From NCBI GenBank assembly GCA_965153285.1, contig OZ229110.1: a DNA stretch of 64,000 nt; one strand, given 5' to 3'. Source of the stretch: Podarcis tiliguerta. Lineage: Eukaryota. Shown here in pieces: positions 1-64,000 of this stretch. Numbering within the stretch: the stretch's first letter is position 1; the number at the start of each line of letters is the position of its first letter. The translations under genes were made by a program, and so were the position numbers. The notes under the pieces were generated by a model. That model had not been told where the DNA came from and ran no database searches. It was given only the letters and a program-made list of their open reading frames with translations.

Positions 1-194
1 GAGGAAGACTCTAAAATAGGCCAGTGAATACTGAGCAAACTCAATGGGTGTGGAATGGCGATTGACTGTTAGGTGTAAAAATAATTATGTATAACCAGGA
101 AAGGGGAAATGGAACTGGGTATCCTGAACAGGAACATTTCACGCTGCAATGTTCTGTTGCAGGTTCACTTGTTTCAAATTCCATTTTGCCGCAC

Positions 195-341
195 ATAGAA
201 TCATAGAATAGTAGAGTTGGAAGGGACCACGAGGGTCATCTAGTCCAACTCCCTGCAATGCAGGAATCTTTTGCCCAACATGGGGCTTAAACCCACAACT
301 CTGAGATTAAGAGTCTTATGCTCAACCAACTGAGCTATCCC
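195..341 (-). mobile_element. tRNA(Lys)-derived SINE with CR1-type 3' tail
   Basis: Minus strand reads gggatagctcagttggttgagcataagactcttaatctcag... (tRNA-Lys-CTT-like head with A/B boxes), then ggactagatgaccctcgtggtcccttccaactctactattctatgattcta (CR1 3' end). Confidence 0.8.
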
Positions 342-1288
342 AAACATGATGAGAAGAGTACACTACTTGGAAGTCTTCCATCACCTTAACTGTTTTATTT
401 TTAGCTCTCTAACCCAAATCAGTATTTGGGTAGTGTCAGCAGAAGAAATAGACAAACAGTTTCAGATGGCCCTGATCATAATGATATCTCGGGGCTGCCC
501 CTCCCCTTACTGTTTGTTTCTCTATCCACAGGCCCATGGGTTGTATTCACCTAACTTTCCATTAAAATGATTGGATCTAAATTCATCATGGCCATGAATT
601 TCAATGGGTCTATTCTGAGAATGGGGTTGTATTCACCTATCTCCATTACACCCATTATGTTACATCCGTAGCATTTCCTCTGCAAAATTATATGTCTACA
701 ATCCCATCCTTCATATGTCTTCCACTTTCTAAGGAACTGCCACCAGAGTCCCTGTTGTATCCTGGAGGAAAGGTTATGAACACCTGTTATTTTCTAGAGT
801 TGAATGCTCTCATGATCTTGGGGTATATGTGTAAATAGATAAATAAAATTACCCATCCATTCATCCATAGTTTTCAGGTGAAACAGTTCCTAGAGTGGTT
901 TGCTTAAGATTTTTTAAAATATGCATTCCCTTCATTTAATCCAAAAGATATGCCACAAATGGGAGGGGAGGGATGATAAAACACGGAAACTTGGGATTCA
1001 GTCCTTATGATGTAAATGTAACCGTCTGGAATCAAAACTGTTCAAAGCGAGAGGAGTCAAATGGATCTGGTTTTTCAGCAGTGCCAAAGAAATGGCCCAG
1101 CTCCCTTTCCTTCTGCTGCAGCCCGATGGAATGACTGCTGCCAGCTGACCCCTGTCATTCAAGTGATTACCTCCATGTATATCTTTACTGGGTGGTCCCG
1201 GTAACAAAAGCAAGCCCAAATCAGCTATCCTGACTACGAATAGATCCCTGGACTTTTATCTTGTAGCAAACTCTGATCGTTGGCATAT

Positions 1289-1428
1289 AATAATAATAAT
1301 AATAATAATTGTACCCTGCCCATCTGACTGGGTTGCCCCAGGCACTCTGTGTGGCTTCCAGCGTATATAAAAACATAGTGAAACATTAAACCTTAAAAAA
1401 AGCTTCCCTATACAGGGCTGCCTTCAGC
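1289..1428 (-). mobile_element. L2-clade LINE 3' end fragment with (TAA)n tail
   Basis: Similar to the 3' ends of the L2 copies at 30742-31188 and 36347-36797. Confidence 0.7.
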
Positions 1429-1904
1429 AACTGTTCCTCATCTGTTCTTCTGTCATCACTCAAGCCCCAGGCAGCATGTAACCATCTGCATATGTAATCT
1501 GGGCTTGCACTGGCTTGGTGGAACATTTTATTTGGCTAGCTGCCAGAGAGAAATACCAGGAGGTTATCACCTCCCAAGAAAAGGTTCTGAAAGTGCAAGT
1601 CATAGTGAAGGAAGCCTCTTAGGAACATAGGGAGGTGCCTTACCCTGAATTAGACCACAGGTCCATCTAAGCCTAGTATGGTTGACACTGACTGGCAGCA
1701 GCTCTCCAAGGTTCTTGTTACTGTTGGTGGATCTCATGGTTGGGAAATCTGTGGCCTGTCAAATAGTGACCATAATTAGAGAATTGCCGATAATAAAATC
1801 TCCCTTTTTGCCTTTCTTTGGCATAGAGTGGAACTCATGGACCCTTCATGCAGCCCATCCCTTATCGGTGGTTTCTTCCTAGTCTGTAATGGTAGCATTA
1901 GGAG

Positions 1905-2110
1905 AGGGGGCGGCAGGTTTACCTCGCCTGGGCCGGTTCACTCCAGCAGAGATCCCTCCGTGGGCCAGACTGCATGTGTCAATGCGTGCACCCGCAATTT
2001 CCGGTGTCTGAATCTGCGTGGACGCAATTTCCGGTTTAGCGCAGCGGGCGGGGACTCGGTGGTCGGCTCGGTACGGGGGCAGCTCATGGGGCTATTAAAT
2101 GACCCCCGTG
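1905..2110. mobile_element. GC/CpG-rich DNA transposon (hAT-like) remnant
   Basis: gggccggttcactcc...gggccagact subterminal-like motif and a repeated cgcaatttccggt unit. Boundaries approximate. Confidence 0.45.
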
Positions 2111-2164
2111 GACTGCTTGGTAGGTGTGGAGTCCTTTCAATCTAAATGTTGCTCTCCTTCCCAG

Positions 2165-2357
2165 CAGTGGTGGAGCTGGCTGCATGGGCGCCTGGAACGG
2201 TGGCCATGCCATGCACCCGGGGGGGGGGGAGGTGCGATCCTCCACATGTGGCTGCAGCGGTGGTGGTGCGATCCTCCGTGCGGTGTGCCTCTGTCACCCC
2301 CCTCAGAGATTGCACATGGGGCGGACCGCCCCCACCACACCCCTTCCTACGCCCCTG
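2165..2357. mobile_element. hAT MITE with 8-bp TSD cttcccag
   Basis: Imperfect TIRs cagtggtggag / ctacgcccctg. Direct repeat cttcccag at 2157-2164 and 2358-2365. Confidence 0.8.
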
Positions 2358-4494
2358 CTTCCCAGCTGGCCAGCATGAGGGTGTGCCTGAACAACTGGCT
2401 TTGTAATGTTTTATTTCGTGTAATTAATTTTTATTTCCGTTTTTCTGTTTCCAGTGGAAATAAATAAGCATCAATGCAATTGATTGACTGCCTTTCTGTT
2501 TTGTGGAGTTTGCTGCTGATATAAGAAGTGTCAAATATGTAACATTTGAAACTGCAGCACAAAATATATAGAAACTTGTACAGTCTAATGTTGCTAGTTG
2601 TTACTGTTACTGTTATTGTTGTTATTATTATTATTAAATTTATATCCCGTACTTCCTCTCCAAGGATCTGAGGGCTGCAAACCCCCAAAAGCCAAAACAA
2701 TACAATTGGAAACCACTACATACCTTCAAAGCTAATAACGTTGCCAGGAACAGTATCTTTCAGCCATCAAATGTCTGAGCATGGGCATAGCCAGGGAGCA
2801 GCCCCCCCCCCCCCCCGATCAAGTAAAGCAATAGAAATACTTAACTAACTATAATGAATTAGATAAATATGCTGCACCTAGAAGGGCATTCTGCAAACGG
2901 AACTGCCACCAAGAAGGCCCTGTCACAGAGCCTTCACAACAACAGAGCCTCCCTTGGTCTGTGGATCATAGATTTATGGAACTGAATCCTTTCAAAGTTG
3001 TCAAAAACATTTAAAGTGCTGGTGCTCTAAGTACTGTAGTCCTGTTATTGTATTAATGGATGTTTCATTTGTTTCTGAACTGTGACAGAAGTACCTGACC
3101 TGTATGGTTAACATTTGAACCTCAGCTTTTTCCTAGAAAAAAACCACTACATAAGTTCCAAAAAGAGAACTGCGTGCTACACTGCAAAGTAGCATCTAAT
3201 CTGGTTCTTAGCTATTGGCTTCTTGAAAAATGTGGTGCAACTTTCAACATTGAGAAACGACATGGTTGTTGTCGCAATACATACTGGATTTCTTTATGCA
3301 ATAATAGTGATGGGTGGAGGGTTTATACATACAGTGGAGGTTCCCTTTAGTTTAGATCCCAATGAACATTTGGTAGATCTTCTGGCTGATCAATCTGCTG
3401 TTTCTGAATGTGGTATTCATTGAATTTTGTGGATATCTGGATTATTTGACAGTGTATGAAGCTAACTAGAAATTTTCATAGGGACATTTTGTGACCGTAT
3501 AATGTAGGTGCTGTTTTTTATATAAAAAAGCCCTTGCACATCAGATCATTTTATATTAAAAACATTGTTCCAGTTTTGTACCTCACATTAATGAGTACCG
3601 TTGGTTATTGTCTCTGTTTTTCATCCATGAGTTTTCCAGTAATAGCATCAGACCACAAGGTGGCGAAAATGTCCCTCACAAATAAAAATAAATGGGGCTT
3701 TTAAAATTCACATTGCAGCATCTGTTCATTTTGGAATGAGCCAAAAGTGAAGTGATTATTACATTTACATTTCAAACTTCTTATGATTTTTGTGAACAGA
3801 AATGTTCTAGCAACAGTGAATCTGTAGTTCTCCACTTACTACCCCCCCCCAATTATACACCAGCAGGGATGGCTTGTGGGGGGGGGAGATTTTAACTCTT
3901 GCTCCCCTGTGGAAGTGTATTATTGGGGCACTATTAATTCTTGGGCCCCTCTTCTTTTTAAGAAAAGAACCATGTGGAGTTGCAGGGTGAATGTAAGAAC
4001 CTTATACAGACCATTGGGTCAGTGTTATCTACATTGATTGGCGGAGCCAAATGTGCTCACCAATACTAGAGCATATTGTAGTATTTTAATTTTTTTCATC
4101 TCACAAGTAGAAGTGAAATTGAGAAGCATATTTGCTTTGTATACATGATGTAATAAATCCTGTCTTTAGGCACCAGGCAAAAACATCCCTCTTCTCCCAG
4201 GCCTTTGGCTAATTAAGCAATCTCTGGTCTTTTAAACTGTGAGGACATTATTGTTTTTATTTATTACTATGTTATGCATTTTTCTGTTTTTATATTGTTA
4301 ATTGTCCTGTGATCCTCGGATGAAGGAGGAGACATCTGGTTGGAAGATGGACCATTGGTTCAATGATCTAGCAAAACTCTTAGATCTTATGAGATCCAAA
4401 ACAGATCTACCAAAAATGGAAAAGAAATGCCTGCAATGTTGATCCATTGGTGTATTTTAGTACAGAGCAGATGTGAGGAACCTTTGGCTCTCCT

Positions 4495-5688
4495 GGGATC
4501 AGGTGTTAAACAGGGTTGTGTTATTACCCCAACTCTATTTATTATTTTCATTGCCATGATCCTACACATTGTTGAAGGGAAACTCCCCACCAGAGTAGAA
4601 ATCATATATCGAACAGATGGAAAGCTCTTTAATCTGAGTAGGCTGAAGGAAAGAGTAAGGTTACCGTAACTTCCGTCACAGAGCTTCACTATGCTGATGA
4701 CAACGTAGTGTGTGCACACTCAGAGGATGACCTCCAAACCATTCTAAATACCTTCGCAGAAGCTTACAAAAAGCTTGGCCTATCGCTCAACATCCAAAAC
4801 ACCAAAGTGCTGCACCAACAAGCACAAAACGACCCCTCTGCAGCACCACAAATCCAATTAAATGGTGTAACATTGGAAAATGTCAATCACTTCTCCTACC
4901 TGGGCAGTTATCTTTCCATAAGGGCTGACATTGATGCCAAAATCCAGTATTGCCTGAGCTCTGCGAGTGCAGCTTTCTCCCAATTGAAGTGCAAAGTGTT
5001 TGAGGACCATGACATTCACAGGGAAACCAAAATGTTTGTTTACAAAGCTATTGTAATAGCAGCCTTACTATATGCTTGTGAAGCATGAACCACCTATAAA
5101 CACAATCTCTAATTTCTCCAAAGATTCCATCAACGGTGTCTCTGAAAAATTGTACATATCACTTGGGAAGACAGGCAAACTAATGCCAGTGTACTAGAAG
5201 AAGCAAAGATCACCAGCGTCAAAGCAATGATTCTTCAACATCAACTTCGTTGGACTGGTCATGTGCAGATGCCTGATTATCGTCTTCCAAAGCATCTACT
5301 CTATTTCCAACTTAAAAATGGAAGGTGTAATGCTGGTGGTCAACAAAAGACATTAAAAGACTCTCTTAAGGAAAATCTTTTTAAAATGTAGTATAAACAC
5401 TGACAATTGGGAAACACTGGCCTGCAAGTGCTCCAATTGGAGTACAGCCTTCACCAAAGGTGTCATTGGCTTTGAAGATGCTTGAACTCAGGACAAAACA
5501 TGCTTTGGAAGGAACGTGTGGCAGACCCTCACCATGATCAACTCCCACCCGGAAACCTACGGTATATCCCCACTGTGGAAGAACATGTGGATCCAGAATT
5601 GGCCTCCACAGTCACGGACTTGCTGTTAAGACCGTGTCCATGGAAGACAAATCTTACTCGACTACAAGTGATCACCAAAGAAGAAGAC
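4495..5688 (+). mobile_element. 5'-truncated RTE-clade LINE (degenerate reverse transcriptase) with (AAG)n tail
   Basis: GVKQGCVITPTLF, YADD-like motif (cactatgctgatgac) and FSYLGS in frameshifted ORFs 4427..4669 and 4708..5088. Ends aaagaagaaga. Confidence 0.9.
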
Positions 5689-6544
5689 TTGGTATAAGAA
5701 AGACTCCTCAGGCACCCACTGTCTTTAGGGTCTCATTTTAGGTACAAAGTCATCTGATACATGTGCTTTTCCATGCAGGATGGCTAACCTGTTCTGGATG
5801 AGGAAGGAGCCACCTTAGCTGCTCTTGCATAAGATTGTAGAGCAAAACTTTGAGAGCAACTAATGTGCAGCCTTGTTTTAAGCATGGACTTGTTTGTAGT
5901 TCAGTGTGGGCAGGGTAACCTCTAATCTGAATTGCCACATCCATATGTGCAGTAGTTGTATACAAATACAGCCCACACCCAGCCCACAGACACCCGGTTA
6001 GTTGTATCACATTAGAGTTATTGCAGCATGCCTGTTTTCATTTTTTATTTGACCATGTCCAGCATAATGATTATACCAGGCCTTGTTTAAGTGAGGTATC
6101 ATTGCTCAAGCATGCTTGCAAACCCTACCCTGTAATATCATATGTGTGGGGCAGACTGCTCAAGGGTTGGGAAAATGCACTCTGCACACACTCCAAAGCA
6201 TTTTCCTTTAGATGCAGAGGCTGAAATTGAGAACATGGTGACTTACAAGATAAGTCCTACTGAATTACCCCCAGCTATGTGCAATTAGGATTACAGTCTT
6301 AGAATGTCAGCTTTGAGCCAGAAAGGCGCAGATCCAAATCTTAACTCACCTATGAATTCAATAAACAGCACTCTCACCCTCAGCCCCCTTCCCTATGACG
6401 TATAATACTATAAATGACAGTATTAGTAATATATTCATAGGCCACAGGGATGGGCTTTGGTTCGAAAGAAGTTTTAATGCTTATGCGCTATGAATGTTGA
6501 TCTGTAGGTAGAATGCCAACACAAATAAATTGACTTCAATAAAG

Positions 6545-9500
6545 GTAGCATTTCGTTTGCTTTTATTCAACAGTTCCTCCCACAGTGAAACTCAAAAGAA
6601 CATTTCTCAGAGAAGTGTTTTTTTTTTGGGGGGGGGGGGGAGACAACAAAATGTCTAAAGTATCAACCAGTGTGTAGACTCTCTCATAGTACAACATCAA
6701 AAGGTAGAAACCTGTTACAAAATATGTAAAAAAAACCAACCCACTCAATCACAATAGTGCAAGAGGTCATGAACAATCCGTCTGGATGGAGGCAGCAAAG
6801 AGCAGACTGAAAGCAACACGACGCCCTTTTTTTAGCAAAGAGACAGTTTCTTTCCACAATAAATTAGCAGGGTATTCTATCAGTCTCCCTGCACAGCTGA
6901 CAATACCGCAGAAGAAGGACTAAAGCCAAATGGTATTATATGCTATGTAACTTTTCGGAACAGTGGGCAGGATATTGGCAAGTCAATTGAAGGCAAATCT
7001 ACCAAACACAGATATAATCAGACAGCTGTCATGCTCAGTTGTGAGGTCATAAACATCAATGATGTGTCCCAGCCTCTTCTGCTCAAGACTATAGCCTTGT
7101 CTCCTGTACATTCTCCATTCAAGAAGGTGCTTCTGGGTCTTATACTACCCAGCTTTGAATTTACACCTGCTAACCATCACAAATGGCCTTGTAAGCCTAA
7201 GGGCTGTAGTGCATTCTACATAATGACATCTCCTGAATGGAACTGGATGCACGGGGCATGTTGAATTCGAAGCTTTAAGGTGTGAATGGAAATCTGGGCA
7301 CAATTCAGAAGATACTGATTGTTATCTTTAGAAACCTAATACATTGGGACTCCAAACATCTAAGAGATATCTTCACCCTTATCCATCCTGCTCTGCCCAG
7401 TTGCTTTCTCTAAGATCAGCTGACTTTGTTCTTACAGCTCTAAGATCAGCTGTACATGTTCTTATATATGTACCTGATGCATTTGTAGCATATTTAGGAA
7501 CATAAGAGCCTGCTGATCTTAGCCCAGCATCCTATTCTAACAGTGGCCACCCAGATGCCTGAGCAAAACCCATGCAGGACACACAGAGAAGTATTTTCAG
7601 AGACTGCTATGAAACAGCAAGGTCCAAGCTTTAGCATCCTCTGGAGGATTAGCTTTTAAGTGGGTCTAGTTCACATATGTTCATTTGATTACTTTATACC
7701 TGATGACTGCCACCTGCATATGGAAGTGGACTCCACTGCAAAGCTTTTGCTCAAATCTAGTTAGGTGCTATATAGATGAGGATTCTCATCCACCACCAGG
7801 TGCTGTAGATGTGATTCCTCTCCATGACTGAGCTGTGCATAACACATTCCTCTTCGACAAACAGTAATCTTACCTATCACCTGTTGGGAAGGAAAAGGAA
7901 GAAGGCTGGATAGTACCTCTCTGTTTCTACCTCCCCTCCAAAGGGACGATAGGCATTTTAAAAACAGCTCCACATGTATAGAGCTGGGTCTTGGCTATTA
8001 ACTTACAGGTGATGTGAAATGGAAATTCTCTCTGTGACGCCCATTAGAACACAAAATACATCCTTTCATTACTTTCATCCAGTAATGAAAATGCATGTAT
8101 AAACCAGACTTAGGGCATAAGTGAAGGGAAGCATGGTAGTGTTTCTTTGGATTTGTATATTTTCAGGGTTTGGGGTTTTCCATCATGTTGTTTTGAATGT
8201 TCTTAGAATTCACTTCTGCACAGGGGTGAAACTTAAAGTATTGGCGAGGACCAGAGTGATGTCTGGTGATTGACAGCTGGACAACAGTACCCACCTGCCA
8301 AAGTAGCCTGCTGGGGTGGGGGAAAACTCAGGATTCCCCACCTCTAATCTAGATAAAATTAGTTGTTTGTACTACAGCATCACATGTCCATGCCAATACA
8401 CTATCCTCCATTTTGCCCATTGTGAAGCATGTTGACAAGGCTTGACCTTGAGCTCTTCTGGAATTATTTGGTTGTTGGTGTTTTAAGGTGCATGTGCACA
8501 GGTACAGAGATACCTGTTCACATTTTCACAATGTAAAAAGGTGGTGGTGGAGTGATTGAGAGGGATAAAACTCTCCCACATGGCATATATTCTGTTAAGC
8601 TCCACCCTCAGGTGGAATAGCAATGAATATTGTGGGTGAAAAAAGAGGGATGGTTGTATATTTGTGTACCAGTTGTCGCACACACAACAAATGGATCTGA
8701 ACGACCCAACTGCATGATAATGCCTCTGTGCTGAAGTCCCATGCTGCTTTTCCATTTACCACCTGACCCTTGAACATTCTGCTCAGGTATATCCAGACAT
8801 TTTCAAGATTATCTTTACAGTCATGTAGGGTGGAAACTTGGACTTTGTTAATTTTTGCACTTGTGTGAGACTATTGTAGACAGAGAATTCAAAGAGTACT
8901 GACAACACTGACTGCTATGCCATTATGCCAGTACATTATAAAGTAAGAATATCACACACAACTGTGGCACTGCAGTCTTTCTAAAATAAGATGCAGGTTT
9001 TGGGACAGAACATGAAAGCAGCATTGTCACCATCTACAAAAAAATAAACAGAGCACCTCCTTTCCCTATCCCTATCAAGAATATAAATTGCCATCTGTCA
9101 GAGAAGTAACCAGTCCACCCGACCATTCACTTGACCATTAATTTAAATGAAATTATTTCCTTCCTGTATCCTCCCAGTCAAGCCTGATCAAATATTATCT
9201 TAGTCCCCTCTACTGGCAGCTATAACTATGTCAAGTCTAAAGAATAATCCTGGCCCCGCTGTCAGTCTAAGTGAATAAAGGAAGCTTTCTGGCCACCAAA
9301 ATCCAAGGAAATGTGCAATTTTTAAATGTTCTGCCTTGGAGATGATAAGAAGGGAAGGTCAATCCACTTGTCCTTCACCCAGTGGAATTCCCAGGACTTC
9401 CGTCTACACTGGTGGAGAAGAAAAGCTGTAAAAATGTTTCACTAAGTGTCATGGACATGACGGAAAACTCAAGGGATGCTGTGGTGCATCTCTCATTCCT

Positions 9501-9926
9501 TCCTCCCCCTCAGTGCTTCTGCAGAGTACCTGGAAGAGCTCTTTTGAGGACCGAATTGCAAGAGTTCAGGTAATGTCAAGCACACAGTAGGGGGAGAAAG
9601 ACTGTCAATAAGACTAGAGTTACACCTTTTGAGTTGAAAAAAATACCATTATATCGCTGTAAGAAGATTAGTGTCAGAGACGAAGGCAGGCTTGAATCAG
9701 TTGTAAGCCTATATACTATATGCTTAGTGTGCTTCTACCAAAGCCGCCAGTCTGCTGTAAACAAATCCCAAAATAGGTCCCTCTCTAAGTATAGACATAG
9801 AGGACAAGGAAACCCTACGGCGCTCCAGATTCTATCCGGCTTTTCCTACAGCAGGAGCAACATGCTGTTCCTTCTTCTTCAAGGCCTGTTGATTCTTCTG
9901 TTCCAACTGCAGATGGACCTTTCCTT
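6545..9926 (-). other. STON2: Putative STON2 3'UTR (~3.4 kb)
   Basis: Largely TE-free stretch after the stop codon, ending at the first minus-strand AATAAA I could find, followed by U/GU-rich sequence. The end point is inferred. Confidence 0.55.
6562..6567 (-). terminator. Candidate polyadenylation signal AATAAA of STON2
   Basis: Plus-strand tttatt. Downstream on the minus strand lies atttatttgtgttgg, a U/GU-rich element. Confidence 0.55.
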
Positions 9927-10010
9927 TCACTGCACAGCACAGCCCTTGGGGTTATCAGTGTGTTCTTCCATCACATCTGGATTCAAGCTCTTCTTCTGCT
10001 CTATCTCCAC
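9927..10010 (-). CDS. STON2: Stonin-2 terminal coding exon VEIEQKKSLNPDVMEEHTDNPKGCAVQ*
   Basis: Acceptor ttcttatcag|GTG in phase 0. Resembles the vertebrate STON2 C-terminus VEIEQKKSL...NPKECGVQ. TGA at 9927-9929. Confidence 0.95.
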   Translation of the reverse strand: MEIEQKKSLNPDVMEEHTDNPKGCAVQ

Positions 10011-10091
10011 CTGATAAGAAAGAGGAAGTTGGGAGTTGTGGGAAAAGAACAGTAAAATTTCTACATCAGCCAATGGCAACCTGCTCTGAAG

Positions 10092-10231
10092 CAGGGATGG
10101 GGAACCTGGGCCCTCCATCAGCTATTGTTGGACTTCAGTACCCATAAGCCTCAGTCAGCATGGGCAATGGTCAGTGACAATGGAAGCTGTAGTCGAGAAA
10201 CTTCTGAAGGCTGTCAAGTTCTCCATCTCTG
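10092..10231. mobile_element. hAT-like MITE in last STON2 intron
   Basis: Imperfect TIRs cagggatggggaac / gttctccatctctg. Degenerate TSD ctctgaag/ctctacag. Confidence 0.65.
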
Positions 10232-10562
10232 CTCTACAGTGAAGACAGTGGACATATACCCTTCTACACATGAGACTCTCATCTGCAAAAGTGGGACAGA
10301 TTCCAATCATAGCAACCCCATCAACCCTCATTGTTGTTGGCAAAATTGCAGTGGGTGAGGAGATTAGCATGGAATCAGTGTCATAATGTTCCATTTGATG
10401 GGAAGAACCCTCAAGCCTGCTGGATTGAAATCAGACAATGAAGGAGCTCAAGGAGGTAGGGACTTAGTACAGTAATCCCAGCTTCCTTCTGCAACACCCA
10501 CATCACTGTTCTTATAGCAAAAATGGGAGGAGTATCTGATCCATTTCTCCTCTTCCTAGGTT

Positions 10563-10760
10563 TATGAACATATAAAGGTGTCTTCAACAGAGTTAGACCA
10601 CTGGCTCCATCTAGCTCAGTGTTGTTTACTCTCAGGGGAGTGCAACAGTTTCAGGCAAGAGATCTTTCTGAGCCCTACCATCAGATATCTAGAGTTGCCA
10701 AGGACTGAATCTGGGGCCTTTTCCACTCAAAACATATAATCTACCACTGAGCTACAAAGC
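10563..10760 (-). mobile_element. Old tRNA-derived SINE (related copies near 1620-1712, 37455-37636, 51657-51810, 60990-61100)
   Basis: Recurrent ccatctagctcag...ctaccactgagctaca motif, the reverse complement of a tRNA-like head. Confidence 0.6.
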
Positions 10761-10933
10761 CTACTGTAGTTCTACTTCGAAATTTATGGTAGAAGACTTA
10801 TATAAGACAACATGGAGAATCTAGTCATTCACTGCAGTTCGTGGTCCCGATAGACATACTATAAAATAGTTTCATTTGCAAACTAACTAACCCGAATTCA
10901 CTTAATCCCTGGAAGAAAGCTGCTCGCCTGTAC

Positions 10934-11136
10934 CTTGTAACTGTAATGTGCTGAATAGTTGACCCACTTCCTGACATCTGTCTTGCCTTCCACAGAGATG
11001 GACCGGATGGTGGCTTTGGATGCTGAAGTGGTTGGCATGTCAAACTCCACATCCACATAGCGGACAAAGTTAGAAGGCACTTCCCGGTCTGAGCCAAGCT
11101 CCAGGTGGCAGAAGAAGCAGTGTGGGTGACCAGAAG
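10934..11136 (-). CDS. STON2: Stonin-2 penultimate coding exon (C-terminal mu-homology domain)
   Basis: ASGHPHCFFCHLELGSDREVPS...KTDVRKWVNYSAHYSYK. Acceptor ttttgtag|CT, donor AAG|gtacag. 203 nt, phase 1-0. Confidence 0.97.
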
Positions 11137-12240
11137 CTACAAAAGGGCAAAAGAGCATGGAAATCAAAAACTTTTTCTTTGAAATCAAGCCTTCAGAAGG
11201 CTTAGAAGCAGAACAAAACAGGAAAGCCAGCTTAATTAATTAAATGGTTATGAGTCAGAATGCTGTTGTCATGTCATTATTGAAAAACGAGAATCAAACT
11301 ACTGGGGTTTCAGTATGATGTGAGGTTTCAGTATGATGTTACAACATATTCTAGAAGACTATTTAAGAACCTCTTGTAAAAGTAACTGAATGACTCTTCC
11401 ATGCTTTACATCAGTCTGTTGATAAAACTGTTACAATAGATACTGGAAGGAATCTGGACAAACTGATAACTAATATTAGCTGATGGAATCATTTGGATCA
11501 TACTAAGACATATGATATTATACTGTTTAAAGCTCTAAATCAGTAATGGGCACGCCCACGCCCCTCTCATAAAAGAAAGACCCCACATGTTTAAAGACAA
11601 GTGTGAGCCTTCTAACTGTCCAATCCATATAACACTATTAAAGCTCAAAGTCCTATTGCAATCAAAGGGGCTTAGGCAAGATTTCAAAGAGAATTAAAAC
11701 ATGTATTTGGGGATGGGCTAGTTCCCACTGGCAGTATTTCTTGAGTCAAGTGCTGTGTTTTCATGTTTTGGAAATCTAGGGAACAGGAGCTCTTTGGCAC
11801 ACACTTCACCATGATGTAGGGATAGAGGGGGGAAACCCCACTTGTTCACCAAAAAACACCACCAGGAGACAGATTTTCAGTGGAAGTGGCAGAAGGGAGC
11901 CTGCTAATTTTTTCTCCCATTTGCTCTTCCACTGTAACTCAATTCCCAGTTGCTGTTCTCCTGTGAAGCTCCAAATAAATGCCTGCCTTTGTAAATCACC
12001 CCTTTCATTGATACTTTTCAGGAAATAGTCAATTAGAAGATTCTTAGATGTGTAATTTATTGAACAAAAAGTTGGACTCAGTGTTTGCCAGCTATAAAGT
12101 TGATATGCAAATATAGAAGAGCCTTATGTGATTTGCCAAAGGTCCCTGAAAATGTTATTAGAAATCAGAATTGGGAAGCAACTTTGGCTGTTTACATCAG
12201 AGTTGAATAATTATTTTCTAGACCGCAGAGGATTTACATG

Positions 12241-12767
12241 AAAAGCGATGACAAACCTAGACTGCATCTTACAAAGCAGAGACATCACCTTGCCGACAAA
12301 GGTCTGTATAGTTAAAGCTATGTTTTTCCCAGTAGCGATGTATGGAAGTGAGAGCTGGACCATAAAGAAGGCTGATTGCTGAAGAATTGATGCTTTTGAA
12401 TTACGGTCTGGAGGAGACTCTTGAGAGTCCCATAGACTGCAAGAAGATCAAACCTATCCATTCTTAAGGAAATCAGCCCTGAGTGCTCACTGGAAGGACA
12501 GATTGTGAAGCTGAGGCTCCAATACTTTGGCCACCTCATAAGAAGAGAAGACTCCCTGGAAAAGACCCTTATGTTGGGAAAGATTGAGGGCACAAGGAGA
12601 AGGGGATGACAGAGGACAAGATGGCTGGACAGTGTTCTCGAAGCTACCAACATGAGTTTGACCAAACTGCGGGAGGCAGTGGAAGACAGGAGTGCCTGGT
12701 GTGTTCTGGTCCATGGGGTCACGTAGAGTCGGATGCGACTAAACGACTACAGAACAACTACAACTAC
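12241..12767 (+). mobile_element. BovB (RTE) LINE 3' fragment
   Basis: gatgtatggaagtgagagctggaccataaagaaggctga...ccatggggtcac...gactaaacgactac with a (CAA)-like tail, as in BovB 3' ends. Confidence 0.9.
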
Positions 12768-15699
12768 AGAGAGCCCAATATACCCTTTAGAAAAGGCAAT
12801 AAAGGCAAAGAAAAAACCCACATTGGGAAGTCACCGATTCAGTACAGCTGGTGCAGCATTGTAGGTAAGTTTGTGGGTTGTAACTCTAGAAACCCACAGT
12901 TCAAATCTTGCTGCACCCTTGAATTTACTAGGTGACCATAACAAGTCACACTAGGCTTAGGTCCCCAAATGCCTGCTTTAATGCCTGTGATCTAATGTCA
13001 GATTCCTGTTGCAGCCAATATACAGGAAGTAGTCAGCACGTAAGTTGTGTGGATAACATATTCCAGTGCTGACTTTTGAATGATTCTCATGGATGCAAAG
13101 CATGTTTTTGTCTGTGGCACCAACATTTTGACAAGTGTGTTCTGGAACCATTTTCAGACTAACATTATTTTGTGAGTAGGATTCAGTCACATGGCAGCAA
13201 ATTCAGGTTGCGTGATTGCAGTGAATTAGGTCATCTTGCACTGCAAGAAACCTGATTTGCAGTAAGGAAAGTGACAGGAAAACAAACTGGAAAAGGTGGA
13301 ATAACAGTTGCTTGATGTAACACTATATGACCTCCCCATAAATCAAATTGAATGCTCAGTTACGGTAATAGTGGATGTCATATAACCTCCCCAGACCTTG
13401 TGCAAGCGAAAACCTTGGCAGAGTCACAAAGAGTACGTCTGGGTAGAGCTGTTCATGTTCCCTCTTTGCCTTTTAGTATTAGTAACAGGAGCACAGGAAG
13501 ATGTTTCTTTAGAATCAGGAACTGGGTAGTATGGGAGAAGCATGTATGCCTCTGTATCTGGACTGTAATTGCTAATACCTCCTATCTATGGTGTGGGCAG
13601 GTGAAGGATCAGTGCAGGTTGAGACATGCATGAACATGGGCAGCACAGATTAGAATGTGACCTAAACCTATAATCCTAAATATGTTTACTCAGATGTAGG
13701 TCCTATTGAAATGTGGAATCTTCCTCTGTCAAATATATATTGTTTAAACTGGAATATATTTATTTTTATGTGTGCTATATAAACAGTGTGAGCTTCATAG
13801 GAAAATGTGCTTTAGCATTTTCAGATTCAGATATTTAACATAATGCACTAGGGAGAAAGGGGCATTCAGTATTGATGAACATTGATTAGACACCAGTTTT
13901 CCAGTCTTCCAAAGCTGTGGTTTAAGTTGTGCTGTCCTTTGAAATGCATCGTATTTCTCCACAGTCAAGGCAGAAACTCCTTCGATGAATCAATGTTTTC
14001 TTAACACTCTTTGTTCGGCTTGCCTGTTGACTGACTAAAAAACACACTTTCACGCTGGAGCCCTGAATTCTGTCCAGTTGGGACTGAGACTCCTCACAGG
14101 CTGTAAACAAGGCTTGTTTTATCAGCCAGCATCAACACGTTGCTTATGAATCAGGGGACTGCGTTAGAAGTTACCAAGCTGTTCCTGGAACAGTCACATA
14201 AATGCTCCTCACGGAATCCAATTCCACAGCATAGGGCTGTTGTTGTTTTTTTGGACTGGTTCTGTGACATAGATTATATAAAAACAGCTGCCCCTCAAGC
14301 ACAACAACAACAGACATCTGTGCAGTGACAACACTTGCCTTGTGCTTAGCAAGGGGAAACTTTCACGCATAACTAAAGCAAGGCTTAAGTTGGGCCAATT
14401 TAATGAGATGCCAGAAAGACCCATTAGGCTAAGGCTATGTACACCTGCTTGGGAATATAATGGACTTACTTCTGAGTAAACAAGCATAGGATTGCACTAT
14501 TTTTGAGGGTATAGTCATCACCTTCACATTTTATAGCACAGCGGCCCAAATTATGTATACAAAGAAAGATGTAGCTCTGCTCATTAGTAAGGTAGTAAAT
14601 CTGTGTCTGGGATGAACCACTACAGACTGCAGGTGGGGACTCACATGACTGACTCCTACCAATAAACAATGCCCCCTGAATTAAATCAGATGTTAGGGAG
14701 AAGGGTTTATTATAGCATCCCCCCTGCCCATCAAGCTCTCTGTGTTTGGAGGCTTTGGAATATAGGAGTTTTATTCATGTCAGCTTCTACCTGCAGCCTA
14801 AAGTGGTTCAGCCCAGAGAGGTTTACAGCCTGTCAGAACAAGGCCCAGCAGCAGATATGAAGGGTGCACAAGGTTAGAAAAATGGGATTCTGCATAAAGC
14901 TAGGCATATGCCTTTTGGCTTAACACACTTATTCCACAGCCAAATCATAATAGTGCCAGAGCCAATGCCTGAAAGTTCTGACTCTGAGCTTTCTTTCTTC
15001 CTAGATAGGAAGTTGTGAGGAAATCCTTCTTCCCAAACATATGCAGAATGTCAGTTTTGGTCTGTTGTCCTCTCACCCCACCCCAGTCCCATTTCAAAGT
15101 AGAGAAAAGCAAACAAACCAGCCATCGATGCAATTCTTACCTTGTCCAGGACATACCTGGATTCTAACACCTGTTGTTCAGATTCCTTTTGATCGAGGTT
15201 GCTTTTGTTAATGCTTTTATTGTCATTTTGATTATTCGATGTTTCTCCTTTTAGTCTTTTTAACCTCTGCTGAATTGGTTTTTATTGCTGTGTCTAGTAT
15301 ATAGTTTCTTAATTTCTCACTGGATGTTTCAGTTCATGCTTGCCAAGTTGCCTTGAAGCTTTTATTTCAAAATGTGAGGTATAAAATGTTTAAAAAATAC
15401 ATTTTCATATAATAGGGCTTTTGTTTTTTGCCACAGCTTGTGATAGAAGGGAGAAAGAAAGGAGTTGGAGGACAGTGAGACTAGGCTTTGAATGGTAAAC
15501 GGGATGAGGAGAAAAATGAAATACTGAGAAAAGAAGAGAAGGATGGTGGTGTCCATTCTGCCTTCTCATTTTTGATATTTTTACCTAAACAAGTATCTGG
15601 GCAGTTTAACTAGACCCTGTACATACACTGCTAAGTTTTTCTTGCAAAGGGTTCTCAAACAAACTTCTCCAACAAAGTTTTTCCTGTATCACCTTATAC

Positions 15700-15855
15700 A
15701 TCATACATTTAAAGCACTCCTTTACCACTTTAACAGTCTTTGCTTCCCCCAAAGAATTCTGGGAACTACAGTTCCTTAAGGGTGCTGGGAATTGTTGCTC
15801 TTTGAGGAGACTCCTATAAACTCTTGGGGTAAGCAGAGCCAGATTTTGGAGGATG
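15700..15855. mobile_element. Old palindromic non-autonomous DNA element (related copy ~59296-59462)
   Basis: Shared catacatttaaag...accactttaacagtc...ctgggaact...aaggtg.tgggaatt motif at both loci. Confidence 0.55.
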
Positions 15856-16138
15856 GTGGGAAGAAAAGCAAAACGAAAAAAAAGGGGAGGCAATTAAGAA
15901 CCATGAGAAGTGATATTCAATACAATCAAGTACTGCTATGTTTAATTACTACTATTACTGTTGCAAATTTTCATATCTTCAAAAAATGTAATTACTTTGC
16001 TTTATGCAGGCATTCTGTTTGCACCTTCTGACAGAACACCGTTTGATCCATTAATGTTGCACGTTACTCCAATATGACCCAGCACCCAAAATACAACTTT
16101 TCCCAGTATTATTACCCAGTTGAAGCACGAGTACCCAC

Positions 16139-18004
16139 CAGAGTTTTTGTCGGGCAGCCGATTTATCCTCCACACGATGGAATTAAAGGCATGCTCATAT
16201 TTGGCAGTTCCTAGTGTTACTCTCATTACTGGCTCAGAACCGGACACACTGGTGGATCCAAAGCTGGCGCTTTTGTTCACCTTTGCTTTCAAAGACTTTT
16301 CCCCGAGGACACTATCTCTGCGGAAGTTTTTCACCCACTCCTGTGGCACTGGGTAGCGGACCATCACATTTTCACAGGGGACCTGAGTGAGAGGGTCTCT
16401 GTTGGAGGAGAACCCCGGAGACATCATCAGCCAGCTCTGGAGCTCCACCTCAGCGCCGTTGATGCTAGCTGCAACCCTCAAGGTGAAAGGCAACGTCTTC
16501 TCGGAAAACACGCTTCTGAAGCGCATCAGTTCAAACCTGCAGGCGTCCAAGGGGTTGAACTGAATGACGCGGGCGCTGGCAAACGCCTCCTCCTCCACGC
16601 AGGAGTGGAACTGGCAATCGTACAGCTTAATCCACTTGGTGGTGGTAGTGGGCATGATGTCCTGCCGCGAGACGATTTCGTTCCCTTTGACAAGGACATC
16701 GTTGAGACCCAGCCTGCATTCCGCCAGGCCAGAAAGGAAAGTGAGAACGTGCACTCGGGTCAACACATTGTGCTGCAAAATCCTATTGTCTCTTTTGGCC
16801 AAGGTGCCATAGAACTCGTCCTTTACATCCACAGTGATTTCCTCCTCTTGGTAGTTCAATCCCACTGTGCTCAGGTCTGTTGACGAGGCAGGCAAATCCA
16901 TTAGTGTATCCTGGACCACCCTGATGAAGCTGAGGAAGTCTTCATAGCTGGTGGTACCCAGCTTGATAACCTGCTCCCTCTCCGCTATGTGAGAGACAGC
17001 AGGCTTGGGCTGATACTTCCTCTTTTCCTTGTAGGTGATGCGATCTATCCTCACACTGTGTATCCTCCCATTCTCATCATAGTTCTGGAGTTTGGGTTCT
17101 GAAATCTCATGGCTGATGTCAAGCTTGAATTCCTTGAAAGGCTTTTCCAATCCCTTCTCGTAAAAGAGCTGCAAGTACCTGCTCTCGGTCAGCTTGACGT
17201 AAATCGGCCCCCAGTGTCTAGATGACATGATGTTCTTCTTTTCTGGTATCCTCAGCATCATTGGCCAGCCATCTTTTCGCGGAGGTGGCCCCAGAAAGGA
17301 CACGGTGCTGTATAGCTCAGTTGGCACTGTGGGGTCGTCGTCGGGCAGAGTAGGACTGCTCAGCTGATCTGGGTCCCCAATCTGGAGTTGCTTGAGCTGC
17401 TCGACAGCATCTCGGTGCCTGAGGTGTCTACTTGGCTCATTAAAGCTGATGCAGTCAGGCTCCTGATGGAGGATAATGAGGGAGTCTCTCTGGTTTCTGC
17501 CAGAAATGGGAGAGGTTTGAGAATGCCTGTCCCGTTCTTCAAAGAAAGAACTGAATGGGTTGATAGGAGAAGGCTGAACATCCCTCAGGGATTCGTCAAG
17601 GAAAGGGTTAGTAGCACTCCAAGGGGGTGTCCCACTAAATGAAGGCAAGCTGGTTATTGAGGAAAGGTCTAGTTTCTGAATTTTAGGGAGGTCAGCCAAT
17701 GCACTTCTGGGGCGTTCCCTTTTCTTAAAGGATGAGGAGAGGGTAAGAGAGTTCACATCTGTGATCTGTGTTGTTGTGACTGCTGCTGCTGCTGCAGTTG
17801 CTACTAACGGTGGGGAATCTGCTTTTACGGGGGATAAAGTGGATGGAGAATTGCAGCTGACTTCATTGTCATCAAAAGTCACCCAGCTGGGGAAACGGGC
17901 TGTTGTTGGGGTTTCACTATGGCCGTTTACAGATGTGCTATTCAGCTGCCAGCTGGTGGCCTCCATGCCTAGCTCTTCATCTTCGAGAAGGGATGAGGAA
18001 TTGT
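16139..18004 (-). CDS. STON2: Stonin-2 large exon: WVTF motif, two NPF motifs, stonin-homology domain and most of the mu-homology domain
   Basis: ORF 16002..17966 extends upstream to acceptor catatag|AC (DNSSSLLEDEE). Contains RFPSWVTFDDNE, ATNPF, INPF, DGWPMMLRIPEKKNIMSSRHWGP and GTAKYEHAFNSIVWRINRLPDKNS. Donor TCTG|gtgggt. 1866 nt, phase 1-1. Confidence 0.98.
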
Positions 18005-18199
18005 CTATATGGAGAAATGAGAAGAAGTGTCAATCCTAGGATGCAAGTTCTAGGCATCATAGTACGTTTCATCATGTCTACAATGGGCGGTATGCAACTA
18101 AATAGCTGTGCTAGCACAAGGATTAGCACTAGCACAACAGTATTTCCTCCTCTACGCCACCCATGTGCATCCCACACCATCTCTAAATTTATTAAACAG

Positions 18200-18330
18200 C
18201 CCTGTTTAGGGAAGCTTTTAATATCTGATTAATCATTGTATTTTAATATTCTGCTGGAAGCTGCCCAGAGTGGCTGGGGAAACCCAGCCAAATGGGTGGG
18301 GTATAAATAATAAATTTATTATTATTATTA
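18200..18330 (+). mobile_element. L2-clade LINE 3' end with (ATT)n tail
   Basis: ccctgtttagggaag...gcccagagtggctggggaaacccagcc...gtataaataataaatttattattatt, the same 3' end as 36660-36797. Confidence 0.8.
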
Positions 18331-19982
18331 CTGGAGAGTTGTGGAGGGCAGATTTAGGGGTCACACAGGGGCAGCATGTTCCATTGTGCTAACAGAACCT
18401 TCACTTTAGCATTATATTGCATACAGCCCAATGAATGCCATAATTACAAACAAAATGCAAGTACAATAGAAAGTTTTTTAAGGGAGGGGGACAGCATGTT
18501 AGACAAACTGCTTTTGTATCCTTTAGAAGGGAGAAACCACTTACAGAAATAAGCAACCTGCTTCGCAAGAGCTCATAGGAGCTAGACATTCTGGTTCTGC
18601 TTTCTGTGCAGATTTTGTTTGTAATTACTGGTCAGATTTATGGAGCCAGAAAATGTAATTCTACTGTACAGACTTTTACATATAATAATAAAACTGTTGT
18701 TTGCTCATTTGCATTTACAAGTGCTTTCATCAACTGCATAAATCTGTCTCTAGCCTATGCACAATCCTTGACAGCTTGTCATGTTCTGTGGAGGAGAGGA
18801 TAACAACAGATGAGGAAGCCAAACTTCCATCATTAATTTATGAAACAGATTTGAGATAAAATATATTTCAGTAAATGAAATACGAACTATCATAAACTCT
18901 GCTCTTGACTACTAAACACGTCGCTGTTAAACATCTCTATAAATGGTCAGTGAAGGGTTAAATAAATTGGGAACCTAAATGGTATAATGCAGGTTTTCCT
19001 CCCCATGACTATGAAAACCACACTGAGAACCTGGATTGTGTGGTTAGTTCCTATGCGAAAAGCATCTCATCTCATATGCCCAGGCAAGCCGTGTGATTAC
19101 TCTTTGCATATGCCACGCAGCTCTGACTTTTCAAGATGGTAAACATATTGCCAGGTAATGCATGAATAAGGGCCCTTGTTGTCATGCCACCTTCAGAACT
19201 ATGAACCTTGTTGAGCCAGAATAATTTAACAGTATGTCCAGAAGGTGGTGCCATAAAGCCAGACAAACCAAAATTATACACTTACTGCAAAACATTTACC
19301 CCACGACCACCACGACACCAATTAATTGGTAGATCTCAAAAGGGTACACAGCGAGATTTTCACAGAAGCCTACTATGTTGCATTTGCACAGTCTATATAG
19401 CTAAAAAAGCCTAAAATATTTCCCAGAGATGCCATTCTCCACATCTTCCTCTTACTCAGGAAAATGTTTGCAGGATCCTACAGGCATGCATGAAATGTCC
19501 TCAGAGAGTACAATGGAAAGTTGAGAGAAACAGAAGATCAAAGTGCAATGTCCATATTGCAAATGAACACTCCTTCTCTGTGCTTTGCTAGTTTTTGTGC
19601 TCTGCATTGGACACCCAATGATTTGATTTGATATCAGGCCTTCCTTTTGAACCTTCCAATTGCTGAAAATAACACAGATCTCTGGCTCCTTGGACCTGAA
19701 CTTATGCTGTACCTAATTCCTTTTGGTATTCACCTGTTGCTTGACCTCACCTCTAGATTACATTTTGAACCTGGGCCTATGCTCAAACTCCCTGAGGGCA
19801 CTCACCGTAACATGACACTAGATCATCCTTTTAGTCTTCCCTGATGAGGGCTTTCAATAATTCCTATTTGTAATGTTAAAGTTCTGTAAATCAAAACTAA
19901 AACAAACAAAGCCATGAACTATTTTCTTAGAATATCTGCCCCCAATCCACAGCTAATAGCTACTGAAGGCATAAAATGAATA

Positions 19983-20240
19983 CAGTGGTACCTCGGGTTA
20001 CATGCGCTTCAGGTTACATACGCTTCAGGTTACATACGTTTCAGGTTACGGACTCCGCTAACCCAGAAATAGTACCTCAGGTTAAGAACTTTGCTTCAGG
20101 ATAAGAACAGAAATCATGCTCCGGCAGCGCGACAGCAGCAGGAGGCCCCATTAGCTAAAGTGGTGCTTCAGGTTATGAACAATTTCAGGTTAAGAACAGA
20201 CCTCCGGAACAAATTAAGTACTTGACCCGAGGTACCACTG
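19983..20240. mobile_element. Tc1/mariner (Tigger-like) MITE with TA TSD
   Basis: TIR cagtggtacctcgggt / acccgaggtaccactg flanked by TA. Internal tandem cttcaggttaca repeats. Opposite orientation to the copies at 28786 and 44249. Confidence 0.9.
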
Positions 20241-21351
20241 TACTACAGCTTTGTAGTATTTTTCAACAACAAAAAGAAGAATATACCAGCCTTGCCAACT
20301 ATATCTGTGACCTTGAACAGAACACAGTGTGGGTGGGGAAGAACACTTTGCTTGGAAAAGAGTGCATTTCATAACTACACAAGGACTTCAGTAAATGCAG
20401 CTCATCATTCAGCAGACGCGCTTTCAACGATACTGTAGGCTGCTTGGGTAGAAACCCGACTTGGAAGGTGGTGGGGAGGGGCTGAAGAAAACTGATAAAA
20501 GAACCCAGAGCTAGTAGGAAACTTGGTTCCTCAACCTCTTTATCTACAGGGTGCTGGCAAGAGAACTATTTTAATTAGCGTCTGAATGACCTCCAACTCA
20601 ATATTCACAGAACTTGAGGGCAGCAAAGCTTTTGATTATTCATACAGGGTGAAGATTAGCAATAATAACTGAAGTAGCAAGCTGAAAACATGTGCAGACA
20701 CTTTATTCTATTTGCGGCTGGTTCGTACTTGTAGCCTGCCCTCACACAAGGCTCCTGGGTGGTTCTGCAGGCTCTTTCCCCACTGTGTTAGCTAAAGCTG
20801 CAGCTGCACTCGTGGCCCTTCGACTTGCTGTCACAGGAGGTCTTTTATGCCTCCCATCTCCAGGGCCAAGAGAGGGGAAAGCCTCATGTGCAAACATACA
20901 CAGACCTGAGGTTCCACATAAATGTCCAATTGGGTAAGTGAGGCCCTGGAGCTCCTAACATTAAATTTTAATAATTTAGGTAAGCCACCATAGGGAACCT
21001 TTGGGTCCACACACATACACCCTCACCGAGGAAATACAACAACGCGAGAGGATAAGGGATGTGCCATATTTTAGCTTTTTTCCCATGCTCAGGTAATTTG
21101 GCTTTAAAGTGAAATATTTTTGGAATTTGGTCTTGCATTCCAAGGCTCCATGGGAAGACTGTTTCATTGTTGCACGCGCCCTGCCCTGCTCAGGGAAGCA
21201 ATTTATTCTCGCCACAACTGGTGAGGTAGAAATTAGGCTGAGAGAAAGCGCTTTTGCTCAAGGCCACCCATCACGTTATACAGCAGAGAGAGGGGCATGC
21301 TGCGATATAAGGATGCCCCCACATGAAGCCAAGCCGTATTTTAAGTAGGGC

Positions 21352-21352
<1 letters not shown>

Positions 21353-21396
<44 letters not shown>

Positions 21397-21435
21397 TTTA
21401 TACCCCACCCATCTGACTGGGTTTCCCAGCCACTC
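21353..21435 (-). repeat. (TAA)n microsatellite forming the tail of a short L2 3' fragment
   Basis: taataataa array followed by ccccacccatctgactgggtttcccagccactct. Confidence 0.8.
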
Positions 21436-21519
21436 TATTCCAGTTGCAGTCTTGAGCAATTTTCTTACACTCAGGAATCAGCATACATAGGTGGGATTAC
21501 ACACAGGGGAGAAGCACCA

Positions 21520-21522
<3 letters not shown>

Positions 21523-21552
<30 letters not shown>
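21523..21552. repeat. (TG)n microsatellite
   Basis: Perfect gt repeat of about 15 units. Confidence 0.95.
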
Positions 21553-21553
<1 letters not shown>

Positions 21554-21612
21554 CAACCATACCTTTTTATACCAGCTGGCTACAGACCAATTAGGCAACT
21601 CCCCAGATCTTG

Positions 21613-21651
21613 GTTTCCTGATGCTGACTCATCACATGATGCTGAGTCAAC
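21613..21651. promoter_or_regulatory. Candidate intronic enhancer module: ARE/MARE + E-box + ARE/MARE
   Basis: TGCTGACTCAT (21622-21632), TCACATGA (21632-21639), TGCTGAGTCAA (21640-21650). Motif match only. Confidence 0.4.
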
Positions 21652-22655
21652 ATTTCTACTGAACACAGAGTGTTAACTCCTTGATACCCACAACACTCCA
21701 ACATGACATGCCGTCGGATGCTCCCCGTCCCAGTCAAAGCACACAGTTACCTTTAAGCCACATAGGCTAGAATGCAGCTACAAGTTAAATCCCAAAGCAC
21801 CAGGGAAAGAAGGGAATCTCAGATGCTGCATAATAAGAGTACTGGCTAGATCAGACCAAATGTCTGCCTGGTTCAGTATTCTGTTTCCCAGTGTGAGCTA
21901 CAAGGAACCCACAAGGACATAAAGGCAAGGATGAGGAACATTTCTCATTCCAAGGACCATATTCCCTTCTTCCTTCCTGGGGCCACATGGCTTTGTTTGG
22001 TGGTGCCAGAGGAAAAAGTGCACAGAACAACGCATGTAATTTTTTACCTTTGTAAAAGACAAATAAAAAGCACTATCAAGAGTTCATGGACACATTCCAG
22101 CCGGACAAAAATTATCTAGAGGGGTTCAAAGCAGGACTGGTGAGGTGTGTGGCTTGGCCACATCCCCGTGGAGGGACACATTTGGCCCCTTATTTATGAC
22201 ATAAGGAAACATCCTGGCTTGGGACCCTCTTGTGTCTGTGGAATAGGGGCTTTAACTCCTTGTCTGCTGATGTGGTTCCAAACAGCCTCAGGCACCATGT
22301 GTCTGCTATTATGTTAAAGAAACATTTCCTCTTGAATGAAGGGGAGACTATGCCCCCCACAATAAGAAGAGCAGGTGAGGGAGGCCTGACGTGGATTGAG
22401 ACTAAAGCTCCCCTACTCCCAAGGTTCCAGTCTTTACCCATCTTGTTGAGCCTTAAGCTACTGGACTAGTAAGAGACAAAAAAAATATTGTGGCATATAA
22501 AAGACTAACAGATTCATTGGGGCAGAAGCGTCCATAAGGTAGAACCCAATTCATCACTTGACTGAGCTCTTGAGATTCAAAGTCTCCTTCCATTCAGCAG
22601 ACACAAACATGCTGAAAGGACAAGCTACCAGCCTGCTAGGACTTCAGACCTGGCT

Positions 22656-22939
22656 CAATTGCAGGACTGCACTGGCTGCCAGATAGTTTTCGGCCCAATT
22701 CAAAGTGCTGTTTTTGACTTATAAAGCCTTAAATGGCTCAGGACCACAAGACCTCAAGGACCACCTCTCTCCATATGAACCTACCCAGATCCTTCTTCAT
22801 GTGCCTCCTCTATGTGAGGTCAAGAGGGTGGCAACATGAAAATGGGCCTTTTCTGCAACGGCTCCCACCTGTTTTTGGTTTGAGGTTTGGCTAGTGCCTT
22901 CATTATACACATTTAGGCACCAGGTGAAAACATTCCTCT
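22656..22939 (+). mobile_element. L2-clade LINE fragment; inverted near-copy of 29495-29778
   Basis: Encodes degenerate LHWLP..F..QFKVL.LTYKALNG, an L2 ORF2 C-terminal signature. About 9 mismatches in 284 bp to the reverse complement of 29495-29778. Confidence 0.85.
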
Positions 22940-22945
22940 CCTTCT

Positions 22946-23110
22946 TTGGAGTCTCCTTCTTTGGAGGTCTTTAAGCAGAGGCTTGACAACCATATGTCAG
23001 GAGTGCTCTGATGGTGTTTCCTGTTTGGCAGGGGGTTGGACTCGATGGCCCTTGTGGTCTCTTCCAACTCTATGATTCTATTCTATTCTATTCTATTCTA
23101 TTCTATTCTG
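22946..23110 (+). mobile_element. CR1 LINE 3' end with (TATTC)n tail
   Basis: ggagtctccttctttggaggtctttaagcagaggcttgacaacc...ttccaactctatgattcta. Same family as 45069-45753. Confidence 0.9.
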
Positions 23111-24329
23111 ATTCATATGATTCATACAGCTTAATATCTGCCTCCTCACATATTCCTATCTGAGATGGCTACATACAGGAGTTTCACTGCTGCCTTAAAG
23201 ACCATTAACAGGCTGCTAATATCAGATAGCTGCACAGGGGAGATAACACATCATACATGTCTCTTTAAGGTGCAACTGGAGTTTGTATATGGAGGATTCA
23301 TCTGTTGTTATTTCTAGTCACTGGTTGGAATGTGGAATGGCAGGTACAAAGTCTTGAAAGGAAAGGAAAAAGGACAACACAGAAGATATCCACCAGGTAT
23401 TAAAGGTCGGAAGCCACAGCATGTTCAGACATAGCTCTCTCTTGTTCTACTTCTGAAAACACAGAACATGTTTGCTTTAAAATAGGACAAAGGAAAGTAT
23501 GGTCAATATAAGATTGATTTGTACTATCAGGGATGGATCTACATACAGGAAAAACACACGCTATAAATAAGTCAGAAATTAGATAGTTGTAACAAAAGGG
23601 GGAGGACCTATGGAAAATCGCGTACAAAAAAATTCTGCTCTCTGGCGCCAACTGGTGTTGCCTGTTTATAATAACACATTCAAATCATTGTTGTTTGACT
23701 AAAATAGCTGAGTCCCAGCTCTCCAGTACAACTCCAATATGTTTACACAGTGACTATTTTGTTACTATGACATTCTGGTGGCTAATATAACAGACAGGGA
23801 GTTCCAATTCAAGTCTTAGCCAGGTGATTTCTTCAGGCCAACTACAAGGAGATCAGAGACAATACAAGCTTTTGTACAGGAAAAAGCTGTAAAGAAACTT
23901 GCCTTTGCTGCACCTGTTTTGCTGATAAACTGATAGCAGGTTTGCCAGATCAGCCAAAATCAGCAGTTCCAAAGCAAGAGAGGGTTCCTTATCAGTACTT
24001 TTGGCATTTGGTTGGTATACTGGTTGCAGGAGCCACAGCAAGGCTAATTTCATAAATGGTGAATGACACTCAAAGCTGGGATTTAGCCATATCTAAGAAT
24101 ATAATATATGTGAATAGATTTATAACTATTCTTCAGAATTTCACACGACAGGAAAGATTGGGGGGGGGGGGAGAAACAGCAGCCATTTCTATTTTCAAAA
24201 CATGCTTTCACAACATTGCCCAGACCAGTTCTCATTGGTTTTCTCTTGAGCTCAAAAATAGTAACACCGGTTTCCTGCTTCTGGTGCCCAGGGTATTTCC
24301 TAAGGATCAAATGTTAATGCAGAACTGTA

Positions 24330-24771
24330 TCTTCTATCTGCTGAATATGACAAACAAAATGCCTGCACAAGATGAGAAGGAAGTAGACAATTTACATAGC
24401 GTCGTTTTTGAAGCTTTCTGTAACAACAAATTGTCACTGTTTTTTGTGTTGAATATATGCTATATGGTAATTTACGGACCTCATAGGTATCTACAACCAT
24501 TAGCACATAGCAAAATATGTATTTTATCAAAGGATTTGTTGAACTGAACTACAATTAAGAAGAAGTATATTAATACTGTAGTGAAATACAATTAAGAAGT
24601 ATATTAATAGTGAAATAATTATTCAGCTCTAACTGTATGTAGGTTTTGTTTTATTTGTTTTTTATCTTATATTTTGGAAATGTACATCCAGTTTTTTTCT
24701 TTAAATTTTTTGGGGGCCCCCAAAAGAGTGGGGCCCTAAGCTTTTTTAGCTTATACGTAAATCCAGCACTG
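24330..24771. mobile_element. DNA transposon terminal fragment (hAT-like)
   Basis: Ends ggggccctaagct...agcttatacgtaaatccagcactg, a TIR-like CAG terminus on the minus strand. AT-rich body. Left boundary uncertain. Confidence 0.45.
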
Positions 24772-26195
24772 TTTGTAAATACACACACCATTTCATTTGC
24801 ATGCTGCTTTTCTATAGTTAAAACTAGGCTCAAGGCAACTTACAACACGGGGCAGGGGAGGGGGAATAATTACAAACAGAACAGAAATAATCATAAACAA
24901 TATATAAAAGATCAAAAAATACACCACCAAATTGAAACAATTTCCACATAAATCATAGTAAGATCTAAAATAAAGATACAAAAAAATATAAATAACAGCG
25001 GCAACCCCCACCAAAAAATCCCCTTAAATAATACCACAGCCCAAGAGTCTTCAGTCAGGGCCCTGCCTTCCTAGGCCAGGTGGAAAAAGGCTTGCAAGAG
25101 AGGAAGCAGGTCTTCCAGGACTCACAGGCAAGATGGTCAGTGGCCTGGCTGCCTGTGACAAATAGCCACTGGCCAGTCTGCATGTGGCAAGAATATCACC
25201 ATTCCCTTCACTTAATATTGCAGTCTCTGTCTCTCTCTCTCTGACACACCCCTTGTAGGTGAAGACACAAGACTGAGGAGAGCTCAGTCAAGCCAAGACC
25301 AGCATGGCTGGCTGACTCCTGGGGTGGAGAAGCACTGTGAGGAATGATGTGGTGTCCAATGGCTGCTCATCCCTTCCTAAGCAAATATGGTTGGCCTGCT
25401 ATGTTTGTTATTGCTTTCAGTACACAAGCAATATGCAACTGATTATGACACCCCCTGCTTTGCACTGTATTTCCTCTGTATTGACATGAATGGGATGGAA
25501 TAACACCATGTCAATGTAATTCACATAGTAAGTTATGCAATTTTGCCACAGTAGACAGCAAGATGAATAACGTACCTTTTGGCAGAGGATGAACTGCAGC
25601 AGAGTGGAAACACTACTGTATGCAAAGAATACAGGGTGGAATGGAAAACAAAGTCTTCTTATATCCCTAGTGTAGAGCTAGAAACTGACTAGGTATAAGG
25701 CATCTTCCTCCTATGTTTCTACATATGCAAACCAACAGAGGACAGAGCGATAAGCTAGTAGTTGAGGAATATCAGTTAAAAGACTCAAAGGGAGTGAATA
25801 CCCTCCTTATAAAAGAAACCATTTGAGTTCTATGATGGAAAGCCACTGTAACATAGTAGGAGCAAAGGGTGGCCATACAATATACGGCCTAATACTCCAT
25901 GTCACTCTTGTGTGAATGGTTCAACGCCTTTTCTGGCCAGTGATCAACCTGACATTTTAAACCCATGGTCCTGATATGTGGCAAACTGCTCACAAGCCTC
26001 AGGCACAAGAACAAAAGGGATCACTGCCATGCAAGGAGCTGAAGTATAAAAGTCACCACAAAACAGAAAATGTGTTGTGTTTTTCCCCTCTACACAAGCT
26101 TTTAGCAACCTACGTGATCCTTGCATCAACTGGTGCAAGTTGCTGGGTATGAGATTAAACAGTCTTCGCAGTAAGGCTCTGTTCTGCTAAGAGGA

Positions 26196-26377
26196 AGGCA
26201 CGTTTGTCAAACCCTCACCTTGATCAACTCCTGCCCTGAAACCAGTGTCCCCACTGTGGAAGGACGTGTGGATCCAGAACTGGCCTCCACAGTCACTTAC
26301 GGACTCTTTGTTAAAACCATGTTTATGGAAGACAATCTTACTCAGCTATGAGCGATCGCCAAAGAAGAAGAAGAAGA
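26196..26377 (+). mobile_element. RTE-clade LINE 3' end with (AAG)n tail
   Basis: ccccactgtggaaggacgtgtggatccagaactggcctccacagtcac...aaagaagaagaagaag. Same family as 4495-5688. Confidence 0.85.
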
Positions 26378-27093
26378 GATTAATATAGATAAGTGGAGGC
26401 GGCATTTTTATCATTTCCCACTAGTCAAGTTATTGCAAGGTTGCTGCCTAGCTGAGCTAGGCAAAGCTGCCTTGAATATGAACAACAATCTTAAAATGCT
26501 AGGCAGAACAGACTAGCATATAATTTATGGCCATAAATCATGTCCATTCTTCCTTGCAGTAATAAACTTTAAAGCTATCACCATGGACATTTTGTTCAGA
26601 TAGAGAGATAATTCAATTTCATTTTTGTTTGCTTTATATTGCCCATAAATTAAGAAGTAGCTGAACTAGCGGCTACACACTATAATAACCCAGAGCAAGA
26701 CAAATATAACTCATTATTCCATATAATGAGAACAGTGGTGTTTACAAGCATGGTGTTGATGTATGAAAACTTTACTGCCAAATGTCAGAGAAATTACTTA
26801 GGGTTTGATGGGGTCTATAAGAAGAAAGAGTACAATGAAGACACCACAGAAGAGAATCAGAAAATGTTCCATAAATGCAGTTGTAGTAGGGGAAAATGAT
26901 ATTAAGTGCTTCGACTCCACATATCTGTGCAATAGAGCCCTGACCCCATGGTTGGAAAAAGCTGCTTGGGAAGGAATGATTGAGAGCAGAAACGTGAAGG
27001 AACTGGACTCTTTTCTCGTTTACTAGTTCCCTGCATCAAACTGCTTCGCCAGCAGCTTTTCCCCATGTGAAGGTTTCAAATGTGCATCTATGA

Positions 27094-27331
27094 CAGGGGT
27101 AGGCAACCTAAGGCCCGTGGGCCAGATGCGGCCCAATCGCCTTCTCAATCCAGCCCACAGACAGTCCGGGAATCAGCGTGTTTTTACATGAGTAGAATGT
27201 GTGCTTTTATTTAAAATGCATCTCTGGGTTATTTGTGGGGCATAGGAATTTGTTCATCCCCCCCCCCAAAAAAAATATAGCCCAGCCCACCACATGGTCT
27301 GAGGGATGGTGGACCAGCCCATGGCTGAAAA
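27094..27331. mobile_element. hAT/Charlie-type non-autonomous element, one end truncated
   Basis: TIR caggggtaggcaacct, ggcccg-rich subterminal motifs and internal aaaatgcatctctgggttatttgtggggcataggaatttgttca. Confidence 0.75.
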
Positions 27332-27397
27332 GCTACTTTGGGGTCAATTTGGGGCATTTCTCCACTGCTTCTCCACCCTTACCTCTTCTCTACCCAG

Positions 27398-27398
<1 letters not shown>

Positions 27399-27447
<49 letters not shown>
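27399..27447. repeat. (CTTT)n microsatellite
   Basis: About 12 perfect units. Confidence 0.95.
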
Positions 27448-27448
<1 letters not shown>

Positions 27449-27633
27449 GGGACTGGATATAGCTGGGATTCCTGCATTGCAGGGGGTTGGACTAGATGAC
27501 CGTTGGGTCCCTTCCAACTCTTCAGAGTCTACAATATAGTCACATTTGTAGTTCTACATACTCAGGTAGCCCTGTAATGAGCTTCTTCTCTGATCTGAAC
27601 CACACCTAAGGCTAATACTCACTAATGGATAAT

Positions 27634-27995
27634 AGGTAAAGGTAAAGGTACCCCTGCCCGTACGGGCCAGTCTTGACAGACTCTAGGGTTGTGCGCCCAT
27701 CTCACTTAAGAGGCCAAGGGCCAGCGCTGTCCGAAGATACTTCTGGGTCACGGGGCCAGCGTGACAACGCTGCTCTGGCAAGCCAGAGCTGCACACAGAA
27801 ACGCCGTTTACCTTCCCGCTAGTAAGCGGTCCCTATTTATCTACTTGCACCCAGGGGTGCTTTTGAACTGCTAGGTTGGCAGGCGCTGGGACCGAACAGC
27901 GGGAGCGCACCCCGCCGCGGGGATTCGAACCACTGACCTTTCGATCGGCAAGCCCTAGGCGCTGAGGCTTTAACCCACAGCGCCACCCGCGTCCC
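27634..27995 (-). mobile_element. Sauria SINE, full length
   Basis: Minus strand gggacgcgggtggcgctgtgggttaaa...ggttcgaatcccc (box B)...(ACCTTT)n tail. Degenerate TSD ending ggataat. CpG-rich, so young. Confidence 0.92.
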
Positions 27996-28686
27996 TAGTA
28001 AAGGATAATGGTTCTACCCAAAAAAGAAGTCCTCATGGTTGCTTCTCTCTCCACTGGAAAGCAACCATCCCTGTCACATTGTGTTCTCTCCTTCTTTCCT
28101 GGGTCACAGTCCAAAAGCCAAACAACAACATCTCACCAGCAGATTTACCAATGACAGCTGTAGCGTAGACAAAATTCTGGCACAGTCTGGCAATTTTAAC
28201 AAACTGACTCAGGGCAGGACTGACCTTCCAAGTCTTCTTTACAGTGGGAAAGAAGACCTGTTCAGAGACCATCTGCTTCTGCTCTGGGAAGCTTTCGCAC
28301 TGCTTTGAGCCTGTGCCAGGTAACATGGGTGGAACGTCATTTAGAACAAACATACTGGAATTGCTTCCCACCATCGTAGCTTCAGGCATTTCACCAGCAG
28401 CATCTTCTTTTGGGCTCCAGCCCACGTTTAACACAGAATTGGGCATGTGTATGCCATGGACTGAACTGCAGGGGCTTCCTCCTCAATTGTTATGCAGGGC
28501 TCGTGGCCAGCTCCTGCAGTTCATCCAGAAGCAGACTATTTCTCGGAGATTATAGTGATTCATTTTGAGAACAGAAGTTTTATTGATCAACCACTGATTC
28601 CAGCCCCTGCCCTCCTGACTTCTCACCCACAGTAGCCCTCAATCTTCTGGAACAGTACATAAACACACACACAGGTTCCCCTAGGA

Positions 28687-29048
28687 CAGATGGGGAACCT
28701 GTGGCCTTGCAAATGTTGTGGGACTCCATCTCCCATCATCTCTGTTGTGCTGCTGGGGGGGTGGAGCTAATGGGAATTGGGAGTACAGTGGTACCTCGGG
28801 TTAAGAACTTAATTCGTTCTGGAGGTCCGTTCTTAACCTAAAACTGTTCTTAACCTGAAGCACCACTTTAGCTAATGGGGCCTCCCACTGGCACCATGCC
28901 ACCGCCACGTGATTTCTGTTCTTATCCTGAAGCAAAGTTCTTAACCCAAGGTACTATTTCTGGGTTGGCGGAGTCTGTAACCTGAAGCATCTGTAACCCG
29001 AGGTACCACTTGTATAACACCTGTAGGACCATAGTTTCCCCATCTCTG
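28687..29048. mobile_element. hAT MITE (8-bp TSD ccctagga) interrupted by a Tc1/mariner MITE
   Basis: TIRs cagatggggaac / gtttccccatctctg. ccctagga at 28679-28686 and 29049-29056. Confidence 0.8.
28786..29012. mobile_element. Tc1/mariner (Tigger-like) MITE, TA TSD, nested
   Basis: ta|cagtggtacctcgggtta ... taacccgaggtaccacttg|ta. Confidence 0.88.
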
Positions 29049-29260
29049 CCCTAGGATCTGCCTCTAAGCAGCTTTGGACCCAGTTATCTCAGAGTCTGCC
29101 TGCTTCTATATAAACCTGCCTAGCCATTCAGATCAGTTTCAAACCCCTTGCTCTCTGTCACAGGAGAGACATGGTCCTCTTGGTAGCCTTGCTAGGGGCC
29201 TGGAACTCCCTGCAGTGGAAATTTAACCAGCATGCAAAACACTGCTTTTCTAAAGCTGAC

Positions 29261-29263
29261 AAA

Positions 29264-29295
<32 letters not shown>

Positions 29296-29778
29296 ATTTT
29301 TTTAAAAATTGTATGCCACCCTTCATCTGTAGATCTCAGGACGGTTCACAACATAAAATTACAATATAAAAACCACAAAAAACATGATAAAAATAAGAAC
29401 CAAACCAAACCAAACCAAACCAAACCAATAATCTCCCCTCCGACAACACATTTAAAAGGGCATTGTATGTCAAATCAGCCAAAGGCCTGGTTGAAGAGGA
29501 ACGTTTTCACCTGGTGCCTAAATGTGTATAATGAAGTCACCAGCCGAACCTCAAACCAAAAACAGGTGGGAGCCGTTGCAGAAAAGGCCCGTTTTCATGT
29601 TGCCACCCTCTTGACCTCACATAGAGGAGGCCCATGAAGAAGGGTCTGGGTAGGTTCATATGGAGAGAGGTGGTCCTTGAGGTCTTGTGGTCCTGAGCCA
29701 TTTAGGGCTTTATAAGTCAAAAACAGCACTTTGAATTGGGCCGAAAACTAACTGGCAGCCAGTGCAGTCCTGCAATTG
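29261..29778 (-). mobile_element. L2-clade LINE 3' fragment with (TTTA)n tail and internal (CCAAA)n
   Basis: L2 ORF2 C-terminal signature on the minus strand, 3'UTR, and aaataaataa tail at 29261-29294. Confidence 0.8.
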
Positions 29779-30046
29779 TAATTGTGGTTTTTACTGAGAT
29801 TTGCTCTGCTGCTGTTTCTGTTTTGCTCCTCTTCTTTATTTTGACTGATATGAATTTGATTATAAAATTTTATTCTTTGTTTTGTTGTATTTTGCATTCC
29901 CCCCCCCCCCCCCCGCACCACTTTGATACTTCTTAATAGGTATAAGCGGGACACAATTATATGAATCTGTTTCAAGCTAGATCACAGATCCATCTAGCTT
30001 GGCATTATTTAAACTGACTAGCAGTTGCTCCCCAAGATCACAGGCA

Positions 30047-30290
30047 GAAGAAGAAGAAGAGTTTGGATTTGATATCCCGCCTTTCACTGCCTTTAAGGAG
30101 TCTCAAAGCGGCTAACATTCTCCTTTCCCTTCCTCCCCCACAACAAACACTCTGTGAGGTGAGTGGGGCTGAGAGACTTCAAAGAAGTGTGACTAGCCCA
30201 AGGTCACCCAGCAGCTGCATGTGGAGGAGCGGAGACGCGAACCCGGTTCCCCAGATTACGAGACTACCACTCTTAACCACTACACCACAC
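30047..30290 (-). mobile_element. tRNA-derived CORE-type SINE (Squam3-like) with (CTT)n tail, inserted into an older SINE
   Basis: Minus strand gtgtggtgtagtggttaagagtggtagtctcgtaatctggggaaccgggttcgcg (A/B boxes)...gtgaccttgggctagtcac...(ctt)n. Flanks resemble the halves of the 10563/37455 SINE family. Confidence 0.8.
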
Positions 30291-30739
30291 CTTCTCATCT
30301 CCTTCTTGGACTTGCCAGGGGTCTAATCTGAGATCTTTTGCAACATGTATATTTTACATCTTAGCTATAGCCCGTTCCACCTTTCTGTTACTTCTTCCTT
30401 AACAGCAAGTGTTTCAGAATAAAGGAACCTTCCCTGGAGATGAGGACCTTTCCAAATTCCCATTCCCTCAAAACACACACACACACACACAGTTTTTACT
30501 CACTTGTTGCATAAAATGCGTCACTGTAACTTTTTTGTTGCACGGGAGCAATGTATGATTACATAATATTTCAACTGAAGGGACAGTTACCTTTTCTCAG
30601 AACACAAAAACGTGAACATTTTCTTGGTTGGTGGGAAAATGTATTTCCTCAGTCTCCAGAAGCCAGGCTGGGGTCTAAGGACCATTGAGATAACGGAACC
30701 AAAAAGAGGTCACTCTGGCAACTTGGGCAAGGTGCAGCA

Positions 30740-30741
<2 letters not shown>

Positions 30742-30788
<47 letters not shown>

Positions 30789-31188
30789 TTACTATTTGTA
30801 CCCCGCCCATCCAGCTGGGCCTCCCCAGCCACTCTGGGCGGCTTCCAACAAAGATGAAAAATACACTAAAATGTCACATATTAAAAACTTCCCTGAACAG
30901 GGCTGCCTTCAGATGTCTTCTGAATGTCAGGTAGTTGTTTATCGCTTTGACATCTGATGGGAGGGTGTTCCACAGGGCGGGCGCCACTACCGAGAAGGCC
31001 CTCTGCCTGGTTCCCTGTAACCTGGCCTCTCGCAGTGAGGGAACCGCCAGAAGGCCCTCGGAGGTGGACCTCAGTGTCCGGGCAGAACGATGGGGGTGGA
31101 GACGCTCCTTCAGATATACTGGACCGAGGCCGTTTAGGGCTTTAAAGGTCAGCACCAACACTTTGAATTGTGCTCGGAAACGTACTGG
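30742..31188 (-). mobile_element. L2-clade LINE 3' fragment (young) with (TAA)n tail
   Basis: ORF VLTFKALNGLGPVYLKERL...RAFSVVAPALWNTLP..FRRHLKAALF. CpG-rich. Confidence 0.9.
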
Positions 31189-32202
31189 AATACATACTGC
31201 AAAAATGTAAGTTAAGAGGCTCTATTTTGCTTTCTCTACTGCCAGACAAAATCAAGCGCCTGGGAACCACTACTTGTAAGTTTGCATGATTATAGAGCAA
31301 TTGAGCCTGGAACCAGGTTGCTTGCAAGCATCCCATTATTCCCCTCCTTGGGAACCTGGGACACTTGGGAACAGAAACACTGCATCTTATTTACATTTAC
31401 TGAAATCTCTGCAGCCCAGACCTCAAGGCTCCAAAAAAGAGTGAAGGACATGTGTGTTGATGATGCAACACTCATAACAAGAGAGCTATTCATCCCCTGA
31501 CCTTCATCTCTGAAGGAAAGGCAACCTTCTTGCCTTAACTTGGGACCCTTCTCTGACATGGGTGCCCATCAATCAAACAAACCTCAATAATAAAGTCTCA
31601 CAATGACTAAAGCAGCCACTCACAATGGCAGGAAATTAACAGAAGCCAATATCGGACTATTATCTTCCATTCGTCACTTGGGATTTTGTTGGCTTCCTTT
31701 TATTTGTGCGCACACAAAGCTACACAAGTTCATCAGATTACCAGGGGTCACATCACAGAAATCCAGAAAGCGGAATTAGGCAAGAGGCCACTGTTTCCTC
31801 TCTCACAACATTCAACGCTCACCTTCTCCTATAGACAACATGAGCACATAAGGAAGGGAGGAAGTTCATGAAAAGGAAAAAGTAAGTACCAAGCCTATGA
31901 TTTCAGGACAAAGCTGACCTGCAAAAGAACCACATGATTCAAGAATGAGCAATTCATAATATCCAGGAACAAGATCTGATAATTACTTTGGGACTGCATG
32001 GTGAGAAGTAGACAGGAAATCCATGCTTCCTTCTCCATTTCACACCACAAACAACGACATCTAATTTCCTTTTAGGCATTGGAGACATGTTACTCCTCGA
32101 TTTTTAATCCTGGCTACAGACCACTGGGCTCAACAACTGCAATACAAACTGCCATGCTACCCTGTTCTGTTCTGCAACTGGGAGTGTTCAGATTATCTAT
32201 GA

Positions 32203-32325
32203 CAGGCATAGGCAAACTCGGCCCTCCAGATGTTTTGGGACTGTAACTCCCATCATCACTAGTGGTCAGGGATTATGGGAGTTGTAGTCCCAAAACATCT
32301 GGAGGGTTGAGTTTGCCTATGCCTG
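32203..32325. mobile_element. hAT MITE
   Basis: Long TIR caggcataggcaaactc / gagtttgcctatgcctg. TSD atctatga/atctataa. Confidence 0.9.
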
Positions 32326-34307
32326 ATCTATAATCTGGCATTCAGCCACAGCAAAAACTTACTGGTATAGTATTATAGAAAGCAGTCATTTGTTGTACCA
32401 CTTTCAGCTGTGATTTGCCAAGAACACTGAAATGTTCCAATTGTTCCAATGGACATTACCTTCAACCAGCACAGGCTGAAGACAGATAGGAAAACCTGCA
32501 GCATGTGCCACTTATGTTACATCTGACAACAGTCAACCCTTCCCTACCGGTCCTTCTGAGTCTCTAATAATCCAAATAATCACGAAAATGTGGCAAAGTT
32601 TTTCCTTATTAGACCTCTTACGATTGCCTGATTTTGTGTGTGCGGTCTAGTATTTTAATTCTGTGTTTCTCAGCTGTATTACTGTGTATTTTTATTAAAG
32701 TTATCAAGTGTAACTGTCAATTGTTATAAAATATTTTAATGGGCTGTTGGGTGCTAATAAAGGACGAAGAGTTAAGTTTACATGTCTGGGTAGGCTTTCC
32801 AAAACAAAAATATTTTTAACAGGTGTCTAGAACAGTACAATAAAGGCACCTGCCTGATGTCCACAGGCAGGAAGTTTCAGAGCACGGGTGCTGCCACACT
32901 AAAATATTGTTTCCTCACAGATGCAGACTAAGTTCCACATATTAAAGAAGTTGTGTGGGCACACATAGCATGAGGTGATCCTGCAAGGAAACTGGTCCCA
33001 AGTTGTTAAGAGCTTTCAATATTAAATACAACACTTTGCTCTCAGTCTAGTAACAAATCAGATCTTTGAGTAGAGGCGTAATAAGCTGACAGAAAAGTGA
33101 TAACATTTCAAAATACCACTACAACAGATAATTTTTTAAAAATGTAATAAAATGTGTATGACCAATGTAATATGGTGTTGCAGAGTAAGAATGCATTGGT
33201 TAGCATCTGTCTTGTCTTGGGAGACAATGGAAGAGTGCATCTTCAGGAGTAAAGTCAAATGGTTGCGGGAGTTACAGCGCCTGCTGTGGTTGTAGAAACC
33301 AATATGGGAGAGGAATGTTTTTGGTAGCTGAAGATGTCTGGTTGTGCTGATGCAGGTGTACCATGGCTTTTCTTCTTTCTGCAGTCTTAAAGATGTTTTG
33401 ATGGAGACGGAAGAGAGTTACCAATGAGAGTTCCCAGAGAAGTGAATTCCACCAATTGTGAGGCCCCATTGAGATGTACCTGGCCAACCTAAGCTTCTCT
33501 AGTGACAGACCAGAGAGTAGAGCCTTCAAAGATGTCAATGCCATGTCAGCAGGTTCACATGGATGTAAGCGATCATTCAGATAATCTGATTAATTAAATC
33601 TAGAAACATCTTGCTTTATCCTGGTGTTCTCAAGCAAGACAACACTCCTCTGCTGATCCAATATACACTGGGAGTCTTCCTCCACCATACCTCCTTTTTT
33701 TGACAATTATACCTTCTCTTTCAAGTCTCTGCTTTGCATCTGCTCCTTTTTCTCCAGGATGAAGATGCTTCATTGAAAAGCAATTATACCGCAGACAACA
33801 CAGCCATCTGCAAGGCAGGCTCTTCTGAACAACTTCACAGGATAAAAATAATAATGGTCTCAGACTGTTGCTATAGCAGCAAGGCAAACAAGATTCAGTG
33901 GAACAATTTGCCATGTTGGTTCTATGAGACCATCAATTCCAAATCCCTACCCAGCCCTCAGTGAGTGTCTCCTAATGATGCAGAGCATTGCTGTTCACCA
34001 TCGGGTGAACTGCTGCACAGTAGCAAGAGGAAGAGAGGTAATTATAAGATTTAAAAAACAGAGAAAAGAATAGAGCCACACATAGCACCAACTAAATCAC
34101 AAATAAAATGCCTTAGTTGGGGGCACGTCACAAACCATTGGAAATGAAGCAGAAAAGCTAAAAATGTGCTAAATTCTCTGGTAGTTTCTTAGGACCAATT
34201 ATATCACAATGCAGACTGCTTCAGTGTTAGCAACAAACAACCAGGCCCAGACAGAGGGGAGACAAGAGGGAGCACATGTCTTGGGCAGCAGGATGGTGTG
34301 TGTGTGA

Positions 34308-34454
34308 CAGTGGCGTAGTGTGGGGGGTGCAGGGGGGGCCGGCCGCACCAGGCGCAACATCTGGGGGATAGGGTTAGGGCGCGCAAATCCATGGGTTAGG
34401 GGGCGCAAATTACTTGCCTTGTCCCGGGTGCTGACAACCCAAGCTACGCCACTG
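34308..34454. mobile_element. 147-bp hAT MITE with TTAGGG motifs
   Basis: TIR cagtggcgtag / ctacgccactg. Perfect 8-bp TSD gtgtgtga. Confidence 0.92.
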
Positions 34455-34628
34455 GTGTGTGACTAAGCAGCATCCTGCCCCAGGGTATGGCTACCTTCCT
34501 CCTCTAATAAGCAGAACCCGGCTGGAACATAAGGAATCATAGAGTGTGTTCTGCAGTGAATCTCTCACACACATACCATGTCAGAATAGCAGGAATGTAA
34601 AGGAGGAGTCAGGCCTTGACAATAACAA

Positions 34629-35340
34629 CGTCTTCTTCTTCTTTGGCGATCACTAGTGGTAAAGTAAGATTGTCTTCCATGAACACGGTCTTAACAGTGA
34701 GTCCGTGAGTGACTGTGGAGGCCAATTCTGGATCCACAAGTCCTTCCACAGTGGGGACATAGGTTTCTGGGCGGGAGCTGATCATGGTGAGGGTTTGCCA
34801 CACGTTCCTTCCAAAGCATGTTTCGTCCTGAGTTTGAGTGTCTTCAAATTCCTTTGGTAAAGGCTGTTCTCCAATTGGAGCGCTCACACGCCAGAGTTTC
34901 CCAATTGTCGGTGTTTATACTACATTTTTAAAATATTTCCCTTGAGAGAGTCTTTAAACCTCTTTTGTTGACCACCAGCATTACACTTTCCATTTTTAAG
35001 TTTGAAATATAGTAGTTGCATTGGAAGACGATAATCAGGCATCTGAACAACATGACCAGTCCAACGAAGTTGATGTTGAAGAATCATGGCTTCGACACTG
35101 GTGATCTTTGCTTCTTCCAGTACACTGGCATTAGTTCACCTGTCTTCCTTTCCCAAGTGATATGCAGTTTTTTTGGGAGACACCGTTGATGGAATCTTTT
35201 GAGGAGTTGGAGATGGTGTTTATAAGTGGTCCATGTTTCACAAGCATACAGCAAGGTTGGTAGTACAATAGCTTTGTAAACAAGCATTTTGGTATCCCTG
35301 CAAATGTCCTGATTCTCAAACGCTTCAATCGGGAGTACAC
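34629..35340 (-). mobile_element. RTE-clade LINE 3' fragment
   Basis: VYKAIVLPTLLYACETWT in ORF 35084..35287. Tail reads (ctt)n on the plus strand. Same family as 4495-5688. Confidence 0.9.
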
Positions 35341-36059
35341 TGTCTGGCTATGGGCCACCCACCTCTTCAAATAACCAAAACCCAGCAGTCCTACTTATTA
35401 GAAGTGGTAAGTGGCCATAGTAAGGCCCACCTCTTTGTCTGCCCAATGAAGAGGAAGGAGAGAAGCTGTGGGACGGAGTATGAACCTGTAAGCTTCTACT
35501 GCTGCAGGGGTGGCAGCAGTAGAGGGCAGTGGAAGAAGGGGAGAAACGCAGTGGCAGAAGTCACCCAGGTAAAAGGGAGCTTTAGTGGACAAGTTAGTTC
35601 TTCAACAGTGGTACTTGTCATAATTCTAGAACAATCTTGGCCTCAAAGTCTAAAATGCCACTTGTGAAGGTTAATGAATTGACTTTCTTATAATAGCCTC
35701 ATTTCTTTCTATGAAATGAATTGGAAGTGGAATAGGAAGACAAAGAAATGCACGATTTTACATGGTCTGTGCTGCAAAAGTAATGGCTGAGCCACGAGGG
35801 AACGTAATATGGATGTTTTACGTCACTAGAGGAGAAAGGGAAAAGGATGAATAAGCCCAGGTCAAAAGTGAGCAAGCCAGCTGAAATCTAGAACTGCATT
35901 CCGTGTTCTTTGAAACCAGATTTTTAAAGTCAAGACATCACTTCTGCACAGAAGCCAGAATGGTAGGTAATCGTAAAAGCTGGTACAACTGTGGAGCTTG
36001 ATCCTAGCCTTTCAGAGCAATCCACCACTGAACACACGATTAAATATGTGTCAAGAAGA

Positions 36060-36340
36060 TTCCGGGCATCACATGCCAGGACAGAGTCTCAAACAAAGAT
36101 GTGCTCTCCCAAGCCCACATGCCCAGCATGTTCACACTTCTGTCTCAGTGATGTCTATGCTGGCTTGCTCATATCCACAGAATAGAAGATGACAGGGTCC
36201 CCAAGGACATGCTCTACGGGCCTGTTGGCAGAATAATTCTGTGTTACAAGGTCGTCCGCAAATGTGACATGAAGGCTGGTAACATTAATCCCACCGTATG
36301 GGAATCCCTTGCAGATGATTGCAATGCCTGGAAACAGACA
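36060..36340 (+). mobile_element. Old RTE-like LINE fragment
   Basis: Degenerate I..QDRVSNKDVL / PKD.LYG-like coding remnants typical of the RTE ORF C-terminus. Confidence 0.45.
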
Positions 36341-36346
36341 GACAGG

Positions 36347-36797
36347 TAATGTAACACCAATCCTGAAAGATCTACATTGGCTCCCTGTTTCTGAGCACAA
36401 TTCAAAGTGTGGTGCTGACCTTTAAAGCCCTAAACAGCCTCGGCTCAGTATACCTGAAGGAGTGTCTCCACCCCCATTGTTCAGCCCAGACACTGAGGTG
36501 CAGCTCCGAGGGCCTTCTGGCGGTTCGCTCACTGCAAGAAGTGAAGTTACAGAGAACAAGGCAGAGGGCCTTCTCGGTGGTGGCGCCCGCCCTGTGGAAC
36601 GCCTTCCCATCAGATGCCAAGGAAACAAACAACTATCTGACTTTTAGAAGACATCTGAAGGCAGTCCTGTTTAGGGAAGTTTTTAATGTTTGAGGTTTTA
36701 TTGTGTTTTTAATATTCTGTTGGAAGCCGCCCAGAGTGTCTGGGGAAACCCAGCCAGATCGGCGGGGTATAAATAATAAATTATTATTATTATATAT
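36347..36797 (+). mobile_element. L2-clade LINE 3' fragment with (ATT)n tail
   Basis: TPILKDLHWLP..VLTFKALNSLGSVYLKE...FRRHLKAVLF. Inverted relative to 30742-31188. Confidence 0.9.
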
Positions 36798-37454
36798 TAT
36801 TAATGTATCAACAACAGTGACCAGAGGAGGAATGACGCTGGGAGGAGTGCAGAGAGCAGAAACGCCATGGTGTACCTGTAGTAGCAAACCAGGCACTTCA
36901 ATCTCTCCCATCTGCAATAAAACATGTCTCTCCCATATCAGTCTCTACAGCCACAGCAGGCGATGTAACTCTCCAATGCTTTGACTTTATTGCCAAAGGC
37001 GCACTCTTCCATTGTCTCCCGAGACAGATGTAGGCCAGCCCAGCTTTACCAACAAAATACATGGTGCATCCACAACATCACAGGGTAGCTGTTGATACAT
37101 TTCCACCTGACGGAACTGGATAATCATCTTTTGAATATTTTTAAATACCTGTTCCTAACTGTTTATCAATAAACTTTTATTTATGTTTTTTGTAAACCGC
37201 TTAGAGGTTTTCTGACAATTGAGTGGTAAAGACATTTTCTTAAACAATGAACAAATAAATAAATGCTAACCATGGTTAGGACTGGAAGTTAAAAGGGGGA
37301 GGAATTCACGTGCAAGGAAGAACAGAACAGGGGGTGAAGCACTCAGACTTAGGCAATGTATTACAAAACTGGGCAGTGTTACATTTGTGCTAGACCTAAA
37401 TGTCATCTATTATTTTCAATGAGTTTACAACTCTGGATCCTGTGCATCAGTACA

Positions 37455-37636
37455 TAGGAAGTTGATATACTGAGTCAGACTATTGGCCCATCTAGCTCAT
37501 TACTGCCTACACTGACTGGCAGCTGCAATCCAGGGTTGCAGGCAGGAGTCTCCCCCAGCCTTACCTGGAGATGCTGGGGACTGAACCTGTGGCCTTCTGC
37601 ATGCAAGCAGATGCTCTATCACTCAGCTGCAGCCCT
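37455..37636 (-). mobile_element. tRNA-derived SINE
   Basis: Minus-strand head gggctgcagctgagtgatagagcatctgcttgcatgcagaaggccacaggttcagtcccc. Confidence 0.7.
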
Positions 37637-37663
37637 TCTCCATATATTTATGCAGAAGTAAAT

Positions 37664-37917
37664 TGTTAAGTTGTGGGTGAACATATCAGACGACACAGCG
37701 ATTCTTCAAACAGCTCTTGTTTATTCACAGGCCAGAACAGAACTGAAGGGTTCAGCCAGCCTGCTTATATAGAGCTCCACTAGAACGCAACAGTAACCAT
37801 TTTCTGTAACTATCCAATCACTGAACGTCACTTTTGATCCCTTGTTTGCATATGTGGACCTGAACTATCTACAGTATCCCCCCTGCTGGTCCAGGGTGAG
37901 AACTTCAGTGCATAACA
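37664..37917 (-). mobile_element. Solo LTR (254 bp) with 5-bp TSD taaat
   Basis: Termini TGTTA...TAACA. taaat at 37659-37663 and 37918-37922. Minus-strand TATATAA (37765-37771) then AATAAA (37720-37725). CCAAT box upstream of the TATA. Confidence 0.85.
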
Positions 37918-38638
37918 TAAATCTCACTGTATTTAATGGAGCTTTCAGCTTAAACCTGTTTAGGACTTGTGGCCAACTTCAGTTGTTTCAGTTTATTTAC
38001 TTTTTCCAATTCATCCTCAGAACACCTTACATTCTTGGGAAATGCCATTTCTAAACGTTGCTACTATGTTATAGACAGTAGGAGGAAATAGTTTTTTCCA
38101 AATCAAAAGATAACATTCCACTTTTTGTTCAGATTCTGGAAGCTGAGTTAATTCTTCTTATAGGAATTCCAGCACTTACAAGTCAGAACAGAAAAGCTGC
38201 TAAATCAGCATTCCTGAGAATATTTCAACCTTTATGTGTCTGGCCACAACCGGACCCTGTAGGCTATGAGAAGGCTATAAAAAAGACAAGAGGGAAGAAA
38301 CAAACTATTCTTGCTTCTAAAGAATTGAGTGTTAAATTTTAGAAGGGTGTGTAGCTTGGAACTAACCATGCTCACACTTTTCTTTTTTAACGACAAAATG
38401 CAAACACGCACAAAAACCAACTGGATAAGCTCTAGCAAGCCACCACCCAAAAGGGATAAAATACTACTTCTCCTCCTAACGAGTCTTTTAATGAAGGAAA
38501 TGTATTGCACTACAGAGGTATGCCTACAAGTATTTTGTGTATTACAAAAAACGAAGGGAAAGTGCACCATTTTGTAAGTAGAAATCGAACAACAACATTA
38601 CTAGATAAGCTACAGTGAATTATTCTGGATTTATATAG

Positions 38639-39008
38639 GTAACGGTAAAGGACCCCTGGTCCAGTCAAAGGTGACTATGGGTTGCGGCGCTCATCTCGCT
38701 TTCAGGCCAAGGGAGCCACCGTTTGTCCACAGACAGCTTTCCGGGTCATGTGGCCAGCATGACTAAACCACTTCTCGCGCAACAGAAAACCATGATGCAA
38801 ACCAGAGCACACAGAAACGCCGCTTACCTTCCCACCGCAGCAGTACCTATTTATCTACTTGCACTGGCATGTTTTTGAACTGCTAGGTTGGCAGGAGCTG
38901 GGACAGAGCAACGGGAGCTCACTTCATCGCAGGGATTCAAACCACCGACCTTCCAATCAGCAAACCCAGGTGGCTCAGTGGTTTAAACCACAGCGCCACC
39001 TATATCCC
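38639..39008 (-). mobile_element. Sauria SINE (different or older subfamily) with 16-bp TSD
   Basis: Sauria SINE body (ccttcccaccgcagcagtacctatttatctacttgcac). TSD ttctggatttatatag at 38623-38638 and 39009-39024. Confidence 0.9.
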
Positions 39009-39761
39009 TTCTGGATTTATATAGCATGCACACAATCCTTGCACCTCATACAGCTGTCCCCTCACGGTCTATGCTCAACGGGTTTTCTCACCACAAGGGC
39101 CCTTTAAGCATTCTCTCAGCTGTGTGGGTGCTGCTTTTCTGCAAGCACTTCCCATGTGAATAGTGTAATATGTAAGCAGCCCAACCCTCTGGCAGGGTGC
39201 CTGTTTCTGTGGCTGGATCCTGCATGTGCAGCCCCTGCCTATGTTGAGTCACTAAAACATTACCTCAGCTCCACAGAGTCACTGTAAGCCTTGGCTGACA
39301 TGAAATTGATTCTGTTAAGTCAGTATCATTTGAGTTTCCGCCTTCTCTAAGATGGGTCAAAATCACAACTCGTCCATTTTGCCCAACCTTCGTTCTGAAG
39401 TTTTTCTAGAAGGTTCTGAGCTGTGATATCACACACCATGTGACTTGGTCCGTAAATCCTGCTGTTCTTTCAATGACACTTCTCAGCCAGTTCATATAGT
39501 GAGTGACTAGGTGCAAGATTCTCAAAGCAGAACTGGAGGAACACTGTTACCCACACCATCAAGCATTAAGCTTCAGAATCCTACCAAAACTGTTTTATTT
39601 GGCCCAAAATGTGAGGTTAGCAGGTTATGCATCACCTAGGTCAGGAGTAGTCAATGCAGTGCCCCTCCAGCTGTTCAAAAGTATGTGGTGAAAACACAGT
39701 ATGAACCAAACCTAAGAATATGCCTTATGAATAGATTTTGATTTTCCCTGGTAGTCTGGAA

Positions 39762-39891
39762 TAGGGGTGGCCAATGTGGTTCCCTCCAAATGCTGCTGAA
39801 CTCTAATTTCCATCAGCCACCATGGTCAATGATCAGGAATGATGGGAGTTGTAGTCTAGCAACATCTGGAGGGCACACGTTGGCTATCGTG
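39762..39891. mobile_element. Old hAT-like MITE
   Basis: ccctccaaatg...gatgggagttgtagtc...acatctggaggg palindromic core shared with the 32203 and 49442 copies. Confidence 0.65.
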
Positions 39892-41927
39892 ACCTAGGTT
39901 CTCCTTCTTAATTGGCAAGCCCCTTTACTTTGTTCCCAGGATTGAGACAAGGAGGTTCTCTGGCCAATCAGTTCCCACCATCCTACAGTTCCTTCCAGCT
40001 ATCAATTGTTCTGTTTGTAAGAATCAGTACCCCCTGCAAATACAAAACATTCTATGCCTCTTCACTGTTTTCATGAAACTTCTGGATTACACCTGCTTCT
40101 GATATAAGCATCCATCTTACAAAGATGCCTTACACCATTTTTGCAGCCCATCCCCACCAACCAACCCCCCCCCCCCACCTAGCAAGCAACCACCTGAATG
40201 AACAACTAAATGTATGAGTCAAGACAGGTCCAAGCTGCCATTCACCTCACCCTCTATGAATCCCTTCCTCGTTTAGGGCAAAAAAATGCTTACATTTGTC
40301 CCTGGCATTTGTGCATCTATTCTGTTGCTCATTAGTTTTATTAAAAGCTATAAACTCTCTCCCAAAAATAATCAGCTGATTTCCAGCAATGCACAACTAC
40401 TGAACTAATATAGCCTCACACCTGAAAGCTTGACAATACAGCATTCGGGGTTGTCTGCATGCATTAATATCTATACCTCAACAAACTAAATAAATCAGGA
40501 GACAAATACAGAGTCCAGTATTATCCATCAATGTCAGAGGATGAGCTATGAGGATTCAAAATAAAGCTTGAATTAGAGAACATATAAACAGGGCTTTGAG
40601 TAAGACTATTGTCTTCGGAAAACCACAACAGCTCCAAGTCCCCCCCGCTCTGCACGCATGACAATGATGGTAGTCAAGGGGTTGAGGAGAACATCTGAGA
40701 ATGTACTGTCCAGCACTAAACAGCTGATTCTACATTTTGCCTAACTAGCCAACATCAACAAAAGAAAGCAGTAGTCCTAAATAGAGACTAACATCTTAAA
40801 TATGCTAAACATTTATTCCAACTGTTAAATTTTGACGCACCACCTTGTAATTTTTTTTAACATCAGAGTTACTCTTAGGAGGGGGGTGTTCCAGTGTAAG
40901 CAATGGCCAATAGAAGCACCAAATCTTCGTGGTATTGTTCCCAAGAGTCGCTCCCACCATTTAACAAAATCCAAATTTGTCACTCTGAGCTCCTTGGAGG
41001 AAGGGTGGAAGAGAAATATAAGAATCAAAATGGTGATTGAGTTTATATCCCTGTTTCCTCATAGGGCAGACTCAGGCACGCAGAGCCAAACTGATTCTCA
41101 GCATATGCACAGAATTCCTTCAAGGGGGGGAAAAAAGTGTGTCAACCCTTCTATCATGCTATGATTTCATTTATTGGGAGTGACTTGTGGAAATGCTTCC
41201 CTGCAGGGATTAACTTCCACAGAAACGATGAGACAATACTGAAGCTTGCCTGAAAGCTGGGCTTATTCGCATGGAACCCTTGCTTTATTAGGTGAGATGG
41301 CTTGGCTTGGGTGGTCAAGCAAGGACAATGGTGCCGTTAGGTAATTTTACGCTCTGAACTTAACTGTCTTATGCCCCACATATGCTCTTTAGCTGGCCAT
41401 GTGCATTACTTAAAAATTAGGTAAACAAGCCCTACCATGTCTGATGGCCCTTCTGGATGTTCTGCTGAGTGGGGCTCTGGGCATCTGCCCTGAGAGCACC
41501 ACTGATTTGTGGTGACTTAAATGCACCTCTGTACATGCTCTGAAGTATATTAGTAATTTATATGGTCCTGGGCAGAGCCCTAGCACTGATAACAGGACTG
41601 GATGCTGTCCAGACTCCAATTGAAAACAAAAACAAATTAAAGCCACTAGCAATTACTACAGATTCACATTGTGCATTCCCACCCAACATTTCACTTTTTA
41701 AAAAGGAGCAGAGTTTAGTTTATGTAACACCCCTATTTTCAAATATCTACTCCAGCCACAGGAGCTGGAGGCTCTTTTTCACCAGCTGTATATTGTACTT
41801 ATTTACTCTGCAACAACCTTCCACTGACTTTAAGGTGACTCTCTTTTAGAAACATTCTGACCTATTAAAAAGACAAAAAGGAAGGAATTCTTTAAGGGTG
41901 AGATCACATAATTTGATGGAGCTCAAC

Positions 41928-42074
41928 CAGTGGCGTAGCGTGGGGGTGCAGGGGGGGGCCGGCCGCCCCAGGCGCAACATCTGGGGGTTAGGGTTAGGGG
42001 GCGCAAATCCACGGGTTAGGGGGCGCAAATTACTTGCCTTGTCCTGGGTGCTGACAACCCACGCTACGCCACTG
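41928..42074. mobile_element. 147-bp hAT MITE with TTAGGG motifs (second copy)
   Basis: Perfect 17-bp TIR cagtggcgtagcgtggg. Perfect TSD agctcaac (41920-41927, 42075-42082). Confidence 0.95.
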
Positions 42075-44248
42075 AGCTCAACTTATTAAATATGTGGCAC
42101 TACAAGTTTGAGAAAGCAATATGGTAAAGAGTAGGTGACAGAATGGAGAAATAAATGGTGCCCTTGCCGTTCGCTTTGAAAATTCACAAAAATGTGGTGT
42201 AAACCTGGCACCGTGTTTTAGGGAATTTTCAAAACACTTTTGCACTGTAAAAAGAAGCGTTATCATTTAGTGCACTAAAATCTTAACCCCACGGAGTGTC
42301 CACAAATGCTTTGCCAGAATTTCCACGCTCTTCATGGTAATCAGGTTGGCGATCAAAGCCTTGTTTAAAAATAAGAACAGGCAAGGCCTTTCTTGTTTTT
42401 GAAGGAAACTAGTATCAACCTAACAACATGAGCTTGCCTTCAAAGGACCTTTGCTTTCCTTTCCTTGCTTGGGGCATCACTTCCAAAGTTCGGGTCATTT
42501 ATGAATTCCATGATTCATTACTCCACAAACCAGCGGCAATGAGTGTTCAACAAATATTAAAAGTCAGAAGTTACATCTCTAGATAATGCAGTCAGGGGAT
42601 CTAACCAATTCATACATTCACTTATTTACAAAACCTAAGACCCCAACAAAGTATTCAGAGTTTTTAAAATTATTAATAACAAGTATGTCTATATGTGTGT
42701 GTGTGTGTGTATCTATTCATACTTATAATTTGAAGGCAACCCTGCATAAGCTAGAATCTACACTGACTTTTGGTTTGAATTACTCTCCCTGCATTCTTTT
42801 TCACACACTAGGAGTCATCTTTTACGCTAGCAGAGGAAAGTCCCACTGAATTCACACAGCCTTTCTTCCAGGTATTGCACAGCATAGCACTGCACCCTCA
42901 GGAAACCTCTAACAGAAAGGTGTTCTCACAAGTCATACCCAAAGCACCTTTTAGTCTGGAATGCACCACTTTGGAATATTAAGGTAGTACAGAATGTGGA
43001 CGGAGCCCTTTAAAATAAATCAATCAATCAAAAATCCTTTCTAGTCAATGGGGCCATCAGCATTTGACTACAGCTGCAGAGAAATGCAAAAAACTGATTT
43101 AACATGTGAAAATCGCATTTGATTTCCCCATGAACACACACACAGACAAATGTAAGATAAAAAGACACTTGCCATTATAGCAGGAATTATCTTACTGTAA
43201 GAAGAGCCCAGCTTTTCTCCCCTCCCCCTTTCTTTTTGCTTGCTTCTTTAAAGGGGAGAAGGAACCAACAAATAAACCCGGGACCATTCCATTCCACATG
43301 GTCTTGTGTGCTAAGAGCATCAAGATTTCTCTGGGAAAACCCCAGACCAAACCACTGCACCTTGAGCTCCTTTTCTAAAAGCCGCCGCATTTACAGGCTA
43401 ACTTTCTCAAATGCTAGATCCATGAAGAGTAGCTTTGTAAAAACGGCGTCGATGTGCAAAGGGCAACCCGCTCGCATCTTTCTGGGTTCCCGGCTCAAAT
43501 GTCCAGTTAAAAGCAAACAGCCCAGACCCCATTTCAACGCTCTCAGGTTACAGAGTCAGTTAAGTCTTTCAGCACTACAGCTTCAAGTGTATTGCAGGCA
43601 GACTCAACAGACTCAAAAGTTTTCTTTCTCTCCCCCTCCCCAACATCTGCTTCTTGTTTTGCCACTTCCCATCTTGCTAGCCTTCTCTGCCTCCACCCCC
43701 CCCCCCAGTTTAAAATCAAAGCAAGCCAGGCGACCTTGCCGCTCTTACCCCAGGGAGATGGCGCTGTGTGTCAGTTTAGCCTTTAGAACGACTGCCAAGG
43801 CAGCCGGGGCTCCCTTTTGCTTGCGTAGTGAGGCTGCCTTGTGGGAGTGGTGTGGGGAGGTATGCATTATACATGCTTGAGCAGGACCCGTGGCTGTTTG
43901 CCTGCCTGTCAGTCAGCCCTGCTCAGTTAGTGTGGGCAGGGCAGAAGGGGGGGGGGAGGGAGGGAGGGAGGGAAAGTGCAGCAGGTTACTCTCAAATCAA
44001 ACAAGGCACACCCGTGGAGGATAGAAGGAAATGGGCAGCAAAAGAACCACCTCCAAATCCTTGGAGCTTGGATAACCTTTTGTGTTGTGGGCATGCATGT
44101 GTGCAGCAATTTCTGAAAGGGGCAGAAAGAGGGGGAAGGGAAGGCACACCCCCACACTTTTAGGACACAGAAAAGCCTGTGCTTTAATATCAAACATGGC
44201 GGGCTATGGTTGCCCTGTGGTGTGTGAGAGAGATGCACTCTGCATATA

Positions 44249-44474
44249 CAGTGGTACCTCAGGTTAAGTACTTAATTCGTTCCGGAGGTCCGTACTTAAC
44301 CTGAAACTGTTCTCAACCTGAAACACCACTTTAGCTAATGGGGCCTCCTGCTCCTGCTGCGCCGCCGGAGCCCAATTTCTGTTCTCATCCTGAAGCAAAG
44401 TTCTTAACCTGAAGCACTATTTCTGGGTTAGCGGAGTCTGTAACCTGAAGCATATGCAACCTGAGGTACCACTG
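44249..44474. mobile_element. Tc1/mariner (Tigger-like) MITE, TA TSD
   Basis: ta|cagtggtacctcaggtt ... aacctgaggtaccactg|ta. Confidence 0.9.
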
Positions 44475-45068
44475 TAATCAAATTGTATCATTCCATTGCC
44501 ACAAATGACAGTTTATGAGGAACTAGGCATTTCTTTCATTTCAGTTTTTAAAGTTTTAAACCCCTTAAAAATTTATCTGTCTTGGGTAACATTAAATTCC
44601 GACTTTGTCTTCTGGGCATGTTGGACTGATTATAAATCCTGCTTGGTCCTTTAGCTCGTCTTATATTCTGCCACTGGCAGGTGGCATTTTTGATAAATGA
44701 TATTTGAGGAAGGATAACAATTACTTCCAGCTAAAACACAGACCACTAATCATTTGGAGAAACATCTTAAAGCAGCTTTGTTTACAGTGCCATCAGCACC
44801 AATCACTCCTTTCCCCACCTGACAACTTCAATTAAAATCAGGATTTAAGATCTACGCTGTGTGTCTGCCTATGACAAATGAATATATTAGGAGAGAGACA
44901 GAGGGCGACTCTCCCAAAGTTTGCTTTTCAGTCTTAAACCTTTGCTAGAAGAGAACTACCTGCTGACTTTTAACTATAGACCCAGAAGGGGATCCCAGCG
45001 CTCTCATGCTGTATTCCTCTCAAGACTTAAGACTTAGCACTACTGATATTCTGACAGCCCATACATAA

Positions 45069-45753
45069 GAGCAGTACATGTGAAAAGGATCTAGGAGTCT
45101 TGGTTGACCACAAACTTGACATGAGCCAACAGTGTGACGCAGCAGCTAAAAAAGCCAATGCAATTCTGGGCTGCATCAATAGGAGTATAGCATCTAGATC
45201 AAGGGAAGTAATAGTGCCACTGTATTCTGCTCTGGTCAGACCTCACCTGGAGTACTGTGTCCAGTTCTGGGCACCACAGTTCAAGAAGGACACTTACAAA
45301 CTAGAACGTGTCCAGAGGAGAGCAACCAAAATGGTCAAAGGCCTGGAAACGATGCCTTATGAGGAACGGCTAAGGGAGCTGGGCATGCTTAGCCTGGAGA
45401 AGAGGAGGTTAAGGGGTGATATGATAGCCATGTTCAAATATATAAAAGGATGTCACATAGAGGAGGGAGAAATGTTGTTTTCTGCTGCTCCAGAGAAGCG
45501 GACACGGAGCAATGGATCCAAACTACAAGAAAGAAGATTCCACCTAAACATTAGGAAGAACTTCCTGACAGTAAGAGCTGTTCGACAGTGGAATTTGCTG
45601 CCAAGGAGTGTGGTGGAGTCTCCTTCTTTGGAGGTCTTTAAGCAGAGGCTTGACAACCATATGTCAAGATTGGTCTGATGGTGTTTCCTGCTTGGCAGGG
45701 GGTTGGACTCGATGGCCCTTGTGGTCTATTCCAACTCTATGATTCTAAGATTC
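45069..45753 (+). mobile_element. CR1 LINE 3' fragment with uninterrupted ORF2 C-terminus
   Basis: ORF 45100..45678 [16 protein letters not shown]...[19 protein letters not shown]...LEKRRLRGD. Tail ttccaactctatgattcta. Confidence 0.95.
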
Positions 45754-47131
45754 CGAAAGCATCATTTGGGAAAACACTGCACGGGTATATTCACAGTATC
45801 TATCCCTTTCTGCCAATGATAAGGAAGAACAAGTACTTGTTGCCTGCAGCAGGTCCCAGATCTAATTCCTAGGAGCTCAGAACTGTCTACACTGACAGCC
45901 AGCAGGGGCAAGTGCTTGGATCCTGTTTGTGGGTTCCACAAGGACATCTGGTTGGCCACTGTGAGTACAGGATGATGGACTAGAATGGCCATTGGCCTGC
46001 TCCAGAAGGGTCTTCTTTAAGTTCCTATGTTCTAATAATCTGGAAGTACTTGACACGGAGCTGACATCAGAGACTCGGGTGCTTCACTGGCTTGGAATGC
46101 TGTTTTCCAGCTCTGGCAAGTTTGTCTGCTCTGGCTGCCCTAGACAGAGATAACCTGGTCACTTTGACCTGTGCTCTGGCTACCTCCCACTTGGATTAAT
46201 GCAATACATGAACATGAACCTGCCTTAAAACTGACCTGGAAACTACGATTAGTGCCAAGTGTGCCTGTCAGAGTATTATCTGGAGCGGCCATCAGGGATC
46301 ACATAATACCAAAAGATCTTCAATGGGTGTTTATAAGCTTCTGGGCTGAATTTAAAGTACTGCCACCTAAACAACTTGGGACTCAAGCATCTTGGAGCAA
46401 CGCTCGTCCCTGTATTAGCATGCTGGAGTTCCTGGATCCGGGGATGAAGCCCTTCTCATGGTCCCACATTTGAAAACTTTGGCTTAATGCAAGCCAGCAC
46501 TTCTGCGCCAAAGCAAGCACATGAGGGAAGGGGGTGTATGGAAGAGAGGTACAAAGTTGTGGACGAACGTCTGAAGGTGGCTAATATTTGACTGTGGTGC
46601 AATAAGAGGCGGTGTCAGCTGTACAGTGTGCTGACCATACTTAGAAGAACCAAAAGACAGACTCAATGCAAGGCAGCTTCAGCCCGTGTTGTGGAATATG
46701 TAAGTTTGGTAACACCACCTTGTGGCCACAAGAGGGTAGTGTGACTCACAATATACCAGAAAAAGGGTCATCTATGGACATCTGTGTAGGGGTGCCATTC
46801 AGAGCAGTGGTGTGCTGCGTCCTCTACCTTGCATTCTTCAGACCACATGACCTATATTGGGCCACTTCATAGGTTTGACATGCAGAGCAGCTTTTACTAT
46901 AAGCATTGCAATGGTCTACATACCATGGTTCTTCTAATACGTTGATAACAGTGCTATGGCTATTATGGGGTATTAAAAGTACCCCCTCGATAGCTAGCCC
47001 CCTTAATACACCCTCCAGTTTTGCAATTCAAAACATATTTCATGTTCTGAATATGTTACCTATTGCTTATCCTTCCCAAGGGAAGCCCAAAGTGGCTAAC
47101 AAAACAGATTGGTTGCAGAACATCAATGTAT

Positions 47132-47550
47132 TGTTGTTGTTTAGTCGTTCAGTCGTGTCCGACTCTTCGTGACCCCATGGACCAGAGCACGCCAGGTACT
47201 CCTGTCTTCCACTGCCTCCCACAGTTTGGTCAGATTCATGTTTGTAGCTTTGACAACACTGTCTAACCATCTCGTCCTCTGTCATCCCCTTCTCCTTGTG
47301 CCCTCCATCTTTCCCAACATCAGGGTCTTTTCCAGGGAGTCTTCTCTTCTCATGAGGTGGCCAAAGTATCGGCTGTAGGATCTGTCCTTCCAGTGAGCAC
47401 TCAGGGCTGATTTCCTTAAGAATGGGTGCGTTTGATCTTCTTGCAGTGCATGGGACTCTCAAGAGTCTCCTCCAGCACCATAATTCAAAAGCGTCAATTC
47501 TTCGGCGATCAGCCTTCTTTATGGTCCAGCTCTCACTTCCATACATCACT
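47132..47550 (-). mobile_element. BovB (RTE) LINE 3' fragment with 13-bp TSD
   Basis: MYGSESWTIKKADRRRIDAFELWCWRRLLRVP. (CAA)n tail. TSD aacatcaatgtat at 47119-47131 and 47551-47563. Confidence 0.93.
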
Positions 47551-49023
47551 AACATCAATGTATATCCATGTCAAAACTTTTGCTCCCCCGAAAATCTCTT
47601 TGCCCCCACTTCTAACCAGCCTTAAGCCGCAGCCCTGCAAAAACGCAATAAGCTTGATTTCCTTAAACACTTAGAAGAGCATGGCTTGCTTCCAATATCT
47701 GCTCTTCTGTTCAGAACTGCAATCTGTGGATGGGCCATCATATTGCAAGAATTGCCTTCGTTGTGGGTAAACGGTTTATATTTTACACACGGAAGAACTC
47801 ACTACATTTGGCAACCAAAGTGTGCAAACAGGGTATGGGGGAAGAAAATGATTCAGGGGCAATATTACGTGTTCTCCTGGTCTTTTGTGGTTTTTAGGTA
47901 CAAGAGCTAACATGGTGCTCCATCAATCAAGTGAACTTTGAATTCTATGACAGCTAGGCCCCCCTCATTAAAAAAAGAGAAGAAAAGGAAGAATGTGTTG
48001 GGGTTCTTCCCTAGCCCCAAATATATTGTGCATTACTACTAATTGCTCTCAGAGCAGCAGCAAGGCAACAAAAGATTTTCAGAGTGTGAGCATTACGGCT
48101 GATTCATCGAGGTCAGAATCTGAAAGAAGGCTGGGGCCAAATAAATCCCCCATCACAGCAACACCAACAGTTTAATGAAGATGTGCTCAGTCACCCTTAT
48201 TAACAGAGATTACGAGGCAGAAGGGCTGCTCTACTGCTTTTTCAGTGAAGGCACAATGGAGGCTAATTTCAAAGCAATGCTTTGCTCAACTCCCTTTAAA
48301 ATTCATAACACAGAGTTCATCCCTCGGTTAAGAGACGGAGAGTCAAGAAAGACTGAATAAAGGGAACCGTTTGCATTTTTAAGAAGTGTTTGCTCACCTG
48401 CAGATGTATTTAATAACAGGGAATTACATTGTGTAAAGCTGTGGACAAGGATGGCATTTGCTTTGGCTAATAGGTTGCCACAGAAATGCCTCTTACCACG
48501 CCAGCGGAGAATAAGCACTCCTCTTTCCAAAGTTTTACATATCTGAGCAAGAAAAAAGCTTAAAAAGCATTATAACTGGGTTGTGATACTTTTATAATAA
48601 ACCAACTAATTACGAATGAGGAAGGAATAACTTGAAAGAAATGAAGGAAAAGGTTCCACCACTGCTGTTAGCTCAGCTACTTTCAGTTTCCAGAAAAATT
48701 AACTCTATACCCATAAGACAAACTCTTATCTCCCACAATTCTTATCTTGCTAGCACAAGGCTCTATAAGAGAGTGCCTGTCAGTTCTTAATGTTGTAACA
48801 AAAATAACTAGGGTCCTTCCAGCTTCTCATAGGAGTTTCTAACCAATTAAATATGCATAAATCTACAGGCAACAACTGTTTTGTTTTCAGATGAAGCATA
48901 CATGTGCAGAGCATTTAAAAGAGACATTTCACCCTCTCTCACATCCAGGACAGAATACTCCTCTTAGAGTTGCTCTTGCCACCAGAAGCTTTTATAAATT
49001 AGATACATGTATCCTTACTCTGT

Positions 49024-49386
49024 GGGACACAGGTGGCGCTGTGGGTAAAAGCCTCAGTGCCTAGGACTTGCCGATCGAAAGGTCGGCGGTTCGAATCCCT
49101 GCAGCGGGGTGCGCTCCCGTTGCTCGGTCCCAGCGCCTGCCAACCTAGCAGTTCGAAAGCACTCCCGGGTGCAAGTAGATAAATAGGGACCGCTTACTAG
49201 CGGGAAGGTAAACGGCGTTTCCGTGTGCTGCGCTGGCTTGCCAGATGCAGCTTGTCACACTGGCCACGTGACCCGGAAGTGTCTCTGGACAGCGCTGGCC
49301 CCCGGCCTCTTAAGTGAGATGGGCGCACAACCCTAGAGTCTGTCAAGACTGGCCCGGACGGGCAGGGGTACCTTTACCTTTACCTT
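49024..49386 (+). mobile_element. Sauria SINE, full length
   Basis: gggacacaggtggcgctgtgggtaaaa...ggttcgaatccc...(ACCTTT)n. TSD-like tatccttact on both sides. Same subfamily as 27634-27995. Confidence 0.93.
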
Positions 49387-49441
49387 ATCCTTACTATCTC
49401 TTAGATTGGGGGCACCTATTCAGTCTTCCAAAAGGCTAACC

Positions 49442-49569
49442 CAGGCTTCCTCAACCTCGGCCCTCCAGATGTTTTTGGCCTACAACTCCCATGATACCTA
49501 GCTAGCAGGACCAGTAGTCAGGGATGATAGGAAACAAAACATCTGGAGGGCTGAGATTGAGGAAGCCTG
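49442..49569. mobile_element. hAT MITE
   Basis: TIR caggcttcctcaa / ttgaggaagcctg. Perfect TSD ggctaacc. Confidence 0.9.
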
Positions 49570-52033
49570 GGCTAACCAAACTGATTAATGAAGTAAGCAT
49601 TGCAGCTTTGCAAAGATATTCAGTGGCCCTATCATAACTATCAAGGTCTTTTTCACTTGCACGGCTAATATCATGTCAGCGATCACTTTCCAAGGAAATT
49701 CTTCTGCCATTTGCATTGTCCATACACAATTTTAAGACCAAAAAAATAAATAAATAGAAATGTACTGAAATGAAGAGCAATGGGGGCAGGTTCAATTTCC
49801 TGTATGACTGACTTCAAGTTATTCACAACCTTCCCACCCACCAAAACATCTCTTTGTTAGAATTAGTTAACAAATTTGGCATTAGATATCTTAGCTTAAA
49901 TGTGAATTCTGGATAATTCTCACTACAGGATGCAGTGCCCCTCATTTGGCATTATAGCAGTTGTTTACAATTCATGCTCCGATGCTGAAGAAAAGAATGA
50001 TTGTTTAGGACAAGTATAAACCCAAGGGTACAACCTCTATACCCGTTCATTCCCCCACGCCACAAATATATTCACACACCCATACTACACAACCTCATCA
50101 CCCGCCATCACAACACTTGCACCACCCACACAAAATTGCAATTCTGGAAAAGATAGGATTTGCAGAACCTTGCAAAAAAGTGGGTGTGTGTTTTTTTGGG
50201 GGGGTAGTCACTGCCAGTCCCATGCTGCTATTCGCTGGGATGGGGCAAGCAGAAGAAGCAACAGGAAGACTGTAGCCGCTACATGGTCCCAGTTGGCATG
50301 GGGAAAGGGGAGTTCAGGGAGAAAGCAAGAGCACTGAGGCATGGGCAGGTGTCAGGCATATTGCAAGTTCACTCATTGCTTCTCCCTAAGGCTAAAGACT
50401 GATGCAAAGGCATTAGGACTAACAGAAGAGATTGTGGCATGGAAGGCATTGCTTTACACTGCTCACACTATCTGCCTGTGAAACACACCAAGCTGCTTTT
50501 ACATACTTCAGAAAAGTGGGGTGGGGCAGAGAAAAGAAAAGGGAAGGGGGAGACTAAGCAATAGCTCCTACTGAAGAAAATGCCTATTTGTTTCATCCTC
50601 TGAAAAGGCTAATAGCTGAAAAGGTTTGCAGGGAATCCTGCAGATCTCCAAGGATACCCCATAGTTCACACTGATATTACGTTGCTTGAGGCAACCGAGC
50701 CTCTGCAAACAAATCAGCCCGGGAGCAGGAGAAGAAATGAGTTCATGAAAGCAAAGCCTCCAGAGCCCCTAAGTTCTTTTGTGCAAAGCTTCCCAACCAG
50801 ATCCTAATACTGCACGATTAGAGAACACCCTGCCACAAAGGAGCCTCTGCAAAGCACTCTGGGGGAATCTAACTGCCCCACTTTCAGAGCCAAGTCTTTT
50901 TACAGTACAGGAAAGGTCTGTTTTGCAGAGCTTCGGAATCAGTGACAATGGCCATCACCTTGCTTTTGCCCACCTCGTTCTAACACCCAGTCCTTAGTCC
51001 TTATACAGATAGTATTTACTTTTTCACTCAGAGGCATACAGTGCAATTCCACTAGCTAGAATCTGTATATAAAACACAAGGCATGTGTTTTTAATCTGTA
51101 TATAAAACACAAGGCGTGTAATCTGCTTGAACATGGATGTAGAAGTCAACACTCTGCACAGGTGTTTCTTGCGCACTGCAGAGAGTTACAGGTGAATAAT
51201 AATAATAATAAATTTTATTTATATCCCACCCTCCCCAGCTGAAGCTGGGCTCAGAGCGGCTAACAACAGTAAAAGGGAGACACTAACACAGTTTGCGCTC
51301 CAAATTTGCTGCTGTTAACAGCACTTGTATGTACTTGTTGACTATCCCCCCCCCCCCCCGTCGCCTTTAATGGGAGTTAGCTGCACCTTAAGGATGGAGA
51401 TGAGACTGGGGAAACGGTGAACAAGTAAAAGGTTATAACATCCCTCCTCTCCTGTGAGCTTTTTCAAAGAAGGAAAATCCAATCATGGATATGCAGTTTG
51501 ACCTTTTCTGAGTGACGGAGGTATACCAGAGGATATATTCATGTTGTTGTTTTTTTTTTAAAAAAAGAAGACTGTGAGCACTTACCAGTCTATAGCTCAC
51601 AAGTAAGGACATGCAGCAGTGAATGCTGGACTTTGGGGGGGGGGGGAGGAAGAATTGAAGCTCAGTGGAAGAGCACATGCAGAAGGCTACAGGTTCTACC
51701 CCTGCCATCTCCAGTTAGACCTGGGAAAGACTCCCATCTTCAATCCTATAGGGCTTCTAACATTGGAGACAATACTGAGGCAGGTGGATCATTGGCCTGA
51801 AACAGTTTAAAGTGGCCTCCTACAGCCCCAGGACTCAATACATTTATCAGGGATTGTCAACATTCACATGGAACTATTCACATGCAAGTAAATTCAAAGT
51901 GATATATGAATGAATGAATAAAACTTTATTTGCATAGCCAACAGGCCATAGCATCAAACACCAACAGAAGTACATTACAAATATAGTTAAAATCTTGTGA
52001 CCTATTAAAACCCTTTGCTCCTATATGGAAGTT

Positions 52034-52440
52034 AGTGATGTATGGAAGTGAGAGCTGGACCATAAAGAAGGCTGATCACCGAAGAATTGATGCTGGTGCT
52101 GGAGGAGACTCTTGAGAGTCCCACGAACTGCAAGAAGATCAAACCTATCCATTCTTAAGGAAATCAGCCCTGAGTGCTCACTGGAAGGACAGATCCTAAA
52201 GCCGATACTTTGGCCACCTCATGAGAAGAGAAGACTCCCTGGAAAAGAACCTGATGTTGGGAAAGATGGAGGGCACAAGGAGAAGGGGACGACAGATGAG
52301 ATGGTTGGATAGTGTTCTCGAAGCTACAGCATGAGTTTGACCAAACTGCAGGAGGCAGTGGAAGACAGGAGTGCCTGGCGTGCTGTGGTCCATGGGGTCA
52401 CGAAGAGTCGGACACGACTAAACGACTAAACAATAACAAA
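52034..52440 (+). mobile_element. BovB (RTE) LINE 3' fragment
   Basis: agtgatgtatggaagtgagagctggacc...gtcacgaagagtcggacacgactaaacgactaaacaa. Confidence 0.92.
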
Positions 52441-55400
52441 TTTCAAAGCTCCTTATGATCATTGCCCTTCCATGAGTCCTGGGAGCGAGGCCCCTTCTCA
52501 TAAGTAACTTGCTGAAATGGGATTTCAACTAAGCCAAAAACGCAATTTGCGATCCACTTCAGTACCTTCAGTGGCTCTTCCATACTAAACATGATGCAGT
52601 GTAATTTCAACCTTAAAATGAAACAGAATAAAATAAATATCCTGCAGTCCTAAGCACACTTATATTACTATTCAAAAAAAGGTCCACTGAATTCAACAGG
52701 TCACACTTATGAGGAAACATGCTTTCTATTCTGCATTAAATCTGAAGTGTGATCAATTATTTCCATGATAGCATCAGGAAGGTTCTACTCTCTCCCGTTT
52801 CCAAAACTGCTGAAGGCAGCCCAGGGGTTAAATTGTCTGCATTCGCACCATTCATGCAGATCTATGAAATTACATCTTTGCTCCAAAACCTGCTTCAGGG
52901 CACTTCAGGAAATTACAGTAGTGCTCTTTTTAATTTCCATTCCCATTTCTGTGCCTCTGCGATAACTATCTGTAAGCCTCAAGGCTGGAGCCAGTAGGTG
53001 TCTGTACAGGCACCTACCTACGTACTTGAGTGCAGCCTGGAACTCAGATTTCAAGCCAACTGGTGATTTCAGCCAAAGAAGCCAGAATCCCAGTGGCAAA
53101 ATACAATGCTTTGTTCTCCTCCAGAGTGTGTGAGCTTGTTAATGAGAAGGGGAAGTAGGGAATTATTGCACTATATAGGATCGATAAAAGCATAACAATA
53201 TAGATGAGTCACTAACTGTATTAAACACAAGTCGCCAAGAACAAGTCAAAATGCACCTTGCACTAAAGGAATAACCCTATTGATCGTGATATTGTGAACA
53301 GGCATGCCATAACCTTGTGTGCCAGTGTAAAGATGGGATACATGCTCATACATAACCCAAAGCCAGGTCCACCAGAGAAACTCTTGATCAGAGCAGCAAA
53401 TCCTCTTTAGTAGCACTGCGTTTCTTTCATAGTAGGCAAAAGCTCAAACTTTGCTGCCATTTGTGTATGTAATGCAGAGATCACCCAATCTGCAGTAAAC
53501 ACGCACAGGAATTTCTTTGAAGTTTCACTCTTAATAGCTAACCCACTCTTAACTCCAATCCGCTATCAAGTTTTTTTAAAAAAACAAAACAAAAACAAAA
53601 AAACAGTGTTGGAGTTTGAGGTAAGAACTGCCCAAAGGATTTAAAATAAAAGTCATAGGGAACCAAATTATTGCCACCGAACTAGAACTCAAATCTCTCC
53701 ACTGGAAGCAGCGGATTCAGCCATTCCATGAGCATAAGATGATTGGGAAAGAGTGAGGAGTCTCCTACTTTTCTTCTTTCCAATTCCAACAGGCTCTGAC
53801 TATGAAGCCTTCCAACTGGCTAGGAGTTCCATACGAACTCTTCTGGGTTGTAACAGCCCTGTTTCCCTACTTTCGTGGATCTACAGCAAAAAGGGCATTT
53901 CCTCCCATCCTTAATTTCTGTTCTCTCTTGTCTCCGTTTTCTCATGACAGAAGCAAACTCCTAGGGAAATTGGAGCATAGGAAGATGCCCTATAATGAAT
54001 CAAACCATTGATACGTCCAGTAGTTGGCCTCAGCGTGAAAAACAAACTGTTCCTCTTATATTTGCAAGGAGGTTATGCATGAACAACATTAGCGAAAGAC
54101 CACCTACAGGAATGGACAATTAAAAAATGGGTTAAAATCCAGCAAAACAGGGAGCTTCAAAGATCTAAAAGTGTGAACACTGCATGGTCCCCTGGCTGTT
54201 TTTTAACAAGAAAGAAAAGAGGTAATTTGATTTCAATAATAAGATCAGAAACTTTGGGTTTGACATATAAATACAAAGATTTATATATTAGGGCTTTCTC
54301 GTCTCCAAACAGGTAAGTTAGAATGACTCATATTTGATACAAACTATCATACAGAGCAAGAATTAAATTGGACATCCCTAATGCATTATTATACCCATCA
54401 TTAATGGCCAGCTTGGATTCAGGGCATCTAAAATGATGCACCACACACACTGATACTCAATCTTAGTGACATTTCCCCCCCAAGTGGAAAAAAACACTGC
54501 AACAGACCCTGTCTGAGCATCTAGGAAGAAATCATACAAGAGGAGAAGCCAACATTTGAGCCTACAAGATTTCCCCCTGACTTTCCCTTCTCCTTTTACA
54601 CTAAATCTGCTTCCAATTAGCCCCCTGTGCTTAAGAACAGCTAGGCCTAAAACCGATCCTCTAAACCTCTCATCATCGCTAAACCACATTCTTGTGCTTC
54701 TTACCGGTACAATCTCCTCATCCTTTCCCATGCTTTTGAGGCAACCACATTATATTGCAAAGAAGCAGAATCTCTTATTTCAGCATGAGAACCCTCCCTC
54801 TCCCCCCTCAATGTGTGGTCCTGCCCATTCCTAAGGATAGAGCAGGATCAAGCACTGCTTGATTATGATGGGAAATGCCACCTTTGTGTTTATAGTTGGC
54901 AACGCACCCACTCCAATAACTCGAGCATATGAAACGAGTTACAAGTAAGAGCTGTTAGTGCTACTGCTAAAACCTCACCAATTTGATCTCCAGCCACTTG
55001 AAAGATCACATCAAGAGAGTGCAAGATTCTCAGTCGTGTATTTAATTCACCATGAGAAATCAGCTCACTGTGATGCCCTAAAACTCTTCAAACATACATT
55101 TCTGCCCTGCATAGTGCAGAGCTTTGCCCAGTCCTGGCTTACTCTTAGTCATTTTTGAGCCACTGAAGCCATATACCCTTTAGACGTCAAGCTACTTTTT
55201 CAGTGGCTGTTGCTCACATTTTCCAATTCTTTGTTAGTAATGCTAAAAGGAAGTTCCTGGGGATTTAAACCAGCTTTCCAGGGTGCTCCGTATCTTGCAG
55301 TTGTGGACCTGAACAATTCGGTGCTGTGTTGCTCTTTCCCCCTCAATCAGAAGCAGAAGAGCAAGAATTTCCATACAAAGTCTGACACAACTGTGCCCTA

Positions 55401-57425
55401 CTTCAAACTGAACTCCCGCCCATTGCAAAGATATCTGACTTTCCACATTGCATGGCAGAGCCGAGACCCAAAGTCAGCATGATAAATCCTGAAAAGACAC
55501 TTTTATCTATTTGCAAATCCTCCCCACAATATTCAGATAGCACTGGTTGCTTGGTATGTGACTGTGTAAATTTTACCTAGGAAAGGTGAAGGTCTAAACC
55601 TAGGACAGCTATCCTTGAAGCTTGTCAAAAGTTCACCTCACTGCCCTGAAGTAGGCCACATATGAATTGCATATGAATTAGCCACAGACCACGTCCAGCT
55701 TTTAATTTGATCAAACACAGGCTTCATGTGCTTTAGTGTAAATATTTGTGCTTTCTACCTCTGGGCATATCAGGGGCACAGCTTAACATTCCAGCAGGCA
55801 GAATCTACTTCTGATTATTTTTTATCACGCAGGTCTGCCCATTTGTTTCTCTCTCTTGACCAAAACAGATGTAGCTTTAAAGTAGCTGTGGAGGACTCAG
55901 ATTTTAATCAGAACAGCAGCAATGGGTGGAGGGGTGTTTAATTAACGCTATCATGCCCCAGCTACTATTTATCCTACAGGAGCAAAATCTATGGAGGAAG
56001 CAGGTAATCTATCTGTATTCCACCCCATCCCCCAGGTAAGCCTCATATCAGCTGGGGGGGGGGGAGGGATTTAGATTACAAAAATGGCACAGACAGAAAG
56101 GGTTATACAACTCCCCCCTCAGATCTGCTGCTTTGACCAAAAGTCTGCCCCCCACAACAGCTGAGTAAAAGTTGTTTTTTAAAAAAGTCAAAAGATCTCA
56201 TCACATATCTCCATAGGTTGTCTTGATTCTCTCTCTGCTTTTTCCTTTGTCTTAGGGCCAAAGAACAGTACACGAGAAATTATGCAATGCCTTTAGCCCT
56301 GGGGTACATGATTTCCCCCTCCCATAATAAGCAGCCATCTTGGGAGGGGGGAAAGGTTAAAGTCCCCCCCCCCCCCAGGGCCACAGTCCTCATCTGGCCT
56401 AGGAAAGGGCAGAGCAGGAATATCAGGGCTAAAGACATATACGTTATCAGGTCTTCTTTAGCTCTTAAAAAAAGATTCTTGCCCCCTCCCCCGGGGGGGG
56501 GGGGGGCTAGAAGTTTCTCCTTGTCAGTGAAGGAAAGGTGAGTGTGCTGAAGGAACTAGAATATTTTAACTACAGATTAAACTGATTTGTAAAACATTCT
56601 CATAAGTCTCACGAGTGGTCTTCTTTGACAACTGGCACAGCTGGGGTGGCCCTGAGGCAAAATGGGAAGGTGCCACCTCACTGCCTCCCATTTGCCAAAT
56701 CCTCGCTTACCAGGGTCATGCAGTGGTGGCTTCCGGAGACATCTCACTGGAAGCCACCACTGCTTCTCTCAGCTTCTCCTGTGGTGGTGGGGTGGGCGGG
56801 GCTCACACAGGGGCACTGCCCCGTGAGATTCTGCCACCCAAGGCGGCTGCCTCAGTCCATCTCATCCCTTACTAGGGCCAAAAGACTGATACTGATGCAC
56901 CGGAAATATAAGTGAACGGCTCCATTTAATCAGTGGACTGAAGATATGACTGCACTTGCAACTTATGAACCAATTGCTTAGAGATGTAGACTTTGCATGG
57001 ACAAGTATAAAGACATTTGGAACACTTTTACACAAAATATAGTAGGTTAAAAATAAGCATATATGCATCTGGATAATAATAAAACCTGCACATCAGAGAA
57101 GTATAAACGGGATTGTAATTGTTAACTCGTATAATGATATAGTATAACTTTTATTTATTTCACTTTTTATTCTTGTTTTATGTTTGTTTGGTTAAACTGT
57201 TCTTTAAAAGACTTAATAAAATGGGTAGGCCAGTCATGGGTTTAGCAAGAGCACCAAGAATAAGGTAACTTATAGTTGACCGAGCCATCTTCTGAAGCTC
57301 GTATCATGATACTGCATTTGTAATAGGCTGATCCAGGATTCATTGCAAATTTAGATTCCAATGTTAACAGTTTATTTAGGGAAATGTGACCAATGAAAGG
57401 GGAAGGAAGCACAAAGCTGGCTTAC

Positions 57426-57623
57426 CGGTTGAGTCTGCTGCAGATGCTCTGCCACTGGTCAGGTCTTCAGTGTTTATGGACTGCAGGTCAGTATAGGAAG
57501 GTGTGAAACTGGGGCTGCTGGTGTTCTCAGAAGTAGTTGTCCAACTGTTGTCTGACGTGAGAGGCCTTCTCTCAGAAGATCCCGAAGAGGGACATGTCCA
57601 GCAGAATGTTTTTGGAGAGAAGG
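57426..57623 (-). CDS. STON2: Stonin-2 coding exon (Ser/Thr-rich N-terminal region)
   Basis: CWTCPSSGSSERRPLTSDNSWTTTSENTSSPSFTPSYTDLQSINTEDLTSGRASAADST matches STON2. Long polypyrimidine tract plus aag| acceptor, donor ACCG|gtaagc. 198 nt, phase 1-1. Confidence 0.93.
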
Positions 57624-60600
57624 CTTGAAAAAAGAAAGAAAGAAAGAAATTTGTGGAACTAGGCAGCATAAAAAGGGTTCTGGAAAGGTGAGTCATGACA
57701 AAAGAGGGAATTGGATGGTGCAGAACATCTTATATCAAGTTTCCCTCAAGCGAGGAAATGCTGCCTGAGTATTCTGCAGGGTAGCTGGTTATTTGATGCT
57801 ATCAGTGCTCCCCATTTGCTATAAGCCTTCTAATATAAAACCAAAACACTTGCTACCATGTTGTATACTGAGGAATGCTGTGTATGTCTGTCTACGAGTT
57901 TTGTGCTTTCTGCAACCTCTGTTAATGTCAGAACGTAAATGTCGAAGTCCAAGGCCTTGTGCTGTTTACTGTGCTGCAAGACTGTTTAGCAGTAGCTGCT
58001 TGGAGACAAGTTCCGAAAGGGGAAAGAGATAATTGCTTTTAATATTTATAGACGGGCCCGGGATCAAGTAAATTCGATGGGTCTGAGGCTCTGATTGGTT
58101 GGAGGCTCTAGCCAGTGAAGAATGGGCAGTTTACCTGTCAGTCAGGAACGACAGTTGATGAGGAAGGTGTGAGGCGAAGAACAGAGAAAGTTGAGGAGAA
58201 AGTGGACAGCGAAATCCTGAATATTATGGTATATTTTCCCCCGGTGTGTTAACAATGCTTTGGTGGCTGTGACCAGAAGAAGGCAGTCAGTGGCTGAGTT
58301 AGGCTAATAAGCTGTACTGTGTAAAGATTTTAACGGAAGAGGACACATGAAGGTTTTTTAAAACAGGGGAAATGTCCAAGAAGCCAGAAGTACAACCAGA
58401 GGAGCTTTGGGGTCAGAGGCAGATTGTACCCAGTAGTGAACTGGGTTGTGAGTGAATTTGGCTGGGGAGGAATGTCAGGGAAATTGGTCTGAGGTAAAAA
58501 CCTTTTAGAGGCAGGTCTCAGCAACAGCATCTCTTGAGTCCTTGGAAACCATCATCAAGCACGTGTGGATCTCAATATATCAGCTTTTCCTTATGTATAC
58601 AATTAGCCCTTTGATAAACAGTCTTAGTTAACAGTTTGGTCCATCCCCAGTACTGGTGACAATCTCACACCTAATGCTAGGCTACCAGGAAGTTTTAAGA
58701 GTCTTTTAAGGGAATTGGTGCCAGCAGAAAAGGGTCACATTGGAGAACCCTGTGGGCCAGATTCAACTAACCTGGTAGGCTAATGGAAGTCTTGGAAGAG
58801 GACTTCTGCTAGTGTAACAGGGCTTCCCCCCCACCTCCATGCTTTCCCCCCAAATCTGCTCTGGGGAGATCAGCCTGTGGGGAGAAGATGGGAGAGAACA
58901 TTCCATCCAGCAAGCAAAAATATTTGCATTGACAGAATAGTAGTGCAGTGTTGAATATCACCCTAAGTTAAAGTGGCTGGTTCTATATAAGCAGTGCAAA
59001 TACCTAAATGTGTGTTTACAGAAAGCAGGAACTGAGGGAACCCATTTCCTATACATGTGTATACAAAAACCTATGAAAACCGCATACCTGCCTGCTCTGC
59101 AAAGAGACTATTAATACATGGGATGCGAGGAGAGCTGGGATCCTCATTTCCTCTCTGTACACACTATTTTAGAATGTCTGGACAGAGATATGTTTCCTTA
59201 TAAGCCTCAAGCGCAAACAGCATCTATAATCTGAAATGTCCAAAATCACAGTTAGAAGAACGTACCTTCATAGTCTTTAGAAGCAAGCTCTACTCACACC
59301 ATACATTTAAAGAACTATTATACCACTTTAACAGTCATGGAGAATCCTGGAAACTGTAATTTGTTAAAGGTGTTGGGAATTACAGCTCTATGAGGTTAGC
59401 ACCACGGTTCCCAGGATTCATTATTACTCTCAAAAGCAATGCTTTACATGTATGATGTGGATGAGATCTAGAATGCTTGCTTGAGAATTCTCTCTCCAAA
59501 TTTGTTCCAGTTATATTACATACATCCTCAATCTTCCGCTACCTGAGCTTATAGCAAACTTTTCCTCCAGCAGCGAAGATAGTACAATTTGTTCCAATTT
59601 TAGCATGCCATCAAGCTCTCATCATTTTCAGTTTTTGCTTTCCTTCTTCCTCAGCTGTACGATTCTCTTACTCAAGACTTGCCAGTTTCAGAGCGGATAG
59701 CACAATCGGCATTATGTGAAGTTTGCTCTGCTGTGAAAATGCCTCCCCAAGAATGTGAGATAAAGTCCTAGTTACTTGAGCCACTTAGAATCAGACAAAG
59801 TCCTTGAGAGGAGTGTGATCCAGATGTCACAATAGGCCTTTTCTAGCTCTCCTTTTCATACCTCGCTACATTCCAGGGTGCAGCTTTGCCCAGCAGTTTA
59901 TCTGATTGAATTGTGATGTCAGTATAAGAGAGAATTGAAACAGAGCAGAGTTCCTTGCTGCACTGGTAGCATAAGCAATCAGGGTACCATATGAGCTGCA
60001 TGACTGACATGGCTATTTCCCATGCCATTGGTGACCCTTCCCAGGACTAGTGTCACAATACATTTGCATAATTAAACTTTTTTTTTTGAGGGGAAAAAAT
60101 TAAGTGTTATTTCTAAAATAACACTTTTAGCAAATTCTTTCAAAGAAACCAACAACAAAGCTTTAAAAATTCAACAATTAGCATCTAAAAAAATAATTAA
60201 AATCACAGAACAGGGTTTTTTTAAATAAAAATAATAGCACAATGGTGGAGCCCAAGCTTCCCCTGCAGAAGACCCCTGGATCAAAGCCTGACATCTCCAC
60301 CTAAAAAACGATCAGGTAGCAGGTGTTGAGCCACTGCCAGTCAGAGAAGACAATAGTAAGTTAGATGGACAAATAATCTGACTCAGTATATTTCCTGTGT
60401 TCCTAACACAGGAACACATATTTCCTGTGTTCCTAAAATCATCAGTAAAAATCATCAGTATCATATCATCCCTTAAAAACTCAGGATAATAATAATAGTA
60501 CTCTAAAGTTAGCAAAGTGTGTACCAGTCAAGTATCTCTGGTGAAGCAAAATTTCACAACAAGGGTATCACTACTGAAAATGCCCTTTCTCCAGTTGCCA

Positions 60601-61137
60601 ACATCTCAACTTTGAAGGGAGCAACAACACAGTCTCTGAAACAGTTAAAGAGTAGGTAGGTTTATATGGAATAGCAGATAGTCTTTTAGACACTCTGTGC
60701 ATGTGGTGTGTGTGTGTATGTGATTCACTTGCGATGTTGACAATTAACAAGCCAAAATATCTGTGGAATGCGTGGGGGCAAGGCCGAGGGGATGGCTTCT
60801 TAATTATTTTAGCAAGGGACTAACTACCCTGCAGAACAAAGCCGTAAGAGCTCTGGTATGTAGAAGCCTCAATAAAATATCACAGAAGCCCCCAAACTGT
60901 GTGAGGTTGGGTATTATTCTTGAGGTCAACGATCTAAGCACACGTAAGCTGCATCAATGCAGCCTGTTGCTACTCCATCACAGGATCATTCCAGCTCCGT
61001 GTTATTCACAAGAAGTGGCTCTTGAGGGTTTCGGACAAGAGCCTCTCTCAGCCCCACCTGAAAAGTGCCAGGGACTGAACCTGGAATAATTTGCAAGCAT
61101 TACTGTAATAGACTTCAGTATAGTGTGACATTCCAAC

Positions 61138-61401
61138 CTGTATGTGCATTCTCTGGTGAAGTGCTAGGCCAGGGTGCATCTTCAAACTGGACCCATGTGC
61201 TGAATGATGAAGACAGATCAGGCTTTGGAGACGGGTGGTTTTCAAGCAAACATACGGACACAGAGTCTGCAGCAGTTTTGTCCATTCCATCTCCCAGCTC
61301 AGCATGTGCAAGTGTCTGAAATTCTCCATCCAGGTTTTGGATGCCTTCAGAAGAAGTATCAGAGGAGGACAGAAACCTTTCAAGAGGTTCTCCAGCTTGG
61401 C
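61138..61401 (-). CDS. STON2: Stonin-2, first coding exon in window (probably coding exon 2); N-terminal region with WVQF AP-2-binding motif
   Basis: Translation ...PKPDLSSSFSTWVQFEDAPWPSTSP... resembles mammalian STON2 (PDLASAISNWVQFEDDTPWASTSP). Acceptor cttcttgcag|G, donor ACAG|gttgga. 264 nt, phase 1-1. Confidence 0.9.
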
Positions 61402-61592
61402 CTGCAAGAAGAATCACAATATAATGTAGAAGTAACAAGGAATTTTTAAACATCCCTTTTCATCATTTGTAAATGTTCAATGTGTATAGGGCAATGTTAC
61501 AGCTTTATGCTTCTGAGTGAAGCTACCTGTTATAAGAAACACGGCACCCCATGTTAAGTCATTCTCCTTTCCACCATTAAAGAGACTTTGTA

Positions 61593-61897
61593 ATGAATCA
61601 TAGAATCATAGAGTTGGAAGAGACCACAAGGGCCATCGAGTCCAACCCCCTGCCAAGCAGGAAACACCATCAGAGCACTCCTGACATATGGTTGTCAAGC
61701 CTCTGCTTAAAGACCTCCAAAGAAGGAGACTCCACCACACTCCTTGGCAGCAAATTCCACTGTCAAACAGCTCTTACTGTCAGGAAGTTCTTCCTAATGT
61801 ATAGGTGGAATCTTCTTTCTTGTAGTTTGGATCCATTGCTCCGTGTCCTCTTCTCTGGAGCAGCAGAAAACAACCTTTCTCCCTCCTCTATGTGACA
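61593..61897 (-). mobile_element. CR1 LINE 3' fragment
   Basis: Reverse complement about 97% identical by eye to 45450-45753. (ATTCTATG)n tail. Confidence 0.93.
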
Positions 61898-62393
61898 TAG
61901 TACATGTTATACTGTGCCCCAGTGTCATTATACTGAGCAAGTATCCATCCCTGCCTGAAAGGATGTGAAGGTGGGGTGGGCAAATACACAACTTAAATGC
62001 AGTTTCCACTACTCATTCTGGGGCTGGTTGGTCTTGGGAGTGAGGGACTTGTAGACCAGCAATATCTGGAGGGCTGCAGAGTCCTCATCCCTGAACTAGA
62101 TGTTACAGAGGAGAAGGAGAAGCTCGGCACAAGGCTGCTCCCCCCCCCCCCAAGACAAGTTTCTTATAACACATTGAGGTGGTATATAAAAACTGAACAT
62201 AGCTACCCACATGTAATCAAATCCTTTAGCTACTTTCATCTAGACTGTCTTTCCAAGGAGCTTAGGGTGACCCCATTTTAACTCCATAACTACGCTTTAA
62301 GGTAGGATAGGCTGATAAGAATGTTTAACTCAAGTTCTCCCTATGAGTTGAAAAAGGAATTCAACCTAGTTCTGAGTCCGAAACACTCTATCC

Positions 62394-62531
62394 CAGAGCT
62401 GGGAGACCTGTGGCCTTCCAGATGTTGCTGGACTACAGCTCCCATCATCCTTGACTATCAGCCAAACTGGCTGGGGCTGATGGGAGCTGGAGTCCAGCAA
62501 CGTCTATAGGACCACAGGCTCTTCATCCCTG
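62394..62531. mobile_element. hAT MITE
   Basis: CAG...CTG termini, palindromic core and perfect TSD ctctatcc. Confidence 0.8.
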
Positions 62532-64000
62532 CTCTATCCATTACTTCACACTGGATTTGCACTGTACAGACTCATGCTAGTAAAAGTCATAACTACTGCT
62601 GAAGGTAGACTGAAGCTGCTGCCTTGGGTTGCAGAATCCCATGGGGGGGGGAGGTACTCTTGCTGGTGGGGCTGTGCAACGGTGACTTCCAGCCAGATCT
62701 TGCAAAATCTCATGGAACTCTGGCAATATCTTGCAGTGCTTTTGTGAGCTCTCACAATATCTCGTTGGAAGCTGCTGCGAGACCTCAGTAAGCGAGGCTT
62801 TGGCGTTGTGGTGGAACAGCTTCCCGTTTTACCGCAGGCAGTGAAATGGGATGGTCCACCCCTGAGCACAAGCAATTCCTATTCATGCAAGGAGCTCCTC
62901 CATTTTAGTAGGCCTGTGTGCGACATGCAACTGGGAAAACACAAAACCCCATGGGAGGAAGACCCATCAGTTTGTGCCTCTCCTTAATGAATGGAGAAGA
63001 GGCAGCACTTGTTAAAAACAAAAAACAAAAACCACTTATGTTTAAGTACAACCCACAGAGGACTTTGGATTGGAGTAAAAGAGTTGCCTTGTTTCCCTTG
63101 ACTAACTTATTTATATCAAGATACAGCAACAGCCTATTTCATCAGAGGGAAGGAATTTGCCTACCCTGGGAGGCAACCGGTAGCAGCAGCCCATCGTTGA
63201 AGGAGACCCACTCTGATTGCTGGGAAGCAATTACGTTGGCTAGTGATGTCATGCTCGCTGCAAGTCGCTACTCATCTTCACATCACTGGCAGACAGTAGA
63301 CAGCAGACAGCCCTCTTTGTTGCAAAGTTGTCATTTTTTAAAAAATCATTTCATTCCTGACACAGCAGCTGTAAGGAGGGTGAAAAAAGATTAGAAATCC
63401 ACAATTTGATTGTACAAGGGTATAAATGGCTACTAGTAAAGATTAGTGTCTCTGAATACCATTTGCTGCGGAAAACATACAGGAAAGTGCTATTGAACTA
63501 CAGCAGGAGAGAGCAAATTTCAGGCTTGTGAGCTCCTAACAAATGGGTAGAAGGGGTAGGATTTGGGGGTTGGGTATAAGCTTAGCTTTCCTTTTTAAAA
63601 AAGGAAGTGGACATTTCTGAGGGACAGGGAAGGATATTGGGGTATGCTTGCTTAAGCACTTTTCTATTATTTCATTCATTCCTGAGTCTGCAGCCTTTGC
63701 AGAATAAAACACAACTGGCTGGTTTGGGCATGTTTTATCCCAAAGTAACTTCCTTGAAATAAAGATGTTATGCCAATCTTATTGGAGATTCAGTAACTTC
63801 TTGTGAAATTCCTAGAGATGTTTTGGCTGGGCAGGGATAAAAACCAACTATTACTAGTCTTGTTTCAAATGGCAAAATGGATTGGGCTGGCCCTGTGCGA
63901 TTCGGAAGGAGGTCTACTGTTGCTTGCATATGGAATTTGTGTAAGTAAGTGTAAATCAAGTAACCTATTTTTTTCTGGAATTGGAACTTTGGCTCTTTTG

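What the first reader, a model, noticed from the sequence alone, without database searches (positions are those of the whole stretch)
22656..23110. Chimeric CR1 insertion apparently carrying an inverted copy of a segment from 6.5 kb away in the same intron
Seen: 22656-22939 is the reverse complement of 29495-29778, with about 9 mismatches in 284 bp. The two share the same 5' end (caattgcagga) and the same apparently idiosyncratic internal segments (cccacctgtttttggtttgagg; ccaga.ccttcttcatg). The 29k locus continues into a normal L2 3' tail. The 22k copy instead stops and is fused to a young CR1 3' end, with a microduplication at the junction (cttctttggag|tctccttctttggagg). Read in CR1 orientation, the captured piece is the STON2 sense (pre-mRNA) strand. 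Inference: during target-primed reverse transcription the CR1 RT switched template onto the nascent host pre-mRNA or nearby DNA and wrote local intron sequence back into the gene. Such chimeras are established for mammalian L1. I do not know of this local-capture pattern for squamate CR1. The pair also forms a ~280-bp dsRNA stem in the pre-mRNA.
Basis: partly seen in the sequence, partly recalled or inferred. Interest (0 to 1): 0.7.

Follow-up and report, generated by a model that had tools for sequence, protein, structure and literature searches.

The report
CR1 insertion captured nearby intron sequence
A young jumping gene in an intron of the STON2 gene sits fused to a reversed 284-base copy of the same intron from 6.5 kb away; three related organisms lack both pieces, so they likely arrived in one event, probably when the element's enzyme jumped onto the host gene's unfinished RNA, a rare accident already described for human L1.

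Summary
Confirmed. Window 22656-22939 is an ungapped inverted copy of 29495-29778 (9 differences in 284). The next best genome hits are 84% or less, and a private 22-base segment occurs exactly at these two places only. Contigs from 3 of 3 other organisms cross the site empty: 22658-23125 is missing as one block, with 9 unseen letters in its place. Both other organisms tested keep the donor's 5' junction. This refutes an ordinary subfamily and an inversion. Copy and CR1 piece are of compatible age. The junction microduplication is a recurring CR1 5'-end slip, not special to this locus. Local capture was found in 0 of 147 other CR1 copies, so it is rare. One insertion event is likely (about 0.88). 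Whether the template was nascent STON2 pre-mRNA (0.55) or DNA (0.33) is not shown: orientation and position fit RNA, but no RNA-only mark exists. Human L1 precedents exist for both routes; I found none for CR1. The dsRNA stem is ordinary in this intron. The scan noted a similar one-off local duplicate at CR1-like copies in another genome (e1-7811928).

The parts
22656..22939 (+). Captured 284-bp segment: inverted copy of 29495-29778 (9 bases of donor flank plus 275 bases of an old LINE fragment; the L2 label is recalled)
   Evidence: absent in 3 of 3 other organisms
22656..22657 (+). 2-base microhomology between the left flank and the donor
   Evidence: empty-site contigs match up to 22657; donor match starts at 22656
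22937..22951 (+). Re-copied 15 bases of the CR1's own sequence (second copy at 22952-22966); its first 3 bases are shared with the donor end
   Evidence: same junction at 2 other places exactly and a third with one mismatch
22947..23081 (+). 3' end of a young CR1-type LINE, 5'-truncated, antisense to STON2
   Evidence: 1 substitution in 135 against the family majority; 16,384 exact matches of a 31-mer; a long copy encodes endonuclease and RT
23075..23125 (+). Tail: seven 5-base units, then two tail-like 8-9-base units; the match to relatives resumes at 23126
29495..29778 (-). Donor segment, 6,555 bases from the copy and upstream of it in STON2 transcription
   Evidence: 5' junction present in 4 of 4 runs laid
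29290..29494 (-). Rest of the donor LINE (3' tail), not copied; lower bound approximate
16002..18029 (-). STON2 large exon (open frame) downstream of the intron
   Evidence: Stonin2_N and Adap_comp_sub
57424..57612 (-). STON2 exon upstream of the intron (further exons at 61139-61405 and 63157-63252)

Best explanation
A young CR1 piece and an inverted 284-base copy of intron sequence from 6.5 kb away sit fused at a site that is empty in three related organisms; they likely entered in one retrotransposition event in which the CR1 reverse transcriptase probably switched onto nascent STON2 pre-mRNA. Steps: (1) inferred: target-primed reverse transcription began at the 22.66 kb site, antisense to STON2, on the CR1 tail; (2) structure shown, cause inferred: after about 135 bases the cDNA slipped back on a 5-base repeat and re-copied 15 bases; (3) inferred: the cDNA end paired over 3 bases with the pre-mRNA at 29495, already transcribed and tethered near the site, and copied 284 bases; (4) inferred: the end was joined to the left flank over 2 shared bases, with up to 9 target bases lost or changed; (5) shown in part: both copies then diverged by ordinary mutation. 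An antisense CR1 plus a sense RNA template necessarily gives an inverted copy. No function is implied.
For: Unique donor: 97% against 84% or less for the 38 other scored hits; the private 22-mer matches exactly at 2 places. One block: single contigs of organisms B, C and D join 22657 to 23126 on one strand with 9 letters between (records 9, 16, 24). Donor older: its 5' junction is in B and C at single-contig depth. Ages compatible: family median 0.99% from the majority state (62 copies), expected 5.6-6.1 differences, P(9 or more) 0.12-0.16; Fisher P 0.44 for 6/284 against 1/135. The CR1 end looks like a native 5' end: re-copying of 10 or more bases at 9 of 107 copies against 0.8% in shuffled pairs. 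For RNA: sense orientation and upstream position both fit; 6.5 kb is far beyond the roughly 15 bp typical of DNA-templated L1 inserts; one L1 pre-mRNA co-insertion is reported.
Against: No RNA-only mark: the piece is intronic, and none of the 9 differences is A-to-G in the 22k copy. A DNA template gives this orientation half the time, and always if the displaced non-template strand of a transcribed gene is used (inference). DNA-templated L1 inserts are reported more often (22 among 3,598 insertions) than pre-mRNA capture (one event). No second case in 147 copies, so no orientation statistic. Nine differences are slightly many for an event younger than the split from organism B (P 0.012; 0.14 without the 3 CpG changes) or C (P 0.077). 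Germline expression of STON2 is untested. No listed contig of another individual showed the copy-CR1 junction itself.
Confidence: 0.55

Rival explanations
1. Same single CR1 insertion, but the 284 bases were copied from DNA: the cDNA end or the left target end invaded the 29.5-29.8 kb locus on 2-3 bases of microhomology, was extended by a host polymerase or the RT, and returned (synthesis-dependent strand annealing or polymerase-theta-type templated insertion).
For: All single-event evidence. Short microhomologies at both ends and no clear target duplication. Extra 5' bases of zebrafish L2-clade inserts are largely copied from flanking DNA. L1 templated insertions are attributed to DNA. One 26-bp foldback among the scanned CR1 copies shows local templating at a 5' end in this family.
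Against: Reported DNA templates typically lie within 15 bp of the site and are under 250 bp, or are 52-220 bp foldbacks; here 284 bp at 6.5 kb. It does not predict the sense, upstream position that is seen.
Confidence: 0.33
2. Two separate events at one spot: a repair-templated inverted duplication and, before or after it, an independent CR1 insertion exactly at its edge.
For: Mild excess of differences in the pair relative to flank divergence from organism B (P 0.012). Only one individual each of B, C and D was laid.
Against: No intermediate state in 3 of 3 other organisms. It needs two rare events at the same base. The CR1's slipped 5' end abuts the copy with 3 shared bases. Ages do not differ significantly.
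Confidence: 0.08
3. A 6.5-kb inversion with a staggered break duplicated the segment at both ends; or both copies are members of a dispersed subfamily; or the assembly is wrong.
For: The layout fits a staggered-break inversion on paper, no exon match lies between the copies, and the last bases of the left flank resemble the family sequence upstream of the donor's truncation point.
Against: Relatives join left and right flank on the same strand and carry the donor junction as in the window, which excludes the inversion. The private 22-mer has 2 exact matches. Run X19 has a contig with another flank joined at the segment's start, and run X1 shows doubled depth breaking at exactly 29778.
Confidence: 0.04

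Closest known systems
L1 insertion co-inserted with local precursor mRNA (PMC10191854, section 11 and Extended Data Fig. 9g legend)
   Same: 5' part of a LINE insert copied from a gene transcribed near the site, read as RT strand switching
   Different: That was one somatic human L1 event in an adenoma clone; this is a CR1-type element, inherited, with 284 intronic bases from 6.5 kb away. The figure itself was not seen.
L1 templated insertions (10.1101/2024.08.27.596794, 22 cases; PMC11702581, three cases; passages)
   Same: Chimeric LINE that duplicates a nearby genomic segment of similar size
   Different: Typically under 250 bp and within 15 bp of the site, attributed to DNA; the distance figure is in a supplement that was not seen
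5' extra nucleotides of zebrafish ZfL2-1 and ZfL2-2 (CR1-2_DR) (PMC4245944, PMC4760211; passages)
   Same: A non-L1 LINE whose 5' junction carries bases copied from flanking DNA or from the LINE itself, with 1-2 bp microhomology
   Different: Described as several bases from the flanks, not hundreds from kilobases away
U6 snRNA-LINE chimeras with L1, L2 and RTE in Anolis and with L2 in platypus (PMC4476161; passages)
   Same: Template switching by non-L1 LINEs in a lizard
   Different: The partner is an abundant small RNA, not the local host transcript; the one CR1-like candidate (turkey) was unresolved

Membership tests
CR1-type non-LTR retrotransposon (3' piece) | 3' octamer repeat ATTCTRTG (definition from PMC2612034) | tested here: met
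   97 of 107 scanned copies carry the octamer at the tail; in this copy the tail turns into a 5-base repeat
CR1-type non-LTR retrotransposon (3' piece) | ORF2 with AP-type endonuclease and reverse transcriptase in long copies | tested here: met
   977-aa frame in L096 hits RVT_1 and Exo_endo_phos
CR1-type non-LTR retrotransposon (3' piece) | RT phylogeny places it in the CR1 clade | not tested
   No tree or repeat library used; the clade label rests on the tail and on recall
L2 (donor element) | LINE RT frame upstream and L2-clade placement | tested here: inconclusive
   Family loci show broken RT-like frames and no significant match to the CR1 copy; the name L2 is recalled
Chimeric or templated LINE insertion | Both parts absent together at the orthologous site | tested here: met
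   3 of 3 other organisms
Chimeric or templated LINE insertion | 5' part traces to one older donor locus | tested here: met
Chimeric or templated LINE insertion | One target-site duplication around both parts | tested here: inconclusive
   No duplication above 3 bases is visible and the 9 empty-site letters were not printed; matches of 6 or more bases occur at 12 of 107 copies against 5.4% in controls, so long duplications are not this family's habit
RT switch onto host pre-mRNA | Captured piece is transcript-sense in LINE orientation | tested here: met
RT switch onto host pre-mRNA | RNA-only marks (splice junction, A-to-G editing, poly(A)) | tested here: inconclusive
   None seen, but none is required for an intronic piece
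RT switch onto host pre-mRNA | Host gene transcribed in germline or early embryo | not tested

The most novel reading that the evidence does not exclude
CR1, a LINE thought to copy only RNA bearing its own 3' end, can jump onto the nascent transcript of the gene it is invading and write host intron sequence back into that gene in the germline. Such copies would form a rare, countable class of CR1-made local duplications whose orientation records germline transcription.
Probability: 0.45. Interest if true: 0.6.

Novelty: new member of a known kind. Interest (0 to 1): 0.42.

Why it matters
It is a clean natural, inherited example of a LINE duplicating local host sequence, with donor, empty site and both junctions identified, in a clade for which I found no report. 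It suggests a test: this genome has at least 16,000 young CR1 copies, so even a rate well under 2% could give enough cases to tell RNA from DNA templating by orientation. By itself the event is one intronic accident with no shown effect on STON2.

Tried and rejected
Staggered-break inversion: rejected. Dispersed subfamily: rejected (one search scored only 40 of 5,482 candidates; the pattern count is whole). Flank searches for a repeat spanning the empty site gave nothing useful. Age mismatch between copy and CR1: one search listed many 100% matches, but these were the top 40 of 971; among 107 scanned copies only the window copy itself was identical and it carries one change from the majority, so no significant mismatch. 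A hairpin as cause of the slip: z -0.83, not significant. Heterozygosity of run X19: contig breaks at 22625 and 23126 and a junction depth of 48.8 against 115.9 suggest it, but the donor flank is also at 54.5, so not shown. Allele states of the donor interior in relatives could not be read because family contigs swamped the tables. Scan hits set aside: c25 and c38 (upstream is CR1 itself), c63 (a short CR1 nested in reverse), c78 (26-bp foldback at the junction). PMC1716264 is not held. No earlier notes on this genome.

Full report
Observation. Window 22656-22939 is an ungapped inverted copy of 29495-29778 with 9 mismatches in 284 bases, 6,555 bases apart. The 29k copy continues into the family's 3' tail; the 22k copy joins a CR1-type 3' end at 22947-23081 through a 15-base duplication. 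Pfam places STON2 exons on the minus strand at 63157-63252, 61139-61405, 57424-57612 and in the open frame 16002-18029. Both copies therefore lie in one intron of about 39 kb, the CR1 is antisense to the gene, and the donor is upstream in transcription.

Is the donor unique? Of 40 scored candidates out of 5,482, the two window copies score 100% and 97%; the other 38 score 74-84% and start at query position 6-40. The first 9 shared bases are in 0 of 28 family loci, so the copy includes donor flank. A 22-base segment across a private deletion matches exactly at the two copies only, plus one place at 2 mismatches, against 3 in the reversed control.

Orthologous sites. One search listed 24 runs from 8 coded organisms; I laid 6 different runs in two calls. 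In one search, single contigs from organisms B (X2), C (X22) and D (X8) match up to 22657 and resume at 23126 on the same strand, with 9 letters between that were not printed. So 468 bases holding copy, CR1 and tail are absent together in 3 of 3 other organisms. The organism A run (X19) had no listed contig across the site. In one search the donor's 5' junction was present in 4 of 4 runs (X19, X1, X2, X22). In B and C the depth across it equals one contig. In X19 a second contig carries 60 unlaid letters joined at 29778 with one difference, and another carries three differences over 29511-29590; I read both as the 22k copy. X19 may be the window's own sample. In X1, a more distant organism A sample, a contig of doubled depth (20.3 against 10.5) breaks at exactly 29778 with no difference; I infer a second copy there that lacks the change at 22683. 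These results exclude an inversion, make an assembly error unlikely, and fix the direction as 29k to 22k.

Timing. Against 28 family copies, 5 differences are derived in the 22k copy, 3 in the donor, and one CpG site is ambiguous. The CR1 piece has 1 change in 135 from the family majority; the family median is 0.99% over an unselected part of 62 copies; 9 or more differences then have P 0.12-0.16. Against flank divergence from organism B (12 of 937) P is 0.012, from C (18 of 995) 0.077, and without the three CpG changes 0.14 and 0.36. The ages are compatible, with a mild excess that ancestral polymorphism or CpG decay could explain (inference).

Junctions. The left junction shares 2 bases with the donor and the copy-CR1 junction 3. 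The duplication is a re-copy of the CR1's own sequence between two 5-base repeats. The same 28-base junction occurs at 3 places in the genome, and a fourth has one mismatch. Re-copying of 10 or more bases is seen at 9 of 107 5' ends against 0.8% in shuffled pairs. It marks a native CR1 5' end and says nothing special about capture. Target-duplication-like matches of 6 or more bases occur at 12 of 107 copies against 5.4% in controls, so their absence here is usual.

How common? A 31-mer of the family has 16,384 exact matches (the number is a power of two, so I treat it as a minimum). I fetched about 10 kb around each of the first 100 listed places and about 20 kb around 30 of the 39 other places. 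Testing for a match of 25 or more bases at 90% or more that abuts the 5' end, the window copy was recovered. Four of 106 other copies in the first set gave a hit, all explained as CR1 itself, a nested CR1 or a 26-bp foldback; 0 of 41 in the second set did. Random points matched in 28 of 624 trials, which I read as repeat interiors. So 0 of 147 other copies show distant capture (upper 95% bound 2.0%), and 0 of 55 with at least 6.6 kb on both sides (bound 5.3%). Most of the first set reached only about 5 kb and would have missed a case like this one.

Mechanism. One event is the simplest reading (about 0.88). For the template, RNA is favoured by the sense orientation, the upstream position, the distance, and the fact that the RT had just slipped on RNA at the same junction. 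It is not proven: no RNA-only mark is present, a DNA template can give the same layout, and germline expression was not examined. I give RNA 0.55, DNA 0.33, two events 0.08, others 0.04. The pair can form a stem in the pre-mRNA, but the window has 48 inverted pairs of 40 or more bases and 6 of the 8 longest lie within this intron.

Known work. PMC10191854 (section 11 and a figure legend) reports one L1 insertion co-inserted with nearby precursor mRNA, and 52-220 bp foldbacks. 10.1101/2024.08.27.596794 (passages) reports 22 templated insertions, typically under 250 bp and within 15 bp; its supplement is closed. PMC11702581 (passages and part of one supplementary legend) reports three. PMC4245944 (part 2 of 5 and passages) and PMC4760211 (passages) show flank-derived extra bases for zebrafish LINEs. 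PMC4476161 (passages) shows U6 chimeras with L1, L2 and RTE in a lizard. 10.1101/2025.02.02.635956 (passages) covers L1-RNA chimeras and does not mention CR1. PMC13343379 (passages) had nothing on this, and PMC2612034 (passages) gave the octamer definition. Searches showed no report of kilobase-range local capture by CR1 in their listings; the library lacks most subscription papers. That CR1 is a stringent LINE is recalled.

Verdict. Real, well bounded and probably a single CR1 insertion with local capture; a new member of a known kind, rare, with no shown function. Interest 0.42.

Noticed in passing
CR1 5' ends in L073-L172; L040, L041, L042: This CR1 family often re-copies its own sequence at the 5' truncation point (9 of 107 copies with 10 or more bases, against 0.8% in controls); the same slip as at 22937-22966 recurs at three other loci.
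   Followed up: partly
L090, about position 6900-6930: A perfect 26-base foldback directly at a CR1 5' junction, like the foldbacks described for L1.
   Followed up: no
L128-L129 boundary (G000:C1 near 2,503,600): A CR1 3' fragment of about 110 bases nested in reverse inside another young CR1 copy.
   Followed up: partly
window 29770-29778: The captured piece ends only 9 bases beyond the donor LINE's own 5' end, inside a short tandem unit; unexplained.
   Followed up: no
window 22649-22657: The last bases of the left flank resemble the family sequence upstream of the donor's truncation point, yet they are ancestral flank in the empty-site contigs; probably chance.
   Followed up: yes
window 22625-23126, run X19: Contig breaks fit an individual carrying one filled and one empty allele, which would make the insertion polymorphic; depths are too erratic to decide.
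   Followed up: partly
window 45450-45753 and 61595-61898; 27634-27995 and 49024-49385; 30851-31157 and 36410-36716; 47275-47480 and 52094-52299: Further long inverted repeat pairs (87-97%) within the STON2 transcript that could also pair as RNA.
   Followed up: no
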